Origin: Paramoeba atlantica
Lineage: Eukaryota; Protista; Discosea
NCBI GenBank assembly: GCA_977017575.1
Contig: CDRNVI010000033.1
Coordinates: forward strand, 113,516-177,515
Length of the DNA stretch: 64,000 nt
Reading direction: 5' to 3'
In this document: positions 1 through 64,000 of the stretch, in pieces
How positions within the stretch are numbered: the first letter of the stretch is position 1
Layout: the number at the start of each line of letters is the position of its first letter
Notes under the pieces: model-generated
Database searches by the model: none
The model's input: only the letters and a program-made list of their open reading frames with translations
What the model was told of the DNA's origin: nothing
Made by a program: the position numbers and the translations under genes

Positions 1-114
1 ACATTTGTCTTCAGACATCCTTCTACTCGGTCGTTTAGGGTGATTTATTTTTAAATTAATTCAAAATAGCCGTAAAGTACATCTCTGGGTAATGCACTGT
101 CTTACGCCGCATCC

Positions 115-486
115 ATGGACGAAAATGGGGACAGATTTTCGCCAACATTAGCGGACAGTTTTAGAAGTGGTCTGCCTTCCGCAATTTTGCATGCATTTGC
201 ACCACTTTATGACTCTATCCCACATATTCAACGTCTTGTTGAGGCAGCACAGGATTGTGCTTTCTGGTTTTCAGATCCAACATATTGTCGGGAGAAAGAT
301 GCCGCAGTTGTAAACGTATTTATGCAAGCAACGGAAGAATCTTTCCGGGTATGTCCTCAAGAAAGTAAAGAGCTTGCTCGGTGTTATGAAAGCAAAGGAA
401 ATAAATCCTTAGAGTTATGTACACATGCTCGGCACAGTTGGATGAAATGCTTATACGACAAAGCGAATATCAATGTCTGGCGGTAG
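115..486 (+). CDS. Small Cx9C-motif protein (CHCH-like, putative mitochondrial intermembrane space)
   Basis: 123-aa ORF with three Cx9C motifs: CAFWFSDPTYC, CPQESKELARC, CTHARHSWMKC. Confidence 0.55.
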   Translation: MDENGDRFSPTLADSFRSGLPSAILHAFAPLYDSIPHIQRLVEAAQDCAFWFSDPTYCREKDAAVVNVFMQATEESFRVCPQESKELARCYESKGNKSLELCTHARHSWMKCLYDKANINVWR

Positions 487-624
487 GAGAATTAAGCTTT
501 CTTCTTTTTAAGTGGTCTTTTTCTTCAATTTCCAAAACGCTACCCTGATGGCAGTGTATGATTAGCTTTACTTCAGACTGCTTCGCAATGCCTTCCCTTC
601 CGTAGCTTTAAGCTTTTTTAAGCT

Positions 625-662
625 TTTTTGCTCATTTCTTCCTATTCGAGAGATCTCGTTCC
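625..662 (+). repeat. Solo fragment of the Tc1-like TIR
   Basis: tttttgctcattt plus a 19-bp exact match attcgagagatctcgttcc to TIR positions 14181-14219, with near-identical spacing. Confidence 0.6.
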
Positions 663-815
663 ATAAGCCTTTCAATCACACGAAAAAAAAATTACTTTTG
701 TTTTATCTCAAAGTCAAATAAATTCAAATACTAGTAAATAATCAATCACTCATTCCAATTCTAAAATACTTCTATAGTGTTTTACTAGCTCTCCTCGTAC
801 ACCATCACTTGCAAA

Positions 816-2114
816 ATGAGCGTGTCGGAGGCTGTACAAATGGAAATTGAGGAGACCATTACCTGTCTAATGGTCCCTCAAGCCTTCTCACGACCCTCCG
901 GACCCTTTGAACCCACCTCCACCCCCGACCTTGGGTCAAACCACCACCCCTACGTCGCCGCCGGCACCGCCGAAGGCCACGTCTACATTGTCCGCAACCC
1001 CTCTCTCCACGACCCCTCCGCCCCATACGACGACACCACCCCCCGTACCCACGCCGAGCTCTCCCCCGAGCTCTCCTCCCCCACTCCCATCCCCGAACTC
1101 CTTGAATGTCACACCCTCCCCGGTTCCCCCGCCATCACCGCTGGATCCCTCATCCACACCCGTCCCGGCGCCACCCTCGTCGGTGACAGCACCGGACACG
1201 TCCACCTCCTCCACCCCCTCCACACCCATGGCACCCCTTTACAAACCGTACGTATCATCCCCGACCACCACAATAACCACAACAACAACAACAACAACCG
1301 TAACCCCATCGGTTCCTCTTTCTCTTCCTCTTCGTCTTCTCGTGCCTTCATCTCCCACATCACCACCTCCCTTCGCCACGGCCACCTCACCGCGGTCACC
1401 GACAGCACCGGCACCACCCGGCTCTACGACACCCACACCATGACGCACCGCTCCACGCTCCCCGGGACCCACCCCGCGGGGGTTCTCGGCCTCGGGGACT
1501 ACACCGTGCTCGCCCCCACCCCCTCCCCCTGCCTGCGGCTCTGGGACCTGCGGTTTGACAAAACCCACGTGCTGAGTTTCTGCACGGAGGACGTGGTGAG
1601 TGTGGTGGGGGAGCCGGTGGGGGGGGCAGCGGGGGCCGGTGGGGGAGGGGGGGACCCCGGGAGCGGGGCGCTCCCCTTTGTGGCGTGTGGCACCGTGGGG
1701 GGACGGTGCTTCTCGTTAAGGGTGGGGGAGGGGGGGAGAGGGGGACGGGGAGAGGGGAGGGAGGGGGTACAAGCCTGGAATCGGTGTTTTGTGCCGTGTG
1801 ATCGGGCACAGAGGGCAGATTTAACGAGTGTGGGGGTAACGGAGTGGGGTGCGGTGGTGACGGGGGATAGTGCGGGACAGTTGAGTGTGGTGGATGCGGC
1901 GACCGGGCGGTTTCTGTTGTTGGATCATCTAACGACGGGAAATGGCGCGTTCGAGGAGATTGATCCTAAGGCGTGTGCGGTTGTCGGGGGTCAAGGGATT
2001 GGGAATACCCACACCTATGTGTATGCCTATGTTCTGCGCAATGGTATGTCGTGGGTACGTTGGGCGAGGGGGAAAACGGAGTCGCGGCCGCCTTCCACAG
2101 CGTGGCATCCGTGA
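816..2114 (+). CDS. Putative WD40/beta-propeller protein with low-complexity inserts
   Basis: 432-aa ORF with WD-like segments (LVGDSTGHVHLL, VTDSTGTTRLYD, LRLWDLR, VTGDSAGQLSVVD); Asn/Ser and Gly runs. Confidence 0.6.
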   Translation: MSVSEAVQMEIEETITCLMVPQAFSRPSGPFEPTSTPDLGSNHHPYVAAGTAEGHVYIVRNPSLHDPSAPYDDTTPRTHAELSPELSSPTPIPELLECHTLPGSPAITAGSLIHTRPGATLVGDSTGHVHLLHPLHTHGTPLQTVRIIPDHHNNHNNNNNNRNPIGSSFSSSSSSRAFISHITTSLRHGHLTAVTDSTGTTRLYDTHTMTHRSTLPGTHPAGVLGLGDYTVLAPTPSPCLRLWDLRFDKTHVLSFCTEDVVSVVGEPVGGAAGAGGGGGDPGSGALPFVACGTVGGRCFSLRVGEGGRGGRGEGREGVQAWNRCFVPCDRAQRADLTSVGVTEWGAVVTGDSAGQLSVVDAATGRFLLLDHLTTGNGAFEEIDPKACAVVGGQGIGNTHTYVYAYVLRNGMSWVRWARGKTESRPPSTAWHP

Positions 2115-2359
2115 ATTTGTTTCTTGTGTAGGTTGTGTAATGGGTTTGTCGTTCGTGTACGTACGGTCACTTGCATTTAGGATACTAACTACTAGTATCG
2201 TTTATGTATATTACATAGGATGGATCTTTTTTGGCCGTCGGAGGATAAATCGAAAGGTCTTCTTTTTTAACTCTTTGATTTCATTGTAAAAATTTGAAGA
2301 ACGTCATATTTTTTTATTAGAATTCCAATATATTTTGTATATTCGTAAGCTCTTTAAAG

Positions 2360-2620
2360 ATGGTTTTTCTTGACACCGATCTCGCGTACCCTTCGGAGCG
2401 GTCAGAAGCGCAAAAGCACAAGCGCAAAAGACTCGTACAGGGACCCAATAGCTTTTTCTGGGATGTAAAGTGTAAGGGATGCTACCAAGTGCAGACGGTA
2501 TACAGCCATGCGAAAACAGCAGTGATTTGCGCTGGTTGCAATACCACCCTCGCTCAACCAACCGGTGGCAAAGCACGGCTTACGGAAGGGACAAAGTATC
2601 GCAGAAAGCCGGATCGCTAA
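2360..2620 (+). CDS. RPS27: 40S ribosomal protein S27
   Basis: [23 protein letters not shown]...VICAGC...[12 protein letters not shown] zinc-ribbon signature. Confidence 0.97.
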
Positions 2621-2876
2621 TTCTGTAAGACGAGGCAACAGGTAAAGATGTCCCTTGTTGGTTAAGATAAGTATAAGAAGGTAAGTTCGAATACGCTGTT
2701 TGGAAAGTTAGATTCGTATTGAAGTAGCAATTTCTTTAGCATTGTTATTACATCCGAAGATACAACAACAGATTCACTTCATTCCAACAATTGCGATAGT
2801 TTTCAACAATAATTTACTACCAAATTTGTGTTCTTTACAACGTAACCAATATTTATTTCTGGATCCGATTCACTTT

Positions 2877-4130
2877 ATGACAATTCATCTGGTGCAGCTC
2901 AAAGCTCATGTACAACACTACTTGTGGGGTCAACATACCAAAGACAGCATTATCAAGGACTTTCTCAAGGTTAATGGAGACGTAGACATTAGAGAAGACG
3001 ATACCTTAGCCGAAATCTGGGCAGGTGATCATCCAACTCTTCCCTCTCAAATATTATCAACAGATTTAGAGAATACCGAATTCTTGTCTACGTGGTTGAA
3101 GAGAAATGGTTATAACCATTCTTTACCGTTCCTATTTAAGATATTAACTATTCGTAGGGCATTATCTATCCAGGCACATCCAGATAAAATTCTCGCCGCA
3201 ACACTGCACCAACGAGACTCGATACACTACCCTGACCGTTATCACAAGCCTGAAATTGCAGTAGCGATTTCCCCAATGGAAGCGTTATGCGGCTTTCGGC
3301 CCATTTCCGAAATTGCTCACTTCTGCAATACAATTCAAGAATTTTCTTTGGTTTGGACGGATTTCCATTCTTCGGAATCAGAGATAGATAGCATTCGACA
3401 TGGTGTACAAAGAATGTATGATTTGTCGTCCGCGTTTATTGAGGAACAAACTTATAGCCTTACTCAAAGATATGACAAGAAATCTAACAGTCTTATTCCC
3501 GAAGTTAACCTTTTTTTGAGGCTGCAAGAACAGTTTCCCAATGATGTTGGTTGTTGGTTTGTTTTCATATTGAGATATGTGCGACTACAACCTTTTGAGG
3601 GTCTCTTTCTAAGGCCGAATGAACCTCATGCCTATATATCCGGAGATTGCCTTGAAGTTATGCGTAGTTCAGACAATGTTGTTCGCGGCGGTCTTACGCC
3701 AAAGTTTAAAGATATTGAAACGTTTCTGAGTATGATGACATATGATTCTCAAAACGGACTAAACATGAGGCTTACGCCCCAATTCTCAAATTCCGTTTAC
3801 GAATACTTTCCAACACCAGCAAAAGACTTTCCGGAATTTCGTATGGTCGTATTTCATCTCGATGCGAAAAGAAGGAGTGCTTCATACAGCATAGATCCTT
3901 CGGGAGACCAGGATTCTAAGACGCACAATGGCTGTCCTATTTTAATTTATGTCATTAGAGGGACAGTTGAAATGAAATACAGCACAGATACGACTGGAAT
4001 AGCACGCTATTTGAGTTCTTCCACTGTTTGGTGCCTGTACACTACAGTACTTCCTCTGCGCATTTCACTCCATCTTACTCAAGAGAGCGACGGGACTCTT
4101 GCGATGGCTTTGCCAAATGCCATTATTTAA
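2877..4130 (+). CDS. PMI: Mannose-6-phosphate isomerase, class I
   Basis: QHYLWG, ALSIQAHPDK, HKPEIAVA, PNEPHAYISGDCLEVMRSSDNVVRGGLTPK motifs. The ORF track starts at TTG 2742; first ATG at 2877 is used. Confidence 0.93.
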   Translation: MTIHLVQLKAHVQHYLWGQHTKDSIIKDFLKVNGDVDIREDDTLAEIWAGDHPTLPSQILSTDLENTEFLSTWLKRNGYNHSLPFLFKILTIRRALSIQAHPDKILAATLHQRDSIHYPDRYHKPEIAVAISPMEALCGFRPISEIAHFCNTIQEFSLVWTDFHSSESEIDSIRHGVQRMYDLSSAFIEEQTYSLTQRYDKKSNSLIPEVNLFLRLQEQFPNDVGCWFVFILRYVRLQPFEGLFLRPNEPHAYISGDCLEVMRSSDNVVRGGLTPKFKDIETFLSMMTYDSQNGLNMRLTPQFSNSVYEYFPTPAKDFPEFRMVVFHLDAKRRSASYSIDPSGDQDSKTHNGCPILIYVIRGTVEMKYSTDTTGIARYLSSSTVWCLYTTVLPLRISLHLTQESDGTLAMALPNAII

Positions 4131-4285
4131 TGTCTTTAAAAAAACGTATTATCTAACGTTTAACTGAAACAAACATTTTTTGCTTATGGAAGCATTGTGA
4201 AATATGTATCTTTCCAAGCTAATATCAGGTTGATGTGTATTGCAATCTTTTTACTACTTGTTACTCGCATCATCCTCTCTCTTAA

Positions 4286-5812
4286 ATGGGTGGAGTTCTT
4301 CCAAAGCCTGTCACCACCAAAGTTTTAGAACGTCGCGGAAATGAGCTCTTCTCCGTCGGCCTTTGCAGCATGAACGGCTACCGAGAACACATGGAAGACG
4401 CCCACACGTGTCACTTTCAGCCCGCGGTACCGGAGTCCAACAAACCTCCATGGGGAATGTTTGCCATCTTTGACGGGCATGTTACGGACAAATGCAGCGC
4501 GTACGTCGCCCAAGCCCTTCCCAACGCCATACGCTCCTGGTATGACGCCTCAAACGCAACTGTCACAAGCGCCACGGGATTACCTCCGGACGCAGAAGTG
4601 CAACGCCTTGCCCTAGACGTGGACCGAATGTGGATTGAGCAGGGTCAGGAGGGAGGCTCCACAGGGGTATGGATCCTATCCAGCTTTGTGAATGATCGCT
4701 ACCATTTGCAGATTGGCAACCTTGGGGATAGCCGTGTGATTGTTGGGCGTCAGAACCAAACTTTTGAGTGGCTCACACGAGACCACAAACCAGAGCTCCC
4801 GGAGGAACGTGCACGGATCCTGGAATGTGGCGGCCATGTGGAGAACAACCGGGTGGACGGTGGGCTGGCAATCTCGCGCGCCTTTGGAGATGCCTCATAC
4901 AAGCAGCACGCCCCCACAACCGACCAGCAACATCAGAAAGTGATTGCAGTATGTGACGTCACCCACGCAACGATTGAAAAGGATTCAGAAGATTTTGTCC
5001 TCATCTTTTGTGACGGAGTTTATGAGGGAGATTTTACCAATGAACAGATTGCGCAGTTTACTGCGAAGCAGTTGGAACACACAAGTGATCTAGCGGCAGT
5101 GTGTGCGTCTGTATGTGACGAGGCCCTTCATCGCGGGTCTAGGGATAACATATCCTGTATGCTAATAAAGTGTCATAGCGGGATCCCGTTGGTTACGGGG
5201 CATCAACTAGACGAGCTCTTACCCGGAACGTTTAGCAACCCGGACTCTAAGGCGTTTGTGAGTGCGTACTGTGACATGTTGGAGTACGGCAAGTCTACCC
5301 TGTCACTTCCTCAGGCCTTGCACTACCGCTATCATCACACGCAGAAACAACTTCCCGAGCTGCAAAGGAAGTTTGAATCTCACCCAGAGACGGATCTCAC
5401 GTGGCATGAGATCTGTGCTATCCTTCAACCTGCGGCCTCCCAACGGCAAGCCCTGCTGGAAGCCCCACGAGAGGATCTTCACCAGCAGATCCGGGAAAAA
5501 CGTCAGGCTGAATTGATTACCCATATTGAGGTTCTGCAAGAGATGAAGGAAGAGTTGGAACGCTTTGGGTCCGGACCTGGGGAGGCACTTGATCTAATGC
5601 AGCAAATGGAGTGGTTTGAAGATTGGGCTGCAAAACATGTCACGTGTGGTCCCGCGGATCCTCACGGAGGCCTCACGGACAGCACGCTGCAACAGATGCT
5701 CGCGGCGCAGCAACAATTAGGGGTACCGCTGCACTCCTTACTTGATATGATCACGTCACAGGAGAATAACCCCCCCGAGCCTACAGAAGACTGCGAGGAC
5801 GGTACTGAGTAG
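4286..5812 (+). CDS. Protein phosphatase 2C (PPM family) with C-terminal extension
   Basis: MNGYREHMEDAH, IFDGH, NLGDSR, LTRDHKP, GLAISRAFGD, FCDGVYE, GSRDNIS motifs; MG N-terminus suggests myristoylation. Confidence 0.93.
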   Translation: MGGVLPKPVTTKVLERRGNELFSVGLCSMNGYREHMEDAHTCHFQPAVPESNKPPWGMFAIFDGHVTDKCSAYVAQALPNAIRSWYDASNATVTSATGLPPDAEVQRLALDVDRMWIEQGQEGGSTGVWILSSFVNDRYHLQIGNLGDSRVIVGRQNQTFEWLTRDHKPELPEERARILECGGHVENNRVDGGLAISRAFGDASYKQHAPTTDQQHQKVIAVCDVTHATIEKDSEDFVLIFCDGVYEGDFTNEQIAQFTAKQLEHTSDLAAVCASVCDEALHRGSRDNISCMLIKCHSGIPLVTGHQLDELLPGTFSNPDSKAFVSAYCDMLEYGKSTLSLPQALHYRYHHTQKQLPELQRKFESHPETDLTWHEICAILQPAASQRQALLEAPREDLHQQIREKRQAELITHIEVLQEMKEELERFGSGPGEALDLMQQMEWFEDWAAKHVTCGPADPHGGLTDSTLQQMLAAQQQLGVPLHSLLDMITSQENNPPEPTEDCEDGTE

Positions 5813-6172
5813 TTAGGGTTGTATAAAAATGTGGTATAAAGTTTGAAATTTGCTTTTCTTCTTGGTCTCCCGTAAACTTTGTATTTCCAGTTCCAGACAT
5901 ATCATTAATATAGCTTTGGGCTTACTTTAAATTTGAGATTTAGCAAACAGTTTTTAGTCTTTAGCCCTAAACAAAGAATACAATTATTTTCTTCACTGTA
6001 ATCGATACACCAGAGTTTTGTTTCAATAATTTTAGTTTTAATACAGAGATTACGTCGCTTTCAAATTCGTAATATCGAATTGATCTTTTTATAAAAAGAA
6101 GGTCGATATATGCTTTACTTTTTCTTCTATTGCGCTTTTCTGAAATCTTTTCATAGCTCTCACAGCTCACAC

Positions 6173-6556
6173 ATGTCAGACGGTGTCAGCGATAAAGCAT
6201 TTCCTTTGGCTCAGGACACTTTGGCGAGAGCCATATATGATTTGGTACAACAGTCTTCCAACTATAAGCTTTTAAAAAAGGGAGCGAATGAGGCCACAAA
6301 AGCTCTGAATCGCGGAACTGCAGAGTTGATAGTCATGGCAGGTGATACGAATCCTGTGGAGATTGTGTTACACCTCCCACTTTTGTGCGAAGACAAAAAT
6401 GTGCCATACGTGTTTGTTCCTTCGAAGACGGCGCTTGGTCGTGCGGCGCAGGTGTCGCGGAATGTTGTTGCCTTGGCAATTACAAGTGCAGATGGATCAC
6501 CGCTCCGTTCTCAAATCGACTCCATAAAGCTTGAAGTCGAAAAACTTTTGGTGTAA
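6173..6556 (+). CDS. SNU13: 15.5K/Snu13 L7Ae-family snoRNP/U4 protein
   Basis: [50 protein letters not shown]; probable ATG 6173 (ORF open from 6110). Confidence 0.95.
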
Positions 6557-6931
6557 AATAGAACCGTTCAAGTAATTTCAAGCTATTTTTGTGTTGGATA
6601 TTAGTGAATTTTTGTTGGCTATGCAAACATGTTCGTAGCGTAATCATCGCAGACGTAGGATTTTCATTTGTTTTTATTCGAAGACTTGTACTAAGTAAAA
6701 ATTGAAAATTACTCGAAATAGGCCGCTAGCAAAAGAACGCATTTATCTTAGGAAAAATGAATATAGTTTCCTTTGTTTAGATCTCAAGCATCTACAGTAC
6801 AGATAAACTATTATGCCATCTATTTTTGTACGCTTACACAACTACTAAAAAAGGAGATAGAAAGCAAAATATTCTTATTAGTAAAAATAATTTACTTTTC
6901 CATTTTTTAGAGTCTGTCAATATTAATAAAG

Positions 6932-7540
6932 ATGATAAATGTCGAACATTCAATTTCCTCTGGACGTCGGCACGCTAGACTGGTGTCTCAAGCTTTAGCA
7001 GAGCTGGACGAAATCAAAGAAATCATTTTTGATCGGCGTAGCGAACAGTGTCCCACTCAAACTCTTGGGAATTTTCATGTTACCGAATCGCAACTTTTTA
7101 CTAATGTTCCTGCAAAATATATTATTGACCGCATCGAGAATTCTGTCCCCACAACAAGAGAATCACTTGATATTCGTTCATCTAAAGTAAAAACAACGCT
7201 CAAGAAAAAAACGTCATTTGGGACAAACAGCTTCTCGGAAGAAACGGAGCAAACGTATCGTACGGAAAGCACTCAATTGAAAGACTTCGAAATACAGACT
7301 CACTCAGTGCATCCGGATGCAGAGGCCTTAAAATTATCTGATGTGAACAACAAGTTTGTTGAAGAAGACCAAGTAAAATACAAAAAGGAATTAGAAAATG
7401 TCGCGTCTAAACCTGTATCTGAGGACGATACTCAAAATGATCACTTTTTACTTCATAAGACCAGTGATCGATCTGAAAGCCATAGAAGTCGGAATAGCGA
7501 TGAATATGATAGTTTTCTGATTTTGGAGAGTGACAGCTGA
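6932..7540 (+). CDS. Hypothetical protein (hydrophilic)
   Basis: 202-aa ATG ORF on the common strand; no family recognised. Confidence 0.5.
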   Translation: MINVEHSISSGRRHARLVSQALAELDEIKEIIFDRRSEQCPTQTLGNFHVTESQLFTNVPAKYIIDRIENSVPTTRESLDIRSSKVKTTLKKKTSFGTNSFSEETEQTYRTESTQLKDFEIQTHSVHPDAEALKLSDVNNKFVEEDQVKYKKELENVASKPVSEDDTQNDHFLLHKTSDRSESHRSRNSDEYDSFLILESDS

Positions 7541-7968
7541 TTCAATACATGCGAATGATTATCATGTGTGCCCATTTGAATGATTTGTAAGATAAGATTC
7601 CAAGTAAGTGATAATGGATACAATAATTTTTACTGCATAAATTATTCAATTCGTATTGCAATTAAGCCGAGTAAGTTTCGTTTGTACACTGCGTCATCTT
7701 TATGTATCTGTATCCTCTATTTGTACGAAGGCCGTCATCTGAAAAGCTGCTTGTTCTGAAATAGAACACGTTTTTACTTATTTCATTTTGCTTTTCAGCA
7801 GTAAACAGTAAAAGTGGGACTCAACATCAGGGTTGTACAAGTGCTCTTTTCTCTTGTTGTAAGTGCTCTTTTCTCTGCTTCGCTATTAAAAAGACTGTTT
7901 CGAAAGTTATAAATTATGTAATTCTTTAGTAGTTAAAAATTGTTATATTGAATTTATTTGAGTTTTAA

Positions 7969-9693
7969 ATGGAGATTTTGCTACAAGAACACCACATATG
8001 CCCAGATTATAAATACTTCTGGAACTCGAGTCGGCTTCCCAATTTAGGGGCCCTACCCAATTTGCTTGACGATTTCACTGGAATTCATCGATTTCTCAGA
8101 CCGCATAGCTCAGATATTTCTGCATGTGCTGCATACTGTCCTGCAGCACGAGAAACAAAAGTTTTAGCAGCACTAAAAACGTCCTCAAATGCGTGCCACG
8201 TATGCAATCTTTTCGATAAAGTTTCATTTTGCACGCATTATCTGGACGATTCCCAACAACTAATAATAAAAATATCATATAATGGTTCACAGCAGAGAAA
8301 TTTCAATGTTCACCATTCCGAATCTACGCTTCTCAGTTTTCTTGCAGACCTTCAATTACTTCTCCCCCACCTTTGTGTTCCACATTATGAAGAAAATCTT
8401 TTTTCCAAGCCTGCAAGCTATATTGACTGGCTGCTTCAACACATTGTTACACTCCTAGGACATGATGGACGAACGCTCCTTCTTTTATTCCTAAATTCTA
8501 CAGACTATGACAAAGAAGTAGTCCCATTACGAGAGCATGTCCGGTGTTCTGCCGTTCGGCGAAAAAACAGATCTATGTACAACGTCATGAAAAACACTAC
8601 CCAGATGGCTGCTTCAACTTTGCTATCAGGCTGGCGTTTAGAACAGGGCACTAGAAAAGGAGAAAATTCAACTATCACGTATGTGAATTTGTACGCTTCG
8701 AATTTGGAGGCCTTACACAATGCACTTTTTCGTTTTAGAAGGCTGTTAAATTCTTGTAACAAAGCTTGTTTGTCTTTATTTGGGTCTAATAATTCTGATA
8801 CTTCGAACGGTATAAAGACTCAGGTCACGTATGCAGAGGATCAGTTGCATCTAGCAATGGAATCCCTAATCGAAATCCTACGTATTCACGGTTTTACGAA
8901 AATAGGCCTCCTGGAGCCAAACATTAAAGATCTACATGAAGAAAAGAATTTGGAATTGCATAGTTGTCTATCACATAGTGCTGGACCCCCCAAAAACATG
9001 GCGACATCACAGAATCAAGAAACGTTCAAGTCCACTGATTCCCTAACCAAAGACGAAAATGTGGAAAACGGCTTACTGGAAAAGGTTTTTCCAGAACTGT
9101 CGTGCTTCTTGGATCGTTTCAATAATAGAGGCGTGGAACTGTTTCTTAGCTGTTCTAATGAAGTGTGGGATATGGTCTGTTCTATCGTAGACTCTTTAAT
9201 AGATTTTCTTCGAAGAGCTGCTGAGTGCGCTTACAATTTCGAGCTAGAAAAAACTTCTAGAGCTCAATCACTGAATAATGAAGAAATCGACGAACAAAAG
9301 CAATCGAAATATTTTGTTGTGCGTGATCTCTTTGACGAATTCAATACAGGTCTTTCGAGTCACTTTTTGAGACCATGCTTGTTTACTTTATATGTGTTTT
9401 TTCGGCATTTTGTGAAACGTTTCGCGCAGTGGAAAATAAGCCAAACTAACCAGAATAAAAATGTTTCTTTAGACCTCTTCAATGTTGAGTCTGAACTGGC
9501 GCATGAAGACTCGTTGGCTAATCTAAGTCAAGATTTTTTTGTATGTTCGCAATCACCAGAAGAATCTTTACCAGACGCTGATAGCCAAGAAGTAAAGCAT
9601 GTGGGCATGACTGGAGAAGGTAAAGTCAGTAGTCCTATTGGGAAAACACTGGAAGAAATGTTTGCGTCCGACTGGACTCGTGAGTGTACGTAG
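7969..9693 (+). CDS. Hypothetical protein
   Basis: 574-aa ATG ORF on the common strand; no family recognised. Confidence 0.65.
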   Translation: MEILLQEHHICPDYKYFWNSSRLPNLGALPNLLDDFTGIHRFLRPHSSDISACAAYCPAARETKVLAALKTSSNACHVCNLFDKVSFCTHYLDDSQQLIIKISYNGSQQRNFNVHHSESTLLSFLADLQLLLPHLCVPHYEENLFSKPASYIDWLLQHIVTLLGHDGRTLLLLFLNSTDYDKEVVPLREHVRCSAVRRKNRSMYNVMKNTTQMAASTLLSGWRLEQGTRKGENSTITYVNLYASNLEALHNALFRFRRLLNSCNKACLSLFGSNNSDTSNGIKTQVTYAEDQLHLAMESLIEILRIHGFTKIGLLEPNIKDLHEEKNLELHSCLSHSAGPPKNMATSQNQETFKSTDSLTKDENVENGLLEKVFPELSCFLDRFNNRGVELFLSCSNEVWDMVCSIVDSLIDFLRRAAECAYNFELEKTSRAQSLNNEEIDEQKQSKYFVVRDLFDEFNTGLSSHFLRPCLFTLYVFFRHFVKRFAQWKISQTNQNKNVSLDLFNVESELAHEDSLANLSQDFFVCSQSPEESLPDADSQEVKHVGMTGEGKVSSPIGKTLEEMFASDWTRECT

Positions 9694-10111
9694 AGTGTTT
9701 CCGATGCTCTTTTTTAAACGCGTGTAGGATTTACTATGAACAGAGCATTCAGAAATCGCCACGGCGAACATGCATTGTTTTTCTGTCATGTCGTGTTGTA
9801 GCAAAATCAATAATTATCGCCCTTAACACTCCTAACACTAACGTTTCATTAGATTTCATTATCTAACATTTCATTAGATCAAAGCTGTAACTCGTTAAAA
9901 CAAGAGAATCTTCTTCAGAATGCTAACGCCAGGAGAACCCCAAACAATGTGAATTCAACTTTACAAAACGATTATTTGACTCTGGACACATGGTTATCGA
10001 AAATTACACGAACCTTTTATATGTGCAGTCTAAACACTTAAATGATATTTTATGTTGGACGTGTTTTTCTAATAATTGGATGAGAAATGTGTTTGATTTG
10101 TTTCAAGGTTA

Positions 10112-10576
10112 ATGTCAGTTGCGATAACTAGGTGGCTTGAAAGCATACTTCGATGTAACATTACCGGTTCATCTCGAAGTGCCAACTCATCAGAACTGAG
10201 TGAGCCTGTCGAGACCCCGCATCTGAGTCTGTCCGAGCGTTGGGAAAATACATTATTTGGTTCAACAAACTTGAGAGGAGGACGAACTTCATATCCACAA
10301 CAAGATATATCCGAATACTCTAAGATGGAAAACACAAACCTATATTGGTTCAATAATAAAAATATGCGCTGGGAGCCTCGCCCGGAAGCGCCGATTCATA
10401 TTGTTGAGCAGTTTAAAAAGGCATTGCTGGAAACAGAATCGGACTCCTCCCAGAACGCATCAGCTCCACCGCCTATGCCAACTGCTTTTGGACCTGGTCC
10501 CGCTACTCCGAATCCCATACTGTTTGATTCCGATGGTTGCTCCCAGAGATATGCGCCTAACTCATTTTTTTCGTGA
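10112..10576 (+). CDS. Hypothetical protein (weak resemblance to Sec16 C-terminal FYYD...RW motif plus Pro-rich segment)
   Basis: 154-aa ORF; NLYWFNNKNMRWE followed by APPPMP; family link is weak. Confidence 0.4.
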   Translation: MSVAITRWLESILRCNITGSSRSANSSELSEPVETPHLSLSERWENTLFGSTNLRGGRTSYPQQDISEYSKMENTNLYWFNNKNMRWEPRPEAPIHIVEQFKKALLETESDSSQNASAPPPMPTAFGPGPATPNPILFDSDGCSQRYAPNSFFS

Positions 10577-10798
10577 AACAGATTGCCTTTAAGCGAGCGT
10601 TAGCATTTTTTTTTTTCGAATTTACGTGGCAATTCTGCAAACGAATTGAAGTCTCTGAATAAATACAACCAAAATCTTTTTTTGGATTTGCTGAAAATAT
10701 TCTACCTCGCGTCATGCGACCATTATTTACACTTTGCTTTTTTTGAATATTCGTCTAATTCTTTACAATTCAACAATAATATATTTCACTAGCTCTTT

Positions 10799-11896
10799 AT
10801 GAAGGCTGTCATTCAGCTACGCAAACTGTTCAAGAAAGATGAAGACTACAAAAAACGTAAACAAGCCTTCACGCAGGATCAGGATTCAAAGGTATCTAAT
10901 GGTGAACAAGACTTAACTCGTCAAAAGGAAACATTGATCGCCCTCGAAGCTCATTTTCGTGAATTAGAGAAAGGGTTTCTAAGCAAAGCCTATCATGAGG
11001 CTGTCACAGCAACAAAGTGCTTGACAGTTAAAGGTCTTCACACACCTACGTGCATTTTGCGTTATGGCTGTCCTCGAGATTCTCGACGCGAAATTTGGCT
11101 TGCAATCACCGGGGCCCGTGACTTGAAACATCAGCATGGAGGACCACGGTATTACACGCAGTGCATTCAAAATGCGACCGAATCCAACACGAAGCAGATT
11201 GCAAAAGATCTTCACCGCACCTTACCTCTTTTAGCTGTGTTTCACGATTCGATGAACACAGAATCTCTCCGTCGAGTTTTGTTCGCTGTGGCGACACATT
11301 TAAAGCATTCCTATTGTCAAGGAATGAATGTGGTTGCGGCTTTGCTGCTTCTTGTTTACACACCGCGTCATGAACTAGATGTATTCTATACTCTCATCTC
11401 GCTGGTTGAGCGGAACAAGTATAGTGCCGGGTATTATGATGCAACTCTCTCTGGTGTACAACGAGACATCAGAGTTTTAGATTATTTGATTTTTCAGGAC
11501 GATCCGTTATTTAGCACCCATTTACAAAATATTCTTGGGATACGCCCTGCAGGTCTTTTTGTGGATTGGCTATTGTGCTTATTCGTTGGTGTTGTCCCAA
11601 CGGAGTGGGTTCTGAGGATTTGGGATTTGTACATACTACGTGGCATTCCCGCAATACTTACTATTTTTCGCTCCCTTGTACGACATTCTTCGACAACCCT
11701 TGCAAATAGTGACGTGAACACGGCAATTGATAAGGTGCAACAAGTCCGAAGGCAACTTCGAAATTTAGTAGCGTTGGATAAAGTTTTGATCCCCACATTT
11801 TCCGAAAATATGCACAATATTTCTTTTGATGAATTGAGACAACTACGAACCAAAGCTATTAATGGCGAGCTACTTTTAGACGAATCAAGTGATTAA
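10799..11896 (+). CDS. TBC-domain Rab GTPase-activating protein
   Basis: RREIWLAITG, QIAKDLHRT (IxxDxxR), YCQGMN (YxQ), VLRIWDL motifs. Confidence 0.9.
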   Translation: MKAVIQLRKLFKKDEDYKKRKQAFTQDQDSKVSNGEQDLTRQKETLIALEAHFRELEKGFLSKAYHEAVTATKCLTVKGLHTPTCILRYGCPRDSRREIWLAITGARDLKHQHGGPRYYTQCIQNATESNTKQIAKDLHRTLPLLAVFHDSMNTESLRRVLFAVATHLKHSYCQGMNVVAALLLLVYTPRHELDVFYTLISLVERNKYSAGYYDATLSGVQRDIRVLDYLIFQDDPLFSTHLQNILGIRPAGLFVDWLLCLFVGVVPTEWVLRIWDLYILRGIPAILTIFRSLVRHSSTTLANSDVNTAIDKVQQVRRQLRNLVALDKVLIPTFSENMHNISFDELRQLRTKAINGELLLDESSD

Positions 11897-12229
11897 CTTG
11901 ATAATACAGATATCCAGATAACTTACTAAAACCGATGCAAATTAAATGTCTTTCTCGCTACATTAAACGAGGTGCTTGTTTTCAGCGAAGAGGGCGTCAT
12001 CGCTGAGCACTTCATATTCACAGTTCCTTGGACGGAATAACTACCGGTTAAAAGATTCCAGCAGTGTGCCTTTTCCCCTTTTCTGAAATTTACACTACTT
12101 TGATCGATGAAGGACGTAGTAAGGTTGTACTGTACCTTAGGTGCAGTACTACTACCACGCCCTCTATATAAGAACTAATTATAAATTACCCCGTTCTCAG
12201 GATTCATGAACATTTTAGGCTCTTTGTAG

Positions 12230-12289
12230 GTGGTTGTTTTCAACACAGAAGTCACGCATTCTGCGCGCTTCGCGTTGAAAACTACCTCC
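12230..12289 (+). repeat. Long-form asymmetric palindrome repeat (copy 1)
   Basis: gtggttgttttcaac-29 nt-gttgaaaactacc; homologous, loop included, to the reverse complement of 33872-33936. Confidence 0.8.
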
Positions 12290-12393
12290 TTAGTGACGAG
12301 GTATCGGGGGAAAAATCCCTTTTGACCAAAAAATGCAACTGGACGTATTTTATTTTTCCGGAGAAATTCAAATTGTTTTATTTTTTTTGCACA

Positions 12394-12426
12394 CGAGATA
12401 TCTTGTTCCCTTAGCGAAGAGCTTTG
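12394..12426 (+). repeat. Solo fragment of the Tc1-like TIR
   Basis: 30/33 identity to TIR segment cgagagatctcgttcccctagcgaagagctttg. Confidence 0.7.
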
Positions 12427-12624
12427 ACGTACATGTAATTTTCTTATTGACACCCTCCTCCCCTCTGGCCGCAGAATATGTGGTTTTCCGAGTAAATTTT
12501 CTGGTATTACAAATCTTTTTTACTTTTCTTCAATTTCCTTTTGGAGCTACTTATTCAGATATTTTTATGTCACCCCAAATGCGCATTAGTTCATTCAGGT
12601 TTAATTAATTTTGTTTCGCCGTTG

Positions 12625-13284
12625 ATGCTCCTTTTTCTTTCGCATTTCTTGGGCGTCTTCCATCACTTGTCTACATGTAAGTCCATTGAGGCACCGTATG
12701 TGATGCAGCGGCGACAAGTTTTACCTACAGTAGAAATACAAATCTCGATAGACAATGGACACAGTTGGAATTCCCGTTATTTTGACTCCCAAAGAGAAGG
12801 ATACTCTCCGCAGAAAGTGAACCTTTGGTTAAAAGAATTGACCTTGAATGATTGTATGGGAAGTGTACATGGAAAAATGTACATACGGACACGTTCTTCT
12901 CTAGGGTCACAAAACTCGTTCGTGCAGATTCGCATTCCTACGTGCTCTCTCACACTAAATGATGTTCATCCCCGGATCGGAATTTTCTTTGGTGAAAGAG
13001 GGGAAGTACTTGGGCTGCAATGGCTGGGAATGTTTGTCACCAAATGTCATGCTCGTCGAAACGTGATTCCTCATTACTCAATGTTCGTGATAGTTGCTGA
13101 AACTGAAATGGAAACGAAAATTCCCTCATGGGGCACCACTGCCGAAATACACCACAAGTCGCTCAACCAGAGTGAAAATCTCAGCACAGAGCAGAAGACA
13201 AATTGGTGGCCATATGTGTTCACATTTTTCTTATCGTTGATGTTAACACGATTATTTTTCAGTCCATTATCCAAGGATTCTTGA
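12625..13284 (+). CDS. Predicted type I membrane protein (signal peptide plus C-terminal TM; possibly EMC10-like)
   Basis: First ATG 12625; hydrophobic N-terminus MLLFLSHFLGVF; C-terminal EQKTNWWPYVFTFFLSLML. Confidence 0.5.
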   Translation: MLLFLSHFLGVFHHLSTCKSIEAPYVMQRRQVLPTVEIQISIDNGHSWNSRYFDSQREGYSPQKVNLWLKELTLNDCMGSVHGKMYIRTRSSLGSQNSFVQIRIPTCSLTLNDVHPRIGIFFGERGEVLGLQWLGMFVTKCHARRNVIPHYSMFVIVAETEMETKIPSWGTTAEIHHKSLNQSENLSTEQKTNWWPYVFTFFLSLMLTRLFFSPLSKDS

Positions 13285-13429
13285 CTCTTGTGGGTTCTTG
13301 ATTCTTGCCCAGTGATAACCATACCACTATGGTGTGTATAAGATATACAAAGATGTACAGATGTATGAACGATCTGTACCGGCTTAATGGAAAATAGGGA
13401 AATTATTACTTGTAATCCTTCACAAACAC

Positions 13430-14026
13430 ATGATTCAAAAATATCTAGATGCTGCAGTCCAGAATGTCGAAATAAATTATCGTTGTGAAATACAGTTACC
13501 TGGCCCTGCCTTGCAACTCTTGGGGAAAACGATAAAGTTTTATGGAAGGGAGCTCTACACAGTGGCTTGCCATTTTGCATGTCAAAAGCAGGAAAATGAT
13601 ACAGAAATTCTGTCCCATACGACGCGCTGTACAAAGGAACTATCACGTGGGGACCCGGATGGCGTTGCGAATTCCCCCAAAAATGCTTTAGCGAAACATT
13701 GCAGCGCTATTTCTACGATTAATTTGAAAAGAAGCATCTTAATATTTCCTCTGCACTCCCACTTTTTCGTTGATCTGGAAAATAAGTGGATAAATATTGT
13801 CCATGAAAGATACATGTTAAATAGTGTGGCTGTTAGAATCTGTGCTCCTACAAAGGCAGACCGTACTGTTCAGCAGAATGGTCCACAACTTTATACCCGG
13901 TCAAGCGTTGAACTTGTAACATCACATCATACCTTAAACGAAAGACCTCGACCAAAGAGAATTCGAGTTATTACTTCACGTCAAACGTCAAGTGCAGCAA
14001 AGATGGAAAGTTCACATGAGACGTAG
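13430..14026 (+). CDS. Hypothetical protein
   Basis: 198-aa ATG ORF on the common strand; no family recognised. Confidence 0.35.
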   Translation: MIQKYLDAAVQNVEINYRCEIQLPGPALQLLGKTIKFYGRELYTVACHFACQKQENDTEILSHTTRCTKELSRGDPDGVANSPKNALAKHCSAISTINLKRSILIFPLHSHFFVDLENKWINIVHERYMLNSVAVRICAPTKADRTVQQNGPQLYTRSSVELVTSHHTLNERPRPKRIRVITSRQTSSAAKMESSHET

Positions 14027-14126
14027 CCTCATTGATCTGGGACGTGGATCGTGCTCCCCCATTTGGGAAGGGTATTGGTCCTGTGGGCGAAAGCCTGTCC
14101 GAGAGCGATGCAATATTCAGTACATA

Positions 14127-14266
14127 CACCCATGGTCAGAAGTGTGCCCCCGGCCTGGCAAATGTCAATTTTTTTATCCATTTTTGCTCATTTTTGCAGC
14201 ATTCGAGAGATCTCGTTCCCCTAGCGAAGAGCTTTGCCGCCTTTTTTTCATAGGGGACCCCCTGGT
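14127..14266 (+). repeat. Left terminal inverted repeat of the Tc1-like element
   Basis: Reverse complement of 15564-15702. Confidence 0.92.
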
Positions 14267-14373
14267 GCTCTGGTGGTGACCCCAAATTAGACCAAAAACA
14301 AAAAATGGTACATTAGACATCCAGAAGAAAACATCACCCTTTCAATGATAAAATGAGAAAAAAGGAAGAAGTA

Positions 14374-15465
14374 TCAATATCCGCAGTGCTCCCCATTGGT
14401 CTGAATAACTATTTGCATACGTTTGGGAACAGAATTGATGGAATTCAACACTTTCTGTCTATGTGGGGCACGTTTTAGAGCATTAAACGCCTTTTCTATG
14501 GCCTTTGTCAGGGTTACATAGTTATGTGGCTTAAATTTTTTTTGTACCATTTTGTTTATCAAGCTCCAAACGTTCTCAATAGGATTGAGATCTGGAGAGT
14601 TGGGGGGCCAATTCATAAGAGGAATGGTACAGTTTATAAGCTCATGCTTTACCAAATTATGGGTTGTGGCGCTATCCATTTGAACCCATACAATTTCCTT
14701 ATTTTCCTTCAAATACTCTAAGAATCCTTGTCGTGTTTTGAAGGCCCTTAGAATAGTTTCGCCCTTTACTTTGTGGGCGTCTGCATGGCTCACACCCCCA
14801 ATTGGCTTGAAGATATGCAAGAAGCCGTGGGTTTTGCTTATTCCCATCCATGCCATAACACCCTTCCCCCCATACCATCGTCTGTTGCGACACCGTATCT
14901 TTTTGGGGCCCCCCTTTTTCCCAATAAAAAAATGCTTACCCCCATGAACACCACACATAAAGAGTTTTTCGTCGGTCCAAATTATATTATCCAACTTTTG
15001 GGGGGGAAGAGAAAGCAACTCGTTAGCCAATGCGACACGAAGGGCTTTATGCCGTTCGGTGAGGTCACAGTTCCGTGCCTTGGCCATCCTCGTGTACCCT
15101 GAGTTATGTAATACACGAACGACTTTCTTAATGGAACAATTGTACCCTTTCCTTTTTAATTGATCATGAACCAAGTTGTACGTCAAGCAACCCTCTTCCT
15201 TTGTATTTTCCTTATCAACTATTGATTTCACCTTTGATACAAATCTTTTTGAAGGCTTTGGCCTACCTGATTTCAGTGGAGATGACAGTTCATTACCTTT
15301 TTTTGAGAGATTAATAAATTTTCTAATTGTACGGCGGTCACGATCAAAGTTTTTATGAAGTTGGGTGATGCTGACGCCAGATTTGTGCTGTTTAACTATC
15401 TCTGTTCTCTCCGAAATGGACAAAGCCATGTTTCGTTTGTGACTTATACGAGGCGGGGTCCTCAT
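14374..15465 (-). CDS. Tc1-like DDE transposase, 363 aa
   Basis: N-terminal HTH-like region, GRP linker, WTDEK, QMDSA, WPPNSPDLNPIENVW; only long - strand gene in the window. Confidence 0.95.
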   Translation of the reverse strand: MRTPPRISHKRNMALSISERTEIVKQHKSGVSITQLHKNFDRDRRTIRKFINLSKKGNELSSPLKSGRPKPSKRFVSKVKSIVDKENTKEEGCLTYNLVHDQLKRKGYNCSIKKVVRVLHNSGYTRMAKARNCDLTERHKALRVALANELLSLPPQKLDNIIWTDEKLFMCGVHGGKHFFIGKKGGPKKIRCRNRRWYGGKGVMAWMGISKTHGFLHIFKPIGGVSHADAHKVKGETILRAFKTRQGFLEYLKENKEIVWVQMDSATTHNLVKHELINCTIPLMNWPPNSPDLNPIENVWSLINKMVQKKFKPHNYVTLTKAIEKAFNALKRAPHRQKVLNSINSVPKRMQIVIQTNGEHCGY

Positions 15466-15563
15466 GAAGAAAAAACAGGGAGAAAAAAGGATGATATACT
15501 AAAAGAATTGACTGTGATCCGAAAAAATGGGTAAAAAACCCATGTTTTTTGGACCCAGGGGGT

Positions 15564-15702
15564 ACCAGGGGGTCCCTATGAGAAAAAGGCGGCAAAGCTC
15601 TTCGCTAGGGGAACGAGATCTCTCGAATGCTGCAAAAATGAGCAAAAACGGATAAAAAAATTGACATTTGCCAGGCCGGGGGCACACTTCTGTCCATGGG
15701 TG
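15564..15702 (-). repeat. Right terminal inverted repeat of the Tc1-like element
   Basis: Reverse complement of 14127-14266. Confidence 0.92.
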
Positions 15703-16404
15703 TATATGCAAACTACAGTTGGTTCTACATACAATGTTGAGGGAGATACTACTCCCTCGCTATCCCATATTAATAAAATTTGGCCCGAAATTTGGCCCGA
15801 CAAAAACTTTTCCGGAAGAAGTTTTTTCACAAAGAACCAAAGGCAGCACCATAAATACATGTAGATAGTTTTAGGAGAGAAAAACGCACCTTTTGGACCA
15901 CTCGAGACTTCGGAAGCGATTTGCAAACCCCAATTTGCCATATACTTTTTTCAACTTGAAGCGTGGGATGCGCAAGACCGTAGAAAAAAACCAGATCCAA
16001 ATCATTCCGGATTGCTCCGGACGGTCACTGGCAAGCCAGACCCTTCACAGACAGATTTTGAAGTTCCGAGACCGATGTCCTCTACCAGTTTCTGCTTGTC
16101 CAAGGCGGCACCAACGTGCTGTTACCAACACGCTGCGTCGACGAATTGTACGTCAACACGGCTTACTCAAGAGGTGTAAGCCGGGTAAGGGAGCTGGTTC
16201 CCTGAGGGGAGGGTCCGGGACGGTCCTCCGAGTACTGGGCCTAGTCGGTTCTCCGCCCAGCCTCTTAGAGTGAGGCCGCCAGGAATAATGCGATGAGCGG
16301 GTTTGAACTCGCCATCTCAGCACCATGTGCTTCAAACTTTGAATTCTTGCCACTCCGCCACCTCCGCTTAAGAGAAGACCGTAGAGGAAGAAGGAGGCGC
16401 AAGT

Positions 16405-16439
16405 CATAAAGGCAGAAGGCGGAGCCTTCTGCCTTTGTG
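16405..16439. repeat. Perfect 13-bp stem hairpin with GGA triloop
   Basis: aaaggcagaaggc-gga-gccttctgccttt, extendable by 3 bp with one G-T pair. Confidence 0.85.
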
Positions 16440-16508
16440 CCGCAGCGACGACAACTTCCTCGCGTGGGAAGCTGTAAGGAGTCCTAGGGAACATGTTTTT
16501 ACTATGTA

Positions 16509-16690
16509 ACCCAGGGTAAAGGGGACGAGGGAGATACCAATAGTGTAGGTGCAGCAGTTTCACACAGGAAATACGGTGTCTCCCTTATGGCATGAAGACC
16601 GGTGCCTAAAAAGGTGGAGATGCCGTTTTTCCCGTGGGAAACTGCCGAACCTACACTATTGATATCTCCCTCGTCCCCTTTACCCTGGGT
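16509..16690. mobile_element. Putative foldback/MITE-like element (57-bp inverted arms, 68-nt spacer)
   Basis: 16509-16565 versus reverse complement of 16634-16690: 53/57 identity; no clean TSD. Confidence 0.6.
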
Positions 16691-16801
16691 TTAATAATGA
16701 ATTTATGGCACATGATTATGTGCGAAACAAGTGCAGAATTTGCTTCTTTATTTCGTACTTCCCTTAATTCATATTTCATCCTTTTTCGAATTTTCAAACG
16801 C

Positions 16802-17599
16802 ATGATAACCTGTCCTGTGTCTGTGTTGGCAACCCTGACAGTAATCATTTGTCCAGATGCTCCTCGAGACGCAAAAAGACGGAAAATGATGGCCAGTACT
16901 GCTGAAGAAGGGGGGCTTCGTACTTTTACCCAACATTTGACTTACTATCGCTTTTCTTCGGAAGCACCTACGTGGCTATGGCCTGGTGTCTTTACTAATG
17001 AAATTCGCGAGATAACTGCCCTAGATTGGTCACACTTTAATCTTCAGGGAAACCTAACTTGGGAAACGCTTCCAGAAACAATGCGAGATATAAATTTGGA
17101 GAATAACTGGCTTCGTGGGTCAGTGCGTTTCGAAAATTTGCCCGCCTTGTTGCAGTACTTAACGGTCGCCTCAAATCGTCTGTCTGGTCCCATTGATCTG
17201 ACAAATTTGCCCCTCGCACTCAAATCACTTATTGTGGTGGACAACATGTTTTCTAGTAATATTGCTCTGGATCGACTTCCTCCGTCACTTGAAGAATTGA
17301 ATTTGGGACGTAACCGCTTATATGGGACGCTCAATTTTACATCGCTGCCTAAAAGTTTACGTCGCTTAGAGCTTCATAGAAACAGTTTCAGTGGAGAAAT
17401 AGATTTGCAACGATTACCTGAAAATATGAACCGTTTGAAACTTTACAATAATGATCTTTGCGGGCAATTGAGCTTCACGCAACTTCCCTCCAAGTTACAA
17501 GTTTTATATTTGGAAGGTAATGTGTTTAGCGGTTTTTCTCGACCACCACCTCAAGGAACAAATGCCTTGTTCGTTAATGATACTGTCATATATGTATAA
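16802..17599 (+). CDS. Leucine-rich repeat protein (plant/protist-type LxxLxLxxNxLxG repeats)
   Basis: Repeats such as LPALLQYLTVASNRLSGPIDL, LPPSLEELNLGRNRLYGTLNF, LPKSLRRLELHRNSFSGEIDL; start uncertain (ATG 16802 or 16886; ORF open from 16634). Confidence 0.88.
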   Translation: MITCPVSVLATLTVIICPDAPRDAKRRKMMASTAEEGGLRTFTQHLTYYRFSSEAPTWLWPGVFTNEIREITALDWSHFNLQGNLTWETLPETMRDINLENNWLRGSVRFENLPALLQYLTVASNRLSGPIDLTNLPLALKSLIVVDNMFSSNIALDRLPPSLEELNLGRNRLYGTLNFTSLPKSLRRLELHRNSFSGEIDLQRLPENMNRLKLYNNDLCGQLSFTQLPSKLQVLYLEGNVFSGFSRPPPQGTNALFVNDTVIYV

Positions 17600-17957
17600 T
17601 GCCCTGATAAATACCGTCTCATGAAGGTACGCATAGAATTAGAAGAGATTTATACATACAGGCGTGAAAATTTTCATCTACTGTAGGGGGTCTAAAATTT
17701 GCAAAAGAAAATATAGATACATAAGGTATGTACTCGACCGCGAACCCAGCAAAAAAAAAGCTTTTCCCTACGATAAATATGAGAAGCATTACAATTTTCA
17801 ACATGGTGGATTTACGAACCTCTTATTTAATGGGTAATTTATTGCACTACTACATGTACTATGGAATAAATTGAAAATAACTTGCAATGTCTCCAGAATA
17901 CTACTCTAGGTAGTTATAAATCCCCTGGATCTTTCGTGTACATTGTAGTATGATAAC

Positions 17958-18659
17958 ATGGAAAATAGGTCAGTGCGTCGGGGTTGTAAATATAAGAAAG
18001 AAAGGGCTCATCGTGCGAAAGAAACTACAATCGATGCTTTTGAGTTCGTTGAACGTAACGTTCTCTTTTTCGTGAATCCTTTCGAAGGTCTGCGCACGAT
18101 TCCTTTTGATTTTGATCAAACGTCTAATGTACGAACAAGCAGAGGTAGTTCAGGTACCAAATCAATAAATGTGTGTGGATGTCACGAATTTTATTCTACT
18201 AAATCAGAATTAGGTATTCTACCCAATGAGTCGTGCGAAGCTTATGCAGAGGTTGAAAATTTTTGTGTAAACCACCACGAAGAGCGAGCTCATTGTGTAC
18301 ACGGACTTCTTGAGGGGTCAGGATTATTACGGGATATAGATTATATGGTTCATAATCCTCTACGGATTGCTAGTTACACTCAACTATATATTTTGTTTAT
18401 TTGGCATGGAGAGAACTCCTGGGTAACCCGTCCATATTGGCATCTCGCATACATGGCTCTCGATGTTGCGCGGCACTATGAATCAAGCTGGGATCTTTCT
18501 CGAACCCATGATGAATTCGAATCAAGTATATTCTTATTAAAATGTCGTAACGATTTCTATAAAGGTCGTGAACATGAATTGATGACAAGTATAGTCTTTA
18601 CAAGTAACGATTCTTTACATCAATGGATAGCAGAGCATTCTGAAAATACAGAAAAATAA
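17958..18659 (+). CDS. Hypothetical protein
   Basis: 233-aa ATG ORF with scattered Cys/His; no family recognised. Confidence 0.5.
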   Translation: MENRSVRRGCKYKKERAHRAKETTIDAFEFVERNVLFFVNPFEGLRTIPFDFDQTSNVRTSRGSSGTKSINVCGCHEFYSTKSELGILPNESCEAYAEVENFCVNHHEERAHCVHGLLEGSGLLRDIDYMVHNPLRIASYTQLYILFIWHGENSWVTRPYWHLAYMALDVARHYESSWDLSRTHDEFESSIFLLKCRNDFYKGREHELMTSIVFTSNDSLHQWIAEHSENTEK

Positions 18660-18842
18660 GTATAGAAAATTTTCCTCTTGTAACGTTTTGAACCTCTGAC
18701 TTCGGGAGCTATGCTGCCGAAGTGGGTGGTCTCGGACGATAGCCTATCATAGGACGATAAATATTTTTTGACATAGTCAAGCCAATATTACTCGAACTTT
18801 CTCTGTTTGTTTGTTCCCCTTTTTTCAATAATCGAGGATAGA

Positions 18843-18864
18843 GCGGTAGTTATACAACCACCGC
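18843..18864 (-). repeat. Short-form asymmetric palindrome repeat (copy 2)
   Basis: gcggtagtt-atac-aaccaccgc; about 18820-18868 matches the reverse complement of about 31964-32010. Confidence 0.75.
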
Positions 18865-18937
18865 AATAGTTTAACATTCATGATTTTTATTAGCCGGACG
18901 GATCCAATGCTATTTTTTGTTTCATAATTTCAGTATA

Positions 18938-19275
18938 CTCCCCCTCTGATTAATTTTGGTAAATGGACTTTTTTTTAATTTTTCTCCCCCATTATTTTGA
19001 TAATGATTTATCAAAAGATTCTATTTTTGATAAATAATAAATCAATTGTTTGCCTCGTTTCTATATATTTCGTTCTCTAGAACAGCGAAGTCACAATTTT
19101 TTCAGTTCGAATACCCAAAATGCCCCAAATCTGGGGTAAAAAGTTGCCGTTTTCGCCCAGAAATCGGGTATTTTTTCCCGAAAGCTGTTTTCAATTCTTA
19201 TTTATTTTGATAAATGATAAATGGTAATAATAAGTCACTTTTATTTATTATTATCAAAATTAATCAGAGGGGGAG
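18938..19275. mobile_element. Stowaway-like MITE (338 bp)
   Basis: Perfect 21-bp TIRs CTCCCCCTCTGATTAATTTTG; TA on both sides (18936-37, 19276-77); AT-rich interior with ttttgataa subterminal repeats. Confidence 0.85.
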
Positions 19276-19358
19276 TACACATTTTGAGGATTGATCATTT
19301 CATATTTCACAAAATTTGAAGTTGGTTGTCAAAAGATAAATCAAGGCTTTCATACACT

Positions 19359-20894
19359 ATGAGTGGTCTGGGAAGAGACTCGGAAAAGAATTCAGTGAGT
19401 TTAAGTGCCGAATCGCTTCCCAAAGTACATCATGAGCCGCCACAACACTTCGTATTGGCACACTACGGAAACACGCCAGGCACGTACTGGTGTCCGCAAT
19501 ACATTCCCCGCGACGATACGATTGTGCAGCGACTTAGTACAGCGTTCTCGCTCGTTATTGATCCAGCTTCCGAACAACTTCCACAACCACCGGTTCAAAT
19601 TTTCGTCCGTTCGATATGTGTGTCTTACCTCATTGCGTCAGAATGCTTACTTCAACAAAGTTGCCCCCACCTCCATAAAGGCGAAAAGGAGATTCAAACA
19701 GAAGTAAGAAAACGATTACGACGCGAAAATACAGTGGGAACCATTCCAGAGTCAGTTGATATTTCGGAACAGAAGGAACCATGCGTCAGCACGGAAAAAA
19801 TTGCTGAATGGGTAAAGACACAACCTCGATTTTGGTTAGCCACTTTTTCCACGAATCGAGTAATTCTCTGGCTTCGACGATTCGAGGAAGTCGTACAGGG
19901 ACGGCCATGGGATTCGTCCCGGTGGCTAATTACTCCTTTACAGGGTATTGTTTTGGTGTGTGACCCACATATTCCTGACTTAGCTCATGCCGAACCAATT
20001 CAACTTTATTCAAGATTGATATGTAAAAACTATTTTCAATCACTAACATGTGATCGTCCAAACTGTACGCTACTGCATCGCTTGGAGTCCGAACTTCGTG
20101 AAGCTGTAGGTAAGCGATATTTTGAACTTAAGGCTATGGGCAAGTTGGATCGTCTACAACAAATTGTCCACTTTGATTCAACCGGACAGCCTACACAATT
20201 GTCAACAACTCAACTACTTCGATTACAGCTGGAACAAAAAGAGGCTCGACGTACAGCTCGCTTGACTATGAAAATACTTCAGTCAGAGAGTTTGACGGAG
20301 GATTCTAGTTCTGGTACTCAAGTGAAATTAGATGAAAAGAACGAAAGCATCTTTTCTCGGAAATTATCTCAGTCCGGTCACTCCTTTGATCCGTTGGATA
20401 GCTTGGAATCAAATAAAGGAAAAGAGGCATATACATCCTCAACGCCAAGCGCACGTAGAAATGCGTCCGATAGACCTGAAGTGAGTGATGCTTCTTCGCG
20501 AGACAGTCGCATACCATACAGAAATGGTTCGCAACATCATTCTTGGAAAAGGAGAGCTGGAAGTCGTAGTCCTAGTCGTAGTCCTAAAGTAGCACGCGCA
20601 ACCTCCTCTTCAAAGCATGGTCGAGATTACCACTGCTCCCCAGGGAACAACTCATCGTCCCGTAGAGGCCGTGAAGACAGGAGTCACAGATCAGAAATCG
20701 TCAGGAGACGATCCTCACGCTCGCCGGATCGTGATCGTGAATCTCGCATTAGAGATGATCGAAAAGGAAAATCTAATGAGTATCGAGGGGAAAGGAGAAG
20801 AAGCACTCGTGAGTCAGAGGACAGTGGTGGATACCGATCTCGTCATTCAGAACGATCTTACCGTCACTCTAGTTACGAAAAATCTTATCGATGA
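19359..20894 (+). CDS. Two-CCCH zinc-finger protein with RS/RD-rich C-terminus (putative RNA-binding)
   Basis: C-x8-C-x5-C-x3-H (CVSYLIASECLLQQSCPHLH) and C-x8-C-x4-C-x3-H (CKNYFQSLTCDRPNCTLLH); RSPSRSP/RSPDRDRE tail; first ATG 19359. Confidence 0.75.
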   Translation: MSGLGRDSEKNSVSLSAESLPKVHHEPPQHFVLAHYGNTPGTYWCPQYIPRDDTIVQRLSTAFSLVIDPASEQLPQPPVQIFVRSICVSYLIASECLLQQSCPHLHKGEKEIQTEVRKRLRRENTVGTIPESVDISEQKEPCVSTEKIAEWVKTQPRFWLATFSTNRVILWLRRFEEVVQGRPWDSSRWLITPLQGIVLVCDPHIPDLAHAEPIQLYSRLICKNYFQSLTCDRPNCTLLHRLESELREAVGKRYFELKAMGKLDRLQQIVHFDSTGQPTQLSTTQLLRLQLEQKEARRTARLTMKILQSESLTEDSSSGTQVKLDEKNESIFSRKLSQSGHSFDPLDSLESNKGKEAYTSSTPSARRNASDRPEVSDASSRDSRIPYRNGSQHHSWKRRAGSRSPSRSPKVARATSSSKHGRDYHCSPGNNSSSRRGREDRSHRSEIVRRRSSRSPDRDRESRIRDDRKGKSNEYRGERRRSTRESEDSGGYRSRHSERSYRHSSYEKSYR

Positions 20895-21399
20895 CGTTAT
20901 AATTCATTACGAAAGTCTTTTAGAAGACCTTCTCTTAAGGTAGTGTTTACTACTTTTTATACTTTTATAATTGTTCGCTGGACACTACGTTTGACAATAC
21001 GCGTCTTCGTGAATAGCGCACAGAGGCAAATCGAGGTGATGTAGCGAAGCATAGTTGAGCAATGCAATAAATCGTGCTTTTTTACTCAAAGAATTGCTCT
21101 CAAAAGCACAATGCTAGATCTAGAAATATTATAGGCAACAAGTGGAGAATAAAGAAAGGATACAGAAATTATTTCATATATCTATATTATTAATATACAA
21201 CCCAGCCAACATTCAGTGCTATTTACCTTTTTGAACATACAAGGTACATGGTGGATGAAGCGAAAAGACTACCTTGGCCAAATATCGAACATTATTTATA
21301 CAACATTCAACGCTCTGTATGTTTTACAGTATTTTTCTAAAATCAATGAATCAAATTAACCAATCGTGTGTGATTCAGCGAAAGCTACCACATAAACCA

Positions 21400-23448
21400 A
21401 TGGATTTGGCGACGTGGAACGCGTACGTCAAAAGTGAAGAAAACAACTCATTTCCTATAAAGACGATGTTGTTGGCCATAAAGGGTGCACTACCCATGTT
21501 ATTTTCACTTTCCTCGGATAAGAGCGCGGATTTAAAGACTCTGGCTTCGCAGCTTGGAGTCAAAAAAGATGCCGTTCGTGTAGCTTCAAAGGAGGTTATT
21601 CACAGAATCTTTGGTGCAGATGCACCGCATCCTCTTTCTGCACTGTGTATCGACGCTCTTCCGTCTTTTCCTGGTGAGTCACCGGTATCAATTGCGCTGG
21701 ACAACGAAATTTTGCAGCTTCCTGACGATTCTCTCCTTGCATGTCTTGATGTCGAAGGGTCGGGGTCTGTATTTTTGACTAAGAGAGAATTCCTCCAGTG
21801 TGTTACTCGAAACCTTTCTGGCGAAGTCTTAAACGTAAAGCTGGAAGGCTTACCAGACGGAATTTCATCTAACGTTGGGAAAAATGCTGTAGCGGAAAAG
21901 AAAGGTCACATCGAAGCGGGTATTTCTCGTCTTGGTTTAGAGGTACGAAAGGAAACTAATTTCGTTGAGTGGTACAGTCAAATCTTAACAAGGTCGGAGC
22001 TGATCGAGTACTATGATATTTCTGGGTGCTACATTCTTCGTCCGTGGGCGTATGAAATATGGGAGAACGTAAAGTCTTGGTTTGACCGTCGCATCAAAGC
22101 TATAGGTGTGAAAAACTGCTATTTTCCAATGTTTGTGAGCAAGAGTGGTCTTGAGCGTGAAATGGGGCACATTGAAGGTTTTGCCGCCGAGGTGGCATGG
22201 GTCACCAAAAGCGGGAACTCGGACCTTTCCGAACCTATTGCAATTCGTCCCACCTCGGAAACAGTAATGTACCCGAGTTATGCAAAATGGATTCGTAGTC
22301 ACCGAGATTTGCCCCTGCGATTAAACCAGTGGTGCAACGTCGTGAGATGGGAATTCAGTCACCCTACTCCGTTTATTCGCACGCGTGAGTTTCTGTGGCA
22401 AGAAGGTCACACCGCATGGGAGAGCCAAGAACAAGCTGGTGCGGAAGTAACGGAAATTTTAGGGCTATACAGACGGGTGTACGAAGAGTTGCTTGCAGTC
22501 CCCGTTATTCCTGGTACGAAAACCGAAAAGGAAAAGTTTGCCGGAGGTCTGTACACAACAACTGTCGAAGCCTTTGTCCCCTCCACTGGCCGCGGCTGTC
22601 AGGCGGCTACTTCACATTGTCTAGGGCAAAATTTTGCCAAAATGTTTGGCATTGAATTTGAGGACGATAAAAAACAGAAACGCTTGGTGTGGCAGAACAG
22701 CTGGGGTCTAACCACGCGCTCTCTCGGGTTACTTATCATGGTACACGGTGATGATAAAGGTCTGGTATTACCACCGCGTGTGGCTCCCTACCAGGTTGTC
22801 ATTATCCCGTGCGGTATTACGGCCTCCATGGACGCCGATTTGCGTCAACGATTACTTTCTAGCGTGAACAAATTAGCGCGTGAACTGGGGGACCAGGATG
22901 TGCGGGTTCATGCGGATACCCGAGTGCACTATTCTCCTGGCTGGAAATACAACTACTGGGAGCTCAAAGGAGTGCCACTGAGAATTGAGTTCGGTCCCAA
23001 AGAGCTGGATGGTCAGACGTACACAGTGTGTCTGCGGCACGACGGAATTAAGACAACCGTAAGGAAGAATTATTTAGTATCTGACATTAACGTGGTGCTT
23101 GAGCGCATTCAGAAGGAGATGTTTGAAAGAGCTCAAGCAGTTCGTAAGGAAAGAATAATGAGGGTGTCGAATTGGGTGGAATTTGTATCTGTCTTGAACA
23201 AAAAATGTTGCCTTCTTTCTCCGTGGTGTGGTAGAGAAGTATGTGAAGACAATATTAAGAAGGTGAGTGCGGAGGAAAGCAAGCAACTGCTACAGGCTGA
23301 TGAAGAGGATACGCGGGCTCCAAGCATGGGGGCCAAGGCACTTTGCATACCTTTTGATCAAACGCACAATGTTAGCGACCAGAAGTGCATATTTCCGGGA
23401 TGTAATGAAATGGCAAAGTTTGAAGTTTTGTTCGGAAGATCTTATTGA
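21400..23448 (+). CDS. ProRS: Prolyl-tRNA synthetase, eukaryote/archaeal type, with N-terminal YbaK/ProX-like domain
   Basis: YYDISGCYILRPW, IAIRPTSET, NQWCNVVRWE, FIRTREFLWQEGHT, QNSWGLTTR, LFGRSY; in-frame upstream ATGs at 21319 and 21346. Confidence 0.97.
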   Translation: MDLATWNAYVKSEENNSFPIKTMLLAIKGALPMLFSLSSDKSADLKTLASQLGVKKDAVRVASKEVIHRIFGADAPHPLSALCIDALPSFPGESPVSIALDNEILQLPDDSLLACLDVEGSGSVFLTKREFLQCVTRNLSGEVLNVKLEGLPDGISSNVGKNAVAEKKGHIEAGISRLGLEVRKETNFVEWYSQILTRSELIEYYDISGCYILRPWAYEIWENVKSWFDRRIKAIGVKNCYFPMFVSKSGLEREMGHIEGFAAEVAWVTKSGNSDLSEPIAIRPTSETVMYPSYAKWIRSHRDLPLRLNQWCNVVRWEFSHPTPFIRTREFLWQEGHTAWESQEQAGAEVTEILGLYRRVYEELLAVPVIPGTKTEKEKFAGGLYTTTVEAFVPSTGRGCQAATSHCLGQNFAKMFGIEFEDDKKQKRLVWQNSWGLTTRSLGLLIMVHGDDKGLVLPPRVAPYQVVIIPCGITASMDADLRQRLLSSVNKLARELGDQDVRVHADTRVHYSPGWKYNYWELKGVPLRIEFGPKELDGQTYTVCLRHDGIKTTVRKNYLVSDINVVLERIQKEMFERAQAVRKERIMRVSNWVEFVSVLNKKCCLLSPWCGREVCEDNIKKVSAEESKQLLQADEEDTRAPSMGAKALCIPFDQTHNVSDQKCIFPGCNEMAKFEVLFGRSY

Positions 23449-23774
23449 AACTTCTATTATTGTTTTAGTGGTGTAAATCTCATATCTTACAGTATGCTTT
23501 ACACAAATTTTATGACGTATTACATGGCTTTTTTTGGAAATTTGTCAGCTCGAAAACTGCGAGTGTAAGATATCTTTGGCAAACGCTTCGTCGCTAAAGT
23601 TTTACTCATTTTTTATTCGTGTGTCCCACAGCAAATAGTATTTCACACAGCAAATATTACGTGTTTATCCAAGGATCGATTTTTGTTTATGCACGCTACT
23701 TTCTAAAACTAGTACATAAAATGTTGGGATCTTTTACAATCTTATTTTACAATCTTATTTTCATCTGAATTCGA

Positions 23775-24713
23775 ATGCAATATTCGTTTTCCGTTGCCAC
23801 AACGCGGTTACGAATGCAGTACGCCAGCGCATTGCGACATTGCTTTCTTTTGAGAAACACACCGAATGAAGCCATCATCTCTTATCAAAGAAGGTACTAC
23901 AATTTCACGTTCCGATTATTAAAATCCGGTAGTTCTCTGGACACTTTTCCAGATGACGTCTCCCGTTCAAAAATGGGTAGCAAATCGCTCAAAGCTGATG
24001 GCGACGTTCCAGTCACGAATGTTTCCGATGGTGACAGTACAAATACATCTTCGAAAACCAACATATCTTCGATAACGTACGTTTCACATACTGAAAGATT
24101 CGTTTGTGAAACCGAATCTCCCGAGTTGACTGATTATGGGGATATCCCAACTATCACCGTCTCTGATTCTAGCGCGGAAGAGATGAAGAGCTACTCTCCT
24201 ATATCCCTCATTTCCGTTTTGGGCAAAGAATCAAGAGCTCGAGCTGACCATATCGATTGCAGTCAGCAAAAAGATAAAATGGGCGAAAATTTTGATTCAA
24301 GGAAATCATCCGATAATCCCCATCATCTTAATATGTCGAAGGATGAAACATTAGAGAGTATTGCGGTCGAGGACAGCTCTATAAATTTTTCGGATGATGT
24401 TCATGATTCTCTGAACGCAGGCGAGATGCTCACGGAAAAATTGGGAACAGAAATTAACACAGAAGTTGAATTAGAAATGCAGGCGAATATTACCATTATG
24501 GAAGATAAAACATCTGAGGATGCTTGTTCGACCTTTACAACGGAAGACTCATTAGAGTTCCAGGAGCTTGAGGTAGGGGAATTGCAAAGTGCCGAAACCG
24601 TTAAGGTGACGCCTAACGATAAGGGAGTCGCCACGGAGACTTCGGAATTAGAAGATAGTGATTGGCTAGAAGGGAGTCTTTTCGATTCAGAGAATTCCTT
24701 CAAGGGGCCTTGA
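23775..24713 (+). CDS. Hypothetical protein, basic N-terminus (possible mitochondrial presequence), acidic low-complexity body
   Basis: 312-aa ATG ORF. Confidence 0.55.
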   Translation: MQYSFSVATTRLRMQYASALRHCFLLRNTPNEAIISYQRRYYNFTFRLLKSGSSLDTFPDDVSRSKMGSKSLKADGDVPVTNVSDGDSTNTSSKTNISSITYVSHTERFVCETESPELTDYGDIPTITVSDSSAEEMKSYSPISLISVLGKESRARADHIDCSQQKDKMGENFDSRKSSDNPHHLNMSKDETLESIAVEDSSINFSDDVHDSLNAGEMLTEKLGTEINTEVELEMQANITIMEDKTSEDACSTFTTEDSLEFQELEVGELQSAETVKVTPNDKGVATETSELEDSDWLEGSLFDSENSFKGP

Positions 24714-25521
24714 ATTTCATTGAATTTTATGCCTTGCTACGCGATTTCGGGATCAAAATCGAACTCTTCGACTTAACACCTTTCAATTCTTTTGTAAAAA
24801 AGACCCCCTTTTCAACCTTTACTGGAGTTCAGTAATCTCCCGAACTTGCTATTCCGAAACACTAATTGAGCTACCACATTCACCTTCGAATATATCCCAT
24901 GTGACTGTGATCAGAACACCTCACTACTGTACTCTTGTTACTTAGATAATAAGAGCGGAATCACAACTACGCTTTTTATTTCATCAATCATTTTTGGAGG
25001 ACGAGATTACTGGAGAACGAGCTTGTTTGTGACGTCTCACCCGCAGCTATGAAGTCAGTATTGCAGATGCGATGCTGTATGTCTTCCAATGTCCCGAAAC
25101 AGTAAAAAATCCATTGAAAGGTGGATTGAATGCTTCGTCGCCTAAGTTCATAGGCAGCCGTTTTGAAAATCTTTGGTCGAGGTGCAGCGAAGAGGAACAA
25201 AAAAATTAGAAGTTACCTTGGTATTGGTCGTAATGAGGTCATAGTGAGAAAGAGCAAAAGTCCTTTTCGTAACCTTTCTGTTAAATGTATCTTGTACTTC
25301 GTACAAAAATAACTTTATAAACGAAATTTACATGTCATAAATTATACATCAAAATACTGGTACATCAATGTGTTCCAGACGCCATACTACACCTACTGTA
25401 TGTAGACACATACTGTATCTAGTTTTTGGTTCCTTGCATGATGGCCAGGAATATCGAAAGTGGACTTCATTTCCCTATGCTACCCACGTGCACGATTTCG
25501 TGGAGTCTCCTCTAGCGCGAG

Positions 25522-27279
25522 ATGTTTGGTTTAATATTAGTTTGTGTTTCGCGCTTATGCAAACTATGTAAAAGCATACAGTTAAAAAAGAAGTGTTCCT
25601 GTAATGGTCAGCTAAAATTGGACAGCGGAAGATACGTTTATTGGATGCAGCTTGACTCAGAGGTTCCCTCTTCTGATGTAAAAGATTCAACAACTCCCAT
25701 TGACGAAGTGCTGGATAATACCAACTCGTCGGAAATGATTTTACAGAGAGAATCCCAATCAACTTCATTATCCGTGGAGGGATCAGAGGTCTATACGTTT
25801 GCCAGACTCGGCTCGTTTTTTCGTGAGTTGTCCTTAAATTTGCCCCCATTCTTTGTTTGCTCTTCGCACTTGAATTTTCTTGATGGACCTCACAATTTTT
25901 ATCGTGAGCTGCAGAATCTAATTACTACGGCGACAAGACGGTTAGTTCTGGCATCTCTTTATTTCAGCGGCAATACCAATGCTGAAAGATTGCTCTTGAA
26001 GTTACTACGCGCTCAGCTAGAAAAAATGCCCTTACTTAAGGTGTATCTCATCTTTGATTACAATCGAATGAAGCGTAGTGGGGAGTATGCTGCAGTATTC
26101 TTCGAAGAATTGAAGAAATCTTTTCCGGATCGCGTTTACTACGCACTTTTTCGAGTCCCAATGACACCTTTTTGGGTAAATTGGGTCAACAATAAAAAGT
26201 TGCGAGAATTTGCGGGTGTTTTTCACATTAAAATGTACGTTTCTGATAACACAGTTCTATGGTCAGGTGCCAATCTCTCTGAGCACTACTTCACGTCACG
26301 TACGGATCGGTACATGAAAATTCGTGACGAGCCGGATCTCTGCGATTGGTGCCTCAAACTTGCCGAAGCACTATGGAACTACGCGCATTCGCAAATGAAC
26401 GGATGCATGGATGCTACAGGTAGTATTGGAAGTACATGTACATCTGACTCTCTCATTAAAGTGGCGAATTTAGTGAATACAAACATCTCTCTATATGATG
26501 TCCTTAGTCCCTTTTGCAGACCAGCTCCTGTGACGTCAACAGTAACAGATACTGTGATTTTTCCGTATCTTCAACTTGGAACCGTCGGTCTTTTCTACGA
26601 CAGCATTGTTACTGTACGTTTATTGCAGCATGCACGGACTATACCTAGCAGTCATGCTGTCATATCTAGCGCCTATTTTAATTTTACAAACGAAGTTTTA
26701 CGCACAACTCTTCAAGAAGCAAGGAATGAGGTGCATATTATTACTTCCGCCCTGGAATGCAATTCTTTTCACGGGGGCACTGGGATTACTCGTTTTGTTC
26801 CTCGTATGTATGCTTACCTCGCTCGCTCTTTTCATCGTATTGTACGGGATTATGGGCAATCACATCGCTTGAAACTTTGGACTTGGGAAAAGGCGGATTC
26901 TACTTATCACGGAAAAGGGTTCTGGCTTACACTACAGGAATGCGCAGCAAGGAAATATGCGCGCGATTCTTCACATGACCCGAGAAATCTTGAAGCAAAG
27001 CGGCATTCAAGATGTCCTGCCATGACCATCGGAAGCAGCAATTTGGGTAAACGGTCAGAAGAAAGGGACTTGGAGCTGAATATCCTTATTTTGACAGCCA
27101 ATTCCGAGCTACAAAAATGCTTTTCCGAAGAGAGAAATTATATTTTTAAGCGGGCTTCACTAATTGATGATGTTACTCCATTACGGAAACCAAACGAACA
27201 CCTGTATAGCGCAATGAAAAGATTTTTTCTACGCCCTTTCGTTGCTCTTCTGGCTGAGCTCGCAAAAAGTTACCTTTGA
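25522..27279 (+). CDS. PGS1: Phosphatidylglycerophosphate synthase (PLD superfamily)
   Basis: LASLY, FDYNR, FHIKMYVSD (HKD), SGANLSEHYFTSRTDRY, YHGKG, GSSNLGKRSEERDLE; start may be downstream (e.g. 25645). Confidence 0.88.
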   Translation: MFGLILVCVSRLCKLCKSIQLKKKCSCNGQLKLDSGRYVYWMQLDSEVPSSDVKDSTTPIDEVLDNTNSSEMILQRESQSTSLSVEGSEVYTFARLGSFFRELSLNLPPFFVCSSHLNFLDGPHNFYRELQNLITTATRRLVLASLYFSGNTNAERLLLKLLRAQLEKMPLLKVYLIFDYNRMKRSGEYAAVFFEELKKSFPDRVYYALFRVPMTPFWVNWVNNKKLREFAGVFHIKMYVSDNTVLWSGANLSEHYFTSRTDRYMKIRDEPDLCDWCLKLAEALWNYAHSQMNGCMDATGSIGSTCTSDSLIKVANLVNTNISLYDVLSPFCRPAPVTSTVTDTVIFPYLQLGTVGLFYDSIVTVRLLQHARTIPSSHAVISSAYFNFTNEVLRTTLQEARNEVHIITSALECNSFHGGTGITRFVPRMYAYLARSFHRIVRDYGQSHRLKLWTWEKADSTYHGKGFWLTLQECAARKYARDSSHDPRNLEAKRHSRCPAMTIGSSNLGKRSEERDLELNILILTANSELQKCFSEERNYIFKRASLIDDVTPLRKPNEHLYSAMKRFFLRPFVALLAELAKSYL

Positions 27280-27459
27280 ACCACAGGAGCTTTAGACTAA
27301 AAGGTCTTCCAAAAGGATCTCGTACAGAATTCTAATGTGTACACATCCGTTGTTTTATATCCCCAGATTCGTACGGGTTACAGTTTCGTACTTTTTTAAT
27401 TAACTATAAACTATTTGGATCTGCACTTCAATTTCAATAAACAAACATTTTTTTCACAG

Positions 27460-28530
27460 ATGGATGACTCCTCTGAGAAATTGTCTGACATTGTGAGGTC
27501 CTTGGAGAAGGTTATTGTTGAAGTTCGACAATCATCAGAAACGAAGCCCAAACCTAACAAAAAAACGACGGAAAATGAAATTGCTTCACTCGAATCTGTC
27601 CTGTCCATTATTTCCCAGCTGGAAAACATCAAAGAGAACTGTGATTTCCTAGCCAATGACCTCGAAACGTGGAAAGCTGGAGATCTCAAAATGATCGCGG
27701 AACGCTGCAAACTCCAAACCGAGCTCCACAAACTCCAAAAAGAGTCCAAACGCACCGCAGGTTGCCCCCACGACACCCCCCACTCCGAGGCCTCCGACAA
27801 CCCCCTCCGTGGTCACCCCAACGACCCCTCCGGTTGGGGAATTTCCCATGTCCCCACCCCTCTCGCCGTCGCCACCCCGGAACCTCCCCCTCCCCCACCA
27901 GAATCACACCACCGTGTGGTCCTCCCCCCCACCACCCTCTCCCCCACCACACTACGCTACACGAGTACCGATCCCCCCCACCACAGCGCACTCCCCCTCC
28001 TGCCCTACCCCCACGGTGTCGCCTCGGTGAGTTCCTCTCCTGAGCCCATGCCCTTGGCCCCTCTCCCCTCCCACACCTCCCCAGGGCGTCGTCACCCCCA
28101 TCACGGTGCTCACCATGACTATGATCATCATAAAGATAACCCAAAGAATAAAAATAGCCAAAATATGTTAATTAAAAATAATAAAAAGGACCATCCAAAT
28201 CCTCAAACACCCTTTTCACCCCATGAAGGCCTTTTCCCTAAGACCGTAAGAAAAGGGGGAGAAGGCCGGTGGGGGATTCCCCCGTGGGTGGACACCGTGA
28301 AAACGGTGCTGTGGGAGAACCTCACACCGGATGCGGTGCTCCGCGGGGTGGGGCTGGTGGGTCTCGGGGTGGGGGTGGGGGTGGTGTCGCGGAGAGGGGG
28401 GGAAGGGGGGGAGGAGGAGGGGAGAGAGAAGAGTGTTGTGGGGGTGGGAAGTAAAATATCGACTTCAAGTGGGTCGATTCCGGCGTATGCTGATTTTGTG
28501 GTACAGGGGGGAAAAAGGGGTGGAAGGTAA
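27460..28530 (+). CDS. Hypothetical protein: coiled-coil N-terminus, Pro/His-rich middle, Gly/Val-rich possible TM near C-terminus
   Basis: ATG 27460 directly after ttttttcacag; composition follows the local C-to-G skew flip. Confidence 0.55.
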   Translation: MDDSSEKLSDIVRSLEKVIVEVRQSSETKPKPNKKTTENEIASLESVLSIISQLENIKENCDFLANDLETWKAGDLKMIAERCKLQTELHKLQKESKRTAGCPHDTPHSEASDNPLRGHPNDPSGWGISHVPTPLAVATPEPPPPPPESHHRVVLPPTTLSPTTLRYTSTDPPHHSALPLLPYPHGVASVSSSPEPMPLAPLPSHTSPGRRHPHHGAHHDYDHHKDNPKNKNSQNMLIKNNKKDHPNPQTPFSPHEGLFPKTVRKGGEGRWGIPPWVDTVKTVLWENLTPDAVLRGVGLVGLGVGVGVVSRRGGEGGEEEGREKSVVGVGSKISTSSGSIPAYADFVVQGGKRGGR

Positions 28531-28777
28531 AGGAGTGTAAGAAAGGGCGAAGGAAAGGGAGAAGAGGGGTGTGGTTTGAGATGGCGGAGAGTCCCGCGAC
28601 TGGGGTAGGTGTTTATAGTCGTGCTGAACATCTGATGCTAGATAGAGAATAATGTGTATGTTGTTTGCTAGATTTACGAATGTTTACTAGAAGCGTTGAA
28701 CCTAATCCATAGCTAGAACTGTAGAATTATAAGTGTACTGATTCGTAGAAAACAATTAACTGTTTTTGCGTTAACGT

Positions 28778-29719
28778 ATGTGTCTACCTTTTCGTTCGCA
28801 GTGCCTTAGTCAACGTATCTGCTCTACCCATCAGCCAGCCATAAATTTGCACAGTGTAACTTCCGTCTCCGTTGAGCGGTTTTTCAACTATTCAGCAAGA
28901 CACAATAGCACAACACTTTTCTGTCGCAGTACGACAAAAAATTTATTAGTTCCCCCCAACGTGCTAACCACCCCGCGTCGGTCTTTTAGTGGGGCCAATG
29001 CTCAAAAGAAAATACCCGGTTCGGCGGACATAGAACGTGAAAAGGATCTTGATACTTTGGTGAACATTATCAAATACTCCGTGTCCGCGCTTATTCTCAC
29101 TGTGGGCACTTATTATAGCTACAAGCACGCCACGAAGCGCTACGCCAACCCCGACGTAGGAGCGCATGTCTATATCAAATCGCACGGCAAGCCTTGTCTC
29201 GGGGGGCCTTTCGTCCTCGTAGATACCACGGGGAAGCCGCGATCCCAGAAAGACTTCCTAGGCTCCTGGACGTTCTTCTATTTCGGGTTCGTCAACTGCC
29301 CCGAGATCTGTCCGATTGAGCTAAACCGCATGTCCAAAGTCGTAGACGGAATACGAAAGCGCCATCCAGGGATTCAGATAGTACCCCTGTTTGTGTCCTG
29401 TGATCCCTTGCGCGACTCTTTGGATCGTATTCAGGAATATGTTGCAGATTTCCACCCCGACTTTGTGGGATTGGTCGGTACCCCGGAGCAAGTAGACCAC
29501 GTGTGTAAATCGTACCGTATTTACTACTCTGTGCCCGATGCGGAAGCGGTAAAGGATGGTGACTATCTCATTGACCACAGCATCGCGTCCTTCCTTTTCG
29601 ATCCACAGGGACGGTTCGTGGATTTTTTTGGCACACGCTACACGGACGAGGAAATTTTAAACAAGATGGATGGGTACGTGAAGAACTATGAAGCGGATCC
29701 CACATGGACGACGTGGTGA
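28778..29719 (+). CDS. SCO1: SCO1/SenC cytochrome c oxidase copper chaperone
   Basis: LGGPFVLVD, YFGFVNCPEICPIEL (CxxxC), VSCDPLRD, YLIDHS; TM segment and presequence-like N-terminus. Confidence 0.95.
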   Translation: MCLPFRSQCLSQRICSTHQPAINLHSVTSVSVERFFNYSARHNSTTLFCRSTTKNLLVPPNVLTTPRRSFSGANAQKKIPGSADIEREKDLDTLVNIIKYSVSALILTVGTYYSYKHATKRYANPDVGAHVYIKSHGKPCLGGPFVLVDTTGKPRSQKDFLGSWTFFYFGFVNCPEICPIELNRMSKVVDGIRKRHPGIQIVPLFVSCDPLRDSLDRIQEYVADFHPDFVGLVGTPEQVDHVCKSYRIYYSVPDAEAVKDGDYLIDHSIASFLFDPQGRFVDFFGTRYTDEEILNKMDGYVKNYEADPTWTTW

Positions 29720-29969
29720 AGACGCCTGTCTTTGCTTCTGCAACTCCGCTTCTCTAATCTTCAGCACTATACTAGGTCATCCTAGAAACCTTCTAGCTCA
29801 CTCTTTTTCCCATTTTACTTACCATTTCCTATCCTGTATCAAAAAACCGTATTTTTTTGTATTTTGTTACCCATTTTTCTCTTACCTTTTCGTTTCGATT
29901 CTCCTCTATCTTTCCTTCTACACTTTTCCCCCCTCCCTCCCTGCCTCCCCTCTTTTTCTCTTCTCCCCC

Positions 29970-30842
29970 ATGAGCACGGCCCGGGACCACACGGAGGCTG
30001 CGGAACGCAAACTCACCGGATTCTTCTCCTATTTCAACGGCGCCAAATACGACCAGGCCGCGACGCTGTTCCACCGCGCGGCGGTCCTCCACAAATCCGA
30101 GGGCCAGTGGGCGGAGGCCGGGGAGACGTTTCGCCGCGCCGCGGCATGTACCAAAGAGGCGGATGACAACTACACCACCGCACAGTATTACACCGAGGCG
30201 GGTGGCTGTTTTCTACGTGCGGGGGCCACTACTCGAGTCCCCGAGCTGTGGAACTGTGCCATCGAGATCCATATTTACCACAACCGGTTTGTGTTGGCGG
30301 CAAAACTAGAGGCTGACCTTGCGGGGATGTTTCATGAGGCTCATGACTACGAAGAGGCGGTGCGACATTATGAGAGAGCACTGCGGTTTTATGCAGCAGA
30401 GAGTGGGGGGAGGAGTGCGGGGGGGAAGATACGACAGCGGTTGGCGACGCTGCATCGCGAGCATGGGGCATATCGACCTGCGGTTGCGGTGTTGGAGGAG
30501 ATGGGAAAGGAGGCGATGGGGGGAACGTTTCGTCTGGCCGCAAGGGAGCATTTTTTTCATGCTCTATTGTGTCATTTTCCGTTGTTGACAAAGGAAAATA
30601 TGGCCGAGACGCTGGCGGAAATTGGTGAGAAAGTGGAGTGCTACAGTGCACAGGATAATACGCTGCGTGGCTCCCGAGAAGCGGAATTAATTACGTCCGT
30701 GTGTTCAGGTATTGAAATTTCTGATGCGGAGGCAGTGCGTGCGGCAGTACAGAAATACAACGAATTTAAGCCACTGGAAGATGAAAAAATCAATTTGCTT
30801 TTCTGTGTTCTTGAATTACTTGAAAATGATGATGAACGATGA
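29970..30842 (+). CDS. SEC17: Alpha-SNAP (Sec17) vesicle fusion protein
   Basis: AERKLTGFFS, KYDQAATLFHRA, AVRHYERA, LRGSREAELI motifs; ATG 29970 gives ~290 aa, typical for SNAP. Confidence 0.88.
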   Translation: MSTARDHTEAAERKLTGFFSYFNGAKYDQAATLFHRAAVLHKSEGQWAEAGETFRRAAACTKEADDNYTTAQYYTEAGGCFLRAGATTRVPELWNCAIEIHIYHNRFVLAAKLEADLAGMFHEAHDYEEAVRHYERALRFYAAESGGRSAGGKIRQRLATLHREHGAYRPAVAVLEEMGKEAMGGTFRLAAREHFFHALLCHFPLLTKENMAETLAEIGEKVECYSAQDNTLRGSREAELITSVCSGIEISDAEAVRAAVQKYNEFKPLEDEKINLLFCVLELLENDDER

Positions 30843-31106
30843 GTGCATATTTTGAGGAATTGTTTCGGTGAGTTAAAGTTTTTTGACTACATGGAACAAC
30901 TCGTTAAATAGTTAGATTTTACTCACAAGCATGTACACAGATGTTTGAGATGCTCATCAGTCAGCTACTTTTGGGGGTACATTTTTTACTCATACAAAGA
31001 GGGACTTTGGAACGTCTTTTTCTGTTTTACGTTAATAACTCTACTTTTTTTCTTACATGCTTAAACGCTTGGTATCGCTTCACAAAATTTGTACTGTCTT
31101 GCTACA

Positions 31107-31844
31107 ATGGTTCATCTAAAGCCAGAAAGCAGTAGCAGCGTAGCTAGAAAAAGGCGTGTGCCGCGCTCGGCGAAGGGGTTTGGTCATAATTGGGCACAGC
31201 TTCCTACCCCATGTGCGGAGACCTTCTCGAATGACACCTCGAATACGACAACCTTGTCTCACACGTCCTCAGTCCTGATGGAAGTGAACAATAGAATGGA
31301 TACGGTGCCACTTCCTGGGCCAGTGGCGAGACAGTGGAAGTCTCGTGTGGAAACGTACACCCATCACGTCCAAATTTCTCACAATATCTTACCCCTATTG
31401 TTGCAACCATTGGATCTTATGGATAGCATGGGTCGCGCGACCTATGAAGGGATCTCCGGCGTTCCAACCCAAGAAACGTCATGCATGAAGCCTGGTAGGG
31501 TAATAAAAATGTACGGGCAATATCTCCCGGATGGACAAGGATTGCATGATTTTGAGTGGATGGACCACGATGCTATCGTACCACCTGAAGAAATGGATTT
31601 TGAAGCTCTTCACCGAGCGCGTGCGCTGCTAGAAGAAAATGACAAGGATATAGACCAATATTTTTCGTGGAAGTCACGAATCAATGAAACGGATAAAAAG
31701 GCATTACATTATCTGATCGAACAATGGGAACAAAGATTTAAACAGAAGCCCCCGTTAACGGATCACAAGCACACTGAAAAGGGTGATATTAGTGAACCTT
31801 TGAAGAAAAAAATACGGACTTTCACAAAAAAATATGTTCGATAG
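31107..31844 (+). CDS. Hypothetical protein with NLS-like motifs
   Basis: First ATG 31107; RKRR and PLKKKIR basic clusters. Confidence 0.55.
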   Translation: MVHLKPESSSSVARKRRVPRSAKGFGHNWAQLPTPCAETFSNDTSNTTTLSHTSSVLMEVNNRMDTVPLPGPVARQWKSRVETYTHHVQISHNILPLLLQPLDLMDSMGRATYEGISGVPTQETSCMKPGRVIKMYGQYLPDGQGLHDFEWMDHDAIVPPEEMDFEALHRARALLEENDKDIDQYFSWKSRINETDKKALHYLIEQWEQRFKQKPPLTDHKHTEKGDISEPLKKKIRTFTKKYVR

Positions 31845-31967
31845 CACGAGTACGCAGACCAATAAAACTGCGGGAAAGAGCCCTATAAGCAGTAGTAGTA
31901 AAGACAAATTTGCTGCTACAAAAGACATTGGTAAATTAGTATAGCGAAGTATGTGTACCTGTGTATT

Positions 31968-31989
31968 GCGGTGGTTATATAACTACCGC
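31968..31989 (+). repeat. Short-form asymmetric palindrome repeat (copy 3)
   Basis: gcggtggtt-atat-aactaccgc; flanks homologous to about 18820-18868 on the - strand. Confidence 0.75.
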
Positions 31990-32257
31990 TCTACCCTCGA
32001 TTAAAGAAAAAAAAGTGAGCAAAAACAGTGAAAATATAAAGAGGAACACAGTAATACAGCGGTTTCAAGATATCTTCCCCCGCGGAAATTTGATTTTTTT
32101 ATCCGCTTTTGCCTATTTTTGCAGCATTCGATAGATCTCGTTCTTCTGGTGAAGGGCTTTGCCGCCTTTTTTTAGTGTAGGTACCCCCTGGGTTCAAAAA
32201 ACATGGTTTTTTAGGATATTTTTCTGGAACACATCCATTTTTTTACCTTTTTTCATC

Positions 32258-32929
32258 ATGAAAACAAGACCAAGCATCCCCAAGCGAGGTGAATATGCTG
32301 AGGGATGGAGCAACAAAAAAGAAGACAACCCCCCCTATCAGATAAATCTACTTGCTCTGTCCCCCTGTCTCAGAGAGTGTAAATAATTAAACAATGCAAA
32401 AACGGCATGTCCATTAACAAATTAGCGTCAACTTTTGGGCGTGACCGCCGTGCAGTACGAAAATTTATCAACTTGTGGAAAAAAAAAAGGTATGGGAAGG
32501 GGGTGATGGCTTGGTTGGGGATAAGTGTGGATCATGGGCTCTTTTTGCATGTTTTTGAGCCCAACATTGGGTGCACATACGAGAATGCACACAAGGTCAC
32601 TGGGAAAGTGATTCTTCAGTCATTCGAGAAACCAAACGGTTTCATCGGGTACCTTGTGGGACACGTGTCCAATGTTACATTACAAATGTTGGACTGCCCT
32701 CCCAATTCCCCCGACCTTAACCACGTAGAGAATGTTTGGCATCAAACGAATAAAATTGTGCCTAACAAATTCAAGCCTCACAACCACGAATCTCTTATAG
32801 AGGCCATAAAAAAAGCTTTTAATACCTTAAAAAGATCCCCCCTTAAACAAAAGGTTCTGAACTCAATTAATTCGGTTCCAAAGACTCAGAAAAATACTAC
32901 AAAAAGGTGGAGGGCACTCTGGGTACTAA
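32258..32929 (+). pseudogene. Tc1-like transposase pseudogene
   Basis: MKTRPSIPKR, IIKQCKNGMSINKL..RDRRAVRKFINL, GKGVMAWLGIS, PPNSPDLNHVENVW and GGHSGY* match the intact copy; TAA at 32380, frameshifts, two large internal deletions. Confidence 0.9.
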
Positions 32930-32933
32930 TATA

Positions 32934-33112
32934 CTGTCCCCCCTCCCCTTAAGCGCACCCGGTCAGCCCCCCGTTTAAGCGCATATAGAGTTGAGGTGCG
33001 GACTCCGGCGCCGCGAAGCGGCGCCAAATTTTTTTTTATGTACTGATTCAGACCTCCCCGTTTAAACGCACTTTTCACGGAAAACGAGGTGCGCTTAAAC
33101 GGGGGGGGACAG
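32934..33112. mobile_element. 179-bp MITE nested just after the transposase stop codon
   Basis: TA at 32932-33 and 33113-14; imperfect TIRs ctgtcccc...ttaagcgcacc / ggtgcgcttaa...ggggacag; internal ccccgtttaa(g/a)cgca repeats. Confidence 0.8.
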
Positions 33113-33849
33113 TACAACTTTTAAATTCGTTTTTTCCTCCATTTTACTGTTTTTTTCCAAGGTTCATATTTACCAATAATCTTGTTTTGGCCGTTTTTCG
33201 GGTCACCATATGAGCACCAGGGTGTGCGTATGGAAAAAAAGGCAGAAAGGCTCTTCACTAGGGAACGAGATCTCTCGTTTGCAACAAAAATGAGCAAAAA
33301 CGGATAAAAAAATCAAATTTCCACGTGGGGGAAGTTCAATTGAAACTACTGTATACTATAGAAGAAAAAAATATTAAAGGGGCCCCCGTGGTCCAAAACT
33401 GAAAAAAAAAAAAAAAAAAACAATGGGAGGTCTAGGGGGTTCCAGGGGGGGCATACGTCACGTTTTTTGTCGAATTTTTTGCTTTTCAAAATCGAGCGCA
33501 GGGAAGTGTTAGAGTATGCCGCGGCGATGATTTTCCACCTCGGGTGACCCCCCCTGGTACGCGCAGGAGGGGCCCGACAAATTTGAAAATTCCGAAATCT
33601 TTGGCATGACCAAAAAGAAAATGACGAAAAAGTAAAAACATTATTTTTCCAAAATCGGCTCATAAAACGTATTTTAAGAGTTTGGACCTCAGCTACAATT
33701 CTACGACGTTTTTTTCGTCAGATTCGCCACCTACCCCTACTGGTAAGGCATCAAAAACAGCCCAAATTTGGGGTAGAATTTCGCAATTTTCGCAAAAAAT
33801 CGAGCTTTTTCACTCCAAAGGATCATTTATGATCTTTCGGCAATTTTCC

Positions 33850-33958
33850 TTTTTTAGTGGCTTCATTAAACGCGGAGGTAGTTTTCAACGCGAGGCGCGC
33901 AGCATGAGTGACTTCTAAGTTGAAAACAACCACTGCGTTTAAGGAAGCCACTAAAAAA
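33850..33958 (-). repeat. Long-form asymmetric palindrome repeat (copy 4), 40-bp arms
   Basis: 33850-33889 versus reverse complement of 33919-33958: 36/40 identity; 29-nt loop homologous to the loop at 12245-12273. Confidence 0.85.
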
Positions 33959-33986
33959 GATTAATAGATTATCAAGATTTCTTCTT

Positions 33987-36494
33987 ATGGGAGGTACGAA
34001 GAAATGTACTAAGTTTATGCATTTAAAGACGAAGTCCAGAAGATCGGGAGAGTGGTTCATGCTAGGTGGGCACTTTGTTCGTAGCATCTTACTTTGCAGG
34101 CTTTCTTGGAGGAAAAATCTCTCTGAGTATGAGGTTGCGATGTGTCCATGGAGTGGCCCGATCGCGCTAATCCCAATGTCACTTTTCCATTCAGATCACA
34201 AAACATCTAGTGAGATAGAGGTATATTCGTGTAGCGGAAAAAGATTGGGATCGATTCAATATCGCCTGTCCTCCGCTTTGCTTTCTTGTTTTTGGGTCGG
34301 TGCAGAAAGATTGTGCTTATTGGCTCAGGAAGGAATTGTGGAAATCTATTCAGCTCTTGGGGCACTTTCGGTCTCTCTTGATGTGTGCGGCTCCACCGTT
34401 ATTCATTGGAACTTTTCTCGAACCAATATTGCACTCATAACTCAAGATCCGCGTCTTGTTCTTGTATTGCTAACCGAAGATGGAGAAAACATAGGAGCTG
34501 TGCACAACTTAACACTACATTTCGCACCATATTGTGTAGCAGTGCGCGGTAACACTGCTCTACCTTACTCGGTGGAACATTCATTTACTTGTGAGGTTCT
34601 ACTGGCAGGTACATTTAACGAATCACCTGGGTTGTATAGCGCTTGTCTCTCCCTGAATCATCTATCGCTTCGGACCGTCTCATTCTTTTTAAACGACGAA
34701 ATATCATGTCTCTCCTTTTCACCGAATGGTCGTCGTGTGATAATTTGTGAGGGCTCCACAGTAATCCACGTGGTTTCATCTCAATTAAACAAATACTACG
34801 TTCGAGCTACACTTCCAACGGGCATGGAAAAGATCGAATGGGCAACACATCTAGTGTGGTGTGGCAGCGACATGATTGGTTTGTGCTCACCTTTGGGGGG
34901 GCAGATCCTAGTGATGAGTATCAAAGGCCACTCTGAAGACAGAAATCCTTGGCATTGTACAATTTCTTTCTCTCATATTGGGTCCCCATTTAATCATGCG
35001 AATCGTAGGCGCAGTGCAACATTATTACCGGAACAAGATGGACTCCGCATACTGGACGAAGACACTACATACTTTATTCAGCGTGTCCCTTCTTCTGTTG
35101 AACGAGCGTATTGGGTTTCCTCCCACAATGCCCTCGCTCATTTATTGGCGATAGCAAGTACGTCCGATACTTTAGATAATACTCAAAATCGAGATTTGCT
35201 ACTAAAGTTCCGGTCTACATCATCTGTAGAAATGGTGGAAGCTATTCAATCTCTTCTCAACGTAGCTCTGTATGAGGTAGAAAAGGAACTTCGATTTCAA
35301 GCACTTGCAGCTGCGAAAGTTGGAATAGGTCAACAAAGAAGCCCAAATCAATTCGATGCAAAATATGACTTTGCACGCAGCGTAGTGCAATTTCTTATAT
35401 TACTTCAGAACAGTGGTATATTCGTTACTTACACAGAGTTAAAATCGGTCGGCATACAGTACTTCCTTCGCTGCCTTGCGAGGCGAGAAGAGGTTTCTAG
35501 GTCTTACCAATTAGCTAAACTTGTTGGATGTGATTCTACGGAAGTTGTAATATTTTGGGCTTGCTCGAGGTCTTATTCTGATGACCAAATTAGCACGATC
35601 GTAGAGCATCACATTAGTCACAATACGATTGATTCACAATATGATTGTGATCTTGCGGAACTGTTTTACGGACAGGGAAAAATTTCTTTGTCTCATAAAT
35701 ATCTTGTTTTGAACCCTTCACTTCGATCCCAAGCTTTGCATTTCATGAAATGGAAGGAATACGCATCGGCACTTCAAATTAGTACTGAATTGCGTGATGA
35801 ATATTTGTTAGCTGAAACCATTAGAAGAATGAGACGAGAATATGCCGATGATTTACGAGTTCTTCGAGAACTCGCGAAATCTCCTGTGGCTTTTGATTTG
35901 TTTCGTATAATGCTCGAAGATACTAGCCCTGCGATTGTCTCCGAATATTACGCGACAGTTGAACAAGCAGATATGAGCGCCTACTTAACTTTGGACCGTA
36001 TCAGTCGAAAAATTGTAAGTCGCACTCATGCGCTGAAAGAAAAGAGCGATGAGTTTTGGAAGGAAGTGTTAAAAGTATCACAAGTTGTCATTGGATGTTT
36101 ACGTGGACACGGCAGTGCTACTTCCATAAAGAATGCTCAATATATATGTTTGTATTTCTACTTACTAGAAATGCAACACAAAATTAAAACGTCTAAGACA
36201 GATAATAATTTTGTGGGATTCTCTCTCTTCCAGACCGTGGAATTTTGTATTGAGCACGACATGAAGCAAGAACTGGAAGCTCTTTCGAGTTCATTTGAGA
36301 TTTCAGATCGCGAAATGATGTGGTGCCGGTTGCGTACCTATGAGAAGCAGAAACGTTGGGAAATGTTTGATATTCTTTCCCAGATTAATGTTCCCAATTC
36401 AATTTGTCCTTGCATCGGTTATCGTCCGTTCTACGATATCCTGAATGATCATAAGAAGTTTCATCAAGCTCAGTTTTATAAAAAACTGCTGTAA
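33987..36494 (+). CDS. VPS16: Vacuolar protein sorting 16 (HOPS/CORVET subunit)
   Basis: LSEYEVAMCPWSGPIAL, IEVYSCSGKRLGSI, EQDGLRI resemble Vps16 N-terminal motifs; 835 aa is a typical length; start may be ATG 34056. Confidence 0.75.
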   Translation: MGGTKKCTKFMHLKTKSRRSGEWFMLGGHFVRSILLCRLSWRKNLSEYEVAMCPWSGPIALIPMSLFHSDHKTSSEIEVYSCSGKRLGSIQYRLSSALLSCFWVGAERLCLLAQEGIVEIYSALGALSVSLDVCGSTVIHWNFSRTNIALITQDPRLVLVLLTEDGENIGAVHNLTLHFAPYCVAVRGNTALPYSVEHSFTCEVLLAGTFNESPGLYSACLSLNHLSLRTVSFFLNDEISCLSFSPNGRRVIICEGSTVIHVVSSQLNKYYVRATLPTGMEKIEWATHLVWCGSDMIGLCSPLGGQILVMSIKGHSEDRNPWHCTISFSHIGSPFNHANRRRSATLLPEQDGLRILDEDTTYFIQRVPSSVERAYWVSSHNALAHLLAIASTSDTLDNTQNRDLLLKFRSTSSVEMVEAIQSLLNVALYEVEKELRFQALAAAKVGIGQQRSPNQFDAKYDFARSVVQFLILLQNSGIFVTYTELKSVGIQYFLRCLARREEVSRSYQLAKLVGCDSTEVVIFWACSRSYSDDQISTIVEHHISHNTIDSQYDCDLAELFYGQGKISLSHKYLVLNPSLRSQALHFMKWKEYASALQISTELRDEYLLAETIRRMRREYADDLRVLRELAKSPVAFDLFRIMLEDTSPAIVSEYYATVEQADMSAYLTLDRISRKIVSRTHALKEKSDEFWKEVLKVSQVVIGCLRGHGSATSIKNAQYICLYFYLLEMQHKIKTSKTDNNFVGFSLFQTVEFCIEHDMKQELEALSSSFEISDREMMWCRLRTYEKQKRWEMFDILSQINVPNSICPCIGYRPFYDILNDHKKFHQAQFYKKLL

Positions 36495-36722
36495 AGTTTG
36501 GTATAAGTTTGGTATAAATCTAAAATAATTTTCGTATAAGTTTTAAAAGAAGAAGTGGTCTGTTCCACATGCAGTTTAAGTATTTCAGATGAACATATCG
36601 CTGTTATTATTTTGTTTCGCACTTGGAAAAGTCTTCCAATATTTATCGGATGTAAGCAAGATTAATATTAGGCTAACTTGTATATTCTTGGTGTCAGTAA
36701 TAATTGATAAGTCTTGTTTTCA

Positions 36723-37061
36723 ATGATTCGCGTTACCTTGGCATTGGGGAATGTATCTCGCTCCAATATCAGTATTCGTTTTCGTTACGGTTCGGGACGA
36801 CAACGCGTATCTTCGACGCATTCAGATACGACGTCTGCTGAATTAGCCGAAATACACACCGGAATAACACGAAACCATGATCAGAAATCTACCACGAAAT
36901 CTTCGTCGTCGGGCAACGCCCGGGCAAATCATAGCTATTCTATCACGACATCTTTGTATCGAGATTTTTCACCGGACGAAATGGCGGCTGTGAATTCAGG
37001 CGGAGCAACCTCACTGGCGGGTTTTGTTAATGCTGCAAAAAACTTGCGCAAGCGAACATGA
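36723..37061 (+). CDS. Small hypothetical protein with basic, presequence-like N-terminus
   Basis: First ATG 36723; Arg/Ser-rich N-terminus. Confidence 0.4.
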   Translation: MIRVTLALGNVSRSNISIRFRYGSGRQRVSSTHSDTTSAELAEIHTGITRNHDQKSTTKSSSSGNARANHSYSITTSLYRDFSPDEMAAVNSGGATSLAGFVNAAKNLRKRT

Positions 37062-37422
37062 TACTGTTTCGTTCGGAAGGTGTTCATCATTCGGAAGATA
37101 TATCAAATCATACAGAACCACTTTGATAAAAAAAATAGTACATGGATTGTTCAGAGGTGTCAAGCAGTATTTTTTGATTTTTGGGTATCAAAAAATAGAC
37201 TTGCGTATCTTTTAGCATTTTTTGCGCATTTGTGTGCATCATCTTTTAAGCTCCCCAACTTTTATGTCTTCACACCGGTATAGACCAGATTAGCGTTGTA
37301 GCATTGTATCTAGTATGTTGAACGTGCTTTACGCTTTCCGAAAGTACGCCCACACAAATTGTACATATTGTAAAGTATTTTTCAAGTGTATATTTTTCAC
37401 GCTACTTTGACATCCTACTCAA

Positions 37423-39108
37423 ATGCAAACGGCACTTGCACCGGCACCCCAACAGAAGGCACAAACGATTCTCGGGATTAATGGAGTTCGTACCACAGGG
37501 GAAGACGTGCGTGAGGAAAATGTTACTGCTGCCCTTGCAGTGGCAAACCTTGTACGCAGCTCATTGGGTCCTGTGGGATTGGACAAGATGTTAGTGGATG
37601 AAGTTGGGGAGGTGACCGTGACGAACGACGGTGCTACGTTGCTACGCAAAATGGAAGTCGAGCACCCTGCAGGTTGCATGCTGGTTGAATTAGCAAAACA
37701 GCAAGATGAGGAAGTGGGAGATGGAACAACGAGCGTCGTGCTTTTAGCAGCTGAACTCTTGCGCAACGCTCAGAGTCTTATTCGTCATCATATACATCCG
37801 ACAAGCATTATAACGGGATACAAGATAGCAATGCGAGAATCCATACGAATCATTACGGAAAAATTATGTACTCCTATCAAAGCTGAAAATAAAGAACTTT
37901 TGTTGAGCATAGCACATACTTCCCTTGCATCTAAAATTTTGGGACATGCTGATCCAAACGTTTTCGCGCACATCGTTGTTGACGCAGTGACATCGGTACG
38001 TACTGTAGATGAGGATACTGGCGACTTGAAGTTTCCCAGAAAGGCCATCGGTATATTAAAACAACATGGCAAGTCTCTGACGGAGAGTACTTTAATTCGT
38101 GGATACGCTCTTAGCGGCAGCCGCGTTTCTCAAGGGATGCCAACTCGAGTGAGTACGGCACGACTAGCCCTTCTTGACTTTGATTTACGTGCCGTGAAAC
38201 TTCGACTTGGCATTTCAGCCACTATTCACGATCCCTCCAAGGCCGAGGATATGCGGCGACGAGAGTTAGATATTACGCGAGAGCGGGTACGAAAGATACT
38301 TGCGTCAGGTGCAAACGTAATCCTAACTTCTTGTGGAATGGAGGACGCAATCCAAAAGATTCTAGTCGACGCCGGGGCCATGGGGCTACGTCGTGTACCC
38401 AAGGAAGACCTGCGACGCATCGCGCGAGTGACAGGAGCAAAAATTTGTACGACAATGTGTGATCTCGAGGGGGGGGAAACATTTAGCTCTAGTGATCTTG
38501 GAACCGCCGCCTCGGTTTCCGAAATACGCTTCGGGGAGGACGAATGTGTGGTGATCGAGGGAACTACTGGGTGTGCTGCAGCTTCCATTCTACTTCGTGG
38601 ATCCTCATCGCTCACACTTGATGAAGGCGAAAGGGCACTGAACGACGCACTTTGTGTAGTGTCGAAGGCGTTAGAAACCGGATCCGTGGTAGCAGGCGGC
38701 GGTGCTGTAGAGGGATATCTCCATGGCTACCTTGAAGCATTCGCTCAAAGTCTCAATTCTCGCGAGCAAATAGCCATCGCTTCTTTTGCGGAAGCACTGT
38801 TGATTATTCCCAAACAACTGGCCTTGAATGCCGCACTTGATGCCCCGGATCTTGTAGCAAAACTTAGAACTCAACATGCCATTGCCTTCGAACCAGTACA
38901 AACTCCATCATCGAAATCTATGCACAGCGGGCTCGATCTCCAGGGAAATTGTTTGCGAAACAATATGCAGGCTGGGGTAGTAGAGCCTCGTGCGTCGAAG
39001 ATAAAAGCCCTTCAGCTCGCTACTGAGGCCGCCGTAACAATTTTGCGCATAGACGATTGTGTGCGTCTGAACCCTCCACCTGAACCCGAGGATCCAAGAC
39101 GAAGATAA
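37423..39108 (+). CDS. TCP1: T-complex protein 1 subunit alpha (CCT1)
   Basis: ANLVRSSLGPVGLDKMLVD, VTNDGATLL, EVGDGTTSVV, VVAGGGAVE, TEAAVTILRIDD. Confidence 0.96.
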   Translation: MQTALAPAPQQKAQTILGINGVRTTGEDVREENVTAALAVANLVRSSLGPVGLDKMLVDEVGEVTVTNDGATLLRKMEVEHPAGCMLVELAKQQDEEVGDGTTSVVLLAAELLRNAQSLIRHHIHPTSIITGYKIAMRESIRIITEKLCTPIKAENKELLLSIAHTSLASKILGHADPNVFAHIVVDAVTSVRTVDEDTGDLKFPRKAIGILKQHGKSLTESTLIRGYALSGSRVSQGMPTRVSTARLALLDFDLRAVKLRLGISATIHDPSKAEDMRRRELDITRERVRKILASGANVILTSCGMEDAIQKILVDAGAMGLRRVPKEDLRRIARVTGAKICTTMCDLEGGETFSSSDLGTAASVSEIRFGEDECVVIEGTTGCAAASILLRGSSSLTLDEGERALNDALCVVSKALETGSVVAGGGAVEGYLHGYLEAFAQSLNSREQIAIASFAEALLIIPKQLALNAALDAPDLVAKLRTQHAIAFEPVQTPSSKSMHSGLDLQGNCLRNNMQAGVVEPRASKIKALQLATEAAVTILRIDDCVRLNPPPEPEDPRRR

Positions 39109-39535
39109 ACTCCAATTCTGAGCAACTGGGCATTATTGCTAATAAGACAACTTACAACATGAGACCAGACCTACTATAGAAATTTACCTCCATACTCAAA
39201 GATCACACGTAGCAACAAATAAAAAGCAAGCCACCCGATCAAAAGAATGCAAAGAATTCTCTTTCAAAAAAATCGAATACTCAAGTTCATTCATTTACCT
39301 TACTATTTCACCGATAAATCATTTTTTAAATGCCTACATGCACTCGGCATAGATTCCTTTCATTTATAACACCTTTTCAGGATAATTCAGTAACAAATCT
39401 ATAAATCGGAGAAATCAATCGAACGACTGGCGTTGCAACAATACAAACATCAAACAGTGATTAACAAACAGCAATCCAACAACTCATTTATCGTACAATG
39501 TATTCTGTAAATTCGTATTCCTTTTTTCTATAACC

Positions 39536-39925
39536 ATGGCTACCCCGAAGAGCAGCAAGAAGGCGAAGAGCAGCCAGAAGAGCCGTGGCGCGAAGACGGG
39601 TCTGATCTTTCCCGTGGGCCGCATCGGCTCCATGCTCCGCCGTGGACGCTACACCAAGCGTGTGGCCTCCGCCGCCCCGGTGTACCTCGCCGCTGTGTTG
39701 GAGTACCTCACTGCCGAGCTTCTCGAGCTCTCCGGTAAGGTTGCGGGCCAGCACCACAAGAAGCGTATTACCCCTCGTGCCGTCACACTCGCCGTCCGTC
39801 ACGACGAGGAGCTTTCTCAGCTGCTAAGCAACGTCACCTTCACTCAGGGCGGCGTACTTCCCAACCTTCACGACATGCTCAAGAAGAAGAAGGCATCCCG
39901 CAAGGCGAGCAGCCAACAGGTGTAA
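39536..39925 (+). CDS. H2A: Histone H2A (boundary copy, 129 aa)
   Basis: [26 protein letters not shown]; lacks the 3-aa STK insert; unique 5' flank. Confidence 0.97.
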
Positions 39926-40252
39926 GGTGCAATGAGTGCGTTATAATACGTTGTCCCGCGTCACGTCACACAATCGGTACCCTTGTGAGATCCTTCTAGC
40001 ATGGTGCTTCCCTTTCTTATGCACCATCCTAGGCATGTATTGACATGTACCTTGGCTCAGTAGAGCTATATTTTGTGAAGTTTCGGCGGATGCAATCAAC
40101 GACATTGCGCACATCATACTAGGATACTGGTGGAGTATCGCGTGGGTGATACTTACCACGGTTCTCAATACATGTAAAACTTAAACCGTTCATTACGTAA
40201 CCTCAATTCTTCGCCCTTATCCTTCTTTTTCTCCTACTCTACTTTATAACAC

Positions 40253-40579
40253 ATGGCGAAAGCAGCTAAAGTCGCAAAGAAGAGCTCTGGTCACCGCAAG
40301 TCCAAGAAGACCTTCAACACCTACATCTACCGCACCCTGAAGCAGATCCACAAAAACGTGGGATTCAGCAGCAAAGGGATCAAAGTTGTGAACTCTTTCG
40401 TGCAAGACATCTTTGAGCGCCTTGCCGTCGAGGCAGCCTCCCTCACGCGCTTCAACAAGACCAAAACGTTGACTTCCCGCGAAGTACAAACCGCAGTGCG
40501 CCTGACTCTTCCCGCGGAGCTCGCAAAGCACGCAATGGCTGAGGGCACGAAGGCTGTCGCCAAGTTGGCCTCCCACTAA
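40253..40579 (+). CDS. H2B: Histone H2B (unit 1)
   Basis: [49 protein letters not shown]. Confidence 0.97.
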
Positions 40580-40910
40580 ATGCTGTGTGGTTCGACCAGG
40601 TAGCATGCAGAGGTGCAGCATCCGATCGTCATTTGTTCGAACTTTGTCGTAAAAAATGTTATTCAAACGTACAAAGCCGTCGTGTTCACTATTAAGGTAT
40701 ACTTAGCAGTGAGTTTCATTCTGTGACGGACAAGTACGATTTACACTATATTCATGACATTATGAGAATGTATGCATGCACCGGCTCCATCTTATGTGAG
40801 GTACATTCTTGATATTGCTCGCCCCTCTTTTCAAAATTTATTGTGACAAACCGAAAAAACGTGTTCTATTGAAAACCAGACATTTTTACTATCTATCCTC
40901 ATTTTCACTC

Positions 40911-41339
40911 ATGGCTCGCACCAAGGAATCGTCTCGTAAATCTACGGGGAAGGTACCACGCGCCGGTCTCGTCTCCAAAGGCAAGAAGACAAGCTCTTCC
41001 AAGGCGAAGAAAGCGTCCAGCGGCTCCAGTGGCACCAAGAAACCCCACCGCTTTCGCCCGGGGACCGTCGCCCTCCGTGACATCAAAAAGTACCAGAAGG
41101 GCACTGAACTTCTCCTCCGCAAGCTTCCCTTCCAGCGTCTGGTCCGTGAGATTGCTCTCAGCGGCAAAGATGGTCTGCGTTTCCAAGCCAGCGCCGTCCT
41201 CGCCATGCAGGAGGCAACGGAGGCCCACATGGTCAACTTGTTCGCGGACACCTGTCTGTGCGCTATCCACGGTCGCCGGGTAACCATCATGCCGAAGGAC
41301 GTCCAGCTCGCCGGCCGTCTCCGCGGCGAACGCTTCTAA
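40911..41339 (+). CDS. H3: Histone H3 (unit 1, R-to-G variant near C-terminus)
   Basis: [34 protein letters not shown]. Confidence 0.97.
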
Positions 41340-41673
41340 GCGTTTGTGAAATCCATTGAGTTCGGGAAGCCTCGCATACCCACTACGACAGCAACGATCT
41401 GAGGTTCTTTGTGCATTTCCTTCATTTTTGCACAAAGCCTTAATATGCTTTCTATGACATTAATGTTATTTGTAGTATCGGGTATAGAATGAATGCTTCA
41501 CCTCCCATTCCCTCAACATAGACCACAGCGGCGTCGTGGGGCAAAACACCCGCACACTGTGTGCGACGCTCCACAAACGAAATGGTTGTGTATTATGACG
41601 GATCTTGGCGCTCGTACGTAGTTTCTTTTTATCGTACTTTAGATTTTTTCATCTTACTTCCTATTCATTTCAA

Positions 41674-41982
41674 ATGGCGAAAGGCAAGAAATCTGGTGAT
41701 GCTAAGGGCGCACACGGCACGAAACGCCAAAAGAAGGCATTGAAGGACAACATCCGCGGAATCACAAAGCCCGCAATTCGCCGCCTTGCGCGCCGTGGTG
41801 GTGTCAAGCGCATCAGCGGAATCATGTACGAAGAGGTCCGTGGGATCCTCAAGTCTTTCGTGGAGGGCGTTGTCCGTGACAGCGTGACGTACACTGAGCA
41901 CAGCAAACGCCAGACGGTCACTGCTCTCGACGTCGTGTACGCTCTCCGCAAGCGTGGACGCATGTTGTACGGATACGCATAA
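41674..41982 (+). CDS. H4: Histone H4 (unit 1)
   Basis: [36 protein letters not shown]. Confidence 0.97.
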
Positions 41983-42302
41983 GGATGACACTGAACACAT
42001 GTTGATGCAACGGGTCTGAATCTCCACAAGGGTAATCGTCGGGTTCTCTCTCTGTCCCCGTGAATCATTTCTGTGCGCATTTTCTTTCGTATGAGTCTTG
42101 AGTTGCTTCTCTGGTATCATACTAGCGCTTGAAACATTCCGCCGTTTGGAGAAAACAATTGACCTATGAATCAACTCTTCGTAAGAAAACTATAATGCGC
42201 TCATAAGCAATACATCACGTCTTCTTTGTCCATTCACTCATTCGTAACAACTACTATTTTTTGAAAGAACTCTTATTACTTTTCTCTCTTATTCCTATCA
42301 CT

Positions 42303-42701
42303 ATGGCTACCCCGAAGAGCAGCAAGAAGGCGAAGAGCACCAAGAGCAGCCAGAAGAGCCGTGGCGCGAAGACGGGTCTGATCTTACCCGTGGGCCGCAT
42401 CGGCTCCATGCTCCGCCGTGGACGCTACACCAAGCGTGTGGCCTCCGCCGCCCCGGTGTACCTCGCCGCTGTGTTGGAGTACCTCACTGCCGAGCTTCTC
42501 GAGCTCTCCGGTAAGGTTGCGGGCCAGCACCACAAGAAGCGTATTACCCCTCGTGCCGTCACACTCGCCGTCCGTCACGACGAGGAGCTTTCTCAGCTGC
42601 TAAGCAACGTCACCTTCACTCAGGGCGGCGTACTTCCCAACCTTCACGACATGCTCAAGAAGAAGAAGGCATCCCGCAAGGCGAGCAGCCAACAGGTGTA
42701 A
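42303..42701 (+). CDS. H2A: Histone H2A (unit 2, GLILPV allele)
   Basis: Repeat copy; ATG 42303. Confidence 0.97.
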
Positions 42702-43028
42702 GGTGCAATGAGTGCGTTATAATACGTTGTCCCGCGTCACGTCACACAATCGGTACCCTTGTGAGATCCTTCTAGCATGGTGCTTCCCTTTCTTATGCAC
42801 CATCCTAGGCATGTATTGACATGTACCTTGGCTCAGTAGAGCTACATTTTGTGAAGTTTCGGCGGATGCAATCAACGACATTGCGCACATCATACTAGGA
42901 TACTGGTGGAGTATCGCGTGGGTGATACTTACCACGGTTCTCAATACATGTAAAACTTAAACCGTTCATTACGTAACCTCAATTTTTCGCCCTTATCCTT
43001 CTTTTTCTCCTACTCTACTTTATAACAC

Positions 43029-43355
43029 ATGGCGAAAGCAGCTAAAGTCGCAAAGAAGAGCTCTGGTCACCGCAAGTCCAAGAAGACCTTCAACACCTAC
43101 ATCTACCGCACCCTGAAGCAGATCCACAAAAACGTGGGATTCAGCAGCAAAGGGATCAAAGTTGTGAACTCTTTCGTGCAAGACATCTTTGAGCGCCTTG
43201 CCGTCGAGGCAGCCTCCCTCACGCGCTTCAACAAGACCAAAACGTTGACTTCCCGCGAAGTACAAACCGCAGTGCGCCTGACTCTTCCCGCGGAGCTCGC
43301 AAAGCACGCAATGGCTGAGGGAACGAAGGCTGTCGCCAAGTTGGCCTCCCACTAA
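43029..43355 (+). CDS. H2B: Histone H2B (unit 2)
   Basis: Repeat copy. Confidence 0.97.
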
Positions 43356-43680
43356 ATGCTGTGTGGTTCGACCAGGTAGCATGCAGAGGTGCAGCATCCG
43401 ATCGTCATGAACTTTGTTGTAAAAAATGTTATTCAAACGTACAAAGCCGTCGTGTTCACTATTAAGGTATACTTAGCAGTGAGTTTCATTCTGTGACGGA
43501 CAAGTACGATTTACACTATATTCATGACATTATGAGAATGTATGCATGCACCGGCTCCATCTTATGTGAGGTACATTCTTGATATTGCTCGCCCCTCTTT
43601 TCAAAATTTATTGTGACAAACCGAAAAAACCTGTTCTATTGAAAACCAGACATTTTTACTATCTATCCTCATTTTCACTC

Positions 43681-44109
43681 ATGGCTCGCACCAAGGAATC
43701 GTCTCGTAAATCTACGGGGAAGGTACCACGCGCCGGTCTCGTCTCCAAAGGCAAGAAGACAAGCTCTTCCAAGGCGAAGAAAGCGTCCAGCGGCTCCAGT
43801 GGCACCAAGAAGCCCCACCGCTTTCGCCCGGGGACCGTCGCCCTCCGTGACATCAAAAAGTACCAGAAGGGCACTGAGCTTCTCCTCCGCAAGCTTCCCT
43901 TCCAGCGTCTGGTCCGTGAGATTGCTCTCAGCGGCAAAGATGGTCTGCGTTTCCAAGCCAGCGCCGTCCTCGCCATGCAGGAGGCAACGGAGGCCCACAT
44001 GGTCAACTTGTTCGCTGACACCTGTCTGTGCGCTATCCACGGTCGCCGGGTAACCATCATGCCGAAGGACGTCCAGCTCGCCCGCCGTCTCCGCGGCGAA
44101 CGCTTCTAA
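43681..44109 (+). CDS. H3: Histone H3 (unit 2)
   Basis: Repeat copy. Confidence 0.97.
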
Positions 44110-44443
44110 GCGTTTGTGAAATCCATTGAGTTCGGGAAGCCTCGCATACCCACTACGACAGCAACGATCTGAGGTTCTTTGTGCATTTCCTTCATTTTTG
44201 CACAAAGCCTTAATATGCTTTCTATGACATTAATGTTATTTGTAGTATCGGGTATAGGATGAATGCTTCACCTCCCATTCCCTCAACATAGACCACAGCG
44301 GCGTCGTGGGGCAAAACACACGCACACTGTGTGCGACGCTCCACAAACGAAATGGTTGTGTATTATGACGGATCTTGGCGCTCGTACGTAGTTTCTTTTT
44401 ATCGTACTTTAGATTTTTTCATCTTACTTCCTATTCATTTCAA

Positions 44444-44752
44444 ATGGCGAAAGGCAAGAAATCTGGTGATGCTAAGGGCGCACACGGCACGAAACGCCAA
44501 AAGAAGGCATTGAAGGACAACATCCGCGGAATCACAAAGCCCGCAATTCGCCGCCTTGCGCGCCGTGGTGGTGTCAAGCGCATCAGCGGAATCATGTACG
44601 AAGAGGTCCGTGGGATCCTCAAGTCTTTCGTGGAGGGCGTTGTCCGTGACAGCGTGACGTACACTGAGCACAGCAAACGCCAGACGGTCACTGCTCTCGA
44701 CGTCGTGTACGCTCTCCGCAAGCGTGGACGCATGTTGTACGGATACGCATAA
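44444..44752 (+). CDS. H4: Histone H4 (unit 2)
   Basis: Repeat copy. Confidence 0.97.
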
Positions 44753-45072
44753 GGATGACACTGAACACATGTTGATGCAACGGGTCTGAATCTCCACAAG
44801 GGTAATCGTCGGGTTCTCTCTCTGTCCCCGTGAATCATTTCTGTGCGCATTTTCTTTCGTATGAGTCTTGAGTTGCTTCTCTGGTATCATACTAGCGCTT
44901 GAAACATTCCGCCGTTTGGAGAAAACAATTGACCTATGAATCAACTCTTCGTAAGAAAACTATAATGCGCTCATAAGCAATACATCACGTCTTCTTTGTC
45001 CATTCACTCATTCGTAACAACTACTATTTTTTGAAAGAACTCTTATTACTTTTCTCTCTTATTCCTATCACT

Positions 45073-45471
45073 ATGGCTACCCCGAAGAGCAGCAAGAAGG
45101 CGAAGAGCACCAAGAGCAGCCAGAAGAGCCGTGGCGCGAAGACGGGTCTGATCTTACCCGTGGGCCGCATCGGCTCCATGCTCCGCCGTGGACGCTACAC
45201 CAAGCGTGTGGCCTCCGCCGCCCCGGTGTACCTCGCCGCTGTGTTGGAGTACCTCACTGCCGAGCTTCTCGAGCTCTCCGGTAAGGTTGCGGGCCAGCAC
45301 CACAAGAAGCGTATTACCCCTCGTGCCGTCACACTCGCCGTCCGTCACGACGAGGAGCTTTCTCAGCTGCTAAGCAACGTCACCTTCACTCAGGGCGGCG
45401 TACTTCCCAACCTTCACGACATGCTCAAGAAGAAGAAGGCATCCCGCAAGGCGAGCAGCCAACAGGTGTAA
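45073..45471 (+). CDS. H2A: Histone H2A (unit 3, GLILPV allele)
   Basis: Repeat copy. Confidence 0.97.
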
Positions 45472-45798
45472 GGTGCAATGAGTGCGTTATAATACGTTGT
45501 CCCGCGTCACGTCACACAATCGGTACCCTTGTGAGATCCTTCTAGCATGGTGCTTCCCTTTCTTATGCACCATCCTAGGCATGTATTGACATGTACCTTG
45601 GCTCAGTAGAGCTACATTTTGTGAAGTTTCGGCGGATGCAATCAACGACATTGCGCACATCATACTAGGATACTGGTGGAGTATCGCGTGGGTGATACTT
45701 ACCACGGTTCTCAATACATGTAAAACTTAAACCGTTCATTACGTAACCTCAATTTTTCGCCCTTATCCTTCTTTTTCTCCTACTCTACTTTATAACAC

Positions 45799-46125
45799 AT
45801 GGCGAAAGCAGCTAAAGTCGCAAAGAAGAGCTCTGGTCACCGCAAGTCCAAGAAGACCTTCAACACCTACATCTACCGCACCCTGAAGCAGATCCACAAA
45901 AACGTGGGATTCAGCAGCAAAGGGATCAAAGTTGTGAACTCTTTCGTGCAAGACATCTTTGAGCGCCTTGCCGTCGAGGCAGCCTCCCTCACGCGCTTCA
46001 ACAAGACCAAAACGTTGACTTCCCGCGAAGTACAAACCGCAGTGCGCCTGACTCTTCCCGCGGAGCTCGCAAAGCACGCAATGGCTGAGGGAACGAAGGC
46101 TGTCGCCAAGTTGGCCTCCCACTAA
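45799..46125 (+). CDS. H2B: Histone H2B (unit 3)
   Basis: Repeat copy. Confidence 0.97.
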
Positions 46126-46450
46126 ATGCTGTGTGGTTCGACCAGGTAGCATGCAGAGGTGCAGCATCCGATCGTCATGAACTTTGTTGTAAAAAATGTT
46201 ATTCAAACGTACAAAGCCGTCGTGTTCACTATTAAGGTATACTTAGCAGTGAGTTTCATTCTGTGACGGACAAGTACGATTTACACTATATTCATGACAT
46301 TATGAGAATGTATGCATGCACCGGCTCCATCTTATGTGAGGTACATTCTTGATATTGCTCGCCCCTCTTTTCAAAATTTATTGTGACAAACCGAAAAAAC
46401 GTGTTCTATTGAAAACCAGACATTTTTACTATCTATCCTCATTTTCACTC

Positions 46451-46879
46451 ATGGCTCGCACCAAGGAATCGTCTCGTAAATCTACGGGGAAGGTACCACG
46501 CGCCGGTCTCGTCTCCAAAGGCAAGAAGACAAGCTCTTCCAAGGCGAAGAAAGCGTCCAGCGGCTCCAGTGGCACCAAGAAGCCCCACCGCTTTCGCCCG
46601 GGGACCGTCGCCCTCCGTGACATCAAAAAGTACCAGAAGGGCACTGAGCTTCTCCTCCGCAAGCTTCCCTTCCAGCGTCTGGTCCGTGAGATTGCTCTCA
46701 GCGGCAAAGATGGTCTGCGTTTCCAAGCCAGCGCCGTCCTCGCCATGCAGGAGGCAACGGAGGCCCACATGGTCAACTTGTTCGCTGACACCTGTCTGTG
46801 CGCTATCCACGGTCGCCGGGTAACCATCATGCCGAAGGACGTCCAGCTCGCCCGCCGTCTCCGCGGCGAACGCTTCTAA
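46451..46879 (+). CDS. H3: Histone H3 (unit 3)
   Basis: Repeat copy. Confidence 0.97.
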
Positions 46880-47213
46880 GCGTTTGTGAAATCCATTGAG
46901 TTCGGGAAGCCTCGCATACCCACTACGACAGCAACGATCTGAGGTTCTTTGTGCATTTCCTTCATTTTTGCACAAAGCCTTAATATGCTTTCTATGACAT
47001 TAATGTTATTTGTAGTATCGGGTATAGGATGAATGCTTCACCTCCCATTCCCTCAACATAGACCACAGCGGCGTCGTGGGGCAAAACACACGCACACTGT
47101 GTGCGACGCTCCACAAACGAAATGGTTGTGTATTATGACGGATCTTGGCGCTCGTACGTAGTTTCTTTTTATCGTACTTTAGATTTTTTCATCTTACTTC
47201 CTATTCATTTCAA

Positions 47214-47522
47214 ATGGCGAAAGGCAAGAAATCTGGTGATGCTAAGGGCGCACACGGCACGAAACGCCAAAAGAAGGCATTGAAGGACAACATCCGCGGA
47301 ATCACAAAGCCCGCAATTCGCCGCCTTGCGCGCCGTGGTGGTGTCAAGCGCATCAGCGGAATCATGTACGAAGAGGTCCGTGGGATCCTCAAGTCTTTCG
47401 TGGAGGGCGTTGTCCGTGACAGCGTGACGTACACTGAGCACAGCAAACGCCAGACGGTCACTGCTCTCGACGTCGTGTACGCTCTCCGCAAGCGTGGACG
47501 CATGTTGTACGGATACGCATAA
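47214..47522 (+). CDS. H4: Histone H4 (unit 3)
   Basis: Repeat copy. Confidence 0.97.
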
Positions 47523-47842
47523 GGATGACACTGAACACATGTTGATGCAACGGGTCTGAATCTCCACAAGGGTAATCGTCGGGTTCTCTCTCTGTCCCCG
47601 TGAATCATTTCTGTGCGCATTTTCTTTCGTATGAGTCTTGAGTTGCTTCTCTGGTATCATACTAGCGCTTGAAACATTCCGCCGTTTGGAGAAAACAATT
47701 GACCTATGAATCAACTCTTCGTAAGAAAACTATAATGCGCTCATAAGCAATACATCACGTCTTCTTTGTCCATTCACTCATTCGTAACAACTACTATTTT
47801 TTGAAAGAACTCTTATTACTTTTCTCTCTTATTCCTATCACT

Positions 47843-48241
47843 ATGGCTACCCCGAAGAGCAGCAAGAAGGCGAAGAGCACCAAGAGCAGCCAGAAGAGCC
47901 GTGGCGCGAAGACGGGTCTGATCTTACCCGTGGGCCGCATCGGCTCCATGCTCCGCCGTGGACGCTACACCAAGCGTGTGGCCTCCGCCGCCCCGGTGTA
48001 CCTCGCCGCTGTGTTGGAGTACCTCACTGCCGAGCTTCTCGAGCTCTCCGGTAAGGTTGCGGGCCAGCACCACAAGAAGCGTATTACCCCTCGTGCCGTC
48101 ACACTCGCCGTCCGTCACGACGAGGAGCTTTCTCAGCTGCTAAGCAACGTCACCTTCACTCAGGGCGGCGTACTTCCCAACCTTCACGACATGCTCAAGA
48201 AGAAGAAGGCATCCCGCAAGGCGAGCAGCCAACAGGTGTAA
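47843..48241 (+). CDS. H2A: Histone H2A (unit 4, GLILPV allele)
   Basis: Repeat copy. Confidence 0.97.
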
Positions 48242-48568
48242 GGTGCAATGAGTGCGTTATAATACGTTGTCCCGCGTCACGTCACACAATCGGTACCCTT
48301 GTGAGATCCTTCTAGCATGGTGCTTCCCTTTCTTATGCACCATCCTAGGCATGTATTGACATGTACCTTGGCTCAGTAGAGCTACATTTTGTGAAGTTTC
48401 GGCGGATGCAATCAACGACATTGCGCACATCATACTAGGATACTGGTGGAGTATCGCGTGGGTGATACTTACCACGGTTCTCAATACATGTAAAACTTAA
48501 ACCGTTCATTACGTAACCTCAATTTTTCGCCCTTATCCTTCTTTTTCTCCTACTCTACTTTATAACAC

Positions 48569-48895
48569 ATGGCGAAAGCAGCTAAAGTCGCAAAGAAGAG
48601 CTCTGGTCACCGCAAGTCCAAGAAGACCTTCAACACCTACATCTACCGCACCCTGAAGCAGATCCACAAAAACGTGGGATTCAGCAGCAAAGGGATCAAA
48701 GTTGTGAACTCTTTCGTGCAAGACATCTTTGAGCGCCTTGCCGTCGAGGCAGCCTCCCTCACGCGCTTCAACAAGACCAAAACGTTGACTTCCCGCGAAG
48801 TACAAACCGCAGTGCGCCTGACTCTTCCCGCGGAGCTCGCAAAGCACGCAATGGCTGAGGGAACGAAGGCTGTCGCCAAGTTGGCCTCCCACTAA
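48569..48895 (+). CDS. H2B: Histone H2B (unit 4)
   Basis: Repeat copy. Confidence 0.97.
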
Positions 48896-49220
48896 ATGCT
48901 GTGTGGTTCGACCAGGTAGCATGCAGAGGTGCAGCATCCGATCGTCATGAACTTTGTTGTAAAAAATGTTATTCAAACGTACAAAGCCGTCGTGTTCACT
49001 ATTAAGGTATACTTAGCAGTGAGTTTCATTCTGTGACGGACAAGTACGATTTACACTATATTCATGACATTATGAGAATGTATGCATGCACCGGCTCCAT
49101 CTTATGTGAGGTACATTCTTGATATTTCTCGCCCCTCTTTTCAAAATTTATTGTGACAAACCGAAAAAACGTGTTCTATTGAAAACCAGACATTTTTACT
49201 ATCTATCCTCATTTTCACTC

Positions 49221-49649
49221 ATGGCTCGCACCAAGGAATCGTCTCGTAAATCTACGGGGAAGGTACCACGCGCCGGTCTCGTCTCCAAAGGCAAGAAGAC
49301 AAGCTCTTCCAAGGCGAAGAAAGCGTCCAGCGGCTCCAGTGGCACCAAGAAGCCCCACCGCTTTCGCCCGGGGACCGTCGCCCTCCGTGACATCAAAAAG
49401 TACCAGAAGGGCACTGAACTTCTCCTCCGCAAGCTTCCCTTCCAGCGTCTGGTCCGTGAGATTGCTCTCAGCGGCAAAGATGGTCTGCGTTTCCAAGCCA
49501 GCGCCGTCCTCGCCATGCAGGAGGCAACGGAGGCCCACATGGTCAACTTGTTCGCTGACACCTGTCTGTGCGCTATCCACGGTCGCCGGGTAACCATCAT
49601 GCCGAAGGACGTCCAGCTCGCCCGCCGTCTCCGCGGCGAACGCTTCTAA
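49221..49649 (+). CDS. H3: Histone H3 (unit 4)
   Basis: Repeat copy. Confidence 0.97.
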
Positions 49650-49983
49650 GCGTTTGTGAAATCCATTGAGTTCGGGAAGCCTCGCATACCCACTACGACA
49701 GCAACGATCTGAGGTTCTTTGTGCATTTCCTTCATTTTTGCACAAAGCCTTAATATGCTTTCTATGACATTAATGTTATTTGTAGTATCGGGTATAGGAT
49801 GAATGCTTCACCTCCCATTCCCTCAACATAGACCACAGCGGCGTCGTGGGGCAAAACACACGCACACTGTGTGCGACGCTCCACAAACGAAATGGTTGTG
49901 TATTATGACGGATCTTGGCGCTCGTACGTAGTTTCTTTTTATCGTACTTTAGATTTTTTCATCTTACTTCCTATTCATTTCAA

Positions 49984-50292
49984 ATGGCGAAAGGCAAGAA
50001 ATCTGGTGATGCTAAGGGCGCACACGGCACGAAACGCCAAAAGAAGGCATTGAAGGACAACATCCGCGGAATCACAAAGCCCGCAATTCGCCGCCTTGCG
50101 CGCCGTGGTGGTGTCAAGCGCATCAGCGGAATCATGTACGAAGAGGTCCGTGGGATCCTCAAGTCTTTCGTGGAGGGCGTTGTCCGTGACAGCGTGACGT
50201 ACACTGAGCACAGCAAGCGCCAGACGGTCACTGCTCTCGACGTCGTGTACGCTCTCCGCAAGCGTGGACGCATGTTGTACGGATACGCATAA
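49984..50292 (+). CDS. H4: Histone H4 (unit 4)
   Basis: Repeat copy. Confidence 0.97.
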
Positions 50293-50612
50293 GGATGACA
50301 CTGAACACATGTTGATGCAACGGGTCTGAATCTCCACAAGGGTAATCGTCGGGTTCTCTCTCTGTCCCCGTGAATCATTTCTGTGCGCATTTTCTTTCGT
50401 ATGAGTCTTGAGTTGCTTCTCTGGTATCATACTAGCGCTTGAAACATTCCGCCGTTTGGAGAAAACAATTGACCTATGAATCAACTCTTCGTAAGAAAAC
50501 TATAATGCGCTCATAAGCAATACATCACGTCTTATTTGTCCATTCACTCATTCGTAACAACTACTATTTTTTGAAAGAACTCTTATTACTTTTCTCTCTT
50601 ATTCCTATCACT

Positions 50613-51011
50613 ATGGCTACCCCGAAGAGCAGCAAGAAGGCGAAGAGCACCAAGAGCAGCCAGAAGAGCCGTGGCGCGAAGACGGGTCTGATCTTTCCCG
50701 TGGGCCGCATCGGCTCCATGCTCCGCCGTGGACGCTACACCAAGCGTGTGGCCTCCGCCGCCCCGGTGTACCTCGCCGCTGTGTTGGAGTACCTCACTGC
50801 CGAGCTTCTCGAGCTCTCCGGTAAGGTTGCGGGCCAGCACCACAAGAAGCGTATTACCCCTCGTGCCGTCACACTCGCCGTCCGTCACGACGAGGAGCTT
50901 TCTCAGCTGCTAAGCAACGTCACCTTCACTCAGGGCGGCGTACTTCCCAACCTTCACGACATGCTCAAGAAGAAGAAGGCATCCCGCAAGGCGAGCAGCC
51001 AACAGGTGTAA
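50613..51011 (+). CDS. H2A: Histone H2A (unit 5)
   Basis: Repeat copy, GLIFPV. Confidence 0.97.
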
Positions 51012-51338
51012 GGTGCAATGAGTGCGTTATAATACGTTGTCCCGCGTCACGTCACACAATCGGTACCCTTGTGAGATCCTTCTAGCATGGTGCTTCCCTT
51101 TCTTATGCACCATCCTAGGCATGTATTGACATGTACCTTGGCTCAGTAGAGCTACATTTTGTGAAGTTTCGGCGGATGCAATCAACGACATTGCGCACAT
51201 CATACTAGGATACTGGTGGAGTATCGCGTGGGTGATACTTACCACGGTTCTCAATACATGTAAAACTTAAACCGTTCATTACGTAACCTCAATTTTTCGC
51301 CCTTATCCTTCTTTTTCTCCTACTCTACTTTATAACAC

Positions 51339-51665
51339 ATGGCGAAAGCAGCTAAAGTCGCAAAGAAGAGCTCTGGTCACCGCAAGTCCAAGAAGACCTT
51401 CAACACCTACATCTACCGCACCCTGAAGCAGATCCACAAAAACGTGGGATTCAGCAGCAAAGGGATCAAAGTTGTGAACTCTTTCGTGCAAGACATCTTT
51501 GAGCGCCTTGCCGTCGAGGCAGCCTCCCTCACGCGCTTCAACAAGACCAAAACGTTGACTTCCCGCGAAGTACAAACCGCAGTGCGCCTGACTCTTCCCG
51601 CGGAGCTCGCAAAGCACGCAATGGCTGAGGGAACGAAGGCTGTCGCCAAGTTGGCCTCCCACTAA
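51339..51665 (+). CDS. H2B: Histone H2B (unit 5)
   Basis: Repeat copy. Confidence 0.97.
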
Positions 51666-51986
51666 ATGCTGTGTGGTTCGACCAGGTAGCATGCAGAGGT
51701 GCAGCATCCGATCGTCATGAACTTTGTTGTAAAAAATGTTATTCAAACGTACAAAGCCGTCGTGTTCACTATTAAGGTATACTTAGCAGTGAGTTTCATT
51801 CTGTGACGGACAAGTACGATTTACACTATATTCATGACATTATGAGAATGTATGCATGCACCGGCTCCATCTTATGTGAGGTACATTCTTGATATTTCTC
51901 GCCCCTCTTTTCAAAATTTATTGTGACAAACCGAAAAAACGTGTTCTATTGAAAACCAGACATTTTTACTATCCTCATTTTCACTC

Positions 51987-52415
51987 ATGGCTCGCACCAA
52001 GGAATCGTCTCGTAAATCTACGGGGAAGGTACCACGCGCCGGTCTCGTCTCCAAAGGCAAGAAGACAAGCTCTTCCAAGGCGAAGAAAGCGTCCAGCGGC
52101 TCCAGTGGCACCAAGAAGCCCCACCGCTTTCGCCCGGGGACCGTCGCCCTCCGTGACATCAAAAAGTACCAGAAGGGCACTGAACTTCTCCTCCGCAAGC
52201 TTCCCTTCCAGCGTCTGGTCCGTGAGATTGCTCTCAGCGGCAAAGATGGTCTGCGTTTCCAAGCCAGCGCCGTCCTCGCCATGCAGGAGGCAACGGAGGC
52301 CCACATGGTCAACTTGTTCGCTGACACCTGTCTGTGCGCTATCCACGGTCGCCGGGTAACCATCATGCCGAAGGACGTCCAGCTCGCCCGCCGTCTCCGC
52401 GGCGAACGCTTCTAA
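51987..52415 (+). CDS. H3: Histone H3 (unit 5)
   Basis: Repeat copy; 4-bp deletion in the upstream spacer. Confidence 0.97.
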
Positions 52416-52749
52416 GCGTTTGTGAAATCCATTGAGTTCGGGAAGCCTCGCATACCCACTACGACAGCAACGATCTGAGGTTCTTTGTGCATTTCCTTCA
52501 TTTTTGCACAAAGCCTTAATATGCTTTCTATGACATTAATGTTATTTGTAGTATCGGGTATAGGATGAATGCTTCACCTCCCATTCCCTCAACATAGACC
52601 ACAGCGGCGTCGTGGGGCAAAACACACGCACACTGTGTGCGACGCTCCACAAACGAAATGGTTGTGTATTATGACGGATCTTGGCGCTCGTACGTAGTTT
52701 CTTTTTATCGTACTTTAGATTTTTTCATCTTACTTCCTATTCATTTCAA

Positions 52750-53058
52750 ATGGCGAAAGGCAAGAAATCTGGTGATGCTAAGGGCGCACACGGCACGAAA
52801 CGCCAAAAGAAGGCATTGAAGGACAACATCCGCGGAATCACAAAGCCCGCAATTCGCCGCCTTGCGCGCCGTGGTGGTGTCAAGCGCATCAGCGGAATCA
52901 TGTACGAAGAGGTCCGTGGGATCCTCAAGTCTTTCGTGGAGGGCGTTGTCCGTGACAGCGTGACGTACACTGAGCACAGCAAACGCCAGACGGTCACTGC
53001 TCTCGACGTCGTGTACGCTCTCCGCAAGCGTGGACGCATGTTGTACGGATACGCATAA
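52750..53058 (+). CDS. H4: Histone H4 (unit 5)
   Basis: Repeat copy. Confidence 0.97.
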
Positions 53059-53378
53059 GGATGACACTGAACACATGTTGATGCAACGGGTCTGAATCTC
53101 CACAAGGGTAATCGTCGGGTTCTCTCTCTGTCCCCGTGAATCATTTCTGTGCGCATTTTCTTTCGTATGAGTCTTGAGTTGCTTCTCTGGTATCATACTA
53201 GCGCTTGAAACATTCCGCCGTTTGGAGAAAACAATTGACCTATGAATCAACTCTTCGTAAGAAAACTATAATGCGCTCATAAGCAATACATCACGTCTTC
53301 TTTGTCCATTCACTCATTCGTAACAACTACTATTTTTTGAAAGAACTCTTATTACTTTTCTCTCTTATTCCTATCACT

Positions 53379-53777
53379 ATGGCTACCCCGAAGAGCAGCA
53401 AGAAGGCGAAGAGCACCAAGAGCAGCCAGAAGAGCCGTGGCGCGAAGACGGGTCTGATCTTTCCCGTGGGCCGCATCGGCTCCATGCTCCGCCGTGGACG
53501 CTACACCAAGCGTGTGGCCTCCGCCGCCCCGGTGTACCTCGCCGCTGTGTTGGAGTACCTCACTGCCGAGCTTCTCGAGCTCTCCGGTAAGGTTGCGGGC
53601 CAGCACCACAAGAAGCGTATTACCCCTCGTGCCGTCACACTCGCCGTCCGTCACGACGAGGAGCTTTCTCAGCTGCTAAGCAACGTCACCTTCACTCAGG
53701 GCGGCGTACTTCCCAACCTTCACGACATGCTCAAGAAGAAGAAGGCATCCCGCAAGGCGAGCAGCCAACAGGTGTAA
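53379..53777 (+). CDS. H2A: Histone H2A (unit 6)
   Basis: Repeat copy; 3-bp deletion in the downstream spacer. Confidence 0.97.
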
Positions 53778-54101
53778 GGTGCAATGAGTGCGTTATAATA
53801 CGTCCCGCGTCACGTCACACAATCGGTACCCTTGTGAGATCCTTCTAGCATGGTGCTTCCCTTTCTTATGCACCATCCTAGGCATGTATTGACATGTACC
53901 TTGGCTCAGTAGAGCTACATTTTGTGAAGTTTCGGCGGATGCAATCAACGACATTGCGCACATCATACTAGGATACTGGTGGAGTATCGCGTGGGTGATA
54001 CTTACCACGGTTCTCAATACATGTAAAACTTAAACCGTTCATTACGTAATCTCAATTCTTCGCCCTTATCCTTCTTTTTCTCCTACTCTACTTTATAACA
54101 C

Positions 54102-54428
54102 ATGGCGAAAGCAGCTAAAGTCGCAAAGAAGAGCTCTGGTCACCGCAAGTCCAAGAAGACCTTCAACACCTACATCTACCGCACCCTGAAGCAGATCCAC
54201 AAAAACGTGGGATTCAGCAGCAAAGGGATCAAAGTTGTGAACTCTTTCGTGCAAGACATCTTTGAGCGCCTTGCCGTCGAGGCAGCCTCCCTCACGCGCT
54301 TCAACAAGACCAAAACGTTGACTTCCCGCGAAGTACAAACCGCAGTGCGCCTGACTCTTCCCGCGGAGCTCGCAAAGCACGCAATGGCTGAGGGAACGAA
54401 GGCTGTCGCCAAGTTGGCCTCCCACTAA
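54102..54428 (+). CDS. H2B: Histone H2B (unit 6)
   Basis: Repeat copy. Confidence 0.97.
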
Positions 54429-54753
54429 ATGCTGTGTGGTTCGACCAGGTAGCATGCAGAGGTGCAGCATCCGATCGTCATGAACTTTGTTGTAAAAAAT
54501 GTTATTCAAACGTACAAAGCCGTCGTGTTCACTATTAAGGTATACTTAGCAGTGAGTTTCATTCTGTGACGGACAAGTACGATTTACACTATATTCATGA
54601 CATTATGAGAATGTATGCATGCACCGGCTCCATCTTATGTGAGGTACATTCTTGATATTGCTCGCCCCTCTTTTCAAAATTTATTGTGACAAACCGAAAA
54701 AACGTGTTCTATTCAAAACCAGACACTTTTACTATCTATCCTCATTTTCACTC

Positions 54754-55182
54754 ATGGCTCGCACCAAGGAATCGTCTCGTAAATCTACGGGGAAGGTACC
54801 ACGCGCCGGTCTCGTCTCCAAAGGCAAGAAGACAAGCTCTTCCAAGGCGAAGAAAGCGTCCAGCGGCTCCAGTGGCACCAAGAAGCCCCACCGCTTTCGC
54901 CCGGGGACCGTCGCCCTCCGTGACATCAAAAAGTACCAGAAGGGCACTGAACTTCTCCTCCGCAAGCTTCCCTTCCAGCGTCTGGTCCGTGAGATTGCTC
55001 TCAGCGGCAAAGATGGTCTGCGTTTCCAAGCCAGCGCCGTCCTCGCCATGCAGGAGGCAACGGAGGCCCACATGGTCAACTTGTTCGCGGACACCTGTCT
55101 GTGCGCTATCCACGGTCGCCGGGTAACCATCATGCCGAAGGACGTCCAGCTCGCCCGCCGTCTCCGCGGCGAACGCTTCTAA
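54754..55182 (+). CDS. H3: Histone H3 (unit 6)
   Basis: Repeat copy. Confidence 0.97.
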
Positions 55183-55516
55183 GCGTTTGTGAAATCCATT
55201 GAGTTCGGGAAGCCTCGCATACCCACTACGACAGCAACGATCTGAGGTTCTTTGTGCATTTCCTTCATTTTTGCACAAAGCCTTAATATGCTTTCTATGA
55301 CATTAATGTTATTTGTAGTATCGGGTATAGGATGAATGCTTCACCTCCCATTCCCTCAACATAGACCACAGCGGCGTCGTGGGGCAAAACACACGCACAC
55401 TGTGTGCGACGCTCCACAAACGAAATGGTTGTGTATTATGACGGATCTTGGCGCTCGTACGTAGTTTCTTTTTATCGTACTTTAGATTTTTTCATCTTAC
55501 TTCCTATTCATTTCAA

Positions 55517-55825
55517 ATGGCGAAAGGCAAGAAATCTGGTGATGCTAAGGGCGCACACGGCACGAAACGCCAAAAGAAGGCATTGAAGGACAACATCCGC
55601 GGAATCACAAAGCCCGCAATTCGCCGCCTTGCGCGCCGTGGTGGTGTCAAGCGCATCAGCGGAATCATGTACGAAGAGGTCCGTGGGATCCTCAAGTCTT
55701 TCGTGGAGGGCGTTGTCCGTGACAGCGTGACGTACACTGAGCACAGCAAGCGCCAGACGGTCACTGCTCTCGACGTCGTGTACGCTCTCCGCAAGCGTGG
55801 ACGCATGTTGTACGGATACGCATAA
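55517..55825 (+). CDS. H4: Histone H4 (unit 6)
   Basis: Repeat copy. Confidence 0.97.
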
Positions 55826-56145
55826 GGATGACACTGAACACATGTTGATGCAACGGGTCTGAATCTCCACAAGGGTAATCGTCGGGTTCTCTCTCTGTCC
55901 CCGTGAATCATTTCTGTGCGCATTTTCTTTCGTATGAGTCTTGAGTTGCTTCTCTGGTATCATACTAGCGCTTAAAACATTCCGCCGTTTGGAGAAAACA
56001 ATTGACCTATGAATCAACTCTTCGTAAGAAAACTATAATGCGCTCATAAGCAATACATCACGTCTTATTTGTCCATTCACTCATTCGTAACAACTACTAT
56101 TTTTTGAAAGAACTCTTATTACTTTTCTCTCTTATTCCTATCACT

Positions 56146-56544
56146 ATGGCTACCCCGAAGAGCAGCAAGAAGGCGAAGAGCACCAAGAGCAGCCAGAAGA
56201 GCCGTGGCGCGAAGACGGGTCTGATCTTTCCCGTGGGCCGCATCGGCTCCATGCTCCGCCGTGGACGCTACACCAAGCGTGTGGCCTCCGCCGCCCCGGT
56301 GTACCTCGCCGCTGTGTTGGAGTACCTCACTGCCGAGCTTCTCGAGCTCTCCGGTAAGGTTGCGGGCCAGCACCACAAGAAGCGTATTACCCCTCGTGCC
56401 GTCACACTCGCCGTCCGTCACGACGAGGAGCTTTCTCAGCTGCTAAGCAACGTCACCTTCACTCAGGGCGGCGTACTTCCCAACCTTCACGACATGCTCA
56501 AGAAGAAGAAGGCATCCCGCAAGGCGAGCAGCCAACAGGTGTAA
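56146..56544 (+). CDS. H2A: Histone H2A (unit 7)
   Basis: Repeat copy. Confidence 0.97.
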
Positions 56545-56871
56545 GGTGCAATGAGTGCGTTATAATACGTTGTCCCGCGTCACGTCACACAATCGGTACC
56601 CTTGTGAGATCCTTCTAGCATGGTGCTTCCCTTTCTTATGCACCATCCTAGGCATGTATTGACATGTACCTTGGCTCAGTAGAGCTACATTTTGTGAAGT
56701 TTCGGCGGATGCAATCAACGACATAGCGCACATCATACTAGGATACTGGTGGAGTATCGCGTGGGTGATACTTACCACGGTTCTCAATACATGTAAAACT
56801 TAAACCGTTCATTACGTAACCTCAATTCTTCGCCCTTATCCTTCTTTTTCTCCTACTCTACTTTATAACAC

Positions 56872-57198
56872 ATGGCGAAAGCAGCTAAAGTCGCAAAGAA
56901 GAGCTCTGGTCACCGCAAGTCCAAGAAGACCTTCAACACCTACATCTACCGCACCCTGAAGCAGATCCACAAAAACGTGGGATTCAGCAGCAAAGGGATC
57001 AAAGTTGTGAACTCTTTCGTGCAAGACATCTTTGAGCGCCTTGCCGTCGAGGCAGCCTCCCTCACGCGCTTCAACAAGACCAAAACGTTGACTTCCCGCG
57101 AAGTACAAACCGCAGTGCGCCTGACTCTTCCCGCGGAGCTCGCAAAGCACGCAATGGCTGAGGGAACGAAGGCTGTCGCCAAGTTGGCCTCCCACTAA
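56872..57198 (+). CDS. H2B: Histone H2B (unit 7)
   Basis: Repeat copy. Confidence 0.97.
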
Positions 57199-57523
57199 AT
57201 GCTGTGTGGTTCGACCAGGTAGCATGCAGAGGTGCAGCATGCCATCGTCATGAACTTTGTTGTAAAAAATGTTATTCAAACGTACAAAGCCGTCGTGTTC
57301 ACTATTAAGGTATACTTAGCAGTGAGTTTCATTCTGTGACGGACAAGTACGATTTACACTATATTCATGACATTATGAGAATGTATGCATGCACCGGCTC
57401 CATCTTATGTGAGGTACATTCTTGATATTGCTCGCCCCTCTTTTCAAAATTTATTGTGACAAACCGAAAAAACGTGTTCTATTGAAAACCAGACACTTTT
57501 ACTATCTATCCTCATTTTCACTC

Positions 57524-57952
57524 ATGGCTCGCACCAAGGAATCGTCTCGTAAATCTACGGGGAAGGTACCACGCGCCGGTCTCGTCTCCAAAGGCAAGAA
57601 GACAAGCTCTTCCAAGGCGAAGAAAGCGTCCAGCGGCTCCAGTGGCACCAAGAAACCCCACCGCTTTCGCCCGGGGACCGTCGCCCTCCGTGACATCAAA
57701 AAGTACCAGAAGGGCACTGAACTTCTCCTCCGCAAGCTTCCCTTCCAGCGTCTGGTCCGTGAGATTGCTCTCAGCGGCAAAGATGGTCTGCGTTTCCAAG
57801 CCAGCGCCGTCCTCGCCATGCAGGAGGCAACGGAGGCCCACATGGTCAACTTGTTCGCGGACACCTGTCTGTGCGCTATCCACGGTCGCCGGGTAACCAT
57901 CATGCCGAAGGACGTCCAGCTCGCCCGCCGTCTCCGCGGCGAACGCTTCTAA
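57524..57952 (+). CDS. H3: Histone H3 (unit 7)
   Basis: Repeat copy. Confidence 0.97.
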
Positions 57953-58286
57953 GCGTTTGTGAAATCCATTGAGTTCGGGAAGCCTCGCATACCCACTACG
58001 ACAGCAACGATCTGAGGTTCTTTGTGCATTTCCTTCATTTTTGCACAAAGCCTTAATATGCTTTCTATGACATTAATGTTATTTGTAGTATCGGGTATAG
58101 GATGAATGCTTCACCTCCCATTCCCTCAACATAGACCACAGCGGCGTCGTGGGGCAAAACACACGCACACTGTGTGCGACGCTCCACAAACGAAATGGTT
58201 GTGTATTATGACGGATCTTGGCGCTCGTACGTAGTTTCTTTTTATCGTACTTTAGATTTTTTCATCTTACTTCCTATTCATTTCAA

Positions 58287-58595
58287 ATGGCGAAAGGCAA
58301 GAAATCTGGTGATGCTAAGGGCGCACACGGCACGAAACGCCAAAAGAAGGCATTGAAGGACAACATCCGCGGAATCACAAAGCCCGCAATTCGCCGCCTT
58401 GCACGCCGTGGTGGTGTCAAGCGCATCAGCGGAATCATGTACGAAGAGGTCCGTGGGATCCTCAAGTCTTTCGTGGAGGGCGTTGTCCGTGACAGCGTGA
58501 CGTACACTGAGCACAGCAAGCGCCAGACGGTCACTGCTCTCGACGTCGTGTACGCTCTCCGCAAGCGTGGACGCATGTTGTACGGATACGCATAA
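58287..58595 (+). CDS. H4: Histone H4 (unit 7)
   Basis: Repeat copy. Confidence 0.97.
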
Positions 58596-58915
58596 GGATG
58601 ACACTGAACACATGTTGATGCAACGGGTCTGAATCTCCACAAGGGTAATCGTCGGGTTCTCTCTCTGTCCCCGTGAATCATTTCTGTGCGCATTTTCTTT
58701 CGTATGAGTCTTGAGTTGCTTCTCTGGTATCATACTAGCGCTTGAAACATTCCGCCGTTTGGAGAAAACAATTGACCTATGAATCAACTCTTCGTAAGAA
58801 AACTATAATGCGCTCATAAGCAATACATCACGTCTTCTTTGTCCATTCACTCATTCGTAACAACTACTATTTTTTGAAAGAACTCTTATTACTTTTCTCT
58901 CTTATTCCTATCACT

Positions 58916-59314
58916 ATGGCTACCCCGAAGAGCAGCAAGAAGGCGAAGAGCACCAAGAGCAGCCAGAAGAGCCGTGGCGCGAAGACGGGTCTGATCTTTC
59001 CCGTGGGCCGCATCGGCTCCATGCTCCGCCGTGGACGCTACACCAAGCGTGTGGCCTCCGCCGCCCCGGTGTACCTCGCCGCTGTGTTGGAGTACCTCAC
59101 TGCCGAGCTTCTCGAGCTCTCCGGTAAGGTTGCGGGCCAGCACCACAAGAAGCGTATTACCCCTCGTGCCGTCACACTCGCCGTCCGTCACGACGAGGAG
59201 CTTTCTCAGCTGCTAAGCAACGTCACCTTCACTCAGGGCGGCGTACTTCCCAACCTTCACGACATGCTCAAGAAGAAGAAGGCATCCCGCAAGGCGAGCA
59301 GCCAACAGGTGTAA
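58916..59314 (+). CDS. H2A: Histone H2A (unit 8)
   Basis: Repeat copy. Confidence 0.97.
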
Positions 59315-59641
59315 GGTGCAATGAGTGCGTTATAATACGTTGTCCCGCGTCACGTCACACAATCGGTACCCTTGTGAGATCCTTCTAGCATGGTGCTTCC
59401 CTTTCTTATGCACCATCCTAGGCATGTATTGACATGTACCTTGGCTCAGTAGAGCTACATTTTGTGAAGTTTCGGCGGATGCAATCAACGACATTGCGCA
59501 CATCATACTAGGATACTGGTGGAGTATCGCGTGGGTGATACTTACCACGGTTCTCAATACATGTAAAACTTAAACCGTTCATTACGTAACCTCAATTCTT
59601 CGCCCTTATCCTTCTTTTTCTCCTACTCTACTTTATAACAC

Positions 59642-59968
59642 ATGGCGAAAGCAGCTAAAGTCGCAAAGAAGAGCTCTGGTCACCGCAAGTCCAAGAAGAC
59701 CTTCAACACCTACATCTACCGCACCCTGAAGCAGATCCACAAAAACGTGGGATTCAGCAGCAAAGGGATCAAAGTTGTGAACTCTTTCGTGCAAGACATC
59801 TTTGAGCGCCTTGCCGTCGAGGCAGCCTCCCTCACGCGCTTCAACAAGACCAAAACGTTGACTTCCCGCGAAGTACAAACCGCAGTGCGCCTGACTCTTC
59901 CCGCGGAGCTCGCAAAGCACGCAATGGCTGAGGGAACGAAGGCTGTCGCCAAGTTGGCCTCCCACTAA
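59642..59968 (+). CDS. H2B: Histone H2B (unit 8)
   Basis: Repeat copy. Confidence 0.97.
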
Positions 59969-60293
59969 ATGCTGTGTGGTTCGACCAGGTAGCATGCAGA
60001 GGTGCAGCATCCGATCGTCATGAACTTTGTTGTAAAAAATGTTATTCAAACGTACAAAGCCGTCGTGTTCACTATTAAGGTATACTTAGCAGTGAGTTTC
60101 ATTCTGTGACGGACAAGTACGATTTACACTATATTCATGACATTATGAGAATGTATGCATGCACCGGCTCCATCTTATGTGAGGTACATTCTTGATATTT
60201 CTCGCCCCTCTTTTCAAAATTTATTGTGACAAACCGAAAAAACGTGTTCTATTGAAAACCAGACATTTTTACTATCTATCCTCATTTTCACTC

Positions 60294-60722
60294 ATGGCTC
60301 GCACCAAGGAATCGTCTCGTAAATCTACGGGGAAGGTACCACGCGCCGGTCTCGTCTCCAAAGGCAAGAAGACAAGCTCTTCCAAGGCGAAGAAAGCGTC
60401 CAGCGGCTCCAGTGGCACCAAGAAACCCCACCGCTTTCGCCCGGGGACCGTCGCCCTCCGTGACATCAAAAAGTACCAGAAGGGCACTGAACTTCTCCTC
60501 CGCAAGCTTCCCTTCCAGCGTCTGGTCCGTGAGATTGCTCTCAGCGGCAAAGATGGTCTGCGTTTCCAAGCCAGCGCCGTCCTCGCCATGCAGGAGGCAA
60601 CGGAGGCCCACATGGTCAACTTGTTCGCGGACACCTGTCTGTGCGCTATCCACGGTCGCCGGGTAACCATCATGCCGAAGGACGTCCAGCTCGCCCGCCG
60701 TCTCCGCGGCGAACGCTTCTAA
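60294..60722 (+). CDS. H3: Histone H3 (unit 8)
   Basis: Repeat copy. Confidence 0.97.
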
Positions 60723-61056
60723 GCGTTTGTGAAATCCATTGAGTTCGGGAAGCCTCGCATACCCACTACGACAGCAACGATCTGAGGTTCTTTGTGCATT
60801 TCCTTCATTTTTGCACAAAGCCTTAATATGCTTTCTATGACATTAATGTTATTTGTAGTATCGGGTATAAGATGAATGCTTCACCTCCCATTCCCTCAAC
60901 ATAGACCACAGCGGCGTCGTGGGGCAAAACACACGCACACTGTGTGCGACGCTCCACAAACGAAATGGTTGTGTATTATGACGGATCTTGGCGCTCGTAC
61001 GTAGTTTCTTTTTATCGTACTTTAGATTTTTTCATCTTACTTCCTATTCATTTCAA

Positions 61057-61365
61057 ATGGCGAAAGGCAAGAAATCTGGTGATGCTAAGGGCGCACACGG
61101 CACGAAACGCCAAAAGAAGGCATTGAAGGACAACATCCGCGGAATCACAAAGCCCGCAATTCGCCGCCTTGCACGCCGTGGTGGTGTCAAGCGCATCAGC
61201 GGAATCATGTACGAAGAGGTCCGTGGGATCCTCAAGTCTTTCGTGGAGGGCGTTGTCCGTGACAGCGTGACGTACACTGAGCACAGCAAGCGCCAGACGG
61301 TCACTGCTCTCGACGTCGTGTACGCTCTCCGCAAGCGTGGACGCATGTTGTACGGATACGCATAA
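61057..61365 (+). CDS. H4: Histone H4 (unit 8)
   Basis: Repeat copy. Confidence 0.97.
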
Positions 61366-61685
61366 GGATGACACTGAACACATGTTGATGCAACGGGTCT
61401 GAATCTCCACAAGGGTAATCGTCGGGTTCTCTCTCTGTCCCCGTGAATCATTTCTGTGCGCATTTTCTTTCGTATGAGTCTTGAGTTGCTTCTCTGGTAT
61501 CATACTAGCGCTTGAAACATTCCGCCGTTTGGAGAAAACAATTGACCTATGAATCAACTCTTCGTAAGAAAACTATAATGCGCTCATAAGCAATACATCA
61601 CGTCTTCTTTGTCCATTCACTCATTCGTAACAACTACTATTTTTTGAAAGAACTCTTATTACTTTTCTCTCTTATTCCTATCACT

Positions 61686-62084
61686 ATGGCTACCCCGAAG
61701 AGCAGCAAGAAGGCGAAGAGCACCAAGAGCAGCCAGAAGAGCCGTGGCGCGAAGACGGGTCTGATCTTTCCCGTGGGCCGCATCGGCTCCATGCTCCGCC
61801 GTGGACGCTACACCAAGCGTGTGGCCTCCGCCGCCCCGGTGTACCTCGCCGCTGTGTTGGAGTACCTCACTGCCGAGCTTCTCGAGCTCTCCGGTAAGGT
61901 TGCGGGCCAGCACCACAAGAAGCGTATTACCCCTCGTGCCGTCACACTCGCCGTCCGTCACGACGAGGAGCTTTCTCAGCTGCTAAGCAACGTCACCTTC
62001 ACTCAGGGCGGCGTACTTCCCAACCTTCACGACATGCTCAAGAAGAAGAAGGCATCCCGCAAGGCGAGCAGCCAACAGGTGTAA
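61686..62084 (+). CDS. H2A: Histone H2A (unit 9)
   Basis: Repeat copy. Confidence 0.97.
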
Positions 62085-62411
62085 GGTGCAATGAGTGCGT
62101 TATAATACGTTGTCCCGCGTCACGTCACACAATCGGTACCCTTGTGAGATCCTTCTAGCATGGTGCTTCCCTTTCTTATGCACCATCCTAGGCATGTATT
62201 GACATGTACCTTGGCTCAGTAGAGCTACATTTTGTGAAGTTTCGGCGGATGCAATCAACGACATTGCGCACATCATACTAGGATACTGGTGGAGTATCGC
62301 GTGGGTGATACTTACCACGGTTCTCAATACATGTAAAACTTAAACCGTTCATTACGTAACCTCAATTCTTCGCCCTTATCCTTCTTTTTCTCCTACTCTA
62401 CTTTATAACAC

Positions 62412-62738
62412 ATGGCGAAAGCAGCTAAAGTCGCAAAGAAGAGCTCTGGTCACCGCAAGTCCAAGAAGACCTTCAACACCTACATCTACCGCACCCTGAA
62501 GCAGATCCACAAAAACGTGGGATTCAGCAGCAAAGGGATCAAAGTTGTGAACTCTTTCGTGCAAGACATCTTTGAGCGCCTTGCCGTCGAGGCAGCCTCC
62601 CTCACGCGCTTCAACAAGACCAAAACGTTGACTTCCCGCGAAGTACAAACCGCAGTGCGCCTGACTCTTCCCGCGGAGCTCGCAAAGCACGCAATGGCTG
62701 AGGGAACGAAGGCTGTCGCCAAGTTGGCCTCCCACTAA
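62412..62738 (+). CDS. H2B: Histone H2B (unit 9)
   Basis: Repeat copy. Confidence 0.97.
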
Positions 62739-63063
62739 ATGCTGTGTGGTTCGACCAGGTAGCATGCAGAGGTGCAGCATCCGATCGTCATGAACTTTGT
62801 TGTAAAAAATGTTATTCAAACGTACAAAGCCGTCGTGTTCACTATTAAGGTATACTTAGCAGTGAGTTTCATTCTGTGACGGACAAGTACGATTTACACT
62901 ATATTCATGACATTATGAGAATGTATGCATGCACCGGCTCCATCTTATGTGAGGTACATTCTTGATATTTCTCGCCCCTCTTTTCAAAATTTATTGTGAC
63001 AAACCGAAAAAACGTGTTCTATTGAAAACCAGACATTTTTACTATCTATCCTCATTTTCACTC

Positions 63064-63492
63064 ATGGCTCGCACCAAGGAATCGTCTCGTAAATCTACGG
63101 GGAAGGTACCACGCGCCGGTCTCGTCTCCAAAGGCAAGAAGACAAGCTCTTCCAAGGCGAAGAAAGCGTCCAGCGGCTCCAGTGGCACCAAGAAACCCCA
63201 CCGCTTTCGCCCGGGGACCGTCGCCCTCCGTGACATCAAAAAGTACCAGAAGGGCACTGAACTTCTCCTCCGCAAGCTTCCCTTCCAGCGTCTGGTCCGT
63301 GAGATTGCTCTCAGCGGCAAAGATGGTCTGCGTTTCCAAGCCAGCGCCGTCCTCGCCATGCAGGAGGCAACGGAGGCCCACATGGTCAACTTGTTCGCGG
63401 ACACCTGTCTGTGCGCTATCCACGGTCGCCGGGTAACCATCATGCCGAAGGACGTCCAGCTCGCCCGCCGTCTCCGCGGCGAACGCTTCTAA
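63064..63492 (+). CDS. H3: Histone H3 (unit 9)
   Basis: Repeat copy. Confidence 0.97.
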
Positions 63493-63826
63493 GCGTTTGT
63501 GAAATCCATTGAGTTCGGGAAGCCTCGCATACCCACTACGACAGCAACGATCTGAGGTTCTTTGTGCATTTCCTTCATTTTTGCACAAAGCCTTAATATG
63601 CTTTCTATGACATTAATGTTATTTGTAGTATCGGGTATAAGATGAATGCTTCACCTCCCATTCCCTCAACATAGACCACAGCGGCGTCGTGGGGCAAAAC
63701 ACACGCACACTGTGTGCGACGCTCCACAAACGAAATGGTTGTGTATTATGACGGATCTTGGCGCTCGTACGTAGTTTCTTTTTATCGTACTTTAGATTTT
63801 TTCATCTTACTTCCTATTCATTTCAA

Positions 63827-64000
63827 ATGGCGAAAGGCAAGAAATCTGGTGATGCTAAGGGCGCACACGGCACGAAACGCCAAAAGAAGGCATTGAAGGA
63901 CAACATCCGCGGAATCACAAAGCCCGCAATTCGCCGCCTTGCACGCCGTGGTGGTGTCAAGCGCATCAGCGGAATCATGTACGAAGAGGTCCGTGGGATC
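63827..64000 (+). CDS. H4: Histone H4 (unit 9, truncated by the window edge)
   Basis: ATG 63827; sequence matches the other H4 copies up to the edge. Confidence 0.95.

Follow-up and report, generated by a model that had tools for sequence, protein, structure and literature searches.

The locus described here raises the question of whether a kinetoplastid genome can carry a complete cut-and-paste DNA transposon and, if so, whether the copy is young and recently active. Kinetoplastid genomes are the textbook case of a retroelement-only repeat content. Only retrotransposons had been reported in them before 2021, when a study of Bodo saltans and Perkinsela presented Merlin relics, lacking both terminal inverted repeats (TIRs) and target-site duplications (TSDs), as the first DNA transposons of the group (PMC8101967). 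For the Diplonema genome, the published list has ORFs of the MULE and Helitron types but no Tc1/mariner, and a survey of prokinetoplastid genomes is silent on transposons. A literature search for kinetoplastid Tc1/mariner, MITE and TIR elements, with Repbase and Dfam outside its scope, returned nothing beyond the Merlin relics; the family is uncatalogued in kinetoplastids within this literature, as had been supposed, and 'DD32E' was not found as a term in the transposon literature searched. The premise of the original prediction, an essential lack of class II elements, was borne out insofar as no paper on Tc1/mariner in kinetoplastids was found, but had already been weakened by the Merlin report of 2021. 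Our answer, to which a probability of about 0.8 is assigned, is that the locus holds a full-length, autonomous-type IS630/Tc1/mariner transposon in a prokinetoplastid-like nuclear genome, and that it is the sole intact copy of its subfamily found and the best candidate for the transposase source.

The window, i.e. the whole analysed stretch of 64,000 nucleotides, corresponds to C33:113516-177515 of an assembly of 45.7 Mb in 248 contigs. Upstream of the element, and downstream as far as 39 kb, ten ORFs are 250 aa or longer; every one is located on the plus strand, and they include PP2C, RabGAP, ProRS, Vps16 and CCT-alpha. The kinetoplastid spliced-leader core pattern gave 11 matches compared to 0 for the control. 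Ten of these read CAGTTTCTGTACTTTGTTG, which is one base off TTACAGTTTCTGTACTT, the 'prokinetoplastid-specific' spliced-leader core of Papus and Apiculatamorpha (PMC7859406). The top named matches of CCT-alpha were those of Trypanosoma (60%), Perkinsela (58%) and Neobodo (57%). In a tree of 38 CCT-alpha sequences, the protein formed a clade with Perkinsela (SH-aLRT 100), and this clade was sister to Neobodo plus trypanosomatids (SH-aLRT 99). On the basis of the spliced leader and of this placement, which comes from one protein tree, we read the host as a probable early-branching, Prokinetoplastina-like kinetoplastid distinct from Perkinsela. The assignment of the element to a kinetoplastid genome was thereby corroborated.

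The element is 1,576 bp long, occupies positions 14127-15702 of the window and is flanked by TA on both sides (14125-14126 and 15703-15704). The repeat search returned a single inverted pair, 14124-14261 and 15568-15705, with 138 nt of 96% complementarity. Together with the family alignment, this delimits a left TIR at 14127-14264 on the plus strand and a right TIR at 15565-15702 on the minus strand. The termini are CACCCATGG at 14127 and CCATGGGTG at 15702. The outer ~45 nt of the left TIR, starting with CACCCATGG, are family-specific, whereas the inner core, located by alignment and genome-wide search at 14168-14262 on the plus strand with its mirror at ~15567-15661, is strongly conserved. 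The sole long frame within the element, 14374-15465 on the minus strand, is stop-free and encodes 363 aa; its identification as a transposase gene comes from the ORF list, Pfam, the IS630 model and a structure model. The complete ORF, near-identical TIRs and TA duplications that had been claimed for this locus were all recovered. The transposase ORF runs against the direction of the host gene cluster. On one side of the element is a small gene that looks expressed (13430-14026), on the other an LRR gene (16634-17599). In the leader at 15466-15567, which separates the start codon from the right TIR, the minus strand is rich in pyrimidine, with TCAATTCTTTTAG and then CCTTTTTTCTCCCTGTTTTTTCTTC ahead of the ATG; the pyrimidine content is 64% on this ORF-upstream side compared to 50% at the opposite end of the element. 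Judged by base composition, this leader may provide a trans-splice acceptor and the 5' UTR.

The predicted catalytic triad of the protein is complete and consists of D165, D264 and E297. D165 and D264 were invariant in an alignment of 94 sequences and E297 was conserved in at least 90% of them. The gap between D264 and E297 is 32 residues (DD32E) compared to 34 in Tc1, because two residues are missing after a conserved H relative to the DD34E relatives. The helices at 17-55 and 73-121 form two helix-turn-helix (HTH) units with GRPK at 67-70 between them. The catalytic domain, about 135-363, has an RNase-H fold with the glycine-rich box YGGKGVMAW, with E297 inside a SPDLNPIEN motif and with a C-terminal G..GY. 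In the Pfam search, DDE_3 was matched above the cut-off (2.6e-7) and Tc3-type HTH matches were weak. The only solved structure matched by sequence was the catalytic domain of Sleeping Beauty (SB100X, E 1.3e-9). The AlphaFold model built from the 94-sequence alignment had a mean pLDDT of 91.3, and its Foldseek comparison returned full-length Mos1 with E 2e-12, Sleeping Beauty with a TM of 0.70 and SETMAR with a TM of 0.77. Of the features of the IS630/Tc1/mariner superfamily, a TA duplication, TIRs around a single gene, a bipartite HTH plus DDE domain and the triad were found. We conclude that 14127-15702 holds a complete element of the Tc1/mariner superfamily, that it belongs to a DD32E clade of its own kind and that its host is an early-branching kinetoplastid. 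If the transposase acts like those of Tc1, Sleeping Beauty and Mos1, it would bind the inverted ends of ~138 nt, excise the element and reinsert it at a TA, which would thereby be duplicated.

The element was compared with the known families of the superfamily and with Merlin. With Tc1-like elements (Tc1, Tc3, Sleeping Beauty) it shares the TA duplication, a single ORF in which a GRPK/GRPR-like motif links two HTH units, the glycine-rich box, SPDLNPIEN with the catalytic E, the C-terminal G..GY and long inverted ends as in IR/DR-type elements. The strict Tc1 family (DD34E) is nevertheless ruled out by the 32-residue spacing; furthermore, the ends of the window subfamily are CACCCATGG instead of the Tc1-like CAGTG and the protein is at most about 30% identical to any outside Tc1-like protein. 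The mariners (Mos1, Hsmar1/SETMAR) have the TA duplication and, as judged from the predicted model, the overall fold over the whole length in common with it. Assignment to mariner (DD34D) is ruled out by the E as the third catalytic residue and by the lack of a Transposase_1 match in the Pfam search of the window protein, and Mos1 was not matched by sequence. Pogo/Tigger (DDxD) is ruled out, as neither DDE_1 nor a CENP-B-type DNA-binding domain was found by Pfam at E up to 0.01. Bacterial IS630 elements share the DDE triad, the TA target and the NCBIfam model NF033545, which aligned over residues 20-330; however, the score of 76.7 bits is below the cut-off of 100 and rules out this assignment, no plasmid match was found, and the gene cluster around the element is eukaryotic. 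Merlin is ruled out by the absence of a DDE_Tnp_IS1595 domain in the Pfam search of the window protein and by a TSD of TA, not 8-9 bp. The Merlin relics of Bodo saltans and Perkinsela are likewise class II elements of kinetoplastids other than trypanosomatids and often lie outside gene clusters or antisense to them, but they belong to another superfamily with an IS1595-type domain, lack TIRs and TSDs and look inactive (PMC8101967). In contrast, the window family has TIRs, TSDs, derivatives and polymorphic sites.

The element has company in this genome. A second contig carries the same element with the same flanks (C21:396351-397933) and is 99.1% identical to C33 over 4.58 kb. The same junctions are present on a contig of the ENA assembly ERZ24900291, where the gene order (ProRS, LRR gene, element, RabGAP) agrees with that of the window; given its 99.93% match to the C21 version, this assembly may derive from the same data as the present one. 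Many further family 'copies' are paired with identical flanks. The assembly therefore carries two haplotypes, or very recent duplicates, across much of its length, and the raw copy counts are about twice the number of sites. A DNA search with the element returned the C21 allele and a dozen or more derivatives of ~746 bp, in which element positions 1-409 are joined by a short filler to positions 1254-1576. Copies with other deletions, fragments and a sister family that is 66-71% identical in DNA were returned as well. The protein search of the genome, in which 112 of 1,037 candidates were scored and at least 115 matches were listed, revealed more than 100 related transposase matches, many with open frames. 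Families at 55-58% protein identity included three uninterrupted 382-aa copies among the matches listed. Further families were found at 45-50% and at 35% identity, along with a large group at 30-36% in which, among the matches listed, many frames of 374-400 aa are uninterrupted; the 30-36% families are known from the match table, from proteins of the ENA assembly and from one ENA locus (L066). The sister elements that were read have long TIRs, TA flanks and ends of the CAGTG, CAGTC or CACTG type. Within its own subfamily, the window copy was the only uninterrupted coding copy found, and it is for this reason the best candidate for the transposase source of the ~746-bp derivatives. The C21 allele has a TGA stop, and the corresponding gene call in ERZ24900291 is split into 247 and 101 aa. 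The short derivatives are 88-95% identical to the window copy, so their parent was another variant.

The mobility of the family was assessed from its insertion sites. TA was found on both sides at 10 of 11 independent family sites. The short copy L023 is located in a 484-copy repeat, and uninterrupted copies of this repeat consist of its flanks with a single TA and are of the same length; this is a classical paralogous empty site and confirms the 2-bp duplication. The flanks of two other short copies, C19:161567-162316 and C16:392475-393224, are adjacent on the homologous contigs C43 and C29, respectively. On C43, the empty allele reads AGTTTTCATGCA-GTTTTTCGTA-TA-TAACGGCGT and includes a 10-nt filler, compared to AGTTTTCGTGCA-TA[element]TA-TAACGGCGT in the occupied one. 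On C29, AGAGACCCC-CCTG-GATATGGCT corresponds to the occupied AGAGACCCC-ACACTAATA-TA[element]TA-GATATGGCT, i.e. an 11-nt stretch of nine flank nucleotides plus TA is replaced by CCTG. The L014 empty site was matched with mismatches allowed owing to a flank SNP, and the empty-site pattern searches for L022 and L024 resulted in unrelated matches or none.

The canonical excision footprint of Tc1/mariner elements consists of the TA plus terminal nucleotides of the element. The changes on C43 and C29 lie exactly at the insertion point, and neither corresponds to a clean single-TA site or to the canonical TA-plus-3-nt footprint. We read these junctions as probable excision scars, end-joined with a filler in one case and with a deletion in the other. 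Alternatively, the sites may have been subject to insertion followed by local mutation. Whichever reading of the scars is taken, each of the two derivatives is found in only one of the haplotypes. The identity between short copies from separate sites is as high as 98-99%, which is comparable to the haplotype divergence. Some derivatives were excised or inserted after the divergence of the haplotypes, and recent mobility was demonstrated for the family, not for the window copy.

The age of the window copy has to be judged separately. Near-identical TIRs had been taken as a sign of a recent insertion, but their similarity is uninformative in this respect because insertion does not involve the copying of one end from the other. 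Since both haplotype contigs (C33 and C21) carry the window insertion, it is older than their 0.5% divergence. The alleles differ by 1.52% within the element compared to 0.53-0.60% in the flanks. Between the window copy and the C21 allele, 3 synonymous and 8 nonsynonymous changes were counted in addition to the stop and a 3-nt insertion, resulting in a pN/pS of 0.71; the pN/pS values against other copies were about 0.7-1 or higher. Of 1,000 positions judged against the majority of the other independent copies, the window ORF departs from that majority at 17, and 12 of these departures are nonsynonymous. The differences between copies look neutral and, given these departures, the open frame of the window copy may be luck and its protein may be impaired. 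The window copy is not demonstrably young. The proposal of a young or recently active transposon was hence valid for the family, with its hemizygous derivatives of 98-99% identity, but not for the window copy, which occurs in both haplotypes and has accumulated neutral-looking changes. The suggested comparison of copy number and divergence was similarly split between the close short copies and a window copy with a broken allele and neutral substitutions.

These data give some weight to a second explanation, which we consider possible but do not favour: the window copy would be a well-preserved dead fossil with a frame open by chance, and the derivatives would have been moved by sister transposases that share the TIR core. 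The neutral substitutions, the 12 nonsynonymous departures from the copy majority and the already broken C21 allele are in line with it. The sister families have several uninterrupted 382-aa copies and share the TIR core at 94-98% identity, and could cross-mobilise the derivatives. However, the outer ~45 nt of the TIR differ between the families, and the outer end is where Tc1-type transposases cut and bind. In addition, the catalytic and structural motifs of the window protein are all intact, and its structure was predicted with confidence. If the window copy is instead the autonomous-type element that we prefer, its protein would be active and this copy, rather than a sister family, would have mobilised the short derivatives.

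Over the inner 95 nt of its TIR, the window family is 94-98% identical to sister families with transposases of only 50-58% identity. In the genome, the core was found at 424 places at first look, of which 40 were scored, all at 95% or above, and a shorter motif is found again in families further removed. The core did not stand out in its RNA fold (z -2.2 and -1.4), and the DNA-binding region of the transposase was no more conserved than the catalytic domain; neither accounts for the conservation of the core. A broader interpretation, which goes beyond the autonomous element itself and which we regard as rather doubtful, is that the DD32E clade is an ancient, still-active lineage adapted to kinetoplastid biology, with the TIR core as a functional module and with atypical end-joining scars. 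The inner core would then be required in a promoter-poor, polycistronic and trans-splicing genome, either as a site for a host or transposase factor or as an inward-reading splice acceptor composed of a pyrimidine tract plus AG. The excision breaks would be mended by microhomology or templated end joining, leaving atypical scars in place of the classical footprint.

The origin of the element was studied with protein searches and phylogeny. The word-index search returned four close proteins, after which the identity fell to 26%; P0001 and P0002 of these are located on ERZ24900291 and the other two are likewise from ENA. In the exhaustive HMMER search of 1.84 billion representatives, only 10 proteins were found at E <=1e-30, and those traced were from ENA contigs, one of them looked up directly on ERZ24900291. 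The best outside match was a 352-aa DD33E protein from GCA_029981815.1 with 29% identity, next to pseudoscorpion proteins with 28-32%; all the nearest outside proteins were less than 33% identical and the outside relatives are DD33E or DD34E. The window family had no match in IMG/VR (two scans) and no tblastn match in 72,556 plasmids. The phylogeny that had been called for was calculated with FastTree for 207 proteins, and the eight rows that sampled this organism, with each family or cluster represented once, formed one clade (SH-like 94) with P0251 as its sister (SH-like 99). Five members of the clade, which belong to different families, have the DD32E spacing: the window protein, P0002, P0004, P0388 and P0391. 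Identity among the families in this genome is 30-58%. The DD32E clade thus appears restricted to this organism so far and split into many families within its genome. A single clade of such divergent families, with no close outside relative among the representative proteins searched, argues for long residence and diversification in the lineage and not for a recent arrival.

A recent horizontal arrival, e.g. from an amoeba host, prey or a giant virus, is therefore very improbable. Tc1/mariner elements are known for interspecies transfer, and a giant virus of the kinetoplastid Bodo saltans has a DD34E IS630/Tc1 transposase (PMC11544213). However, the few close proteins that could be traced come from the assembly of this organism, the best outside matches reach 28-32%, nothing was detected in IMG/VR or the plasmids, and the depth of the single clade requires long residence. 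An arrival from the amoeba host, raised in the original prediction as one of two alternatives, is not supported by these results. Domestication is still harder to accept. The Merlin transposases of Bodo and Perkinsela have been proposed as domesticated (PMC8101967), but a domesticated gene, as opposed to a mobile element, does not agree with the long TIRs, the TA duplication, the deletion derivatives, the presence/absence polymorphism, the broken allele and the neutral substitutions seen here. The least credible explanation is an assembly artefact or a contaminant contig foreign to the kinetoplastid: the Logan short-read contigs (four runs of one study, too short and with the DNA or RNA kind unstated) did not bridge the junctions and the source seems to be a mixed or metagenomic sample, but a chimeric assembly is unlikely because identical junctions recur on C21 and on the ERZ24900291 contig (perhaps from the same data), and ProRS, Vps16 and CCT-alpha, the latter with kinetoplastid affinity, lie on one strand of the same contig.

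A complete Tc1/mariner element, MITE-like derivatives, hemizygous sites and a genome-wide radiation of the family are thus found together in one kinetoplastid genome. This shows that cut-and-paste transposons are able to persist and diversify in a polycistronic, trans-splicing genome, and suggests that trypanosomatids lack them through loss. Trypanosomatids are reported to lack classical end joining. The family provides a natural system for studying the expression of a DNA transposon without its own promoter and the repair of excision breaks in a lineage in which such a lack has been reported for trypanosomatids. As a transgenesis tool, the element is of modest value, because a heterologous mariner is already in use in Leishmania.

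A minor observation concerns the allelic pair L006 and L015, of which L015 is a 746-bp derivative located 26.9 kb upstream of the window. The two copies differ in an internal segment of 298 bp and are 98.5-99.75% alike elsewhere; L015 has the family-wide junction filler CTACAAAG. This suggests that the difference was caused by conversion from another copy.

The inner core of the terminal inverted repeats (TIRs), at positions 14168-14262 and 15567-15661 of the window, is also present at L039, L040, L041 and L052, among others. This core was 94-98% conserved between families whose transposases were just 50-58% identical, and about 424 first-look places were counted for it in the genome.

L006:1503-2539 (contig C21) and L015:1503-2248 (contig C33, at a distance of 26.9 kb from the window on its upstream side) are allelic copies that occupy the same site and differ by an internal segment of 298 bp. 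The shorter allele, L015, carries the junction filler CTACAAAG, which is characteristic of the entire 746-bp class. However, L015 was approximately 99% like its allele L006 and just about 91% like the other members of this class. Conversion by a copy at an ectopic site seems to have taken place here.

For two short derivatives, the homologous site is empty, at G000:C43:313470-313502 and G000:C29:427777-427798 of the genome assembly. A clean TA was not present at these two sites; either a 10-nt filler or a CCTG replacing an 11-nt stretch was found, and such scars are atypical for a Tc1/mariner element. In L023 (G000:C65:27254-28008), the 746-bp derivative is nested in another repeat with the motif ATAGAAGAAAAAAATATAAAAGGGGGCTCCG, of which there are 484 copies genome-wide. 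Nested repeats abound in this genome.

A dispersed repeat of about 380 bp (15985-16368) lies 280 bp to the element's right. It was scored at no fewer than 40 genomic places with 94-96% identity (483 first-look candidates), and the public runs had very high depth over it. Farther right, a foldback of about 170 bp (16513-16686) has perfect-looking arms of about 25 nt. The Rfam search of the foldback resulted in weak matches to miRNA-precursor models alone, far under their cut-offs. It overlaps the beginning of the ORF of the LRR gene and is probably a further MITE-like element. The end of the window (approximately 40000-64000) is occupied by a tandem array with a period of 2,770 bp and at least 9 units, which continues past the window end. 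Its GC content is about 50% and its GC skew is steadily negative; no ORF longer than 176 aa and no Rfam family were found in the array.

Spliced-leader-like letters, TCTGTACCTTGTT, were joined to the window at about 13397 in a contig of the public run X4, just upstream of the 198-aa ORF 13430-14026. Trans-splicing and expression are thus possible for this small gene, which neighbours the element. Separately, at L033:1480-1560 (G000:C3:645510), a poly-A run is followed by a spliced-leader sequence and then directly by ATG-led coding-looking sequence, an arrangement resembling either a retro-copied mRNA or an element that targets the leader.
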